A stretch of 64,000 nt of DNA from Rhynchobatus australiae. Lineage: Eukaryota. Positions 1-64,000 of this stretch are shown here, one piece after another (positions within the stretch are counted from its first letter, which is position 1; the number at the start of each line of letters is the position of its first letter). The notes beneath the pieces were generated by a model. The model saw only the letters and a program-made list of their open reading frames with translations. It was not told where the DNA came from and did not search any database. Location: the NCBI GenBank assembly GCA_034780895.1, contig JAUZTB010000118.1, positions 11,961,317 through 12,025,316 on the forward strand, read 5' to 3'. The translations under genes were made by a program, and so were the position numbers.

Positions 1-95
1 GCAGAGCAGTTAAAACAGAAAATGCAGGAGACATTCAGCAGGTCTGGCAGCATCTATGGAGAGAGAAGCAAAGTTAATGTTTCAAGATCAATAAG
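1..95 (-). mobile_element. Penelope-like element terminal fragment (solo)
   Basis: aaaacagaaaatgcaggagacattcagcaggtctggcagcatctatggagagagaagcaaagttaatgtttca matches the terminal repeat seen at 26337-26435 and, inverted, at 63071-63190. Confidence 0.65.
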
Positions 96-1767
96 AGAAG
101 TGCAGTCAAAGCCACATCAGTGTGTCATATTAGCAGCACTGGGCACAACCTGGTCACTGTCTCCGCAGCAACGTGAAGACGAATCTCTTCTGATGCATTC
201 AGGTAGGAATGACTGGATTTATAAACTGGGATCATTGGTACTGACAGCAGTGGTTTCATTGGATGCAAGAATCTTGCACCTTCATCTGACTCATTCAAGA
301 CTATGGCAGCCAAAGGGATTCCCAACGTCTCCTGTAATAAAAGTAGTGAGTTATCTGGAAAGTGCAGATTTGTGATCTGGAGGTTTTGCGAGAAAGATCA
401 ATATGGGGAAGATTCAAAGTATTCATTACAAAAGCAGAGATATGATTGCAAAAAAAATATGCAATTCACCAGCAACTGGAAGGGCAATGTTATTTTAACA
501 TCATGACCAAAGCCAATCAGGCACTTCCTTTTTCTGTCATGTGAACAGCTTGCCATGTGCCAGCTATGATTGAGGGATAGTACCCTCAATTCATGCCAGA
601 CACTCATGGGTTAAGGTGATGCCCATGATTCTGGCTGACAATGCAGTGTAAAGTAGAGGAAGTGCTGTACTGTTGGATGTGCTGTTTTATGGGCCCTATC
701 TNNNNNNNNNNNNNNNNNNNNNNNNNNNNNNNNNNNNNNNNNNNNNNNNNNNNNNNNNNNNNNNNNNNNNNNNNNNNNNNNNNNNNNNNNNNNNNNNNNN
801 NNNNNNNNNNNNNNNNNNNNNNNNNNNNNNNNNNNNNNNNNNNNNNNNNNNNNNNNNNNNNNNNNNNNNNNNNNNNNNNNNNNNNNNNNNNNNNNNNNNN
901 NNNNNNNNNNNNNNNNNNNNNNNNNNNNNNNNNNNNNNNNNNNNNNNNNNNNNNNNNNNNNNNNNNNNNNNNNNNNNNNNNNNNNNNNNNNNNNNNNNNN
1001 NNNNNNNNNNNNNNNNNNNNNNNNNNNNNNNNNNNNNNNNNNNNNNNNNNNNNNNNNNNNNNNNNNNNNNNNNNNNNNNNNNNNNNNNNNNNNNNNNNNN
1101 NNNNNNNNNNNNNNNNNNNNNNNNNNNNNNNNNNNNNNNNNNNNNNNACCAGGGCCTTGTAAAAATCGGTGCTCAAATTTGTAGCCTACGCAACAGTTTT
1201 CTCACTGAAAATGTAGGGGCCACATATTGTCCCCGTGTTCCACCTCAGGTTCAAAACTTCTGGCACAGTTGCTGCAAGTGATTTTTCATGCACTCATAAT
1301 GCAGGTTTTGAAAGGCTCCAAGAGCCCCAAAGGTTTTAATCTTTTAATACTGATTCACGACATATCATCAAAACTCATTCCAAGCTGAAGGAGCACAAAA
1401 CTTCTCCGGGATAGGAAAAAATTGAAATGAGGGCAAGACAGAAATGGAATGCACCGCTTTGGAGGTTGTAGCATCATCATTACTGACACACAGTTAGATT
1501 CATATTTAAATAAGTGACAGGATTGCATTTAAATTTGGAGAATGGAAATTTTTTTTCTTTCATATTTCCATCAGTAGAACAGTTTTGAAGATGGCAAGAG
1601 CTGAGACCATGACTTCTATTGGGAGCCGATTTACATAATGTAAGCAAGAGGAGTGAAAAGCCACACTTAACATTTGTCAAGATTGTGGCATCAAGGTTCC
1701 CTGGTAAAACTGATTTAATGGGCATCGAGGGAAAAACATTCCAATGATTTGAATTGTGCCTCACACA

Positions 1768-1915
1768 GGAGTATAGTTGTAGTTAGGAAGTTGTGGGCAT
1801 GCTATGTTGGCACTGGAAGCGTGGTGATACTTGCAGGCTGTCCCCAGAACGCTATGCAAAGGATTAATTTCATTGTGTGTTTCGATGTACATGTGACTAA
1901 TAAAGATATCTTATC
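1768..1915 (+). mobile_element. V-SINE family B (Rex1-like tail), internally deleted copy
   Basis: gttaggaagttgtgggcatgctatgttggc...catgtgactaataaagatatctta is near-identical to the 3' halves of the copies at 22358-22645 and 54255-54537. Confidence 0.85.
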
Positions 1916-2004
1916 AATCAACCCAGACCAGGACACCATTGCAGCAGATCCTCAGGGAAGAGGCCTGGGTCCAGCCATCTTTAGATGTTTCTTCAGTGAT
2001 CTTC

Positions 2005-2425
2005 TTTCCTTGACACCATCCAGAAGAAAACATCCCACTTGATTGGTACTGTATCCACCACCCTAAGCATTTATTCTCTCCATCACCAGTGCACTGTAGC
2101 TGCAATCTGCACCATCCACAAAACGCACTGCAGTTACTCATGTAGGCTACTCTGATAGCGCCTCAAAAGCCTGGACCTCTATCAGCAAGAAAGACGAGGG
2201 CTTCTGGTGCATCAGAACATTGTCGCCTACACATCCTCTTCCAAGTCAAAGATGATTCTGGAACTATATCAACAGTTTTCATTGGTTGCTGGGTCCAACC
2301 CCCTCACCAACAGCATTGTGGGAGTATCTTCACCAGTAGTTCTAGAAGATGGCTCACTCCCACCTCAACCTGGGGCAATTGAGGATGGGCAATAAATACT
2401 GTCCTTGTCAGTGACGCCCAGCTCT
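2005..2425 (+). mobile_element. CR1/L2-clade LINE 3' end, decayed
   Basis: Ends ...gggcaattgaggatgggcaataaatactgtccttgtcagtgacgccca; the same family recurs at 12140-12320 (+), 21880-22150 (-) and 55500-55770 (-). Confidence 0.6.
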
Positions 2426-2454
2426 TAGCAAAGTTATTTTCATGCACTCATTAC

Positions 2455-2875
2455 CTGGTGACACAGTGATGCAGCTAGTAGAGCAGCTGTCTCCAAGCTT
2501 CAGTGACCTGGGTTCAATCCTAATATCCAATGTTGTCTGTGTAGAGTTCGCCTGTTTTCCCTGAGATCATGTCGGTCTCCTCCAGGTGCTCTGGTTTCCT
2601 CCCACATCCCAAAGATGTGCAGACACTAGAGACTGCAGATGCTGGAATCTGGAGCAAAAAATACAAACTGCTGGAGGAATTCAGCAATGCAGCCCAAAGA
2701 TGTGCAGCTTGGTTGATTAAACTGCCACTCTAAATTGCCCCAAGTGTGTAGCTGAGGGGTAGAATCTTGGGGGAGTTGATGAGAATGTGAGGAGAATAGT
2801 GTAAATTAACAGGGGAATGGAATTTCTCTGAGCCAGCATTGACTTGATGGGCTGAAATGGTTCCTCCTATGTTTT
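2455..2875 (+). mobile_element. HE1-like V-SINE (family A) with nested insertion
   Basis: tRNA-like head (acagtgatgcagctagtagag...gggttcaatcc B box), V core (ggtgctctggtttcctcccacatcccaaagatgtgc) and CR1-like tail (gatgggctgaaatggttcctcct). Confidence 0.85.
2623..2692 (-). mobile_element. 70-bp Penelope-terminus insertion with 15-bp target-site duplication
   Basis: gactgcagatgctggaatctggagcaaaaaatacaaactgctggaggaattcagca is flanked by the perfect direct repeat cccaaagatgtgcag at 2608-2622 and 2693-2707. Confidence 0.85.
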
Positions 2876-4029
2876 AAGGAAATATAGAAATAAATGAGAA
2901 AAAGAAACTCCACATTCACCAGCCATTTTTGCTCTATCCTTATTTTGAACTTCTCTTGGAGCGACATTTGTAGACTTTCCAGTTGCTGACCTTTGTATCT
3001 GGTCATCCCCACTTCTTCCAGATTCAGGCTCACTTGGATATTGGGAGTGAACTCTGAGTCTCACCGACTGCCCAATGAGGTCTGTGCAAAACTGTGTTGT
3101 CCCTGGACTGGTGTAGGGAGGCTGGCTGTAATGAGGGAGGGTGAAATAGGGAAAACAAAAATCTGCCCTTGCTCTGTTTAACCCATTTTTAATTGTTTTC
3201 AGGATATGGGTCTCTCTACTGTGTGACTATTAGACAGTTCGTAATAACCCATTAAACTAGAACTCCACCTGCTATCTTCTTCTTAATGCAGTGAAATAAA
3301 CATCTGAGAACACGTGATGTGTTAGGCAGCACCAGTGAAGGAAGAAACAAGATTTTAAGTCAATGACCTTTCATTCCATTATTATGAAGGAATTGATGTA
3401 AATAGTTGGATGGCACTAGCCCCTAGCATCACCATTTAGCACTTGAAGAATTGATGAATATGTTCCAATATTTTCCATTGAATTTTCTGGGAATTGGTGG
3501 ACTGATTCCCTGACCCTAATTCGCTCTTTTGGTTCTTGCATAGAATTGGCTGGGAAGAAGTAGCAATATTCAGCCTGAGATTTCATAAAATTGCTCTTGT
3601 GTGAAAATGAAGAATTTTCAATCACTTTGTGTGATCCCTGAAATAAGAACATAATTAACAGCATCATCAGAAATTCCACGCATCCATCTAAGTAAGGCTG
3701 TGAACTTGTAAAAATAGCTACCTTTGTCTGCTATAATTGCAAATCTCAAACAGAGTTGTTCAGTCTTTGAAAGCTGGTATCTACTGTGCAGTTTGAGGGC
3801 CTTGGGAAATTTGTAGTCTTTTCTGATGGAAAAGCTACAGACCTCCCAATGTCTAATGTGTGCTTCTAAGCTAGAGCTCAGCAAATAATTCTACATGGAG
3901 GGACTATTTAATAACTACCAGAAAGGGATGGTCATAGGGTAAAGTACCCATCAGTGAAGGTTTATTCATATTTGAATTTTGTGCTTCTAAAATGAAATAT
4001 TTAAACAATTAATTTTAGAATGTTTTAAC

Positions 4030-4320
4030 CTCCTGTACCCATAACCTTCCAACATTTCTGTATTCAACTTCCACTGGCCTCTTGGGCATCGCTGAATGTA
4101 ACCACACTGTCAATGGTGGACCTACCTTCAGCTGCAAAATTCCCTCCCTAAACTCTGCTTCTTTCCTGTTATTCCCTCTTTAAAGACATTCCTTAAAATT
4201 CATCTCTTTGACCAAAAGTTTGGTTATCTACCCTAAGATACTGTTTATTTTTATTGGTCACTATCAAATCCTTTAATTAGCTAATGCATAAACTCTTGGA
4301 GACGGTTCTGTAAAGGCGCC
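4030..4320 (+). mobile_element. L2-like LINE 3' fragment, old
   Basis: ccttcagctg...aattccctccctaaac...tttaaagacattccttaaaattcatctctttgaccaa resembles the L2 ORF2 C-terminal WNSLP...FK..LKT.LF pattern. Confidence 0.5.
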
Positions 4321-4544
4321 AGTCCCAAAATGTTTACCAATCTTTCTCCACATATATGGCCTTTGCCAAGTCAAGTCAAAATGCCCATTCTTTTTTTCAC
4401 AACAATCTAGACAATACACAAAGTCTTACAGGAGGAAACTGTAAGCTCTTTTGATTATTATATACAAATAAAAAGCTTTAGCAAAGATTTTACCATGCAG
4501 AATAATTATTCATGTTATGCTCTCTTAATAATTGTTACATTGAT

Positions 4545-4895
4545 AAATTGGTAAAGTGATTCATTATTGTCACATGCACTGAGGTACAGTGAAAAGCTTT
4601 AATTTGTATGCCACCCATATGGATCATTTCATCACATCAGTACATTGAGGGAGTACAAGGGAAAACAATAACAGAATGCAGAATTAAAAGTTACAGTGAC
4701 AGAGAAAGAGCAGTGCAGGTAGACAATAAGGTGCAAGGCCATGACGAAGTTATGAGTCCATCTTATTGTCCAAGAGGACCATTCAAGAGTCTTATAACAG
4801 TGGGATAGAGGCTGGCCTAGAGCCTGGTGGTACGTGCTTTCAGGCTTTTGCATCTTGTGCCTGAAAGGAGGGAGGAGGAGAGAGTATCTGGGGTG
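4545..4895 (-). mobile_element. Rex1/Babar LINE 3' end
   Basis: tattgtcacatgcactgaggtacagtgaaaa... is collinear with the 3' end of the ORF-bearing copy at 52238-52845. Confidence 0.8.
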
Positions 4896-5739
4896 ATGTC
4901 ATTGTCAAATATATAGATGAAACAGACAAAGGGTATGTATGGCATATGTCATCTTAATATATGGGAGGAGAAGGGACAGGGAGCTAAGAGACAGAACAAG
5001 AATAGAACAGTGTCTAATATAAAAGGCAGTCCAAATGCCTGCTACTGACATTAATAGCAAAAGGACTGCCAGAGGTATACTGACAAGGGAACAAATTGGA
5101 AATCTATTTGAGGAGGCAGAAGTCTNNNNNNNNNNNNNNNNNNNNNNNNNNNNNNNNNNNNNNNNNNNNNNNNNNNNNNNNNNNNNNNNNNNNNNNNNNN
5201 NNNNNNNNNNNNNGAATTATTAACACCATTAAGATTACAGAGCCACCATAAGGAGAAAATGTTCTGCCCAATTGACCTCATATTTTCATAATAGTGACCC
5301 ACTGTCTTCCAGTTACAACATCTGCCTTTTTCTTGAATGAATCCACTGTCCTGGCCTTGACCTAGTTCCAGGCAAACTTTTACAGCTATTCGTAAATCTC
5401 TGTGCAAAGAAATACTTCTCAACATTTTTCCTAAACCCGCTCTATATAACATTGAACCCATCCCCTCCAGTCCAAAGACAGTTAAAATATTGTGCTGGAT
5501 TTGCTTTAACCTCACCTGAACTGATGTTGGGAATATGCCTGATCTCACCCAATGTGGGGCAAACCTTAGAACAGTTTTCAAATTTGCTATCTAATGAGGG
5601 TAATAGATCATCAAACAATCGTAGGTAGAACCATTGCAGAAAAAGGAATTCTCCAGTGGATTAAATTTTTTAAAAGATTAAAAATAAATGTATAAAATCA
5701 CAGATCCATTCAATTTGTACATTTCAATGTTCAGTGTTT

Positions 5740-5995
5740 CAAGGTTTATAAAATTATAAGGGGCATGGATAAGGTAGATAATCATAGTCTTTTCCTCAGG
5801 GTATGGGAGTCTAAAACTAGAGCGCATAGGTTTAGAGCATAGAACATAGAACAGTACAGCACAGGAACAGGCCCTGCGACCCACAATGTCTGTGCCAGCT
5901 ATGATACCATTTTAAACTGCACATGTCTGCATGTGGTACAGCACAGGAACAGACCAAACACAGGTAAATAGGATTAGTGGAGACAGGCATATTGA
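5740..5995. mobile_element. CR1 3' fragments in opposite orientations
   Basis: ggtttataaaattataaggggcatggataaggtagat (+) is joined to catagaacatagaacagtacagcacaggaacaggccct (CR1 tail, -). Confidence 0.65.
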
Positions 5996-6664
5996 CAGCA
6001 TCCAATTCTAATCATAACTCATTCCACACGGCCCTCATACCCACCCAATCCACCCTCAGCATCTCCTAACTCTGTCCCTAGCCCTGTGAATGTGGCCACC
6101 CAGTCTGTGACCTACCCAAGATCCTCTTTTAGTTCTGCAGCAGTGACCCCCTACTTCCATCCCTTGATTACCATTGTGTGCATTTACCAGCAATTTGTAG
6201 TTATGATTTCTCCTACAAGCAAACCATCTTTGGGTTAGGGTTCAATAGAGCAGCTATCCTAATTTGCTTGAAACATGTAGGCTAGATTCTCAGTTTCTGC
6301 AATCCCATTCCTACAGGGGAGAAGGATGGATCATAAGAGCCAAATGAAGCAGGATGTCGTTTAGGATGATCAGGAAATCTAAAACTAATTGCACTTCCAG
6401 CCAAAAACTCAATGGGTCAATTGGCCGCCTTCTGTATTGTTACAATTCTCTGATTCTATCACCGCAATGTCACAAGAACATGGTGTGGCTTTTTAGAGTT
6501 TGTTTGATTGGATATCGATAAAGCTTCACCCCAACATGATTGAAAAACATTTGGCATAAACTCGATGTCCATTGGATGGTAAATACTGTCTCAAAGCCAA
6601 ATTCCTTTCTCAATTTGGTAAACTCACATGTTAATTACTTTGTTAAATTGTATTAAATGATTCA

Positions 6665-8400
6665 TTCATAGATTCCTAGAGCTACACAGCATGGAAGTAG
6701 GCCCTTCGACCCAACTCATCCATGCTAGCCACTCAGTAACCATCTATACTAATTCCCATTTTTCAGCACTTGGTCTGCAGTCTTCTATCTCCTGGTGATT
6801 CAACTGCTTGTCGAGATATTTCTTAAATGTTGTGATGGTATCAGCCTTCACCACTCTCTCAGGCAGTGAGTTCCAGATAACAACCACCCTCTAGGTGAAA
6901 AATAAATCTTTCTCAGATCCCCTCTAAACCTCCTACCCTACTGTAAACCTATGCCCTCTAGTTTTTGATACTTCCTATTTCCTATCTATGTCCCTCATAC
7001 TTTATGGACTGCAGTCAGCATACCACCCCACCAGCCTCCTCTACCCTAAGAAAAACAAGTGCAGCCAATGCAGCCTCTCCTCATAACTGAAATCTCCAGC
7101 CCAGGCAACATCCTGATGAACCTCCTCTGCACCTTCTCCAGTGCAATCACATCCTTCCTACAATGTGGTGACCAGAACAGTATACAATTCTTCAGTTGTG
7201 GCCGAACCAATACTTCATAAATTTGTGCTATAGCCTCCCTGTTCTTATTTTCTATGCCTCAGCTAATGAAGGAAAGCATCCTGTTAGCCACTGGTCATAG
7301 GCTTCTAACCACAGAAACAGCCCTCCACATTACCCTCCTCCTCCCACAACTAAGCCAGTTTTGTATCCAATTTGCTAACTTGCCCTGGATCTCATGGGCT
7401 GTAACCTGTTGAACCAGTATCCCACTAGCACCTTGTCAAAGGCCTCACTAAAGTCCATGTAAACTGCATTAACTGCACTGCCTTTCACAATACACTTTGT
7501 TACTTCGAAAAATTCAATAAAATTGGTCAGAAAAGATCTCCCCTTAAGAAATTTTGACTATCTTTGATTCACCCATGCATTTCCAAGTGTAGATAATTTC
7601 CCTGAAACTGCCACCAGACTCGCGGGTCTCTGGCTTATTCCTGCTGTCCTTTTTGAATAAAGGTGCCACATTTTGTGTATTCCAGTCATCCGGGAACACC
7701 TGTGGCCAGGTAAGATTTAAAAGTCACTGTTAGAGTCCCAGCAATCTCCTCCTTCCCTCGCCTCCCAAAATACTCTGAGATTCATCTCATCAGAATTCCA
7801 GCATTTATCCACTTCAGATTAAAACATTATATACCTCGTCATTTTTAATGGTTCTTGTATTTCACTGTCACCTTCCCTGAATTCTCCAGCTACAATGTCC
7901 TTCTGCTTAGTGAATAGTCAAGTATTTATTTAAGACCTCTGCTGCATCCTTTGGCTCCATACATACATTGCCCCTTTGGTCCGTAATGGGCCCTACTCTT
8001 TTCCTGGTTACCCCCTTGTTTAAAATATACTTTTAAAATGCTTTGTGATTTTCCTCAGTCTTGTCTACCAGACATATTTCATGCTCCCTCTTTTCCCTCT
8101 TAATTTCTTTTTTAAGTACTTCCCTTGCAATTTCTACACTCCTGCTGCGTCTCTCAGTTTTCTATACTTGCCATATGCTTCCTTTCCCTCCTTTAACCAA
8201 CTCTCGCTATTCTATAGTGTCCAAGAGTTCCCTGTGGTTTTGGACTTGCCTTCCCCCCTTACGGGAACACCTTGGCACTGAGCTCTGACTATTATAGTTT
8301 TGAATGACTCCCACTTGTCAGATGTAGACTTATCTGCAAGCAGCTGCTGCTGGTAAACTTCTGCCAGCTCCTGTCTTATGACATTGAAATTGGCCAAAAC
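6665..8400 (-). mobile_element. CR1 LINE, decayed RT/3' region with deletions
   Basis: CR1 3' tail at ~6670-6960; the reverse strand gives degenerate DFS.AFDKV (caccttgtcaaaggcc) and DKSTSDKWESFK (ORF 8212-8436). Confidence 0.85.
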
Positions 8401-9054
8401 ACTATCGAAACATACATAGAATGCCACTCGACTCAATACACGTCCAACAATTTCTGTACATAAGTATGTTATAGACAGAGAGGACTCAGAACTGATGTGT
8501 GTCTGTGAGAGAACATTGCTGTGAGTGAAATTGGATTTTTGGCTAAAAAGTAAACTGAAGGTTTGTCTACAAAAGAATACTGTATTAAATTTATAGGCAC
8601 GCAGATCAGGTCACCACAATATGCCTACTACATTGGTATTGAAAAGGAATGGAAACTTTCATTTGATATGTATTAGTAAATGAGTTTACATAGGTCCTGA
8701 ATTTGCTTGGGGGTCCTGGAGCTATATCATTGCTGTAAATTGGCTAAGTGCCAACTTCCTGCTGTGATTGGATGGGTTGGAATCTCTGTTCATCCCAACT
8801 ATAACCCATTGCATGATATAGTGTCGTAATCAGGGTAAGGAGATTCCCAGACTGGGCAGTTCCTTAGTCCTTGCTTGGCAGAAAAGTTATTAGTGCCAAG
8901 TGGTGTAAAACTTAACACCAAGGTGCAAAATGTTATGATCTTATGTGTAACTCAGTCAACAAATTGAGGGGATCAAAGGATACACTGTGCGGTCCTTCAG
9001 ATCTTGCTGGAAGATTTCCGTTGCTCTGTATAACATTTACATAAGGTGCATATA

Positions 9055-9195
9055 CATAGAACATAAAACAGTACAGCATTGGACAAGCTATTCAGCCCAC
9101 AATGTTGTGCTGATCCAATTTATACTAAATGTCCTCCTCCTGTGTATCATCCATATCCCTCCATTCCCTTCATATTCATGTGTCTATCTAAAAGC
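9055..9195 (-). mobile_element. CR1 3' end running into a gap
   Basis: acatagaacataaaacagtacagca...attcccttcatattcatgtgtctatctaaaagc is the same tail as 29670-29830. Confidence 0.75.
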
Positions 9196-10144
9196 NNNNN
9201 NNNNNNNNNNNNNNNNNNNNNNNNNNNNNNNNNNNNNNNNNNNNNNNNNNNNNNNNNNNNNNNNNNNNNNNNNNNNNNNNNNNNNNNNNNNNNNNNNNNN
9301 NNNNNNNNNNNNNNNNNNNNNNNNNNNNNNNNNNNNNNNNNNNNNNNNNNNNNNNNNNNNNNNNNNNNNNNNNNNNNNNNNNNNNNNNNNNNNNNNNNNN
9401 NNNNNNNNNNNNNNNNNNNNNNNNNNNNNNNNNNNNNNNNNNNNNNNNNNNNNNNNNNNNNNNNNNNNNNNNNNNNNNNNNNNNNNNNNNNNNNNNNNNN
9501 NNNNNNNNNNNNNNNNNNNNNNNNNNNNNNNNNNNNNNNNNNNNNNNNNNNNNNNNNNNNNNNNNNNNNNNNNNNNNNNNNNNNNNNNNNNNNNNNNNNN
9601 NNNNNNNNNNNNNNNNNNNNNNNNNNNNNNNNNNNNNNNNNNNNNNNNNNNNNNNNNNNNNNNNNNNNNNNNNNNNNNNNNNNNNNNNNNNNNNNNNNNN
9701 NNNNNNNNNNNNNNNNNNNNNNNNNNNNNNNNNNNNNNNNNNNNNNNNNNNNNNNNNNNNNNNNNNNNNNNNNNNNNNNNNNNNNNNNNNNNNNNNNNNN
9801 NNNNNNNNNNNNNNNNNNNNNNNNNNNNNNNNNNNNNNNNNNNNNNNNNNNNNNNNNNNNNNNNNNNNNNNNNNNNNNNNNNNNNNNNNNNNNNNNNNNN
9901 NNNNNNNNNNNNNNNNNNNNNNNNNNNNNNNNNNNNNNNNNNNNNNNNNNNNNNNNNNNNNNNNNNNNNNNNNNNNNNNNNNNNNNNNNNNNNNNNNNNN
10001 NNNNNNNNNNNNNNNNNNNNNNNNNNNNNNNNNNNNNNNNNNNNNNNNNNNNNNNNNNNNNNNNNNNNNNNNNNNNNNNNNNNNNNNNNNNNNNNNNNNN
10101 NNNNNNNNNNNNNNNNNNNNNNNNNNNNNNNNNNNNNNNNNNNN

Positions 10145-11215
10145 GCAGGTGGGTAATAGGTGGAAGCAGACAAGAAAGGAAAAACAATGAAGCCAGGTGG
10201 GGAGAGGGAAGGGGGAAAGGTGGAAACAGCGGGTGGCGAGTGATAAATGAGGACACAAAGGCCACCGGTGCTGGAATCTGATAAGCAAGGAAGGTGATAA
10301 TGGGAACCATTTAAGGGAGCAATGATGGACAGATGGGAGCCCAGAAGGAGGAGGGGGTTTGGTGGGTGAAACGTGTAGGTAGTGGGTGAATGGAACTAGG
10401 AGGGGATGGAGGGATGAAGGCAGGAGGGGGAGTTATGCGAAAGGGAACAAAAATAGGAGGACCAGAGGTGGATCGGAAAGGGGGGGAGAGAAGTGAACGC
10501 AGGAGGTGAGGGTCACCTGGAACTGGAACATTCAATGTTCGTGCCATTGGATTGTACGTGACCCAGGTGGAATATGAAGTGTTGTTCTGGTTTGCATTGG
10601 GCCTCAGCCTGGCAGTGGAGAAGACACCGAGGACAGACAGGTTGGTGTGGGAATGTAAAGGGGAGTTGGGATGGATTGCATTTGGGAGCTCAGGATGACT
10701 GTTGTGGACAGTGCACAGGTGATCTGCAAACCAGTCGCCTCATCTGTGCTTCGTCTCACCGATGTAGAGGAGGCCGCATCAAAAGCACCGAATGCAGTAG
10801 ACAAGGTTGGAGGAGGTGCACGTGAATCCTTGCCTCACCTGGAAGGGCTGTATAGGTGGTGAGGGAGGAGGTGTAGGGACAGGTGTTGCACCTCCTACAA
10901 TTGCAGGGCAAAGTGCTAGGGGTCAGGGTGGGGAGGGGTGAGATGACCATGGAGTTGTGGAGAGAGTGGTCCTTGCAGGAAGCAGAAAAGGGTGGGGAGG
11001 GGATTCCATTGTAGCCGGCGGAAATAACGGAAGATGATGTGCTGGAGGTGGAGGCTAGTAGAGTGACAGGTGAGGACTAAGGGAACTCTATCTGTTTGGC
11101 AGGAGTGGGTGTTGAGGGCTGAAAGTCCAGGAAACAGGAAATGTGAGAGAGAGCTCCATCAATCATAGTAGAAGGGAAGCCACGCTTCCTGAGAAAGGAG
11201 GACATTTCAGATACA
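10145..11215 (-). mobile_element. Penelope-like retroelement fragment with GIY-YIG endonuclease (pseudogenised)
   Basis: The reverse strand reads PCNCRRCNTCP (Cys linker), then FTCTSSNLVYCIRCF*CGLLYIGETKHR*GDWFADHL (GIY-YIG), then FIFHLGHVQSNGTNIE; upstream FLRKRGFPSTMIDGAL. In-frame stops and frameshifts are present. Confidence 0.9.
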
Positions 11216-13009
11216 GCACCGGACGTCAGGATCAAAGCAGGGTCACTGGAGCTGTGACTCAACAGCTTTACGAACTGCAGCACTGTACTGCCCCTTCCTC
11301 TGACTCTTTCTCAGTCATTTCTCATTATTCGAGAAGCACTGCTGGTCCAGCATTTAGAGAGGTCCCAGATGTCTAGTTGCCCTTGCCAAGTCAATTTCAG
11401 CTTGCACCAAACTGCATCACATAATGCTTTGAAGCTGAAGAGTGCAGGGAAAGATCCAACTAGTGAGTCACAGGAAGCCCCAGAAGCAAGATCCAACCCA
11501 TTCAATCACAACGCTTAGGCTTTCTTTCCCAACAACTATTATACTTCCTATTCTGTCTGTCTCTGCTTTGGACGCTACACAATGCATTGCATTGAAGAAT
11601 TGGTGTTCTTTGCACTTTTAAACTCATCAACTTCCTGTGGTTAGAAGTGCAATGGTGACTTGCTCCCTGAGCTATATTGGGTTGGTTGATCGTAGACAGA
11701 TATCAGTGGGAACATTTTAATCCACCCAAATTGGCTCAGTGCTCTCATTACTGATCCATAAACACCTCCAAGAGAGTATGAATGTGGATGTGGTGGGAAT
11801 GGTTCTGCCCACTAATGCTGACTGCCTCAACTTGTATATGAACAATTAACTTTTCAAATAATGTACTGGAAGATTGAGAACAAACATTCTGAGTCATGGT
11901 TTTCAATGAAGAGGGAAGGAAAAATGGAACAAAACAAAGTACTTAGAGGATTTAATATTACAGAAAACAGGATCTTTCTATAATCCAGCATCGAGTACCA
12001 ATACTTTGACAAAACTCTTCACGTTGAGAATGGCCTGTGTTTCACTGAATCAAATTATATGGATACAGTAAAGATCTGGCAGCTCAAAGCTGGGCACCAT
12101 AAGCAGCAGTAGAACTGTATTCCATCACAATCCATAACCCACGACCTGGGCATATATCACCATTCTTCTTTGTTGTTGGGACAAAACCTTGCCAGCTCCT
12201 ACCCGACAGGAATGTGGGAGTTCCATCACCTCACTGCCAATGCTTAGTGAAGAAGGCATCTCACCTCCTGCTTCCCAATTAAGGATGGCCTATTAATGTT
12301 TCCTTGCCTGTAATACCAACAACATCAACTTCCATTTAGACCAAAAGTTNNNNNNNNNNNNNNNNNNNNNNNNNNNNNNNNNNNNNNNNNNNNNNNNNNN
12401 NNNNNNNNNNNNNNNNNNNNNNNNNNNNNNNNNNNNNNNNNNNNNNNNNTTATCACTTCAATAAAAATAAATCCCACAACAAATTAGGAGACAAAGTGTA
12501 TCAGTTGTAGGTAAATAAGTAACTGTTACATTATGCTGACAACTCTTTAAACAAAAATGTCACTTATCAGGAAGTATTTTTTTGCCTTTGTATGCACATA
12601 CTGAACATCCTGTTTCCATTTTAGCTTGCCTTCTGCAAATCTTCTTGCGTGTAAGTTACTGAACCCAAGAGTCAACCATCCAGTTAATTTGGTTAGGGTC
12701 ATGTGATTCAAGCTAAATTGAAATAAATCAACCAAGCAAATTCTTGAGCTGAGGCATAGCTTATTTTCTTTGCAAAACTGACTAGAACTTTTTTTTTCCA
12801 TGCAGAAGCAATGAATCCACTACTTTTCTTTTGCTGATGCGTTTGATACATTTTATGAAGTAGAACATTCTATTTGAGTAGCGGTTTACTTTCTACTTGT
12901 GTTGTATTGAAGGATGGAAGATGCTGACTTAGCTTAATTTTTTTTGTGTGATGGAGGAAGTGGTCAGACCTTGGCTGTTGTGGATCCTTATTCAAAGGAG
13001 CCAAAGGGA

Positions 13010-13255
13010 AAACGGAATACATTATCAGTGGGTAATGAATCTTTGGAATTCTCTACCGAGGAGGATTGTGGAGATTCGGTTGTTGGTAAATTCAGGACCC
13101 AGATCAATAGACTTTTGGATAATAAGGAAAATGTGGTTATTGATGGAATGTGACGCTGAGATAAAAGATTAGCCATAAATTTACTGAATGGTGGAGCAGA
13201 CTCCAGAGAGTGAAGGACCTACTCCTGGTGGTTTTTCTCTGCTTTTATGTTCCTA
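13010..13255 (+). mobile_element. CR1 3' end
   Basis: WVMNLWNSLP (ORF 12948-13172) followed by the tail gaatggtggagcagactccagagagtgaaggacctactcct. Confidence 0.75.
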
Positions 13256-15214
13256 TGCTGTGTTTCAGTCACCATTGTACCATTCATTAGGAAAGTATCC
13301 CAGGATTACAACACAAATGCTACGTACCTCTACAGAATCGGATTTAAAGGGGCTGAATTTTTAAATCTGGGTTTATAGACATTGAATAATGTATTTTCTT
13401 TCAACTAGGTTTTTGCTGTGAAATATCAAAATGTAGATTAGCATTACAGGTGAAAATCATAAGCAGAAACATATTTGGACAGGAATTAAAAATAATTGAT
13501 TCAATATTTCATTGGTTTATTGGTAGTTACTGACTGGCAAACATATTATCATTGTGATCTTATCAATTTATTTTTGTTATTCATTTAGGGGATGTGGGAA
13601 TCCCTGGTAAAGCCAGGATTTACTGCCCATCTCAAACTGGTGCAGGTAAATGAGGGCAAAATTAAATGGCAAGTGTGGTACANNNNNNNNNNNNNNNNNN
13701 NNNNNNNNNNNNNNNNNNNNNNNNNNNNNNNNNNNNNNNNNNNNNNNNNNNNNNNNNNNNNNNNNNNNNNNNNNNNNNNNNNCGGCCTTCACCACAGTTT
13801 GCTCTGGACGCTGTTCCCCTTCAGGCTGACAATAGAACATCCATATATATGATGAATAAAACATTTGCTAAGGTGAGTATTTAGATATAGTGTTGCCAAA
13901 ACAACTTTCCATATCAAGAGCATGTAAGTTTGGGTGCAAATAACAGTAAATCACTTCAGATAATGCATATGATCAATATGCTATTATATTTGGGTCTGCC
14001 ATATTAGGAAGATGTATTATATGCTCCTGGCACTAAAAAGGGTGTTTCTAGGGGTGGGTGGAAAGCAGACAGACCACTGCCAAAGAGAATTTTCCCTCGG
14101 TCTGCTCAAGTTGTGGCAGGATGTCATGGTTACCCAGTGGAAAAGCTTCCCCAGGACATATTTGTTAGCAGTGAAAGACATGAAGAACATTACCATCAAT
14201 AAAACTACTAATAGAAATGTATTCCAAATTACTGATTTTTGAATGATTGAAATTGGTCTCTGATTACCCTATCTAGCAATTAAAATGATTATGGGTTTAC
14301 CTTATTTCTTCTACTTATTGCTTTAGACATATCTTCTCCTTACAGTGAACCTTACTCTGATCAGTACCCTCTTCACTGAAGAATGTGTTTTTTGTGGTCA
14401 CTTGACTAAGTATGGTACTGGGCTTTATAACTTCCAGCCAAATTGCTGGAGTTTTATACACCAATAACCCAGTGCAATGAAACAACACAGCACCAGCTTT
14501 CCCTTCGTACACCTAGCCCTGTTGCAAACCTTCAGAAGCTTTGAAGGACATTCCACTGAAATTAATGCAAAGAATATAAAGAAAGAACATGCTTTTCTGA
14601 AACAACACTTAGGTCCACAGACATTTCAAGTACCAATGAATTACCTCTGAAATATACTCATTGTTGGTTTGTTGTCAAGTATAACAACAAAGCTACACTC
14701 ACAAACAGACTAATGAGATGAATCACTTTGGTGTAGGATTTAGGACAGATCAAAACACTTCATCAAACAACAGTTTCTTCATGGTCTAACTGTATGACCA
14801 ACTCACATGTTTTGCCATTAATGTAAGACGTTTTCTCTATCTTGCCTGTTATTTTACTCTCCTGTGTGGTTAAGTTTTGTTATCCTCATGTTTTCTTTAA
14901 CCACTCCTGGTTCCTTACACTGGGTGGGTTTGGATGAGAATAGCTGACTATAAGGCCTTAGGAAGTGGAAGAAGCATCTATGCAGATGTCAGAATAAATG
15001 TTTGGGAGAACTGATGAAAGACTGAATCAAAATTGTATCACAGTGTACTTGAAAAGAATTCTGAAAATGAGAAAGCTGACCATAATAAGTGTATAAGTGA
15101 GTAATTAATTATAAAACAAAATACTTGGAAGTGCTTCCAGACATCATGTGCTTATTAGTGCAATGCTTATGTTCATGACCGAAGAATATGAAGCAATTGA
15201 ATGAGAAAGAAGAA

Positions 15215-15515
15215 AATGGGAGACTTGCACTTACGTAGTGCCTCCCAAAATTCTACAGCCAATTACTTGCAAAGTAGGAAATAAGGAAGTCCATTATTGT
15301 GCTACATTCTCCCAAAATTAGGAAATGCGTTAATGACCAAATGGTATGTTTCATGATGTTAATTGAGCAATATATATTGTCTAAGACAACTCCCTGCTTA
15401 AGATCATGTCACTGGACTGTTAACATCCACTGGAGAAAGCAAACAGAGCCACAGTTTATTGCCTGATCTCAAAGGCAGCACCTCTGACTTTGCAGTACTC
15501 CTTCAATCTGGAGTG
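15215..15515 (-). mobile_element. Deu-core (SacSINE1/AmnSINE-like) SINE relic
   Basis: aactccctgct...aacatccactggagaaagcaaacagagccacagtttatt...tctcaaaggcagcacctctgactttgcagtactcc is the reverse of the Deu domain; related relics lie at ~14580-14760 and 23710-23930. Confidence 0.55.
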
Positions 15516-15659
15516 AACTTTTCACATGACCACATAGCAATCCACAAATCACTGGTGCGGCTGCTGTGAATTCTGTTCTAGTCTCATTCGGGAATTTTCT
15601 GTAGCTGGCGTGCTCTACTATTTTTTGTTGTTAATTAAAACCAGCTTCTTTTAGAATTT

Positions 15660-15865
15660 TCAGATGCCCTCAGGTGTTTGAACTGCTCTATAAAATGCAT
15701 TGACATTTTGTGATGATTTTCCAGCCACGTCAGCAACACTTAATGGTGGCTGGGTTGGATTTTCGTGGGCTAGGAGCACATTTTCCAATCTTTTGAAATG
15801 TTCCATAAGTGCACATAAGTATCCTGCCGAGAATTCAGGTTTCTGCATGTGCCTGTCAAACTGGC
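15660..15865 (-). CDS. Candidate coding exon, unidentified product
   Basis: Acceptor ttattttttgtttttcacaaactttag|GC, then an open phase-1 frame QFDRHMQKPEFSAGYLCALMEHFKRLENVLL...VQTPEGI*; non-repetitive context; no homology recognised. Confidence 0.3.
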
Positions 15866-16589
15866 CTAAAGTTTGTGAAAAACAAAAAATAAGTTATTTA
15901 CATAACTCAAATGGTTCAATCTCAGCAACTGAGAGAATGGATTGGCAGCTTTTTGTGCCAAACCCTGATTGAAGGGCTTACGTTTCCACCAGGGTGAAAG
16001 TCTTTCCAGTGGAGAAAGTCTTCTGTGGTGGTGGATAATTTTGTGGATGTTGTTGGGCAACATTTCACTCTGCCCCCCCCCTCCCCTTGGTGCCACTGGA
16101 AAGAAATCTTCCTCACATTGATATATGCAGCTCCCACTATGAAATGAAGGCTGCAACTGGGGGTCAATATTCTGCAACCTAGATACTCAAAGAAAAATAA
16201 TGAGCATTTCTGGCAGTTTTCCTAATGCTTGGAGGAGCTAAGGTTTGACTTGGCAAAGCTATGAGAGAGCTTGGCAGCAGGAAGCAAAAAGATTACTGAC
16301 TGTCCCTTAGAGTATACTAATAGAAGAATAAAGTGGTCACAGAACGAGTTTCAGGCATTTTTTTTCATTTAAAANNNNNNNNNNNNNNNNNNNNNNNNNN
16401 NNNNNNNNNNNNNNNNNNNNNNNNNNNNNNNNNNNNNNNNNNNNNNNNNNNNNNNNNNNNNNNNNNNNNNNNNNNNNNNNNNNNNNNNNNNNNNNNNNNN
16501 NNNNNNNNNNNNNNNNNNNNNNNNNNNNNNNNNNNNNNNNNNNNNNNNNNNNNNNNNNNNNNNNNNNNNNNNNNNNNNNNNNNNNNNNA

Positions 16590-16920
16590 GAGAATCATTG
16601 AGCGATACAGCAGGTAAACAGGCCCTTCAGCAAACCAGCCTGTGCTGACCATCAAGCACTCATTTTCACTGATCCCATTTTATTCTCGAAACATTCCATT
16701 CGACTCCTCCTGGATTCTACCTCTCACCTACAGACATGGGACAATTTGCAGTGGCCAATTAACCTGCAAGTCGTTGGGACGTGGGAGGAAACCAGAGGAA
16801 ACACTCCTCTTCACAGGGAGAACCTGCAAACTCCATACAGGTAGTGCCGGATGTCAGGATTGAAACTGAGTTGCAGCAGCTGTGAGCCAGCAGCTCTCCT
16901 AGCCACACCACCGTGCTGTC
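16590..16920 (-). mobile_element. HE1-like V-SINE (family A)
   Basis: gtgggaggaaaccagag...cacagggagaacctgcaaactccatacag...ccacaccaccgtgctg is the reverse of the head and V core. Confidence 0.85.
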
Positions 16921-16945
16921 CTGTTTCCTGAAGATAAAAGAAAAT

Positions 16946-17770
16946 GGCCTAGAAATTCTACTGCATGAAGTGGCAATGCAGAGAGATTCTGCATCAGTAG
17001 CTTCCAGGATTGCAAAGGAGCAATTTTTTTTATCTGCAGTCATGCATGCTAAGCAGTAAAGTTTCAGAACTTTCAGATCACGTACATACTGGTAACTGCT
17101 GAAACTTCAAGTGTCACGCAAGGAACAGCAATTGTGCCCTCATAACAGAAGCTCTTATAGAAGCAGTTCACAACAATTGTTCTGTACAGATGGTCCATCA
17201 CTGGGACTGACACAAAAAGCAGAGAAGTGAGCTTTGCACACCTCCTGTGGCTGATACAATATCATATCAGTGGTGGACATTGTGGGAGGGATCAAAGGGG
17301 TAAGGGCCTCACCCCTACATAAACTAAAAGAGGCATCCAATCCATCAGGGGACATTCCAACATTCCATGGTCATTTACTGTGGCAGACAAAAGTGCTTCA
17401 TTTAAGGACTTGCTGTCCAACTCACAAGTGAGCAAATGTCCATCCTTCTGTTCAGACTACATTTCTAGTCAATACCCAGGTTGCTTCTTCACCACATGTG
17501 CATGTTGACCAATGTCAAATACGTGTTGCATGCCAACTGATGCCACCACTGTGTACCCAGTGGCTTCTGTGCATGGATATGTCACACACATGGAAGGCAG
17601 AATTTACATTTCATGTTCTGCACCGTGCACTCTCATGAGTGAGACACAGTTGATCTGAACTTCTGTTGCATCCCTCAGTAGATAAAAACCTGCCTCATGC
17701 CATTGAATTTCTCAGCTAATATCTGGACTTAATGTCAGTGCTCCTTTAAAGGTGAAAGATAGATTAATTT
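16946..17770. mobile_element. Probable Harbinger-type DNA transposon relic
   Basis: Starts ggcctagaaattcta, the same terminal motif that bounds 46550-48097 and 29499-31185; interior not recognisably coding. Confidence 0.3.
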
Positions 17771-18379
17771 TTTGCATGTGACCTCCTTTAGAATTAAACA
17801 GAAGGGGTGCGATGTAGGCAAACTATTCTAAACAAAAATAGTGCCACAATGGAGCAGTGATTGGGCAAAGTGCAAAGCTGGCTGTGGGTTTACTTCCATC
17901 TGCTTTGTATCACAGCCCAGAGGAAATACATCCCCAAGATTCCCTGCTTCCTTAACCATTCTCAGATTTTTCTTTAATTTGACTTTGTACATCTGCAAAA
18001 GCCTTGTTTATTTGATGACCTCAATGATTACCCACAGTCTAATAACTAGCCAAAGATCTTCACAGTTTAAAGAGAAATTTGCAATTTTTGTATTACATTA
18101 TAAATCCTTCCTGTAATGAAGTGCATTTTTGTTGAATTTGATGAATTTCTACATTTTGTTGAATTCTTCTATGTACACATTACAGGCAGAAGTACAGTGT
18201 TGTGCCTTTCAGTACCATAGTTCCATCATAAAACTATAAACTTTGTGGTTCATAGACATGTAGAACTGAATTGTTATGGACCAAATGTTGGTGAGGGTTT
18301 TCTTACAAACATTGGATAGTATGGTACAATGGTACAACCTTTGAAGAGGTACAGAGCCTCAACTTCTACCATGCACTCA

Positions 18380-19560
18380 TAGAATCATAGGATTCTATGG
18401 CACATTCAGTCCATGATGCCGGAGCCAGTTAAACATCGTTCCCCTGCTTCTCAGCTCTTGGTCCATTGCTTTGTTGATTACAGCTCTTCAAGTGTTCACC
18501 TATATGCTTTTTAAATGTGATCAGGGTCCCTTCCTCCAGCCTTTCAGAAAAGAAGTTCCAAACCTACAGCACCATATGGATGGAAAAGTTTTTCCTTAAA
18601 TCTGTAATCCTTCAATTTACATTAATTTTCCCTTGTTGACAGCCACTTTACAAAGGGATATAGGTTCAACCTATCTAGATTTTGCATGATTTTATATACC
18701 ACAGTTAAATCTCTTCTCAGCTTTCTTTGTCCCAAAGAAAACCACCCTGGACTAGAAGGTCTAAGCATGTAACTATCTTTCTCCAAACCTGGCAACAACA
18801 TTGTAAATCTCCTCTGCACTCTCTCTCTCTAAAGCAATCACATCCCTCCTGTGGTTGGTGAGCAGAACTGTATTTAGCATTTCAGTTGTGAAACGACATT
18901 TATTTTAGCTACCATTTTCAATTGATATACCCGTAGAAGCTCTCAATGTCTGTTTTTATATTATTTGCTAGTTTATTTGCATTCATCTCATTTTCCAACT
19001 TAACCACCTTACCTACCTGTCCCTCCAACTTCAGGAATTCATGGGCATGCATTCCACGATCTTTCTGTCCTCTACACTTTTAACATTTATTGTGAGTTCT
19101 GTCACCTCCTTTGCCCTCCTCAAATACATTATCTCACACATCATCAGACTGAGTACCATTTGCCATGTTTGTGTCCATCTAAGCATTGAGTCCATTTTGT
19201 GTCCACTGATAGTTTCCTCTTGTTTTNNNNNNNNNNNNNNNNNNNNNNNNNNNNNNNNNNNNNNNNNNNNNNNNNNNNNNNNNNNNNNNNNNNNNNNNNN
19301 NNNNNNNNNNNNNNNNNNNNNNNNNNTTTGAACTTCCTTGCCCACTATTAAGTTTGGTGTAATTGGCAAAATTCTTAATCGTGCCTCTTACATTTAGTTC
19401 CAAGTCATTAATAACCTCCTCAAAACATTCAATTGTAAGACAGAGATGGCCTTGCCTTAATAAATCCATGTTGACAGCCTTGGGTTAATGTATCCTTCTA
19501 TAAATTCTGATTTATTGTGTCCCTTAGAAATTCCAGTAACTTGCCCACCACTGTTGAGGC
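18380..19560 (-). mobile_element. CR1 LINE fragment
   Basis: ORFs VQRRFTMLLPGL..FSLGQRKLRRDLTVVYKIM (18622-18819) and INDLELNVRGTIKNFANYTKL (degenerate FADDTK, 19179-19469). Confidence 0.85.
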
Positions 19561-19939
19561 CTTAATTACTCAGTCTCCTTTTCTTTAAAGAATGGCTACA
19601 GAATTTTACAGTGCAAATATTGGAACCAATTTTTCGTATTTCCCAAGGATAATCTTTTAACTTTGCCCTGACATGCCTAAACCTTTCCCTGAAGCATGGT
19701 TTTTCAATTAGGTATGTTCCTTCCTGAGAGTGATTTCAGTGTGGATCAGTGGCAGCATAAGCAAAAGATTTTTATGTCTTTGGTTAATACTTAGTCTTCT
19801 ACAATGGCATATCTCCTGTTCTGCAGTGTGCTCTATGTAGTTCTTTGTGTTGTAACATGTACAATCATCAGATTCATCGGACAGGGAGAGTTTGTGAGCA
19901 TGTTCCTAGAGGTACATGGGCCTAAATCAAGGGAATTTT

Positions 19940-20775
19940 TGATTCCTGGGACGAAAGGGTTGTCTTTGGGGCAAAAATTGAACGGATTGAGCCCATACTC
20001 ATTGGCATTTTGAAGAATCAGAGATGATTTTGCTGTAACAGAATTGTAGAGTTATAGACAGACATGGCACAAAACAAGCCCTTCGGCCTACTGAATTGGT
20101 GCTGCCCATCGAGAGCCTGTTTTCACGATAATCCTACCCTTAGCCATTTTATTCTCCCCACAATCCCATTGGCTCCAACCAGATTCTACCACTCACCTGC
20201 ACACTGGGGGGAGTTTTAACTGTGGCCTATTAACTTACCAATCTACAAATTCTTTTGGGAGGTTTGAGGAAACTGGAGCACCTGGAGGACACCCACATGG
20301 TCACAGGGAGTATGTGCAAACTCCACACTGACAACATCAAGGGTAAGGATTGAACTTGGGTCCCTGGTGCTGTGAGGCAGCAGCTCAAACAGTTGTGCCA
20401 CTGTGCCACCTGTCAGATAAGGTAGTTCGGTGGCATAAAAGAGTCATTACTGTAAGGGTGTTTTCTCCAGTAGGTCAATCTTGAATTAAAGGGCATAGTC
20501 TCAGGATAAAGTGTCACTCATTTAGGAGATGAAGGAGAAACTCCTCAGAGTTGCGAATATTTGGAATTCCCTCCTTTGATAGCTATAGGGGCTGAATTAT
20601 TGAATATACTCAAGGCTGAATACAAATATATTTTTAGGCTGTGGGAGAATCATGGATTATGGAGATTGGCATTAAATTTTGAGGTTAACAGATTACCCAC
20701 TATTTTTTTAATGTGACAGTGCAGGTTTGAGTTTCTGTATGGCCTTCTCCTGCTCTTATTTCATATGTTTTTATG
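19940..20775 (+). mobile_element. CR1 3' region interrupted by a V-SINE
   Basis: LIPGTKGLS...YSLAF (19804-20013) resumes after 20420 with ggcatagtctcaggataaag...tggaattccctcc and the CR1 tail. Confidence 0.75.
20045..20410 (-). mobile_element. HE1-like V-SINE (family A) nested in CR1
   Basis: gaggaaactggagcacctggaggacacccacatggtcacagggagtatgtgcaaactccacac...tgtgaggcagcagctc...tgtgccactgtgcc. Confidence 0.9.
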
Positions 20776-22357
20776 CTCAGAAATTCATTTGATTGGTCTC
20801 ACAGACAAGAGAGAAAATTATGGAGTTTGGAAAAGCAAAGACTGAATCTCCACATTGTGTGCGAAAGCAAGTAGATAATATTTGACGGATATTGGTGTAT
20901 AATCAGAAAGAAGCATGGATCTCACCCTATACTTAGATGTCATCCTTGAGCTGGACTTGTGGAGGTTAGAGTAAAAACAGTGAAAACAAATGCCATCTTG
21001 TTTTACATCTTCTCTGCTTCAGCTAAGCCACATTGTCCATGTTTTTGCTGCTTTGTTGGGAAGAAATAACACTTTACGTGCAGATATTTTAGTTGTTCTT
21101 CATTGGACGGTAGAGGTAAACCCTAAATACCGATATAGTTAGGCTTTTATTAAATTAGGATTCATGGATAAACAGCTGTTGCTACCAGAGCATGGTATGG
21201 CATATGACTGGAAATGCATGTGGCTATTATGCGATATACACCAGTTTAACCCAGTGAGATGCCATCCTTACTGAAGGGAATGCAACATCTCCACCTTGGA
21301 TTATAGAAAATAAAGTCATTTCAACTCCAAGTCATTAAAGCTCAGTCATACCTAGTTTTAGATAACATAGAACACAGAAGCAAAAAAGTATCATTCCATT
21401 ACACAAAATTTGTCCAACGCGTAAAGACCCTGAAATTCAATTTACAGTCAGGTGTTGAACTGTGGATTTGGTGCAACCTATCAGTTTGTTCCTGACACCT
21501 GTTAGCAATTGGAAAATACAACGCTACCCATATGGCTGGAACGGTAACAGCATACATCCTTTAAAGAAGTTCAAAATGATTAATTGGGACATTGAATAAC
21601 AAACTCGTCAAGGTTTTCCACATCTGCTCTCGCCAGGTCGTGGTTTTCTGCCCACTAGTTAATGGGCAGGAAATCATCCATTGGCAAACTGAGTGGAAAA
21701 CCATGGTCATCAGCTGTGGCAGGCACCAGAGTTTTCCAAAAAAGTGCTCAGATTCCATTTTCAGGGTAGACCAGCTTTAAAATGANNNNNNNNNNNNNNN
21801 NNNNNNNNNNNNNNNNNNNNNNGTAGATCTAGGGTGAGGAAGGGTTGGTAACAAACAGCAAGACTTTGCTTTATTCACACATCTGGGCATTGATGATAAG
21901 GCCAGCATTTAATGCCCATTCATAATTATCCTTGTGAGCAGGTGATGAGCTACCTTGATGGACTGGTGCAATCCTTGTGGTGAAAGTATCCCCAGATTGC
22001 TGATGACTAAGAAGTTCTGGAGCTTGTAGGTGTTCACATACACCTGCTGCTCTTACCTTCCTGGTGATTCAGGTTGTGGGTTGGGAAGGAGCAGATTTAG
22101 AAACCTTGGCAAGTTGCAGCAGTGCATCTTATAGATTGTATGGATTGCAATCCTGGAGCTGTGCTGGTAGAGAAAGTGAAGGCAGAACCTTATCCTTTGT
22201 CAACAATAGTAAGTGTGCTAGACCTCAGAAATTGATTCCAAACGAACTGCAACTCAGAGGCAGTATAGAACGCACAGATATGCCTGACCAGGGATGGATT
22301 TCTAGGCAAGCCCATCTTGGCTGAGCCTAATGTAATGTGAAGGTATGATATCTTCCT

Positions 22358-22645
22358 GGCTCGGTAGTGTAGCGGTTAGCGTAACGCTTTACAGTGCCAG
22401 CAACCCGGGTTCAAATTGGCCAGTGTCTGTAAGGAGTTTGTACATTCTCCCTGTGTCTGCGTCGGTTTCCTCTGGGTGCTCCAGTTTCCTCCCATGTTCC
22501 AAAGGCGTACAGGTTAGGAAGTTGTGGGCGTGCTATGTTGCCACTAGAAGCATGGTGACACATGCGGGCTGCCCCCAGAACACTAAGCAAAAAGATGTAT
22601 TTCACTGTGTGTTTCGATGACATGTGACTAATAAAGAGATCTTAT
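22358..22645 (+). mobile_element. V-SINE family B, full length
   Basis: tRNA A/B boxes (gtagtgtagcggttagc; gggttcaaatt), V core, tail tttcactgtgtgtttcgatgacatgtgactaataaagagatctta. Confidence 0.9.
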
Positions 22646-23054
22646 CATGTAGGCCAGCAGATAACAGCTCAGTGGATCTGTGACTATATTGACTAATAGA
22701 AAGGCAAGGTGTTTGTATCAAGAAGAAAATGTAGAAACCTTGGTAATTTGGCTTTCTCTGAGCTTTCAAAGCTCTGGGTCAAATTGACCATCTTCAGTCA
22801 GGTTGTACTTTCTTTTTCTGGAATAAGAGGAATAAGGATATTGATTTTTAATGAAATACCTCATTTTTGTTTTCAATCATGGGATTTTTAATTTGTTTCA
22901 TTTTTATCCAAGAGCATCTCTTGCTATTCTCCCCATGAGTTACTAGATGCATTGAGAGAGTCACGGACTAGGATTTGGCGCACATTTCAAAACATTTCAT
23001 GAACAAGAGGACCTAGTTAGAAAATGAGAAACCAGCCATTGAGTGCTGAGGTGC

Positions 23055-23295
23055 ACAGGAATTTCTTCTCTCAGAGAGTAGTGAATCTCTGAATATTCTG
23101 CCCCCAAGGATGGTGGAGGCCAGATTGTTGGATATATTTAAGGTGGGGATAGATAAATATTTAAAAGATCGAAGAACTGGGGGACTGGCACAGGAGGAGT
23201 TGAGGCCAGTATAGATCAGCCATGATTATATTGAAGGGTGGGGCAGGCCCGAGGGGCTAAATGGCCTACTCCTGCTCCTATTTTCTTGTGTTCAC
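23055..23295 (+). mobile_element. CR1 3' end
   Basis: ggaatttcttctctcagagagtagtgaatctctg...atggcctactcctgctcctattttcttgtgttc. Confidence 0.8.
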
Positions 23296-24259
23296 TGCAA
23301 CAATTTGCCAACCCACAACCTCAGTCACCAGGAAGGGCAACAGGTGGATGTGAGCACCCTCAAATTCCCTCCCAAGTTGTGTTTTATCCTATCTTGAAAA
23401 TACATGATCATTCCTTCATTATTGCTGGTTTATAATCCTAGAATATGTTGGTTGTTAGCAAACTAGGGGTAATTTGATCACATCCAAATATACTTATTTG
23501 TCTTTGTTGAGTTGTGCAGGTTTGCAATGCAGGCTGCAACAGTGAGATGGTGGGTCAAGTGATGTCTATAGGAATGCTGATACTCCTGGTATCTGAGCCA
23601 CTTTCATTATGAGTAACAGTTCAGTATGTGGGCACAGCTCATCATCATCATAATTATTCATATATACCATTGCAGTATTTTGAGATATTTAATGTAAATG
23701 AGAAATTATAAAAAGACCTGTATTTTTGTGGTAACTTTTAAGATTTCAAGATATTCAGAGGGCTTGACAATTAACTTTGGAAATGTTATCACCCCGGCAT
23801 CAGAGGCAAATGGAACCAATTTACTCATCCCTTACAAACAGCAATGAGAGGACCAATCATTTAATGTTGGCCAGGGCACCAGGAGAATTCTCCTGCTCGT
23901 TATATTTGAAGCATGGGATCTTTTGACAGATTTATTTTCTCTAGTGACACTGTTACCATGGCAGTCCGTTGATTTTAATTTCCATTGGTGCAACATGAGG
24001 AAATCAGCTTGCTCAATGGGAAGTCCACCTTCCAAAGAAGTTTAAACTGTCTCCCTTCGTTCACGTAAACAGTCCAGAGAATTATCTTGAAAGTTCTGCT
24101 GAGCTTACTGCCATGAGTGATAGTGGGGGTGGGGCATATTTTTAGTGATGCTATTTCAGAAATTAATAGTCTGCTCTGACGAGACATGGAGTTGAAATGG
24201 GAACAAGATACACTTGAGGTGGAGCGGGGGTTATTCTTTGTCTAGTTTTTTTTTCAATA

Positions 24260-25220
24260 TCTGCTCGATTTTATTTTAGCCCAGACCCCACGCTTCTTCA
24301 GGGCGCAATTAGCTCTTGAGTTTGTGTTCAAGATGACTCCTAGTGTTATCCCCCTTTCATTATTTCGCCACAATTCGCCGATTTGGTTTTTGCCCGCGTA
24401 GTTTACTAAATAAACTCGGACTGAGCTGCCAGACCTGCTTCAGACACTCACTCAGTCGTCAAATGAAAAGGTCAGCAAGTGAAAATATCCCAATGGTTCC
24501 CATATGTTCAGGCTAGTTGCGTAACCGAAGCAACATAGCCCAAAAAGAACAAAGATGGTGCAGCCAAGTTAGGAAGAGAAATGTGTAAATTAATATTGTG
24601 CTGGTAAGTGGGAGAGGGAGGTGCAGGATAAACTGCGGTACAACTCCGGCATTAAATATGTTTGTCAGTCAACTGCGAAGAAAAAAAAAACTTGTCATTA
24701 CTACTTTCCCTCCGTCTCTGCTTTTCCGCAGAACTAACTCGGCATCATAATCTGTAATCGCCAGAGGATAGAAGTGGGGGGGGTGGGGGTAAAACTGGTT
24801 CGGCCAAATTCTCAGCCGTNNNNNNNNNNNNNNNNNNNNNNNNNNNNNNNNNNNNNNNNNNNNNNNNNNNNNNNNNNNNNNNNNNNNNNNNNNNNNNNNN
24901 NNNNNNNNNNNNNNNNNNNGGGGCGGGGGGGGGAAAACGGGGTCGGCCAAAGTCTCAGCCGTGCTATTCCGTCACTGGCTGGCAGGAGGTGCAGTTGAAG
25001 CAGAATTATTTCTTCCTCTTCATCATCCTCCCTCCCCACCCCGACATATATCGCGTCCCAAGAGGCGCTTCACCTCGCAGCTTGGCTGAAATGTGTTGAA
25101 ACATATGCCAAGTACAGTATGCAGTTGCAAGGGACACGCAGTCCTCGGACTGTGCGTGTCAATTACAGGTCAGTTTCATAACAGCTCGAATCACCAGTGT
25201 TCTCTGCGTGCTAGGGCTCA
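24260..25220. promoter_or_regulatory. CpG-enriched, repeat-free segment; candidate promoter or enhancer
   Basis: Visibly more CG dinucleotides than the flanks, G-runs and a GC-box-like ggggcgggg (24920-24928); splice-donor consensus on both strands (gtgagt on - at ~24446-24451; ctg|gtaagt on + at 24604). Confidence 0.4.
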
Positions 25221-25714
25221 GTTGAAAGCGAGAATGTCAGGCAATTCATTGCTGCAATAACATTTATATAACTTCCACATAAAAAATAAGAAACTTACTA
25301 ACATTGGAATAATTAGGGAAATTAAAACTAGGTTGCAGTGCCCAATAATGTGGGCATTCTTCCATCTATTTAAACAAAGGTCCTGCAATAGGTTGATATA
25401 GTTGTGTCCTGTTTTAATGCTTCTTCTGAATTTGGTCCTTCCAAGTGGTAGAGAGAAAAAAAACAAGTTGCAGCTCCAGCTCCTGCTTTTGCGATTCAGA
25501 TAAGAGAAGGTTAGGGTTCATTTCTTCGCTCTCCTGCTTTCTGCCTTTCTCTCCTGGCTCCCATCAGAAGACGGCATTGGCAACCTGCCAGTAACTAGGA
25601 TCAGTGGGTCGAGCAACAGAAGTTCAGGTCTTTGTTGAGAAGGCTGGTTTAAAAAAAATGCATTCGGGAATTTGGGATCTTTAAAATGAGACCACAGAAC
25701 ATAAAAACTAGAGT

Positions 25715-25935
25715 GTTGTTCTAAACATTAGTTTGGCCCCAACTGGAGTATTCTGGGCCATGCTTCAGGAAAAAGGTTGGGGCCTTAGTAAGGGTGTAGG
25801 AGAGATTTATAGAGTGGCATCAGGGTTTTAAGGTCAGTTATGTGCAAAGGCCAGAGAAAACTGAGGTTGCTCTCAGAGCAGAGGAGGTTAAGGGGTGCGG
25901 GGGAGAGTGGATTTAATAGAGCTGCTCAAATTCAT
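25715..25935 (+). mobile_element. CR1 fragment
   Basis: ttagtttggccccaactggagtat (LVWPQLEY, cf. LVRPHLEY) and gtgtaggagagattta. Confidence 0.65.
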
Positions 25936-25944
25936 GAAAATAGA

Positions 25945-26530
25945 AAGAACTGTAGATGCTGGAAATGTGAAATATTGGAATTAGAATTGGTTTATTATTG
26001 TCACTTGTACTGAGGTACAGTGAAAAACTTGTCTTGCATACCGTTCATACATATCAATTCATTATGTACACAGTGCATTGAGGTAGTACAAGGTAAAACA
26101 ATACAGAATGCAGAGTAGAGTGTCACAGCTACAGAGAAAGTGCAGTGCAGGTGGACAATAAGGTTCAAGATCATAACGAGGTAGACTGTGAGGTCAAGAG
26201 TCCATTTTATCGTACTAGGGAACCATTATAACCATTATAGTCTTATAACAGCAGGATAGAAGCTGTCCTTGAACCTGGTGCTACGTGCTTTCAGTCTTTT
26301 GTATCTTCTGCCTGATGGGAGAGGGGAGAAGAGAGAATAAAAAGAGAAAATGCTGGGAATACTCAGCAGGTCAGGCAACATCTGTGGGAAGAAAAACAAG
26401 GTTAACATTTCAGGTCAAAGGCCTTTCTCAGAACCAAGAAAGACAGAAAATAGGTTAGTTTTGTTGCAGAGAGGATGAGGGGGGATGGATAAAACAATGG
26501 GAAATTTCTGATAGGGTGAGGACAGGGTTG
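25945..26530 (-). mobile_element. Penelope-like terminus split by a Rex1 insertion
   Basis: ctgtagatgctggaaatgtgaaata | insertion | ataaaaagagaaaatgctgggaatactcagcaggtcaggcaacatctgtgg...gttaacatttcaggtc. Confidence 0.75.
25975..26336 (-). mobile_element. Rex1/Babar LINE 3' end (nested)
   Basis: ttggtttattattgtcacttgtactgaggtacagtgaaaaacttgtcttgcatac...ctgcctgatgggagaggggagaagagagaat, highly similar to 52238-52583. Confidence 0.85.
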
Positions 26531-27424
26531 CTATGGTGATAAGCTGTTGATGAAGCCATCTGGTTGATAGATTGATCAGGGAAGCTGGAAAGAGTAAAAC
26601 AAAGAGCATGTAAAAACGTGCAAAATACATGACAGCAGTAGGAACTACCAGCAGATTAGGCAGTGTGGGCATCCTTCTGCATGAGTGTCCCTCACTGTCC
26701 ATGGACCATGAAAATCAGGGAAATAGTGACCAGACTTGCAGTGGATGCCACTGGTCCTACTGTGCATCTCTGACCACCTCTGCCGATAAGCACATCAAAT
26801 GTCTGGAGGACCTAGAACAGAAAAGACTTTGTGGAGTGTGCCTTAGGTTCTGTAATCTTACCAAGCACTTTTGCTGCAGACATTGACACTGCACCTGAGT
26901 AAACTTCTAGACCTTTGCCTTCCCTCTCGTGTTGCTGCCCCCAAACGTAAGATGGGAAGTGATGACTATTATGTCGAGCAAACTCTGCGGTAAAGTATTC
27001 GGGTTAAAGCTTTGGGGATTCGGATGGTGGGAGTAGGGTGTGGCAAGACATGGGTACTGGTAGAGGGGTGTGGGAGCTGGGCAGGGTTGGGTATCTGAGA
27101 TTTACAAACATCGGTGTTGCGATAAGGAGTCATGACTGCACTTGTGTTTCTGTGGAGGTGTTTTCTTGCTCCAGTCAGGACAACACTGCAGGCATAATTC
27201 ACAGGCCATTGGAACATCTATCAGTATGTAGCCTTGTACTAACAAGTGCCTCACCTCCTCCACTGGCTGATTGGATGGTTTCAGAATCCCTGGACTGGAT
27301 GCACCTGGAACTAGTGGTTATAAGAAAATGCTGTCACCAGTTTTACTGAAATTTCTGGATTTTGTTTTTGTTTTAATTTCTATCATCAGCCATTGTGATC
27401 ATTTTTCTATATTCCATATTTCCT

Positions 27425-27720
27425 TACAGAGTCATAGAGCAGAGAAACAGACCCCATGGCCCACTTTGTCTGACATAGAAGGAGGGCATTTCAACCCATC
27501 CAATCTGCTCTGGCTCACTGTGCAATTCCATTCCCCACTAATTTTCCCTGTAACCTATTTCAGTCAACTCCAACTTGGATTCTGCCACTCACCAACACAC
27601 TAAGGGCAACCATGGCCAAGTTGAACTGCACCCAGGGGAAAGTGCAAACTCCACACAGATGGCACCTGATGTCAGGACTGGAGCTGTGGTAGCAGCTCTA
27701 CTCACTGCACCACTGCAGTG
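27425..27720 (-). mobile_element. HE1-like V-SINE, deleted copy
   Basis: gtgcaaactccacacagatggcacc...ggagctgtggtagcagctctactcactgcaccactg. Confidence 0.7.
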
Positions 27721-27814
27721 CCCCTTTTGGTATTCTGTTCCCCAACATGGACAGCGAAAACCCTGTAGAAGATTGGCAAAGATTTGGGTGGAATATTGCA
27801 CCACCACTCAATAT

Positions 27815-28450
27815 GATTATGGCTGATCTGTCCCAGGCCTTATCTCCCCTTATGTATCAGCTCCCCATAGCCATGAATTTCCTTGATCTTTCAAAAGTGT
27901 ATCCATCTCCTCTTTAAATACCTCCAATAATGTAGCCTCTACAATGCTCTGATGTAGAGTATTCCAAAGATTCACCACCCACTGTGAGAAGAAATTCCTA
28001 CGCAACTGAGTTTTAAATGACTGTCCCCTCGTCTTGTAACTATGACCCTTCACTTGAGACTCTCCCACTAGTGGAAACATCTCAACATCTACCTTCTCAT
28101 GCCCCCTTACGATCTTATAGGTTTCAATACGATCATTCGTCATTCTTCTAAACTCAAAAGAATATAGATCCAATTTCTTTAGCCATTTGTGGTAAGTCAA
28201 CCCTCCCATGCCAAAATCAATCTAGTGAATCTCATTTGAACTGTCATCAATGGCAGTATATTCTCTTTAAAATAAGGTCACCAGCACACTAGGTGGTGGG
28301 GGGAAGAGGAGGGTATTGGAGGAGGTGGGGAGTGTGGCCCCACCCTATACAATTGAAACAATACTTACCTGTTCCTAAACTCTGACCCCAACCTCACCCC
28401 CCCCCCCACCTCCGCAATAAAGACCAACGTGCCATTTACCTTCCTACCTA
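27815..28450 (-). mobile_element. CR1 3' region
   Basis: ORF 27850-28209 LYSFEFRRMTNDRIETYKIVRG...RNFFSQWVVNLWNTL is the CR1 ORF2 C-terminus. Confidence 0.9.
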
Positions 28451-29669
28451 CTTGTGGCACTTGACTACTAACTCTGTAATTCTGTAAAATTCCTGGTCAA
28501 TGAGACCATGTGAACCAGTTTTGTGGCTTTGTGTTAAATATTGGCAAGACCCCTCCTTTCACCAAGAGTTGGTGGGGCTGCCCTGTCCTCCTCAGCTGCT
28601 TAAAGCAAACCTGCTCCTCTCATGTTCCAACATTAGTTAGCTTACGGCCACCTGAAGTTCCAGCTCTTGTCGTGTAAACATCAATGTATGCTTAGAGTTA
28701 ATTTAAAAATCCAGCCTAAGAACTCTGATCCATGTCTGTAGGAAAAGTGGACTCCTGGGTATATGGATAATTAGAAGGTTATGCAGAACTGAAACATAAG
28801 GACAAGAGGTCAGTGAGCATTATCAAGCGCAGGGAAAGAAGCTGAAGAAGAATGCGATGGCTGTATTTTCTCAAAGCGGCAGAGTGAAGTTAGTGACTGT
28901 TAAAGGTAGTGCCATAACTTTCCTGATATTTAAGATAACTGATTCTTGTATCATTCAATACATCTTTGTTTTCATTATTGCAAGAGATTTAGTCTTAAAG
29001 AAAACCCCTCAAAAGGTTTATGAATTGAACATATATGTTCCCTTTTGCACTGTCAACTGCAAAGCTAAAAAAAAATGTCAAATAGATCATTGGTGTTATT
29101 TCGTAGGTTATGCTAAATCACAATCAACGTATTGCTTTCAGATGCAGAATACTAACAGATGTTGCTTTGCATAGGGCAGGCAGACACTGGTACATGATCC
29201 TATCATTTAAAATACTTACCAGTGGCTTAACCAGGATTATCAATAAACATGCTAAGTCTTTAATCCACCTAAATGTTCCAAACCAAAGTAAAAAATACAC
29301 ATGATGACCAGGAATGTACTTGGCTAATTTGAAGTACTGTGTGAGCCATGTTAATTATCTCAGCAATTGAAGATATCCAAGTCATTTGACTGCCAAGTCA
29401 GACAAAAAACTACAGCAAGTATTTTGCTGAACTTCATAATTGTAGCTTATCAAAAAAATCTGTCAGATAGGACCTGGCTCTTGATGATTACAAAACAGTG
29501 GGCTGGAAATTCTAGAATTCTCAGAAAGGTGTGTTAAGTGGCCAATACGTGGTGGCCAAAGATTAATTGTTTCAGGGCTCCCTGCTGCAAAGCTCTATAG
29601 TACATGAATGTGTCCAAAAGCCTTTCCTCCACTCCTTCAATAGTGATGGAGGTGTGAGATTCACAGTGG

Positions 29670-30400
29670 GAACATAGAACATAGAACATAGAACAGTACA
29701 GCACAGGAACAGGCCCTTTGGCCCACAATGTCTGTGCTGAATGTGATACCAAATTAAATAGTCCCTTCTGTTGTACATGATCTACATCCTTCCATTCCCT
29801 GCTCATTCATGTGCCTATCTAAAAGCCTCTTAAATGCCACTATTATATCTGCTTCCACCACCACCCTCAGCAGTGCATTCCAGGTACCTACCTCTTTCAG
29901 TGTAAAAGTTTTGCCCAGCACATCTCCTTTAAACTTTCCCTCTCTCACCTGAAACCTATGCCCTCTAGTATTTGACATTTCTACCTTGGGAAAAAGATTC
30001 TGACTATACCTCATATAATTTTATAAAATCCTATTATCTGGAGCTTCTGATGCTCCAAAGAAAGCAATCCAAGTTTGTCCAACCTCTCCTTTTTGCTAAT
30101 ACTCTCTACTCCAGGCAGCATCCTGGTGGATCTCTTCTGTACCATCTCCAAAGCCATCATTCCTGTAATGGGGCAACCAGAACTGTGCACAATACTCCAA
30201 GTGCAGCTTTACTGAAGTTTTGTACAACTGTAGTATGACTTCTTGACTCTTATACTCAATGTCCCTATTGATGTAGGCAAGTGTGCCATACTATATGCTT
30301 TCTTTATCACTCTATCTACTTGTATTTCCATTTACAGGGAGCAATGAACTTGCACACCAACATCCCTCTGTAGGTCGGTGCTGTTAAGGGTCCTACCATT
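29670..30400 (-). mobile_element. CR1 3' region
   Basis: (aacatag)x3 tail; ORF 29754-30014 LFPKVEMSNTRGHRFQVR...WNALL...FKRLLDRHMN. Confidence 0.9.
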
Positions 30401-30647
30401 ATGCCTGGCAGGGCTGAGGTCAGGATACCAGTGGCAGGTGGGAAAAGCAAAGACTTCAAAGGTAGGATCAGGGCAGGAGGGATATTGGGATGCAAAGGCT
30501 ACAGAGTTACTCCAGGTAGTATAATTGGGGAAGATGTGGAGAGGGGGCAGTATTGCGGCCCCAAGAGAGAGCCATATCTACCGTAGGTTTTTACTTAAAG
30601 TGAGGTCACCTCTGTGGGCTGAGACGAACTCAGGCAGATCTCCTTTA

Positions 30648-30925
30648 TATTGGTATTGGTTTATTATTGTCACTTGTACCGAGGTACAGTGACAAACTTG
30701 TCTTGCATACAGATCGTACAGGTCAATTCATAACAGTATAGTTACATTGGGTTAGTACAGAGTGCATTGATGTAGTACAGGTAAAAACAATAACAGTACA
30801 GAATAAAGTGTCCCAGCTACAGAGAAAGTGCAGTGCAATAAGGTGCAAGGTCACAACGAGGTAGATCGTGAGGCTCTAATCCATTATCATCGTATAAGGG
30901 AACGTTCAACAGTCTTATCACAGGA
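30648..30925 (-). mobile_element. Rex1/Babar LINE 3' end
   Basis: attggtattggtttattattgtcacttgtaccgaggtacagtgac. Confidence 0.85.
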
Positions 30926-32129
30926 GACCTTTCATGTCTTGTGAAGGTTTGTTTTTGAATGAATGAGCCACTACATATCCATGGTCATGAATTAAAATCA
31001 AGCAAGTGGAGTGAGGAGCTGTTTTGCATGTTGTTAGCCACCACTGCACGTTTCCAAGTAGCTCCATGTATTAACGTCTCTTATGCAGAGACGACCCAGA
31101 AGGGAACTCCCAGATCTTGCAATCTATGTGGCAAGTTCCCAACTTCCGTTACCAATAAAAGTGCTATGTGATAGAATTTCTATGCAACTATCTTCCAAAT
31201 ATTGCACAATTTACATGACAATTGTACTTAAAATGAATGTAAGTTAGATATCTTCTGTCCTTTTAGTTAGAACACGTCGTTTAAAAACAATTGCATCACA
31301 AAATAACACCTTACTTTACCATTAAAAAATCAATCACAACATTGGCACTGAACATCCAAATGCCTGGGATCATTACAGCATCCATATGGGTGGAAATTAG
31401 TCACCATTATACCCATTGTTGAGGCAGCCAATGGAGCAAAAAGGACTAATATGATTTTAAAGAAATTTGTAGTAATCTGCATTTGAGAAAATTGTTAATT
31501 GGAAAATTTTCAAGACTAATTATTTATTGATGTCTTACTGTTTTCTTCGTGGAGTTGAATTTTTGGGTTAGAAATTGGCTTCATTTTATTTGTATGTAAT
31601 AAGGAAAGATTTAGAAATTCATGTTTGTAGAACAAGACAATAGTTAATCTCCCACTTGCAATGTACCTCTGAAAAACAATCAGCACAATATTGACGGAGT
31701 TATTTTTTATTAAAGATCCTGTTTAAGGTCTTATGACTGAAATAGATTTGGGATGAATGGTGCAGGAAAATTCTCACACTGTAGCTGACCCTCAAACATT
31801 TCCCATCAACACAAAGGGTTAGAGTTTATCTGTGCTCAGCAAGCATTGAAGTGTTAGTTTCCTTCCATCATAAGATCAGAAGTGGGGATGTTCAATATTC
31901 AATTTTATTTGCAACTCTTAACCAATAATATAGCTCATGCCTATTTGCAGCAAGACCTAGGCAATATTCAGGCATGAGCTGATGTGGCAATTAATGTTTG
32001 TAGCACAAAACTGCCACACAATAGGCATCTTTAGCTAGAATGCAACCGCTAACTCTTGGCATTCAATGGCATTGCCATCACCAGGACTCCACCCTCATCG
32101 ATCTGGGGGCCATTATTAATCAGGAACTC

Positions 32130-33680
32130 AATTGGACCTGTCCTGCTACCTTTCTGGATCTGTGGAGATATATTCCAAGGTCCCTCTGTTGCTCCATGTC
32201 TCCCTTATTGTGTTCCCCAAATGTATTACCTCACGTCTGTCTGGACTGACTGTCAGTCCTGTAACACCTTCCTTGTTACCACCTCTAAAACTTCAATCAA
32301 AGTAGTTAGGGAGTACCTTTCGTTAACAAATCAATGTTGACTGCCCTCGACTACTCTCTGCCATATTTTAATGGAAGTTTATATTGTCCTTTATAATTGA
32401 TTCCTCTAATTTGCCTGCTACTGAATATTTTAACTGTCTTTTCCTTATTAAATTTATCCTTCGCTTTTTAAACAATCCTAAACAAAGAGGGAAATGACAG
32501 ATGATGGTCAGAGCCTCTGCAATTTCCTCCTTTGCTGCTTTTAACAGCTTGGGATATAATTCATTTAAACCTGAAGAATTATCCACTTTCAAAACTGCTA
32601 AAGTCCTGAATATTTCCTCAGTTACTATGTTTATCCCATCCAATATTTCACAAATTTCCTCTTTAACTGTGATATTGGCATTATCCCCTACTTTAGTGAA
32701 GACAGCTGTGAAGTACTCAACTTCACAGATCCTCAGCCTCCGTACATTGGTTATCTTTTGGTTCCTAATAGGCCCTGTTCTTTCCTTAACTATCTTCTTG
32801 CTCTTCACCTGCCTACAAACATTTTTGTGTTTCCACTGATCTTACTTGCCAGTATTTTCTCATGTCCTCTCTTTGTTTTTCTAATTATCCTTTTAGTTTC
32901 GGCCCTACTCTTTCAATGCACTTTGTTTCTCTGTATTAAGCTCTCAGTGTCTGACCTAAACTTCTCTTTTCTCCTTGTGTCTTTCTCCAAGTGTCAGGCC
33001 CAGAACTGTACACAGAGCTCTACACAATGGTCTGGTCATGGCCAAACCGTGTGTTATAAGTCTTATCATGATTTCCTTGCTTTTGTATCCTTTGCTTCTG
33101 TTTATGAAGTCTAGGGTCCTATATGCTTTCTTAACCACTTTCTCAAACTGCCCTGCTCATTCAATGAACTATAATGAACTATGCACATATTCCCACAGAC
33201 CTCTCTGTTATTGTACCCTTTTTTAATAGTATCCTCAAGTTTATATCGTCTCTTCTCATTCTTCCTACCAAAATGTAACACTTCGGATTTCTCAGGTTTA
33301 AGTTTCATCAGCTCCCTATCTGCCTATTCTATCAATCTGTCTACATTTCCTTTAAGTCTATTGCAATCCTCTTATCCACCTTGTTATTCAGTAGGTTCAA
33401 GATTTGGCAGTCCTGCTCTTTTCTGTGTGGCAAGATTTAACCCCTTGAATCACCTTTTTGAATACCTCCCATTGTTCAGAGACTGATTTAACTTCGTACC
33501 TGTTTCCAGTTCACTTTTTCACCTCAGTCTAGTAAAATTACCCTGACCCCAATTTAAAACAATAACTCCTTTGTTATCTTTGTCTTTTTTCATAACTATG
33601 AATTATGTTTGCTGCTACAGAAGTGCTCTCCCACTGCCGCTCCTTCCACCTGCCCAACTTCCTTCCCTAAAACTAAATTA
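32130..33680 (-). mobile_element. CR1 LINE RT-region fragments (rearranged or multiple)
   Basis: ORFs LKVDNSSGLNELYPKLLKAAKEEIAEALTII (32368-32808), MKLKPEKSEVLHFGRKN (33111-33308) and VKKAYRTLDFINR..YKSKEIM (32956-33138). Confidence 0.85.
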
Positions 33681-33719
33681 AGAATTTATTCCCTAAATAT
33701 TAGGAGTAGGAGTAGGGTG

Positions 33720-34130
33720 AAGAAGAGGTAGGAGTTTGGTCCCTTGAGCCAGCTCTGCCATTCAGTAAGATTGTGGCTGATCCTTTATCTCAGTGCCATT
33801 TTTTGCACTAATCCACATTCCCTTTAGTATCTAAAAATCTATCTGTCTTTGTCATGAATAATCTTAGCAACTGAGTATCCACAGCCTTTCTGGAAAGCAA
33901 AGTTTAAAGATTCACAGTCCTCTAAGTGAAGAAATTTCTTTTCATTTTCGTTCTGAATACCCAACCCCTTATTTTCAGTGTGACCCCTGTGTCATCGCAC
34001 CCAAGTGAAACATCATCTCTGTAACAGTTCTGTGAAGACCCAAACATTTCAATGTGATTACCTCTTGTTCTCTTAAACTCTAGAGAGAATAGGTCCAGTT
34101 TACTTAACCTTTACTCACAGGAAAAACCCC
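33720..34130 (-). mobile_element. CR1 3' end
   Basis: cccttgagccagctctgccattcagtaagattgtggctgatc...gtgaagaaatttctt. Confidence 0.7.
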
Positions 34131-34334
34131 ATGTCTAGGTATCATCCTCTCGATTCTAACCTCTCATGTTGGGCTTGCTATACACTGGCTAAAAAGCTCT
34201 GTCAGCTGCAGCTTAGAACTTCTGTGTTCCCTATAACTTTTACATTGACTTTAATAGCAGGATCAGTGAGATCCTGCAGTAATACTGCTCTGGTAATTTT
34301 GCACTTGTCAGAAATATTTTTTTTATCTCTCACA

Positions 34335-36910
34335 AGAAGGCAAGGAAATAAAATCAAGGGTAGGCCACCAGACTCCTCAAGCCTGCCCTGTAATTCAAAA
34401 TGATCATGGATGATCTTTGCTGGCCTCAACTCCTCTTCAGTGCCAGTTCCCCATAACCTTTAATTCCTTGATCGTTCAAAAATGTATGCATCTTCACCTT
34501 AAATATTTCTAATGATCTGAACTCCCCCAGGTCATTAATGTAAACAATCAACAACCAAGGACTAAGAACCGATCCCCGGCGTACTACAGCAGTTCCATCC
34601 CTCCAGCCTGAAATGGATCCATTTATTCCAACTCTACTTCCTATGTGACAGGCAGTTTTCTCTCTATATTAACATATTTCCTCTTTTACGTTAATTTATG
34701 CACATGCCTCTTATGTGGCACCTTGTCAAATGCTTTATGGAAATCTAATTGCACTACATCTACAGGTTTCCCCCCATCAATTCTCCCTGTAACATCAAAG
34801 GACTTGAGCAAATTTGTCAAACATGATTCACCTTTCATAAAACTATGTTGACTAGCTTTGATTATATTCAGCTCACCTAAATAATTAGTTATTTTCTCTT
34901 TGCTTATTGATCCTAGCATCTTGCCAACAATAGATATTAAATGAATTGGCCTATAGTTCCCCATTGTCTGTCTTCCTCCCTTTGTGAACGAGGGAGTTAA
35001 ATCGACTGTTTTCCAATGTTCTGGTTCTCTCCCAGAATTGAATGAGTTTTGAAAATTTCAGCCACCTCCTTTATAACCCACAGGTGCAGGTTATCAGCAA
35101 TTTCTTTGCCTTTAGCCCCATGATTTTCTCTAATGCTTTATCCCTTGTGATTTTGAGTTTTACAACTTCCTTCCTGATATTTGAAATTAGCCCATCTGTT
35201 ATCTTAAGGATATTTGTAGTGTCCTCCCTGGTGGTACAAAAATTGATTTAACATATCTGACATTTCTTTGTTTCCTGTTATTAATTCACCAGCCTCATTC
35301 TCTAGAGGGCCCACGCTTACCTTAGCTGTCCTCTTCCTTTATATAGCTATAGAAACTCTTCCTGTTTGTTTGGATATTACATGCATGTTTTCTCTCAAAA
35401 TCAATTTGTTTTCCCTTCTAATGACCTTTTACTTTTTTGCTGCTGGATCCTGAAGGCTTCCCAGTCCTATGACCTATCACCAGTCCTTGCCATTTTGTAT
35501 GCCCTACTTCTCGTCCTTGGCCTCCTTTGTTAATCACAGAATGTACCTCTTTCTCTGGAACCTCTTCTAATTGGGATAAATTCCTGCTGAGTGTTATGGA
35601 CCTGTTCTTTGATTATCTGCTACAGTTCATCTACTGACTTGCCTCTTAGCTCACTTTCCCAGTCCACTTCAGACAACTGTACCTTCATGCCATTATCCTT
35701 GCCCTTATTAAGTTGAAGACTGTGGTTTTGGTCCTGTGGTGTTCATCCTCAAACTGCACATGGAATTCTATGATTTTGTGGTCACCACCTCCTAGGAGAT
35801 CTTCAACCACAAAATCCCTTATTAATCTTTCCTCATTATGCATCACCAAATCTAAAATAGCCCATCCCTGGGTAGGTTCCATAACATATTTCTCTAAGAT
35901 GTTATCCCTGACACTCTCCATAAATTCTTCTTCTTGCCAGNNNNNNNNNNNNNNNNNNNNNNNNNNNNNNNNNNNNNNNNNNNNNNNNNNNNNNNNNNNN
36001 NNNNNNNNNNNNNNNNNNNNNNNNNNNNNNNNNNNNNNNNCTGAAGTACTCTACAATTTTTTCTTCTTGCCAGTTTGGTTCATCCAATCAATATGCAAAT
36101 TAAAATTTTCTATGATTCCTTCAAACATGCTCTTGATATTTTCCCAGTTATTCTCCACCCTATTAAGAGGTCACATTTTGGGGGCCTATAGACTATTCCC
36201 ACCCGCATCTTCCTTCTCTTGCTATTCATGATTTCAACCCAAATTGATTCAACATTATTAACCACTGCTTCTCTATCTTGCCTCAACACCACTCTGATAC
36301 CCTCCTTGATTAACAAAGCTACCTCACCCTCTTTCCCTTTTGGCCTGTTGTTTTGGAACATCGTATAACCTGGAACACTGAGAACCCTGCAAAATGGTTA
36401 TTAGATCATACTCATATGTTGCTATCTGTGCAATCAACTCACCTATCTTATTGCAAATGCTATATCCATTCAAATAAAGACCATTAAGCTTTGATTTTTT
36501 TTTACAGTTTTACTAACTCTGGACTTGCTCTGTGCTGCATACTTTGGTTTACATTATCTGCCCCAGCCTGTCACACTTTGCTTGTCAAAATTCCCCCTCA
36601 CTATCCTGTTTCCTTTTGATTTATTAAATATCCTATACTTGGAGCCCTCCCCTATCCTACTTAGGTTGGCGCCTTGTCTAAAACCCTGTTTATGTGATTC
36701 ACCAGGCCATTGGTCCCAGCATGCTCCAGGTAAAGACCATCCCAATGTAACAGCTCTCTCCTTCCCTGGTCCTTTTGTCCCATGGAACAGAAACCATTTC
36801 GACTGCACCACACTTTAAGCCATCCATTTATCTCTCTAATCCTATTTTATCTTTGCCAATTTGCACATGGTTCAAGTAATAATCCAGAGTTTATTACACT
36901 TGTGGTTCTG
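34335..36910 (-). mobile_element. Near-full-span CR1 LINE relic (ORF1 esterase end, APE endonuclease, RT) with deletions
   Basis: GNYRPIHLISIVGKML...SQHSFMKGESCLTNLL...LDFHKAFDKVPH (34686-34964); EPTQGWAILDLV...GGDHKIIEF (35685-35921); VALLIKE...ESIWVE...GIVYRPP (36110-36361); ORF1-like HWDGLYL at ~36730-36750. Confidence 0.9.
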
Positions 36911-37342
36911 CCTGTCAATTTTACTCGTCTATGGTACATTTCAGAGAGTAATTTTGCTGCTTTTTGACATGCTCTCTCCTTTTATATCCTCCTATTTCAT
37001 ATTACTGAAATATAACTTAAAGAGAGATAAGAATATCGTTAAGCTGCCATTCCCATCCCTCTTGAAGTCATTTCAGTAATACTTTAGCTAAAATGTTAAA
37101 CTTCCATGAGCCTATCTGTTGCTTCAGCTCACCTGTCTTACACACTCTTGTTCTTTAACAGTCCCGCAGGATTGAGGATGATCTGCCTCCACTGAGGAGT
37201 GGAATGTAGTTGAGTGTGATTTCCATTAATATGGGATAACTGTTACACCCCAGCAATGATATGGTCTTGACAGAGCGAGTTCTTGGTTCATTTGCAAGGA
37301 GGTCAAAGGCAACTGGAGTTGAGGCTCTGCTGTATGCTTCAG

Positions 37343-37343
<1 letters not shown>

Positions 37344-37379
<36 letters not shown>
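37344..37379. repeat. (CA)18 microsatellite
   Basis: Direct reading. Confidence 0.98.
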
Positions 37380-37381
<2 letters not shown>

Positions 37382-38219
37382 GTACACACACTCAATGTAC
37401 TCTGACCACCCATAATAATCTTGTACACACTCTTTTCCTCAGCTTCCCTCTCTCAACCACCTTCCTCACCCTGAGCCCCTCAGTCTCTCTATCTCTGACC
37501 CCTCTCCCCAAATCTCCTCCCTCAGCCTCACCGCCCTCTTGGTCTTCATCCCTGTCGGTTCTCTCCCCCTTCTTTCATCTCCTCATGCCCCCACTACCCT
37601 GCCCAATCTCCAGCTATCAGCTCTGACCCTCTCCGAGAGGGAAACCTCTGACTGATTGCTGTGGGCCCACCCAAGCTCACATCCAATCCCAGCAGCTGCA
37701 TCAACTAAAGCCTTCGGAACCTGCACACTTCTCCCAGTAAACCTCTGGAGAATCTTCAACTGCCTTCGCAATGCTGCTTGATGTCAACACACTGTGGTCT
37801 TATTGCTGGGTCCCAGGGTTTAACTTCCCAGTGGCTGGGGATGGATTCATTCTGCTGGAGTGGAAGTGTCTGACCCAGCAGGAATTGTGACTCTAAGTGC
37901 AGTCCTCTGCTGTAGGCTCTGTGGGCCAGCCTTGTAGTACTTTTGTACTACGAACACCATATCCAACAGTCATGGTCAGTACTTATGAGCATCTTACAAT
38001 TGCCAATTGAACATCATATTGTGGGTGGGGCACACTGAGGGATCAGCTACTGTGGGAGGGGCAGTGCTGAGGGAGTGCAATACCGTGGGAGTGGCAGCAC
38101 CAACTTTATAAACTGTACACTTTGGATTTAGACGATTAACATTAAGTCCAGTCAAAATCCTGTTCCGTCCACTTACCAATCTTTGCTTGCTCTGCCCTCC
38201 AAGCTCCCTCATTAATTTT

Positions 38220-39170
38220 TTGCCTTCCATGTTCAGCTTTGCTTTTTGATTCCCCTGCCAACTAGCTTAAACCTTCCCCAACAGCAACTGCATACCTGTC
38301 CATGAATATGTTCACCTGGTTCTACTGAGGAGCAACCCCAGTGGCATGTATAGGTCCCACCTTCCCGGCACTGGTCCCAATGACCCAGGAATCTGAAGCC
38401 TTCCCTCCTGCACCATCTCCTCAGTCGTTCACTGAACTGTGCTCGCCTCCCACGTCTGTCCTCACTGTTGCATAATCGGGAGATTACTACCTTTGAGGTC
38501 CTGCTTCTTAATCTCTTTCCTAACTCCTTAAAATCTGTTGCTGGACCTCATCGTTTCCTCTACCTGCATTGTTGGCACTAATATGGATAATAACCTCTGG
38601 CTGTTCAGCCTTCTCTCCAGAGCATTCAACATCAGCTCAGTGATATCCTTAACCTTGGCACCAGGACCACCTTGGAGTCATGTTTGTAACCACTGAATCA
38701 CTTGTCTTCTCCTCCAACTATATAATCCCTATTGCAACTGATCTTTCTTTTCTCTCCCTGTACAGCTGAACCACACAGGGTGGTAAAGGGTAGGGCTTGC
38801 TGTACTCTCCAGGAGAACCCTGTCCCTTGGCAACATGCAGAACCAAATGCTGGTTCGAGGGCAGGGTGCCCTCAGGGGTCTCCTGTACTACCTGCCTGCT
38901 CTTTTTTGTCTGTCTGGAAGTCACCCATTCCCTTTCTCCCTGCATTCTCTTGAGCTGTGGGGACAACCATCTCCTGAAACAAGCTATCTGTGAAGAACTA
39001 CGCATCATAGATGGACACAAGTGACTCCAGTGTGGCTTAAGCTCCAAAACACAGAGGTCAAGCTCCACCAGCTGACAACACTGCCTTCCCCTGTGGTTGG
39101 CCAGGACACAGGAAGCATCCTGGAGTTCCCACACGGCACAGCAGTTGCCCCGCCATACCGTACTTAGCAG
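38220..39170 (-). mobile_element. CR1 ORF1 relic (N-terminal Cys-rich/leucine-zipper region plus SGNH esterase-like domain)
   Basis: CCAVWELQD...CCQLVELDLCVLELK and EWVTSR...QETPEGTLPSNQH (38718-39308); the reverse of 38370-38420 reads WCRREGFRFLGHWDQ. Confidence 0.8.
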
Positions 39171-40294
39171 CAGTTCACCGACCAGCTCCTTCCCTTGTGC
39201 CAAGATGAAGTTAGGGCCTGATTTTTTTTTAGGTCTTGCCTGATGGGCTGTACCTATTTCAGTGCCAAAAATGGCTTGAAGAAATTCTGACCCTTCCATT
39301 CTAAACACCTTCCTTTTTACTGCCTCTGTTTAGTGGTGTGATGGGGATTATGTTGGAATGGATAACTGTTAAAATAAGTGAAGGATCCAGATATGGTTCT
39401 TCAAAGGCTAAGGAAAAACATATTGCTCAGAAGTAGGAGACTGTCTGCTTTCATTATGTGTAAGGTAATGAATGTGGCCCTTCAGTGTGTTTTATATGTG
39501 ACCATTTATGCTCCTCCTCTGCTTTGGATCTCTTCACAATGTCCTCCCACATTGATTTTGGTGTTAGATCTATGCCAAATTTATAGGACATTTTGGAATA
39601 TGTACAACATAAATCTGCTTTACTTCTTAATGTTTGAGTAACAATGAATTCCACTTCACAGGTCCGTTGTGGGACTGAATCAGCTGAAGTCAGCTGTTCT
39701 GTGTACCAGGTTTTATAGTGTTTAGATTAACCGGTTTACTTATTTGTCTGTGCAGTTTGGAGCCGACTGATCACTGCATTTGATATCAGTCTGGACACTT
39801 AAGTATATGAATGACATTATGTTGCCCATTAATTTTAAATGGATTAATACAGTCAAATAAATATTAAATTAACATGTCACATGCTGCAATGCACGCAAAA
39901 TTTGTCGGTTCTTTTTTCTTCTCACCAATGGGAATGGGCTAAATACTTGCAGTCACTTTTTTCAAATACACTGACAGATAATAGAATAACATTTAAATCC
40001 ACTGTTCAATGACACTCACACATAAGTCCAATGTTGCCTACTGCAACCAAACAAGAGGNNNNNNNNNNGTACACCTTCTGTAAAAATTTTCATTGTGTAA
40101 CCCTATGAATGACAATTATTTTTGACATTTCATAGTACTGTGCACTGAACTTCACTCATGAAATTATTAGCAAACTATGGTTGAAAAATAGGTCACTCGG
40201 CAGATTTTGAAGGGATTTTTGTGTGCAGACATTTTAAAGCAGCAGACAGGATTTTCTTTTTTTAAAATCCGGTATTAATTTGTCTGCAGGATTT

Positions 40295-40345
40295 GTACAA
40301 AACAGATGTATGTTGGTTTGGTTTTAAAGGTTTATTTACTTTATT
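40295..40345 (-). terminator. Polyadenylation signal (two AATAAA) with downstream GU/U-rich element
   Basis: The minus strand reads aataaagtaaataaacctttaaaaccaaaccaacatacatctgttttgta; AATAAA at 40340-40345 and 40331-40336. Confidence 0.5.
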
Positions 40346-40383
40346 TACTACAGGAATATTTACTTTCAATTTATATATATATA

Positions 40384-40427
<44 letters not shown>

Positions 40428-41274
40428 GTATATATATATATAAATTTGAATCTTAGTAAGAATATTCCGGAAAATCTGACAAACTCCTTTAAAAGAAAAC
40501 CCCACTGTGAGAAAAAAAAATGCAATAGTCGCACGCAAATGTAATTATAACTGAAATGTTAAACATAATTTGCCATTGATTCTTACTTGACTTCTGTAAA
40601 TAAAAGATTTCCTTTGCCAAGCACGCCATTCATTAGTGGTTTTTGGATTGCAAACCTCCCTTACTTTAACAGATATTTTCCTGGGAACATTCTGTAAATG
40701 CGAATGATTTTTTTTTGTCTTTGCCACACCAGTACCTCCCCCAGTAGACTCTGCAGCTGTGCTAAATGTAGCAGCCCAGATTTCATGAAAGTACAATGCT
40801 GCCTCAATGTGCATTACATAAGCAGCATAAAATATATCTTTACAAAGAAAGATGGCAACTGTCTGTCAATCTCATGCAACTCAAGGATTAATAGCATTTT
40901 CGGGTTTCTGTACAGAATAAACATGGTTTCTCTACGCGCAATTAATATCAAATTGTCCTGTTGCACAGATTGATCTTCAATCCACAGTCACAGAATAAAT
41001 AGGCCGCAGTCCAAGTACTTTTATGATTTGGGTAGTGTGCCAAAATTTTCTTCTTAAAAGTATTACATTTTCCAGCAAACTATATCCAATGCTTATACTT
41101 AAAAAAATGAGAACAAGAATTCTGAGTTTTTGATGGTTTATTTGAACCAAGGAACTTACAAATTTTTTTAGCATGGTTGGTTCTGTACTTAAACCAGCGC
41201 TGCACAATGTCCTCATTGAAAGTTGTTCCTCACTAGCAGTTTGAGCTAGAAATTACTTGAAGTCTGAGCTTCTC
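40310..41274 (-). other. Putative 3'UTR of the minus-strand gene
   Basis: Free of interspersed repeats, U-rich on the minus strand, directly downstream of the stop codon at 41275-41277. Confidence 0.55.
40372..40442. repeat. Compound (TA)n(GT)n(ATGT)n(AT)n microsatellite
   Basis: Direct reading; lies within the putative 3'UTR. Confidence 0.97.
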
Positions 41275-41402
41275 TCAATAATATGTTCCAGATGTGTGTA
41301 GAGTGGGCCAAGTCCGTGACTGAAGCGCAACCAATGTCCGTTGGTCGCGCTCTGTGCACTTGTGGCGAGCCAGCTTACACAGAGGCTCAGCATTAAGGTA
41401 AT
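41275..41402 (-). CDS. Terminal coding exon of an unidentified minus-strand gene
   Basis: Acceptor ttttctttatttgttttaag|AT; the phase-1 frame gives xYLNAEPLCKLARHKCTERDQRTLVALQSRTWPTLHTSGTYY*. There is a sharp GC/CpG rise against AT-rich flanks, and most CpGs fall in Arg codons (cgc, cgc, cgg, cgg). A 3'UTR-like region and poly(A) signal follow. Confidence 0.6.
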
Positions 41403-41994
41403 CTTAAAACAAATAAAGAAAATCTTTCTTTATTTTAAATCTCCTTTCATAATTATTGTAATTTGCTTTTAGATCCAATTACAAGAATTAAAGGCCTTCC
41501 ATCACTTGGATACACAGTGATTCCAAATGTCGCTGCACTTCCAGCTCATTGAAGAATTTCCTTAAATGACATGCTTCAAAGGAATCCATTTATGCCTCCA
41601 CATGGTAATGAGGCCCTGGCAAAAAATGCTTGGCATGTTTTCACACCATAAGCAATAGTTGATAGAAATGGGAGAATATCAAAACAGGACTCCACAATGT
41701 TGAATGTTCATGTGCGTAAGTCAAGAAAATCAAAATATACCAAAGATGTATGTGAAAAAATTAATATCAAGGTAATGATTTGGTGCAGAAAGATGTTGGA
41801 TGGTTTTATGATGTGGAAATATACAAAACTGACAGGCAGGAAAAGCCCGTCTGGTCCGTTGAGACTATCTCACCCAGTTGCGATGCCTGAAATATCACAA
41901 TTGGACATTTTTACCCACCACCATCTGGGACAGGGATACAGAATCAGACAAGACCCAGTAAGGGAATGTAAAATTTGACTCATTTAGGGAATCA

Positions 41995-42590
41995 GAACTA
42001 AGGTGTAATATAAGAAAGTAGGTCAAAGACTCTTTGAGCCTCTTCCATCATTCAATAAGATCACAGGTGCTCCGATCATTGTCCTCCCTCACCTGCCTAT
42101 TCCCTTTACCTGAAGAAATCCATCCANNNNNNNNNNNNNAAACTTGATATCTAAGCTTCCACAATTTTCTGGGGTAGGGGATTATAACGATTGAAATCCT
42201 CCCAACAGAAGAAATTCCTTCTCACCTCAGTTCTCAATGGGTGCCCCCTAATTCTGAAATAATGCCGATAAGTCTATAGTCCTCCATCAGGGGAAACATC
42301 CTCACACTGTCTCCTCTCCAGGACCCTCAGAATCTTATACATTTCAATAAAATCACCTCTCATTCTTCTAAATTCCAAAGAATGCAGGCACAATCTACTC
42401 AACCTTTCATTCTGTGACAATCCCTTCATCCCAGGGGAAAAAAAAGTTGACATTTTCTGCATTGTCTCAAGTCAAGTATGTCACCTTAATTAAGGTGACC
42501 AAAACTGTATGCAGTACTCCAGATATGGTCTCACCAAAGTCCTATACAGATTTCCCTACTCCTTTCCTCTTGCAAAGAAGGCCAACGATC
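41995..42590 (-). mobile_element. CR1 3' region
   Basis: ORF 42274-42462 PGMKGLSQNERLSRLCLHSLEFRRMRGDFIEMYKIL. Confidence 0.85.
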
Positions 42591-42869
42591 CATGACAACC
42601 ACAGTTCTGTATACCAGTCAAATCCTTCACTATTGATCTCTGCAATGGCCCTAGTCACCTTTAAAAGTGTGTTAGTTCTCAATGTATACATTTACAGTTT
42701 GTTCCACAGATGTACCAGAATCTGAGATAGAAGAACCACCTAACACTTAATCTAGTCTTACCCCTCCATGACCTGAGTGCATGCCCAAGTAGTCTTCTCC
42801 AGTCCAGAAACAATCTCTTCATTAATGTACAGTTTAATTCCTTAATCCTTGAACTATTTTCCATATTTC

Positions 42870-44915
42870 CTTATGACAGTGTGAAAGGATTAAATGGGAT
42901 GGAATTTTTAAACACATCCAGGAAAGCTTTTTGTGCCAGTATATAGGGATGGGACCTTTCTTAACACAATGTAAATGAATACTTTTCAAGGACTTTGTAT
43001 TTGGATGTTTCATTTGGGAAGATGAAATTCCAGAGCACATCAAGATTAAAAAGGAGGGGATATTGGAAGTCCTAGTGGACATATAGATAGATGAATCCTC
43101 AGGGCCTGATGTGGTGTATCCCAGGCTGCTGCAGGAGGCAAGGGAGAAGATTGCTGGGATTCTGATGGAGGTATTTAAATCTTTGCTGGCCACAGGTGAG
43201 GTGCCAGATGACTGGAAGACATGTGGTTCTTTTATTCAAAAAGGGCAGTGGGGATAAGCCAGGTAATTACAGGCCATCAAGTCTAATGTCAGTGGTAGGG
43301 AAATTATTGGGAAAAGTCCTGAAGGACAGGACTAAGCTACACTTGGAAAGGCAGGGATTGATTAGGGATAGTCAGTTTGGATTTGTAAGTGGGAGGTCCT
43401 GTACGATTAATTTACTTGAGCTTTTCAAAGGGGTAACTAAACTTATTGATAAAGATGTGGTTTGCATGGACATCTCTAAAGCCTTTCCCAAGGTTCCACA
43501 TGGAAGGTTAGTCCAAAGGGTTAGAGTCCATAGGATCCAAGTCAAATTGGTAAATTGGATCCAAGGTTAATTTGGTAATAGGATACAGAGTGTGATGGAG
43601 TTGATTTTGTGATTGAAAACCTGTAACCAGTGGTGTATTGCAGGGATTGGTGCTGGGATCCTTGTTGTTTGTTATATATATTAACAACTTAGTTGTCTGG
43701 TATGATTAGTACATTTGTAGATGATGCAAAAATTGGTGGTGTTGTTGATAATGAGGAAGGTAGTCTTAGGCTACAAAATGATATTAATCAGCTGATAAAT
43801 TGGGCAGGGCAATGGCAAATGGAATTTAATCCTGATAGTTTGACGTGGTGCATTTTTTGGGGTCTTATAAGGGAGGACATGTGCCATAAATGGGAGGGCA
43901 AAAGGGAGTATTGTGGAACAAAGGGACCTTGGTGTACAAGTGCAAAGATCCCTGAAGGTGGCAGCACAGGTAGACTGTATGGTAAGGAAGGCATATGGGA
44001 TGCATGATTTCATTAGCTGGGACCTGGAGTATAAGAGCAGGAAGGTCTTGGTACAACTCAAAGCACCGGAGACCTGGGTTCAATCCCGAACTCTGGTGCT
44101 GTCTGCATGGAGTTTGCACACATTCTCCCTGTGACTCTGTGGGTTTCTTCCAGGTGCTCTGGTTTCCTCCCAAAGATGTGCGGTTAGTAGGTTAATTAAC
44201 CATGGTAAATTGCCCCCAGTGTGTAGGTGAGTGGTAGAATCTGGGAGGAGTTGAAGAGAATGTGGGGAGAATTAAGAAAAGAGATTTATATAGAATTAGT
44301 TGAAAATGGGAGGTTGATGATCGGTGTGGACTTGATGGGCCAAAGGCCTGTATCTCTGTCTGACTCTATAAGTTTATAAAAAATTGGTTAGGCCACAGGT
44401 GGAATATTGTGTGCAGTTCTAGTCACCACAATATAGGAAGGATGTGGTTGCACTGGAGAGAAGATTCATCAGAAATCCTGGGATAAAGTGTTATGAGGAG
44501 ATATTAGATAAACTGGGTTGGTTTTCCTTGGAGCAGAGAGAGGCTGAGGGGGGATCTGATAAAGGTATACAAAAATGTGAGAGGCATAGATAGGTTAGAT
44601 AGTAGAAAATATTTCCCCATGGCAAAGCCATCTCAGATCAGAGGGCATTGGCTTAAGGTGAAGAGCTTTAGAGAGGATCTGAGGAAGAATTCTTTCACTC
44701 AGAGGGTGGTTGGAACCTGGAATGCACTGACTGTGAAGTTTTGGAGGCAGGTGCGCTTACACATTTAATAAGCATCTGGAAGGGCACTTGAATTATCAAG
44801 GCATAATATGCCAAGGAACAAGTGCAGGCAAATGGGATTAGTATAGATATGTGGTTGATGGTCAGCGTGGAGATGGTGGGCTGAAGAGTCTGTTCCTTCT
44901 ATGACTATATGACTC
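42870..44915 (+). mobile_element. CR1 LINE, RT domain to 3' tail (pseudogenised)
   Basis: KKGSGDKPGNYRPSSLMSVVGKLL...SQFGFVSGRSC...MDISKAFPKVPHGRL (43196-43570); ISTFVDDAKIGGVV...QWQMEFN (43693-); FTQRVVGTWNAL; tail gggctgaagagtctgttccttctatgactatatgactc. Confidence 0.95.
44060..44370 (+). mobile_element. HE1-like V-SINE nested in CR1
   Basis: gacctgggttcaatcccgaactctggtgctgtctgcatggagtttgcac...; it interrupts CR1 between SRKVLVQL and YKKLVRPQVEY. Confidence 0.9.
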
Positions 44916-44969
44916 GATGGTATTGAAGGGGGCTCTGTCAGGTCACTGAGCCAATGCTGACACTGAGCA

Positions 44970-45240
44970 ATTCTATTCCCCACTAACTTTCCTTTTAATG
45001 TTCACGTCCTCATTAATTTCCCTAAGTTTCTACCCATCACCTGCACACTGGAGCAAGTTACAATGGCCAAATAACCTATCAACCCACACAGCTCTGGGAC
45101 GTGGGAAGAAATTGGAGCACCTTAGGGGAAACCCCCATGATTACAGGGAGAACATGCAAACTCCACACAGACAGCAGTGGGGGTCAGGGTTGACCCACTG
45201 CACTTGAGTTACAGTAGCTAAGCCACGGTACACTGCATTG
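44970..45240 (-). mobile_element. HE1-like V-SINE
   Basis: gtgggaagaaattggagcac...acagggagaacatgcaaactccacacagacagc. Confidence 0.8.
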
Positions 45241-46209
45241 TATTTTCTTCACTCTGTTTCGCTTCTTTCAAAAGCACAGTTGTTTTGTAGGAATAGAACT
45301 GGCATTTTAAGTCCATGTGAGGAACTAAGGTGCTTTAAGCTGGGAATTATTCTGGTAGACTTCCTCTGCTTTTCCAAAATATTTAGATTATACGTAGTCC
45401 ACGGGAAAAGCTGTCAAGGAGCTTAACAATAGGAGGAAGTAAAACTCGTGTAGTATTTCAGATATGGTCTAACCAAGGTCTTAGGCAAGGACAGAGTGGT
45501 ACATGTCAGATCAGAATGACCATATCACAACAATCCAATGCCTTATTTGCTCTGGTTATGGCTTCTTGGCATTGCCCAACAACCATTGGAGAAATATGAA
45601 CTATGGCCCACAGTCCTTCACTCTCTCAATCTATTTCAGTTTGATTCCAAGCAAAAACTACTTGGTGCTAATCCTGTACAAATCCAATGCATGACATTTT
45701 TCCAGACTGAGTCCCATTTGTCACGGGTTAACCCACTTCCCCCACCACTTTGGAATCTTCTCGCAGAAATGTGTTCTACTCCACGGTCCTCCCCTCGCAA
45801 TGCTAGGTGTAGTTGCCAGAAATCTTTAACCGTGCATTGGAGTTGATGTGGATGATATTTTCTGACTGCTGGGGTGGGTGTGATTGAATGAGCATTGGTA
45901 AAGGGATCTGCACGCAGATCCTTCAATCTGTACTTTTCCATTCTTGATTACTATCATAAAAGGTCTTTGAACTTTTGTTACCAGTATTTAGAAATTCCAT
46001 TTAGACTCTTGATTTTAATTTATAGGTTTCCAGTAAAACTAAATTAAACAATGTTATAATCTGCCAAACTGTAACAGTATACTTTGGAGGAACAAATCTT
46101 CAGTTGAATGATAGAGTTAGTATTAAGACTAAACAATGGAAAGCTGGTAAAGGGCAGTTATTTATTGAAACAACAGCAGCATACTAAAATCTAATGTGCT
46201 CTGATTGGT

Positions 46210-46535
46210 TAGAACTTAGAAAAGCACAGGGACAGGCCCTTTGGCCCACATGATGTCTGTGCTGAACATGATGCCAAGTTAAACTCATCCCTCCTGCCTG
46301 CACATGATCCATATGCCTCTATTCCCTGCATATTTATGTGCCTGTCTCAATGCTTCTTAAACACCACTATTGTATCTGCTTCCACCACCACCCCTGGCAG
46401 CATGTTCCAGGCACCTAGCACTCCCGGTGTAAAAAAAAACTTACCCCGTACATCTCCTTTAAGTTTTCCCCCTCTCACCTTAAAGGTATGCCCTCTAGTA
46501 TTTGACATTTCTACCCTGGGAGAAAGGTTCTGGGC
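46210..46535 (-). mobile_element. CR1 3' end
   Basis: Collinear with 29690-30000 (atctgcttccaccaccaccc...atgccctctagtatttgacatttctacc). Confidence 0.85.
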
Positions 46536-46549
46536 CTTTAAAACATATT

Positions 46550-48097
46550 TGCCTAGAAAATAGATTTCACNNNNTTTAGTGAGCTAAAATGTTGTTGCAT
46601 TTAATATTGCACCAATTCAGTCCCTTGCAAAACTTCACAAAGTTAGTCAAAAAACTGTTTATAACAGCATTATTATGCTTTATACCCTGAAAGAATCAGT
46701 AAAGTAGGACCCTGCATGGTTTCTGGGACCTGACTCAATCAAGAGCAGCTATGGACACTCTGCAGCTCAGTAATTATAGAAATGCATCAGCCCTTAAAGG
46801 CACATTCTTAGCAGTGGCCAGACAGCAGCAATGTACATTACAGCCACCATGGAGGAGAGCAGGGCTGTGAAAAGGGAAGGGGAGAATTAGTGGGGGGTGG
46901 GGGTGGTTGTGGTCTGGTGCGGGGATGCGGGGATGCAGGGAAACAAAGCTTGAGAGAACATAACATAGTCCCAATGAGTTACATACTAAGAAGGAGACAT
47001 TGTGCAATGTGGGTAGGTCCCAGGAGAGTCATTGTCACTTTTCTGTACAAACTTCTTATCTATTGATTCATTCAGTATCCAAAAGGCTGTTCATCTCTGC
47101 CATGAACATACTCAGTAACTAGGCTTCCTCCTCCTCTCAGGTTGAGAATTCCAAAGATTCATGAGTCTCTGGTTGGAGAAATATTCTTCTCAGCTCAGTC
47201 TTAAATGGCCAACACCTTTTGTTGAGATTGTGACCCCAGTCAGTGAAAACATCATCCCTGTTCCTACCCTGTCACATCCCAAAAGAATTTTGCATGTTTC
47301 AATGAGATCACTTCTCATTCTTCTAAATTCTGTAAAACATGGGCTCAGTCAGCATATTGCCAGGTAGGATGTAGTTGCTCTGAGGATGCTATGGGACAAG
47401 GTTCTTTGCAGATGTGTATGTCTGCCTCTTTCCCCAAGAACCCTGAGAGACCAGCCACAGGTATAATGATGTCTCCTGTAATGGAGTGCTGCTAGCAGTC
47501 TCACTACTGATGCATCCATTGACTAAGTATCTCACTAGCTGAATGCTGGAAAATACACTCACTCTTATCTGTTGCACTCTCTGTGGACCTTGAAGGTTTT
47601 TGAACAGATTACAGACACTTCTGAAGGTGCCCAGTCTGGTCTTCTGATTACAGAAGCATTCCCTTCTAGTGAAAATGCTAACCGGTTCCCAGTTTTAAAA
47701 AGGCTGATTGTTGTTGTGTAGAGCTTTGAGCCACACTGAAACTTCTGGAGCAGTTTACGTTGGTATAGGGGANNNNNNNNNNNNNNNNNNNNNNNNNNNN
47801 NNNNNNNNNNNNNNNNNNNNNNNNNNNNNNNNNNNNNNNNNNNNNNNNNNNNNNNNNNNNNNNNNNNNNNNNTAGGGGAAATTGGTGTTATGTAACTGGT
47901 GACATTATTAGTTGTGCATCTGATGTCAGGAAAACGTCTGGTGTGCTAGCTTGAGTCACACCTGGAAGTACCCAATCCAGTTTTGCAGTTGGTGCGATTT
48001 CACCCAGAATTAATTGCTGGTGCGAATTTTACTCTGCTTAAAATTGAAATTAAATCACATCACAGGTACAGGTACAATGCTGTCCAATTTCTAGGCC
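46550..48097 (-). mobile_element. Probable Harbinger/PIF DNA transposon relic with TIRs, interrupted by CR1 (47060-47345)
   Basis: Ends gcctagaaaatag (46551) and ccaatttctaggcc (48084-48097) are imperfect inverted repeats; minus-strand remnants FQHSASEILSQ and VAGLSGFLGKEADIHI resemble the HARBI1-type SFQ...GISQ and AG.PGV.G..D..H motifs. Confidence 0.45.
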
Positions 48098-48174
48098 ACT
48101 GCTTCCACCTCTCCCCAGACTCCAGTAACCATCTCCATTTGAGTGTATGACGGATACATGCAGTAATTCAAAAA

Positions 48175-48710
48175 ACTGCACATTGGTGGAAATCTGAAAT
48201 TAAAATGGAACATGATAGAACTGTTCAGCGGGTTGGACAATAAGTCACACGTCAAACAATACAGAACCAGGCCCTTTGGCTCACCAATTCTGCACTGATC
48301 ATCGAGCACCCACTTACACCAATCTTACACTAGTCTTATTTTATTCTCCCCACATTCATGTCAACTCCCCACAGCTTTTATCACTCATCTACACACCCAT
48401 GGCAATTGATGGTAGTCATTTAACCAACCAACCTGCACATCTTTGAGATATGGGAGTAAATTGGCATAATTAGAGAGAAGCCACTGGGACATGGGGAGAA
48501 CATGCAAACTTCACACACAGGCCAACCAAGGTCAGATTTGAATCCGGGTCGCTGGCACTGTGAGACACCAGCTGCACCACCGTTGAAAGAGAAATAGATT
48601 TAAAGTTTCAGATCATCAAAACTGGGAAAACGAGAGAAAAAAGAGTTTGTGTTGACTTGCAGAGAGGGATGGAGAGAATAAAGGAATTATCGCTGACAGG
48701 GTGAGGTCAG
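48175..48710 (-). mobile_element. Penelope-like terminus split by a V-SINE (48245-48580, -)
   Basis: ggaaatctgaaattaaaatggaacatgatagaactgttcagcgggttggaca | SINE | gaaagagaaatagatttaaagtttcagatc...gcagagagggatggagagaataaagg parallels 26337-26530. Confidence 0.7.
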
Positions 48711-48962
48711 GTTTGCCCAGGTCATCCCAACGTTCACTGTGCAGTTTGATTAGTAGATTAATAAGAGCAGTTAGATATGTTAAAGCTTTGGCATGTATGC
48801 CGGAGGTGTTGCTGGAACCTGAAACCATCCATTAACTGGACAGCTCAATAAGTATTGGGAACCCCTCTGGCCTTGCTATGGAACTGATATCCTCTTTGTC
48901 CCATACATCTCTCTGCCACTTTCTCTGCAACTTAACACCAACAATGATAAACCTGGAATTAG

Positions 48963-49368
48963 GGTAAATTTCTGAAAATCTGGCATCTGATTGTTCCTGA
49001 TGACCTGGTATTTGGCTCACTCATTAGTCTGGAATGTGATCCGGGAGATCCAGAGTGCAGGCGGGGTGTGGGGCCAGAGCTGGAGGTTCAGAGTGCAGCT
49101 GGGTCCAGGGTCCGGGTCTGAGACGCTAAGGGTCAAGAAGATGGGTCAGTTTGTGGGCAGAGCTGGGGCCTGGATTGCTTATATATTTTCTGCACCCTTT
49201 AAACTCACTGGGTTCACTGGAACATTTAGTATACCACCGTGTAATGTATAAAAGAAGTGAAATAAAAGTGTGTTTGGGGAGTAATAGGATTAACATCCAA
49301 TTGTCTGGAAAATCTGGTAGTCTGGCACCACTAAAGTCACAAGGGTGTCGAATTTTTGGAGTTATATT
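48963..49368. mobile_element. Possible non-autonomous Tc1/mariner (pogo/Tigger-like) element
   Basis: Left gtaaatttctgaaaatctggcatc and right gggtgtcgaatttttggagttatatt are degenerate inverted ends; subterminal tctggaaaatctggtagtctggcacc; GC-rich low-complexity interior. Confidence 0.35.
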
Positions 49369-52237
49369 TTACTTTTTTGCAAAGTTAAGTTGTGATGGTA
49401 TGCTGTTGAATTATTTTCTTCTGTTATATGGCCCTCTCTTTTGTATGACAGAGTTGCTTTGAGGAGCTGTGGACCCCAGTAAGTTGGAATGTTACAGAAG
49501 GAATGTCATAATGATGAACCAACCAATAGGCAGCAATGCCATCTGAATTGTTACGAGAAAGCCAAGCTTTGCATTTTCCCATTTGACATTCAAGTACAAC
49601 TCCCAAAGGTAGCATTTGAATTTGCTGAAGGTGGCATGGGTTTTACTTCAGGAGGCATCTGGAAAACTTATTATTGGGAGAGGCCCAGCACTTTCAGAGG
49701 CAGTACAACTGCTTCTGTTACTTTCTGGTAAGTGAGAGTGGATCTGATCCTATACTCCAAGTTGGGACATGCTTGGTTACAAAAATTTGATTTGCATACC
49801 AGTCCAAGTTTGATATCAGGAATCTCTTCTTCATACTTGGAAATCCACTTGGGCCACAGAAATCTGGAAGTCTCTAATCTAAAGAGCCATTGAAAGCAGT
49901 CTAATTGAAAATCTTAAAACAGATTGCAAGATGTTTGTCAGGTTGAGATGTTATGAGTCATGACCCTGGAAATTTAGATATGATATATAGTAGCTCTATG
50001 TGGTAGCTTCAGTACATTGTTCTCTGCCTCTGAAATTCATTCCATTGAAATTCATTCATTCTGTTTATTGGAGGTAAGTTAGATCTTGGACAGGCAAACA
50101 GATTTAAGATATAAAACAGACATGATCTATTTATAAAAAACTTATCATGCTTATAAAATGGGAACAAAATCAACAGCACACCTACACATAATGCTGTCAC
50201 AACTAAAATAATTCTTCTCCCTGTACAAACAAGAGTCTTATAAACTACCTTGTTTTATAAAATTCCAGCTCGCATCTGAAGGCAATAATAATCTGCAATC
50301 TAGCAGTGGGGGATGGTTTCTCAGAACACACTTCAACATGATATTTTTTGCAATGATACAGCTTGACNNNNNNNNNNNNNNNNNNNNNNNNNNNNNNNNN
50401 NNNNNNNNNNNNNNNNNNNNNNNNNNNNNNNNNNNNNNNNNNNNNNNNNNNNNNNNNNNNNNNNNNNCTTTTTGTGTCAACTGGAATCACATGATTTGAC
50501 CAATTAAACACATTTAGGATCATAGATATGGGTCTCTTTTTAAGAGGTGCTAACTTGATTATGTACACATTCTAATTAAATGAACAAGGTTCAGGTGTAT
50601 AATTAAATTATGTCCATTGAGAACTGTACAGAGGAAGATACTGTAAGATATTAAACCACATTTGGGCTGCAAAGGGTACAAAATAACAAATAGCTTTTCC
50701 ATTATGACATGAATAGCTGTGTATTATGATATGCACTGCACATGAAATTTCTGTATGGGCAAATTACATTTCATCACTTAGAACAATAGTTCCATTGTCC
50801 TGTACTAATACCTCAAGTAATGAAAATTGAAACGATCAAATATAATGTTTGATGAAAATAATTTTCTGTGGTTTAAACAAGAGCACCATGCAACAAAATC
50901 TGAGAAATATCATAAGACACCAGCAAATGGATAATAATCTTGAAATATATAAAGCAGAGATTTTATTTTCAGGTTTTTGGCACAAGAACCATCACTATAG
51001 ACCTCCCAGCAACTGCTTGAAAAGCAGTCCCAGAAGAGCCTGCAGTTTACACTAACCGGTGGAAACCTGAATGAGCTTCAGTGGGTTTGCAGCCAGGAAT
51101 TTCACTGGAAATTTCAGGGTTCTTTATGATTAACGTTATCCAGCTGAGAGCTTGCTATCTTGAAATCAAAATACTAACCACGTTCATGTGCATTGCAAAA
51201 TAAAAAACAACCTACTAATGAGATAAAGCACGACTGTGCGAAATTATAAAGACCATTCGTGCATTCTTTGCTTTGACATGACAGGTCTATTTGAATAGAT
51301 AATCATGCTGCAAAATGCCTTCCTTTATCTGCCTTTGTTATTGCATGTGGGCAGTATCAAGCATTGGGCATCTCAAAAGGATAAGAAGGATAGACTGCTG
51401 AGAATGTTGAGGTAGGCACGCTCCACTGGAAAAATCTGAAAACAGCCATAAAACTGTGCATATTTCAACATTAACTCTGGTACTTTCTCAGTATTGTGGT
51501 GAGTAATGCAACCTAATCCTTTTCTTGTTAGTCTTTGTAGTGTGGCTGAGTGCACGATCCAAAGAGAGTGATATTACACTAGATCTTTTTATCAGAAAAA
51601 TACCACAGGCAGGATTACTAATATGCAATAGTTATTTTCACATTTACATATCTTTTATAAGTTGAATGCAGTGTACAAACTTAAATTGAGAAGAAAGTTA
51701 TGCTCTGTTTGCTTTTTTGTCAAGAAATGGTGAAAAATATATATTTTGTGAGTCGCCTAACCATATCAGTTCAATGTATATGATAGGGTTATGATCCAGA
51801 GACTGTGATATTTTCCTGCATCATTCAGTTATACAAATTCCAGTGTCAGCTCTCATCAAACATAAACAATTTGGTTGTGGGAATCTGCTTCTGGTGCTTA
51901 CTTTCCATCTCAATGCTTCCAGCAACAAATAAAAAGGTCCAAATATCTTTAGGTCCACACATTAGAAAAAAAATCATACCTTGTCCAAAATATTGAAGTG
52001 TCCTAAATAATCACATTTCCTGATGATGGAACAATTCTGGAATCCCAAAAAACCACACCAGTCCAGATACTTTGCTGGTTCCCCTTTCTGTAATATGGCA
52101 ACAATATTTCATTTTCATGTTCTCAACCATGCTGAATGTGTTCATTCATTCACGGGAGGGAAAGGTCACATCTCATCATGGTAGGAACTGTTGGGTTGTG
52201 GCTGGAGAACTGTCCATGTATTACAGTTGTGACAAAG

Positions 52238-52845
52238 TTGGTATTGGTATTGGTTTATTATTGTCACTTGTACCAAGGTACAGTGAAAAATTTGTCGCAT
52301 ACAGTTCGTACAGATCAATTCATTACACAGTGCATTGAGGTAGTACAGGATAAAAAAATAACAGAATACAGAGTAAGGTGTTACAGCTACAGAGGAAGTG
52401 CAGTGCAGGTAGACAATAAGTTGCAAGGTCATAACAAGGCAGATTATGAGGTCTATTTTATCATATAAGGGAACTGTTCAATAGTCATATCACAGTGGGG
52501 TAGAAGCTGTCCTTGAGCCCGGTGGTATGTGCCCTCAGGCTCCTGTATCTTCTGCCTGATGGGTGAGGGGAGAAGAGAGAATGTCCCAGGTGTGGGGTGT
52601 CTTTGATTATGCTGGCTGCTTCGCCGAGGCAGCGAGAGGTATAGACAGAGTCCATGGAGGGGCGGCTGGTTTCCGTGGTTTGCTGGGCTGTGTCCACAAC
52701 TCTCTGCAGTTTCTTGAGGTCCCAGGCAGAGCAGTTGCCATACCAAGCTATGATGCATCCAGATAGGATGCTTTCTATGGTGCATTGATAAAAGTTGCTG
52801 AGTGTCAAAGGGGAACGTGCCAAATTTCTTAGCCTCCTGAAGAAG
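52238..52845 (-). mobile_element. Rex1/Babar LINE, ORF C-terminus and 3'UTR
   Basis: ORF 52485-52823 LSNFYQCTIESILSGCIIAWYGNC...LQRVVDTAQ...IIKD..H.GHSLF...SGRRYRSLRAHTTGLKDSFYP is the characteristic Rex1 post-RT region; (ccaata)n tail. Confidence 0.92.
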
Positions 52846-54254
52846 TAGATCAGTGCCCCACATCAAGGTGCACCAATTAGCTGTTGATTTAGAGTGCTTG
52901 CATTCTGACTATTCTGTTCACTCTTGTATTTCAGAATGTGATTGTATGCAGACAATGTTCATGGTCATCTCCAGATCCTAGCTGAAGCTGTCAGATGTAT
53001 CTCCTTTAATTCACCAAAACTACCTTCCAGAGGTTTGTGGTTGGAGAGGATTATAAAGTTCCATCCATACATTTGGAATTTTGTCACCTCGTAGATGACA
53101 ACTAAATCTAAGTGGTGCCCTCAGCCATTGAAAGAAATGTTGATGTAAAACAAATTGATTACTTCTTTCCGTTTTCCATAGGTTGGTTGATAGCTGTACC
53201 AGCGCCATGAGCAATGCATCACTGGACAACAGCAACGGGCTTGCTGGCTCATAATGAACAGTGGACTCAGCAGCAACTGCTTCCGCTCCTGCAACACAGC
53301 TTCTTCTTTCTTTGATCACTTCCATCTTGTCTTGTGATTCAGCAGTGCATCTAGAGGTACTAACACTTCGCTTAACAATGGCAGGAACCATCTATAATAA
53401 TTGTGGAGTTTTACGTAGGCCTGTTGGCTTGACTAGATGCATCCAACACTTTTCCTCAGCTGGGTGGAGTCCTTCAATGTAACACACTTTTGAGGCAACA
53501 AAAACACACTTGTCTTTCCTCCTCAGCTTCATGGTACCAACTGGCCAATGTCATCTATATTCTCCTCACGCATCACTAATACTGTAGTACCAGTCTTGAT
53601 TTCCATTGATGCGCTCTCTTCATTGCATGATTGGGGAGATTCAGGTCTTCTGACATGAGGAATCCATCATGAAGCAACCATCTCGGTCACCACCTTATTT
53701 ACCTGGTCTGTGTATATGATACCCTTTATTATTCTTCCCAAGAGCCTCATGCCAATTGGTTACTTGAGTTTGCCATGGTCTTGCTTTGCTTTCAAGCAAA
53801 CTGTTGACAGATATCTCTTAAGGCCACTAGTATGGTACACTGACTCTGTGTCCTCACTTCTTATCTGGATGTTCAGTACAAGTGCTTCTTCCTGTTTTTG
53901 AATGATGTCGTAGAGCTAATTCCCACTTGCTGACTACACTGAGTCTCTGCTGGGTGGTGTTGCAAAGCCTGTGCTTGCTTGACCATTATCTCCATTGCAC
54001 GGGCAATATCCGATGTGGCTTGGAATTCAAGTACTTCTCACTCACCAGCTCTTTTGATTACGTACATAAACCACACAATCCCACAACATCTCTCCTCCAG
54101 ACTTGTACCACACTCACAGTGCTCAGGAAAATGTCACAAATCTGTCACATCCTCTAGAGCAGGTTCACCTGGATGCTGATTCTTTCTGTTAAAATATTAC
54201 CATTGAACTTTGGCACTTGGGTGAGGCAGCCTTGCTCTTCAGCCACAATAAACA

Positions 54255-54537
54255 GGCATGGTAGTATAGTGGTTAGCGTAACGTTTTATAGTGCCAGCGA
54301 CACAGGTTCAAATCCGGCCACTGTCTGTAAGGAGTTTGTACGTTCTTCCCGCATCTGCGTGGGTCTCCTCCTGGCGCTCCGGTTTCCTTCCACATTCCAA
54401 AGACGTTAGGAAGTTGTGGGCATGCTATGTTGGCACCGGAAGCATGGTGACACTTGTGGGCTACCCCCAGAACGCAGCCCAAAAAGATGCATTTCACTGT
54501 GTGTTTCAATGTACATGTGACTAATAACGATATCTTA
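54255..54537 (+). mobile_element. V-SINE family B, full length
   Basis: Highly similar to 22358-22645 over its whole length. Confidence 0.92.
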
Positions 54538-55019
54538 AACAACTCTACTAATGCCTTGTCTCCTGGCTTGTACATCTTAGCACCTACTGATTTCTTCTTC
54601 CCACCTGGAATATCATTTGCAATGAAGAAGTGTTCTGTTCTTAGTACATATTCAATACCTAACTTGATCATGCTCGATTTTTACTCCAAAAAGCACTGGT
54701 GCTTAGTTAGGCCATTGGCTGCACTTTCAGGCCAAAAGCTCCTGTTTGACTTCTACACCTTGACTTAGACTCGCCTTTACTGGCGCTCAGGAGCATGCTG
54801 CAAAACCTCCCAAAATTAGTCCTGAAATAAACATCAGACTTAGTCCTCATCATAATTATCATAATAGCACAATTAAATTGATCCACACATGTGTAGAACA
54901 AAGGGAAGTCCCAACTCATAATGAGGTGGTTTAACATGTACAAATCAGACTTAGGGAAGAATTCCATTGCAAGGGCTATGCTGAGCTTTAATTGACGACA
55001 AAGTTGTAAACATTGTTTC

Positions 55020-55490
55020 ATTATACTTAACGAGGATGTTGCCAGGACTCGAGGGACTGAGCCATAGAGAAAGGTTGAGCAAGCTAGGATTTTATTCATT
55101 GGAGCACAGGAGAATGAGGGGTGATCTTATAGAGGCGAATAAGATCATGAGGGGTGTGGATAGAGTGAATGCACACAGTCTTTTTCCCAGCGTTGGGAAT
55201 CAAGTACTAGAGGGTATAGGTTTAAGGTGTGAGGGGAGAGATGTAATAGGGACTTGAGGGGCAACTTTTTCACCCAGAGGGTGGTCCATATATGGAATGA
55301 ACAGCCAGAGGAAGTGGTTGAGGCAGGTACATTAACAACACTTTAAAGGCACTTGGAAAAGTACCTGGATAGGAAAGGTTTGGAGGGACATGAGCCAAAC
55401 ATGGGCAAATGGGACTAGCTTTAATGGGCTTTGTGGTCAGCATGGACCAGATGGGCTGAAGGGCCTCTTTCCATGCAGTATGACGCTATT
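55020..55490 (+). mobile_element. CR1 3' end
   Basis: MLPGLEGLSHRERLSKLGFYSLEHRRMRGDLIE (55036-55257); tail gatgggctgaagggcctctttccatgcagtatgac. Confidence 0.92.
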
Positions 55491-56879
55491 GCTTCATTAG
55501 TTAACATTTGGGAAGAGGTGATAGTGGCAAGGCCAGCAAATATTAGAAATCTCTAATTGCCCTAGGGCAAGGTGATGGTGGTGCGCTACTTTCTTGAACC
55601 ACTGCAGTACTACTGATGAAGATATTCTCACGATGCTGTTGGGAAGGAATTCTAGGGCTTAGACCCAACAACAATTCAAGTCAGGTTGGTGTGTGATCTC
55701 GAGGGAAACCCACGTGTTCCCATGACCCTGCTGCCCTTGTTCTTGGTGCGAGAGGTCATGGGTTTGGGAGGGAATGATTGTTCAGGGTGGTGGAGGGGGA
55801 CCAATCAAAGCCAATCAGATGTTTTATCCTTCAACTTGGAGACATAGAGTTCATACAGCACAGAAACAGGCCCTTTGGCCCACTGTATCCATGGCAAACA
55901 TTAATTACCCATCTATACTAACCTATGGGAGGCTGGAGGACCATCACAGAGCAGGGAGATGGGGCAGATACTCAAAGGGAAGAGGGTGTATGGGGTAAAG
56001 GAGAGGATAGGTGATGTTGGTGGAGGAATGTGAGGAAGAGGCAGTGGCAAAACCACCTGTGCCCAAGCCCATTTGTGTATCTGTTGGTCAAATGCTGCCT
56101 TGATGTAAAGGGCAATCAACTCCAGGGCCCATATTTGGGCCAAGGCTGTGATGCAGTGTAGATTCAAACAGTGAAACCCCAACCATGCATCAAAGAGTTG
56201 GTTGTTAGTGGTTTTAAGTGTCACTTAACAGTACTGTTGATCTTACCTTCTATAACTTTGCTGATGATATGGTCCTAATGCAGGCAAATGGGATTGGTGT
56301 AGATGGGCAAGAATGTTGGTATGACATGGTGTGCCAAAAGGCCCATTTCTGTGCTGTGTGATTCCATGACGCTTGAGAGTAGACATAGGGTGGCTAATAG
56401 CCAGAAGAGATTTGTCCAGCGTTTTGTGAAGATGACATATTGGATACGTCCTCTTCACAAAGCACAGGGCCAAGTCACGAAACACAGGACAAAATCACAA
56501 AACACACCACAAAATTGGGTAACTTTCTACATGGTCAGGTGGATACTGGTGTTGTAACTGTACTGGAAGAGCATTAGTGAACCAGAAGGGATTTTACTAC
56601 AATTTGGCAGTTTCATGTTTGTCATTACTAATGGCAAATATTTAAAAAATAAATTCCAGATCATTAACTTAAGTTAAAGTCCACAGCTGCTATAGTGGGA
56701 TTCAAAGTCACATTTGTTATTATTAGTTTAGGCTTTTTTAATTTTTAAGTTTTAAGTTTTATTCACAGCGTGGTCACAGACCCTTCCGGTCCAACGAGTC
56801 TGCGCCGCCCATTTGAAGCCCCAAATTAACCTACTACCCTACTAGGGCAGTAACTTAACCATTGTACCACTTTAAAGGT

Positions 56880-57625
56880 ACAAACAGAAGCAGGTCATTT
56901 GGCCCCTTGTGCCTGCTTATTCATTCATTAAGATTTTGGCTGATCTTTATTTAAGTCCCATTTTCCTGCACTAACCCCATATCCTTTGCTTTCCTTCATA
57001 TCAAAACAAAATCTATTCATCTCTATCATGAATGTACTCAGCAATTGAGCCTCCACACCTACCTGAGGAAGAGAATTCCAAAAATTCACCACCCTCTCTG
57101 GGCAAAGAATGTTCTTCTCATTTCCATCCTGAATGGCTGACCACTTATCTTGAGAATGTGATCCATGGATGTAGACAGCATAGCCAGGGGAAACATCAAC
57201 TCTGCATCGAACTTGTCAAGCCCCATAAGCACTTTATATGTTTCAAAGAGATTATCTTTCATTCCTCTAAACTCCAGAGAGTATAGGCCCAGTCTGCTTA
57301 TTTTTTCCTCATATGACAAAGGAATCAATCTGGTGAACCTTCATTGCACTCCCTCGATTGCGTTTATCTTTCCCTAGGTAGGGAGACCAGATCTATGCAC
57401 AATATTCCAGATGTGGTCTCACCAGGGTCCTATATAATTGGAGCAAAGCATAGGTCATTTGGTTGTTTGTGCCTGCTCCTTCATTCAGTAAGATCTCAGC
57501 TGATCTTTTACATTATCCTGCACTCAAATCCTTTTGCAACAAGGCCAAAGCACAAACTGCCTTCGGAATTGCTTGGTACACCTGCAAATTAACTTTCAGT
57601 GACTTGTGTACAAGGACACCCAGGT
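56880..57625 (-). mobile_element. CR1 3' region
   Basis: ORF 57086-57328 LSYEEKISRLGLYSLEFRGMKDNLFETYKVL...RRTFFAQR. Confidence 0.88.
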
Positions 57626-59029
57626 CCCACTGAAATTTTATGGAATCTTGCTGATTAATCATGGGTTATTGCAGAAAATGCTTCAAGCAGCTTCTTCTGG
57701 TATCAATCCAGGGCAGCCACATCTTTTTGTGAGTTTCTGCAGCTGTTGTGCTGGAGTCCAAGGTGCAATCACAAAGAGAGCACAAACCAAGTCGACAATC
57801 AAGGATCACGAACATCAAATTTCATTTCATTTATTATGAGTAAGCACACACTGATGAGATTGCAGAAGGGGAATGAGCAATGGGAACATATCGTATAGAG
57901 AAAAGGATGATTTTCAAGTGATCATTAATTACCTTTGTTTCCTTCCAGTGATATCCACAGGGGTTCATTGAAGAGCAAGTAAAATAATTTGGATCAGAAA
58001 TCTGTGTTACAGACACGAGAAAGCCTGGAAGAGATTATATTTTGGAATTCTACATTGGTTGGTGAATGTGTAAATTGAAATAATAATGCTTGGCGTCTTT
58101 ACAAATATTGTAAGAGATCATAAGCTCGGATTCAAAAAAGATAAATTGACATTCTAAATTTAAGTAGTTTGCACAAATGTGGTAAGTAAATAGAAAAGAA
58201 TTCTATGGAAATAGTGGAGTCAGATTATGTTGGCAAATACTAGGGGAACTGGAGAGATAGCTGGTAGTAAGAGGATAATATTTTTCAAACCTTTGGTCTA
58301 ACTAAATAAACAGGAATGGTCTTTTCAGCTCTGTAATGGGAAAGATGATTTTTGAACATGCACAAAAAACATGCAAAATTCTATTGGAAATTCAGTTACT
58401 TCCATCAGGGAAAAGTGCAATAGTCCTTGAAATGTTAATTCAATGAAGTGTAGTGATTACAACCATGCTTTTTGCATTGTAAGTTAAATGCTAAAAAACT
58501 TATATTTTTTCATATACAACACTAGATGCTGAACTCATGGAGAAATTTAGGTCTTGCAAATGGCATTTTTGATCATCCTGAGAATATCACAGTGATGCTC
58601 ATTACAGGTTCCACATTACCAATGGATTGACTTCCAGATAGTTTAGAGAAGATCTGGATAATGAAATTCCATCCAGTCTTTTGTCCGTGTAATGAGCAGG
58701 TCAATAAAAAGTCAATTTCAGTTGCAGATTGAACCCAGTCAAGTCACACACAGGGCATTGTGGATTTGGGGGTTATATTTTGTGGAAATCAAATAACTTC
58801 CAGATGAGAAATGCATTTAACAGGCAACCTTATAGCTTGTATTTTGGGACTCAGATAGAAGGCCACAGGGAAACCCTAGGACATGTCTTCCCACTGTTCC
58901 CCAGTGGTCACCTGTCTGGATCCTGATAGCAATCGTCCTTCCTGAGATCCAGCAACATTCTTTATCCAATTTCTTGAGCCAACTCAGTGCTGAGCTCATC
59001 TTTGAAGAAAAATCAAAAGTTTCCATTTG

Positions 59030-59335
59030 CAACAAACAAGGTGCTGGAGGAACTCAGTGGGTCAGGCACCTATCATGTCCCAGCTTCTGTCACTATTTCC
59101 ACTCTCTCCTCCTCTATGTGCCTATCACCCCTCCTCACCTGGATCCACCTATCACTTGCCAGCTCTTGCTCCATCCCTTCCCTTCACCTTTTTATATTGA
59201 CTATCTCAGTCCAGATGGAGGGTCTCGACCCAAAACAGTGACTGTCCATTTCCCTCCATCGATGGACTCGCTGAGTTCCTCCAGCTTCTTGTTCGTTGAT
59301 ACAGATTCCAGCATCGACAGTCTCTTGTGTCTCCA
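59030..59335 (+). mobile_element. Penelope-like 3' terminus with an inverted partial copy
   Basis: 59030-59063 is the reverse complement (29/34) of 59265-59298; the pyrimidine-rich body resembles the 3' flank of the Penelope fragment at 10145-10500. Confidence 0.75.
59207..59244 (+). ncRNA. Degenerate minimal hammerhead-ribozyme motif
   Basis: cagtc-CAGATGG-a-gggtc-tc-gaccc-AAAA-cagt-gactg: stems I and II are perfect; the core deviates from CTGANGA/GAAA. Confidence 0.55.
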
Positions 59336-59439
59336 ACAGTTTTCATTTTTCCATCTAGAATGCATTATGGGCATTTGTGACCATGGACCATGGTCAATCC
59401 ATTGACCATGACCAATGCAACAAAGAAAACACTAGGATG

Positions 59440-59590
59440 AGTGGGCGGCACAGTGATGCAGGTAATAGAGATGCTGTTTAACAGTGCCAGAGACCCAGGT
59501 TCAGTCCTGACCTTGGGTGCTGTCTTTGTGAAGTTTGCATGATACCCCCATGACCATGTGGATTTCCTCCAAATGCTCTGGTTTCTATTA
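59440..59590 (+). mobile_element. HE1-like V-SINE 5' half
   Basis: gggcggcacagtgatgcaggtaatagag...gacccaggttcagtcctgacc. Confidence 0.75.
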
Positions 59591-59880
59591 CTATTGAAGA
59601 CAACGCAACATAGAAATCTTATGGCTTGCTGGTAATTAGTGAAGTTATTGCCAAAAGGGTTCATGGAATGATTCAGCTCCATGGGTTTTATATTAGATAC
59701 CACTGAGTACTAGATTAGTTCTATGGGTACCATTGTGAGGTTGCACTGTACTTCATTACTATTGACTTATTCAAATCTCATACAATACTAATAGTATAAA
59801 ATAATAAAATCAAGGATTCATGCTTGTGTATTTGTACTTTTGATCCCCAGACCAACTCAGAAATATGTCTCAGAACTTCT

Positions 59881-60020
59881 GGAAACACTTAGCAGGTCAG
59901 GCAGCATCTGCTGAAGCCTGAAATGTTAACATTGTTTCTTGATAAGCAGATGCTGCCTGACCTGCTGAGTATTTCTGCATTTTACTGTTTTTGTTTCGGA
60001 TTCTCAGCATCTGCAATTTT
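59881..60020. repeat. Inverted pair of Penelope termini (fold-back)
   Basis: Perfect 22-bp inverted repeat agcaggtcaggcagcatctgct (59891-59912) / agcagatgctgcctgacctgct (59945-59966) with a 32-nt spacer. Confidence 0.9.
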
Positions 60021-61399
60021 TTTTACTTTCAGAAACATATCTCGGTTGTCCATTAGGTCACTTGGTAATACATGTTATACATTTACAAAGGTTGCAGAAA
60101 TAAGGTTCTGTTTTAACTTCATTTTTTTAATCATTCAATCATTCATGTCCCAACATGTCCAGAATTTTAAATTGTAGTAAAAGGATAATCATTTAATATT
60201 GTTTCAAAACAAAAGGAATGAAGGAGGGTCTGAGGAAAAGTTTCAAATGAAAGAAAAACATTTTAAAATGGATGTTAAGAAGAAGTTCTTCAGTCAAAGG
60301 CTGGAAATTGGTGGAAGCTGCACCCCTTGTAACTGCTATCAAAGCATCCCATGTTGTGGCTGTGGAGTACAGCACAAAGAATAGAGGTGTCTCCCAACCA
60401 AGAGTCAAGGCGGTGTGTTGACAGCATTTCTGTAGTACCTTGAAAATTCCTTGCAGGACCAGAGTGTGATTTTCAAGACTGAGAACTGGGGTAAATGCTT
60501 CTGAGCCATTTAACACCTTCCAAACTGTGTCAGATTAAGGAATATGATGATTGGGACAATTAGTTCAAGTTGAATCTTGATACTTGTCAGAGACGAAAAT
60601 CCTTTGCCATTCACCTGGGAGGGACTTGGGACAAGTTCATGGGAAGGTCAGTTGTCGTGGTGCCTTCCATTGGGTGGTTTGGGGTCAATGCTTCTGATGC
60701 ACCTCTGCAGATTCAGGTCACCTGTACTGATACATCCAACACATAGAAAATAAAAAACAAGGGACCGATGTAGGATTAGTGTAAATGGTAGGTTGATTGT
60801 CAGTGTAGACCCGATAGGATGAAGGGCCTATGTCTGTGTTGTATCTCTTTCTATGACTCTGTGATGACAATCTCATCATTTGAAATTGCTTGAATGACTC
60901 TGGCTTCCACCTTATCGCACTTTCACCGAGGATGCAGCCAAACACAGTTGCTGCTTCACATAAAGCACAAACATCGAACATTGTAAGATAAAATGCTAAA
61001 GAGCTGTTTTGAAAGACCAAAATAGCCCTTTCGTGTCTTTTGAGTGATCATCTTAGTAAACACTGGCATGGAGTCCTGTTACATGATTCCCTGAAGTCAC
61101 CTGGTTTTATTGCATTTGCATGGACCAGAGTGTACTGAAAAGTAACACTGAAATACATTATGTCAAAATTAACCTTGCAGAAAGGGGACTTGACTCCACT
61201 TCAACATTACTGAAGACTTTTTCCACTGCAAAATCCCTGCCAAAAACAATAAGAAGCGGAAAGAGTCAAAGACAAGGTCGTAAGTAAATACTTAATTCAG
61301 GCAGGGTAGCCAAGATAACCACAAGTCCACACGCTTTCTGTCAGTCACCTCCATAGTTAGTGAATTTCCCCCAAAACTGGCACAAAATAGCTTATTTAC

Positions 61400-61745
61400 A
61401 TTTATGCAAATCTGAGAGCAAATCACAACTAAAACTGCAAGTGCAGATTTATGTGCCACTTGCAACCCTTTGACATTTATCAGTTGCGAGGAACAATGGA
61501 AACTCTATAAACTGCCCCGGCTGTGACCTCCTCTAAGCTTGATGTGTGTGCACACGCGGCTCAAAATCCAGGTATAAATAAGTGACCGTGCTACACCCAG
61601 GCGTGCATCAGGTTCAGTAAAGCTCTAAAACAGAAGCCCTTTTGGTTTCAGACTTGGTTTGTGTTTTGCCAACTGCTTTGAGTTACTGTGTTTACAAGAG
61701 AATGTGCAGCTGTGTGCCTGAGAAGTACATTGATGCCTGTAAGTG
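61400..61745 (+). promoter_or_regulatory. Candidate enhancer or TATA promoter block
   Basis: Octamer ATGCAAAT 61404-61411, inverted tgcaagtg/cacttgca 61436-61464, Sox-type AACAATGG 61492-61499, TATAAATA 61573-61580, forkhead-type TGTTTAC 61689-61695, donor cct|gtaagt at 61739; repeat-free. Confidence 0.35.
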
Positions 61746-62659
61746 GAGAAGGAAGGGCAGTGCATGCTAGCTGAAATCAGGTCACGCCACATGCATGACA
61801 GAGAAGATTAAGAACACAGTGAATGGATTTTCTTTAGACTTCTGCAAGGCAGCGTACCTTTCGATTTTAGTATCGGATCAAGTTAAGTAGAACGTTTTAG
61901 GTCCCAAGAATTGGAAGTTATAAACCAATTCATTTCTGTGTTGAATCTTCCTATGTTTCCATTACCTTTTGTTTAATGCCAAACTGCATTAAAATATGTG
62001 CTGGTGTTGTAGCCCTACATCCCTTAAGATATTCATTCTATTAAACTTGCTTAGAAGTTAATGCTGTGGATTTTAACTGTTTAACTCCCAGAGAATGGCT
62101 TCTCACTCATTCCAGAGTGCAGTTGGGATACTTGGAACCAGCAGCTAGTCAATGGCCTGATTGACTGGCAAGGTTGTCCCTCGGGAGTGCCCATTGATTG
62201 ATTAGGGGCTGAGGGGGTTAGATCAATAAGCTTTTCTGGTGACATCTGGGAGCACACCTGCTCTTCCTGACAAAGAGGATGATGGTGCAAAGTAGAAGGA
62301 GGTGGTAATGAGCCAACTAGAAAACAAAAAGATGGGTATAGAGGAGGTGTAGATTGGATTAACAGAATTTCCATTCAGTCCACAAGCATGACCTCAAGCT
62401 TTTGGTTGCCTGTCACTCTTATCATCTGTCTCACTCTCTTGTTCTCTGTCCTTAGCTCCCTGCTGCCCCAGTGAAACTTAGTTTGGTGTTGAGAAACAGG
62501 ATTTCACTCTTTGACTGGGCATGTTACAAAAATTATTCTGCTCTTCTCGCTAAGAAAGACCTGATGAACGTATATTTATATTTCTAATGACACAGAAAGC
62601 CACTCAGCACATTTAAATCCATCCAGTTCTCAGAATAACCCCAGCAATCCCAAGTCAAG

Positions 62660-62845
62660 TCTCAATTCAAGTCGAGGTTATTGTCATGTGCACAAGTACG
62701 GTGAGGTACAGGTACAATGAAAAACTTGCTTGCACCAGCATCACAGACACATATATTCAGACAACACACAGAACATAAGTTATGCATAAATTATACAAGA
62801 CAGTGAAAAAAACTGCGCAAAACAAGACATTAGTGCAAAACAAAA
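62660..62845 (-). mobile_element. Rex1-like LINE 3' end (different subfamily)
   Basis: ttattgtcatgtgcacaagtacggtgaggtacaggtacaatgaaaaacttgcttgca resembles the Rex1 tail. Confidence 0.55.
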
Positions 62846-62909
62846 TCACTTGTGTGCTTAATTCCTGAAAACCTGTTTTTTCTCATATATGTTCATCAAC
62901 TCCACCCTG

Positions 62910-63195
62910 GCTCATGACCCAAAACGTTGACTATCCCTTTTCCTCCACAGATGCTGCCTGATCTGTTGAGTTCCTCCAGCAGCTTGTTTTTCACTAACAG
63001 CCCCGTCAGGCCCACTCTGTGTTTTTAACATCTCATTACTCTCCCGCTTTGTGTTGCAGCATTACCCCTTCTGATGAAGTGTCTTTGACCAGAAACATTA
63101 ACTGTGATTCTCTTTCCACATATCCTACCTGACCTGCTGAGTTTCCAGCACCTTCTGATTTTATTTCAGATCTCCAGCTTCTGCAAGTTTTTTGC
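62910..63195 (+). mobile_element. Two adjacent Penelope-like termini
   Basis: gacccaaaacgttgact...ccacagatgctgcctgatctgttgagttcctccagca, then ctgatgaagtgtctttgaccagaaacattaactg...cctgacctgctgagtttccagca. Confidence 0.75.
63066..63104 (+). ncRNA. Minimal hammerhead-ribozyme motif with intact core boxes
   Basis: CTGATGA 63071-63077, stem II gtc-ttt-gac 63081-63089, GAAA 63092-63095; stem I is eroded. Confidence 0.55.
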
Positions 63196-63269
63196 CTCCT
63201 ATTTACCCTTTTTGTCATTTGATTTCTCCACATAATCATGGACTTTCTCTTTTGTTCTCCACCCCCCTC

Positions 63270-63625
63270 ACCAGCATAGTGGTGCAGTGGTTAGTGCTGT
63301 TGTCTCACAGCTCCAGTGACCCAAGTTTAGTCCTTTCCTCTATTGCTACCCGTATGGAGTTTGCATGTTCCCATTGTGGCCACATGAAGTCCGCCTGGGT
63401 GTTGCTGTTTCCTCTCACATCCTGATGGTGTGCTGATTGATCAGCTAAGTGAATACTGTAAATGACCCCTGGTGTAGATGGCTGGGAAGAGAACCAGAGT
63501 AGAGTTCATGAACATGTAAGAAAGAAAGGGTTATTAGGAATTAAGTACATGAATGGATTGGAAGGATTACTCTGAGAACTGGCAAAGACCAATGGGCTGA
63601 ATGGCTCCTTCTATGTTGTTAGAAA
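63270..63625 (+). mobile_element. HE1-like V-SINE, diverged
   Basis: gcatagtggtgcagtggttagtgctgttgtctcacagctccagtgacccaagtt...aatgggctgaatggctccttctatgttg. Confidence 0.75.
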
Positions 63626-63679
63626 TATGAATGTATGTTTGCCACATTCTTCTGCATCAGTTTTATCTCCATATTTCCC

Positions 63680-63800
63680 CAGTTCTGATGAAGGATCATC
63701 ATCTTAACAGTTAACTTTTTTTTTCCACGGATATTGCTCACTGCTGAGCATCTCTGGCAGATTCTGCATTTATTTCAGATTTTCTGAGAATGTATTTTTT
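63680..63800 (+). mobile_element. Penelope-like terminus with partial hammerhead core
   Basis: agtt-CTGATGA-aggat-catc-atctt-aacagtt-aact...ctgctgagcatctctggcag...ttatttcagatttt. Confidence 0.6.
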
Positions 63801-63824
63801 GCTTTTGTCTCAAAAATATATAGA

Positions 63825-64000
63825 GTCATAGAGTCATAGAACACAGAAACAGGTCCTTTGGCCCAACCAGACCATGCCAACCAAGATGCCCATCTAAGCC
63901 AGTCCCATTTGCCCACATTTGGCCCATACCCTCTAAACCTTTCCTATACATGTAGCTGTCCAAAAGTATTTTGAATTTTGGTAATGTGCCTGCTTCAACC
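63825..64000 (-). mobile_element. CR1 3' end (continues past the window)
   Basis: (agtcatag)x2 tail, then acagaaacaggtcctttggccca...agtcccatttgcccacatttggcccata. Confidence 0.85.

Follow-up and report, generated by a model that had tools for sequence, protein, structure and literature searches.

The hammerhead-like motifs in this 64,000-nucleotide stretch of the Rhynchobatus australiae genome (the window; positions are counted from its first letter) seem to lie in decayed, 5'-truncated 3' ends of endonuclease-bearing Penelope-like elements. The minimal hammerhead in these ends was likely copied uncut, and two of its five subfamilies seem to have spread while carrying a core change that is predicted to be crippling. 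We give this reading as a whole a probability of roughly 72%. Much of this is expected: minimal hammerheads at the ends of Penelope elements have been described before, and the copies in the window are dead. What is new, as far as sequence can indicate, is that an apparently inherited U4A (subfamily B1) and an apparently fixed A9C (subfamily B3) occur in large subfamilies.

Decayed termini in the window

The initial annotation listed five copies of a hammerhead-bearing terminus, and the letters that it quoted are present at all five coordinates. The copies are homologous, as it had proposed: nhmmer gave E values of 1e-24 to 1e-32 with a profile that was built from these same copies, and pairwise alignments to subfamily majority sequences also indicate homology. 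All five are members of a terminus of about 130 nt that is found genome-wide, with five subfamilies (A, B1, B2, B3, and C).

The copy at 59067..59334 (+ strand) is a 5'-truncated 3' end that was placed in subfamily B1 by alignment to the B1 majority. It contains about 145 nt of pyrimidine-rich UTR, then the ribozyme motif, and then a tail of about 90 nt; its relatives run on into GIY-YIG sequence. The motif (59207..59244, + strand) has both stems (CAGTC/GACTG for stem I and GGGTC/GACCC for stem II), a core that reads CAGATGG, a change of G12 to A, and a broken ACGT. U4A, at 59213, is inherited, while A9G, G12A, and the broken ACGT are private to this copy. An inverted terminus fragment (59029..59069, - strand) abuts its 5' end in an inverted pLTR-type junction.

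The other four copies are damaged in different ways. A B-type fragment (62909..62991, + strand; motif at 62916) begins inside stem II, so it is without the CUGANGA half, and it also has G12 changed to A. In the subfamily A terminus at 63069..63193 (+ strand; motif at 63066), homology begins 2 nt before C3: CTGATGA and GAAA are intact, the 5' strand of stem I is mostly missing, and ACGT has become ACAT. This copy falls within the A clade of the tree with support of 100/99. An old subfamily A terminus (63660..63800, + strand; motif at 63681) retains stem I (AGTT/AACT) and CTGATGA and has lost stem II and GAAA. Finally, a subfamily A copy on the - strand (26336..26666; motif at 26400) has about 250 nt of upstream UTR, a short 3' end with no tail, and a one-base deletion in the core.

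The window also contains another subfamily A fragment (12..91, - strand), another B-type tail fragment (2621..2685, - strand), and a head-to-head pair of subfamily A fragments (59871..60025), which forms a hairpin. This hairpin produced a spurious, sub-threshold match to MIR862 at 59880.

A strict descriptor of the minimal hammerhead found no matches on either strand of the window (the mean for shuffled sequence was also 0). As no copy passes this descriptor and each has damage to its core or stems, the window copies are probably inactive, as had been suspected. The earlier claim of lesions in every copy holds as well, except that U4A in the 59207 copy is a fixed state of its subfamily and not decay.

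Link to endonuclease-bearing elements

The Penelope origin that was proposed from the window is borne out: the terminus is a 3' end and lies behind remnants of a GIY-YIG endonuclease in all five subfamilies. At 25 of the 30 loci that were retrieved with an endonuclease fragment (one being the query's own locus), a terminus is found on the same strand, 192-842 nt downstream. Each of the five subfamilies includes copies with a Penelope-type protein match that ends at most 900 nt upstream, and these protein-linked copies include members of subfamily A that were found through DNA similarity alone. The window has a broken open reading frame of this kind (10537..11277, - strand; tblastn E values down to 1.6e-16), comprising the linker and the GIY-YIG end, and the pyrimidine-rich UTR that follows it continues into a stretch of N.

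The assignment to EN+ Penelope elements is based on 35-52% identity to intact RT+GIY-YIG proteins; with Pfam, the genomic EN and RT fragments were below the cut-off. At one locus (L121), which has both RT and EN between N stretches, the RT frame is 52% identical to RT+GIY-YIG proteins. In the translations, we read a C-x4-C-xx-C linker between RT and EN at two B1 loci (L100 and L093) and also at L120. Neptune-type EN+ elements, as described in PMC8557442 (Craig et al. 2021), similarly have RT, a CX2-5CxxC linker, and GIY-YIG at the C terminus, along with 5' truncation, an inverted 5'-truncated partner, a 30-40 nt tail, and a hammerhead in the pLTR. Our copies show 5' truncation, the inverted 5' partner, and the optional 30-40 nt tail. 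The linker suggests a Neptune assignment, and Nematis also has a linker motif (PMC8557442).

None of the fetched loci had a complete element, in which pLTRs on both sides enclose an intact ORF. This includes B1 and B3, for which no complete element (an intact ORF and both termini) turned up among these loci, so these two lineages may have been mobilized in trans. No locus was recovered when metagenomes were scanned with homologue P0010.

The hammerhead motif and its fixed core changes

The pattern CTGANGA-N11-15-GAAACGT has 7,784 matches in the genome, compared to 436 for a reversed control. The majority sequences of A, B2, and C have the CUGANGA and GAAA boxes, with an additional base ahead of stem II and a G at 10.1, and helix III of the motif is reduced to an ACGU palindrome before UH. 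These majorities match the published consensus, which supports the proposed minimal type I architecture: published minimal PLE hammerheads are described as having CUGANGA, an extra base before G10.1, a stem II of 4-5 bp, GAAA, the ACGU palindrome for helix III, a UC or UU cut site, and a stem I of 4-5 bp. They too are mostly solitary copies of truncated elements, with some opposite-strand pairs. The consensus of CUGANGA and GAAA with G10.1 is not matched by B1 (due to U4A), by B3 (due to A9C), or by any window copy. In subfamily A, G-U at 10.1-11.1 is a fixed state. The predicted cut after GUU fits A and C but not B1-B3, which would be cut after GUC. Self-cleavage by an ancestral element, which the initial annotation inferred, is plausible only for the subfamilies with a canonical core (A, B2, and C).

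In one fixed frame, the canonical core has 2,621 exact matches in the genome, with U at position 4; another 701 have A at this position and 48 have G. With 701 exact copies of A4 versus 48 of G4, U4A seems to be inherited and not decay. Position 9 is not A in 838 matches; among the 100 of these that were listed, we counted by eye 83 C, 14 G, and 3 T. (Alternatively, A9C may be seen as the insertion of a C between G8 and A9.) The CpG of the palindrome decays in individual copies, and the AUGU in the B3 majority (built from 7 copies) likely reflects such decay; the 838 matches keep GAAACGT. We also assigned subfamilies from the flanks and tallied copies that had not been found by the core pattern. 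A4 was present in 44 of 51 B1 copies (a sample enriched for B1, as the 59207 copy was used as a seed), C9 in 7 of 7 B3 copies, and U4 in 28 of 29 A copies. Of 57 unselected copies, 30 carry U4A or A9C. In a tree built from 98 downstream columns, the subfamily labels cluster (30 changes, versus 74 when shuffled), and A4 and C9 are not resolved as single clades.

PLE hammerhead variants that cleave as dimers were reportedly described by Lunse et al. in 2017, who may already list such core variants. Among the rows examined in Fig. S3 of the published minimal hammerheads, there is no cartilaginous fish, and the core variant is U3-A8; U4A and A9C are absent from these rows. A whole-word literature search for U4A and hammerhead returned no paper, and A9C was sought only within PMC3088659.

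Could B1 and B3 elements still cut? U4A and A9C may be tolerated in the minimal architecture or with the help of a protein. If they are working variants in elements of the same Penelope origin, then the B1 and B3 ribozymes would cut with help from dimerization or from a protein of the element, and selection would have maintained cleavage. The B1 majority does keep the 5-bp stem I, stem II, GAAA, and ACGU. PMC3088659 lists naturally occurring core variants whose activity is low but real, and the Anolis ribozyme is reported to require protein for cutting (PMC11167929). However, no compensating change accompanies A4 when the B1 majority is compared to the B2 majority, and B1-B3 differ at few sites, so the retention of stems says little about selection. 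Also, in the type III hammerhead of PMC9901934, all single mutants of the CUGA turn were described as low in activity, and second changes did not rescue them. Overall, we consider it unlikely that B1 and B3 still cut under selection.

The core decays like the flanks (117/1107 versus 740/6238 substitutions, p = 0.22). Yet the oldest subfamily (A, 15% divergence) and the youngest (C, 5%) both keep a canonical core, suggesting that it was selected for over the long term.

The stems had been described as covarying, which was an overstatement: there is one compensatory pair, at the level of lineages. We analyzed 93 of 120 candidates that were not picked by a stem-specifying pattern or a BLAST seed, excluding 27 with lower scores. 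Only the core-proximal pair of stem I has a real two-sided change (C-G in 52 copies, U-A in 14, U-G in 8, and unpaired in 19), and it reflects one event that separates lineage A from lineages B/C. The overall covariation score was 0.193, versus 0.180 for shuffled data, and was reached by 37 of 500 shuffles. Two-sided changes were seen in 35 cells, versus 23.1 when shuffled (2/500), although this measure is inflated by relatedness. RNAalifold, run on the decayed copies, did not predict any consensus pair. Rfam searches with E up to 10 found no hammerhead in the window, and they also found none at 4 loci picked for a copy with an intact core; thus, Rfam is no test for the minimal motif.

Given the weak covariation, the lack of an Rfam match, and the two core positions that are altered in large subfamilies, we considered whether the likeness to a hammerhead is incidental. 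The end might owe its conservation to a signal for promotion, splicing, or protein binding, and it might never have been a ribozyme in this lineage. This is very improbable: three subfamilies fit every published consensus position (CUGANGA, the extra base, G10.1, GAAA, the palindrome, and UH), the motif is at the expected place in the element, and the core-proximal pair of stem I changed on both sides.

Ends of the copies

Cleavage would place 5' ends at +25 to +31. Among 135 unselected copies, just 2 have 5' ends there, but 33 begin at -7 to 0, in stem I, so the templates were likely uncut. Apart from this peak, the 5' ends are staggered. The 3' ends of these copies show two preferred sites, about 95 and about 125 nt past C3: 26 are at +90 to +99 and 68 are at +120 or farther (the reference used for alignment ends near +129). 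Just one is at the cut site, and no unit bounded by cleavage sites was seen.

These ends fit what is known of Poseidon from Anolis carolinensis (PAc; Frangieh et al. 2024, PMC11167929). As described there, reverse transcription of PAc begins at two internal sites downstream of the ribozyme, which yields an optional tail; the main substrate is unprocessed RNA, with no RNA ends at the cut site; and ribozyme mutants leave insertion in vitro unaffected. Both the two clusters of 3' ends and the absence of ends at the cut site match this pattern. PAc differs in having a canonical core and in having been assayed, whereas our elements have a Neptune-type Cys linker and fixed noncanonical cores and are known from sequence.

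By analogy with the Anolis element, reverse transcription would start downstream of the ribozyme, at either of two internal sites, run through the intact motif, and often stop at its 5' edge. Cutting by masters with a canonical core (A, B2, and C) would be no more than slow, taking place in dimers joined by the ACGU palindrome or with the help of the element's protein, and little or no cutting would be expected of B1 and B3. If so, cleavage was likely dispensable for the spread of B1 and B3.

The initial annotation had instead suggested a short, retrozyme-like, nonautonomous family. A short unit does recur: 100 of 210 copies begin at most 9 nt upstream of C3 (a few rows are failed alignments), and this might suggest a separate master of about 130 nt that is mobilized by Penelope proteins. 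Non-LTR retrozymes are likewise short, noncoding, and Penelope-tied, with type I hammerheads (Cervera and De la Pena 2020, PMC7229834; Li et al. 2026, 10.64898/2026.07.22.740005), and the latter source reports them in one chondrichthyan. However, those are described as tandem repeats of 150-450 nt with mostly canonical hammerheads that are expressed as circles, while our copies are dispersed, truncated or inverted, and have minimal motifs. Of 119 pattern-found copies, 30 have an inverted terminus within 250 nt upstream (3 have one downstream), and only 5 have a direct repeat within 250 nt upstream. In 58800-64000, the copies are not covered by any tandem array, and those at 62909, 63069, and 63660 are of different subfamilies or ages and have unrelated spacers. 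Around these 119 copies and in this interval, we saw no head-to-tail tandem units; isolated close pairs do occur (such as two genomic pattern matches 76 nt apart). Nor do the ends of the unit coincide with the cut site. Short copies also occur in all five subfamilies and share the markers of the long, endonuclease-linked copies. Thus, the solo termini seem to be 5'-truncated or inverted insertions of endonuclease-carrying subfamilies, and a separate retrozyme family is quite improbable.

In Drosophila virilis Penelope, an intron is reported to end in helix I (PMC4209133; PMC2377424). Similarly, in each of the five subfamily majorities, a pyrimidine tract and CAG are kept that end 2 nt before C3, forming a candidate splice-acceptor-like site inside stem I. 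An intron spanning the whole UTR, which would begin with a donor-like site where the endonuclease stops and end at this site, was not supported: the junction pattern expected at the endonuclease stop had no exact and 7 one-mismatch matches, none of which, by eye, had endonuclease directly upstream. Nor do short copies seem to share a first exon, as 69 noninverted short copies share only terminus fragments upstream. Penelope elements retain introns, so an intron may still be involved.

Implications for Penelope ribozymes

Sister subfamilies that are one core letter apart and that each amplified widely form a matched set, B2 versus B1 and B3. If B1 and B3 do not cut, they would provide in vivo support for the dispensability of cleavage; if they do cut, they would be natural core variants with no description found in the literature. 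Either result bears on what Penelope ribozymes do, which is called unclear in PMC8557442 and for which PMC11167929 indicates that cleavage is unnecessary in vitro. In practice, descriptor searches that require CUGANGA would miss about half of the termini in Rhynchobatus australiae.

More tentatively, and at somewhat less than even odds, about half of the several hundred thousand Penelope termini in this genome may derive from noncutting masters, in which the hammerhead had lost an invariant core base (through U4A or A9C), whereas cDNA ends accumulate at the 5' edge of the fold, next to the conserved splice-acceptor-like site. The fold would then act in these elements as a landmark for structure or splicing that determines the stopping point of copying, and not as a catalyst. 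If true, this would be natural, genome-scale evidence that cleavage by Penelope ribozymes is dispensable for transposition.

Penelope-derived termini in the window and genome

The hammerhead copies in the window are real, derive from Penelope-like elements, and are dead at this locus. All five stretches quoted in the initial annotation are present letter for letter, and they are homologous parts of one terminus of ~130 nt. Relatives of the copy at 59207 share a sharp 3' end and have staggered 5' ends, and the longest reach the C terminus of a GIY-YIG endonuclease. When the search was reversed and started from that endonuclease fragment, 25 of the 30 loci recovered have a same-strand terminus 192 to 842 nt downstream. 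Locus L121 contains a reverse transcriptase (RT) frame that shares 52% identity with proteins carrying RT and GIY-YIG domains. We sorted the copies by the sequence 3' of the ribozyme into subfamilies A, B1, B2, B3, and C; A and C are supported clades in the tree (100/99 each). In every subfamily, some copies have a Penelope-type protein match that ends at most 900 nt upstream (A, 13/114; B1, 20/93; B2, 2/13; B3, 2/33; C, 10/28; unassigned, 7/37; these counts include endonuclease-seeded loci and hence are not rates). The proposed Penelope derivation is thus borne out. A C-x4-C-xx-C linker precedes the endonuclease; in this linker, the elements agree with the Neptune type as described in PMC8557442.

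The copies at 63066, 63681, and 26400 (minus strand) belong to subfamily A, 59207 to B1, and 62916 is B-type. A profile search of the 64 kb found ~10 terminus fragments, and the flanks of the fetched loci contain 107 more in 406 kb. The genome is that of an animal, probably a cartilaginous fish, and measures 2.2 Gb; these densities extrapolate to a few hundred thousand fragments in it, an estimate that clustering biases upward. The two core boxes plus ACGT match 7,784 times genome-wide, versus 436 for the reversed control.

An inverted terminus fragment adjoins the 5' end of the 59207 copy. Because a contig from a second organism bridges the 3' junction of this copy, the insertion is older than the split from that organism. 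By eye, an 11-nt near-duplication with one mismatch (59018-59028 and 59338-59348) flanks the whole inverted-plus-direct insertion, and is possibly a target-site duplication. At 59871-60025, two head-to-head fragments fold into a hairpin with a subthreshold MIR862 score; a contig from that second organism spans most of the region. Such pairs could end up misannotated as microRNAs. A broken Penelope-like ORF remnant lies at 10537-11277 (minus strand), and its terminus falls within a stretch of Ns (9196-10144). Between and beyond the terminus copies are other interspersed repeats, at 62640-62820, 63270-63490, and 63840-64000, which are multicopy among the fetched loci and which we take to be SINE- and LINE-like.

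Architecture, decay, and inherited core changes

Penelope ends with minimal hammerheads are already known (PMC4209133). In A, B2, and C, the majority sequence follows the consensus given there: a stem I of 4-5 bp, CUGANGA, an extra A, stem II, GAAA, ACGU, and C or U. The minimal hammerhead therefore holds for these majorities, but no window copy passes the strict descriptor. The initial annotation had doubted the activity of these copies, and their sequences suggest that they are dead. The claim of covarying stems is overstated and comes down to one pair. Stem I is AGUU/AACU in A versus AGUC/GACU in B and C, one compensatory pair apart, and this is the sole well-populated two-sided stem change in 93 aligned copies (C-G 52, U-A 14); across the same copies, the whole-structure covariation score was not clearly above shuffles. 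In subfamily A, the base of stem II has a fixed G-U at pair 10.1-11.1 (T in 53 of the 63 copies that keep the following G), in contrast to symmetric CpG decay in B1.

After insertion, core and flank letters decayed at the same pace (117/1107 versus 740/6238 at non-CpG sites, p = 0.22). The copies are neutral relics. Median divergence is 15% for A, 12% for B1, 11% for B3, 10% for B2, and 5% for C.

The A at position 4 of the 59207 copy did not arise as a lesion in that copy. Genome-wide, in one fixed frame, U4 occurs in 2,621 copies, A4 in 701, and G4 in 48 (controls, 0), whereas random transversion would give A4 and G4 about equally. A4 was therefore inherited. A second pattern found 838 copies with non-A at position 9; by hand count, the first 100 listed have 83 C, 14 G, and 3 T. 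Among copies that were assigned by their flanks and not found via a core pattern, A4 is present in 44 of 51 readable B1 copies (a set enriched because the 59207 copy served as a seed), C9 in 7/7 of B3, and U4 in 28/29 of A. Of 57 unselected copies in locus flanks whose core could be read, 22 have the canonical core, 30 have A4 or C9, and 5 have other changes. Core labels cluster on the tree (30 changes versus 74 when shuffled), which does not resolve single origins of A4 or C9, and the canonical core persists in the oldest subfamily as well as in the youngest. These results speak against a tidy story.

In the hammerhead core, A9 forms a pair with G12 and is important for catalysis. Neither U4A nor A9C was found in the literature searched, which did not extend to Lunse et al. 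2017. According to PMC9901934, all single mutants of the CUGA turn in a type III hammerhead are weakly active; PMC3088659 indicates that most changes to the core strongly reduce activity, yet some natural variants still cut.

Copy ends and the copying mechanism

We mapped the ends of 135 copies, none selected by core pattern, relative to C3. At the 3' side, 68 end at +120 or beyond (a class bounded by the reference, which stops near +129), 26 at +90 to +99, and just 1 near the cut site, at +28. At the 5' side, 33 start at -7 to 0, 6 at -30 to -11, and 2 close to the cut site. Of 210 copies in another set, which overlaps the first, 100 start at most 9 nt before C3, and 31 of these 100 abut an inverted terminus, versus 8 of 70 longer copies. 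Our ends fit the mechanism described in PMC11167929, in which RT initiates at two internal positions 3' of the ribozyme and the RNA template is uncut.

The 5' peak might reflect a transcript start at stem I, a splice acceptor there, or stalling of RT at the fold. A pyrimidine tract plus CAG, 2 nt before C3, is kept in all five subfamily majorities, and the Penelope intron of D. virilis also ends in helix I (PMC4209133; PMC2377424). The endonuclease stop codon overlaps a splice-donor-like AG|GTAA in the A, B1, B3, and C majorities (for example, at L100, L103, and L106). With this donor-like site and the acceptor-like site in stem I, the UTR of 270-410 nt would be an intron. Searches for a spliced junction joined to the endonuclease stop, and for an upstream exon common to the short copies, found neither. 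In a few inverted insertions (L154:1490-1560 and L161:1489-1560), the junction uses stem I and the ribozyme core is the loop of a long hairpin. This arrangement suggests that the cDNA folded back and primed itself at stem I.

We also considered a short, retrozyme-like, non-autonomous family, which the abundance of solo termini had suggested. Short copies occur in all subfamilies and carry the markers of long copies. Furthermore, direct repeats are rare (5/119, versus 30/119 inverted), no tandem array covers the copies at the window locus (58800-64000), and the unit ends avoid the cut site. The idea is not supported. Separately, the UTR of the subfamily A majority contains, ~300 nt upstream of C3, another copy of the ribozyme terminus that is old and degenerate (L226 to L254, and partly at 26640-26666 of the window, minus strand). 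This points to an ancient partial tandem that was fixed in the A master.

What this analysis adds is two widely amplified core variants and a map of the ends. With both in hand, whether cleavage is dispensable can be tested directly.
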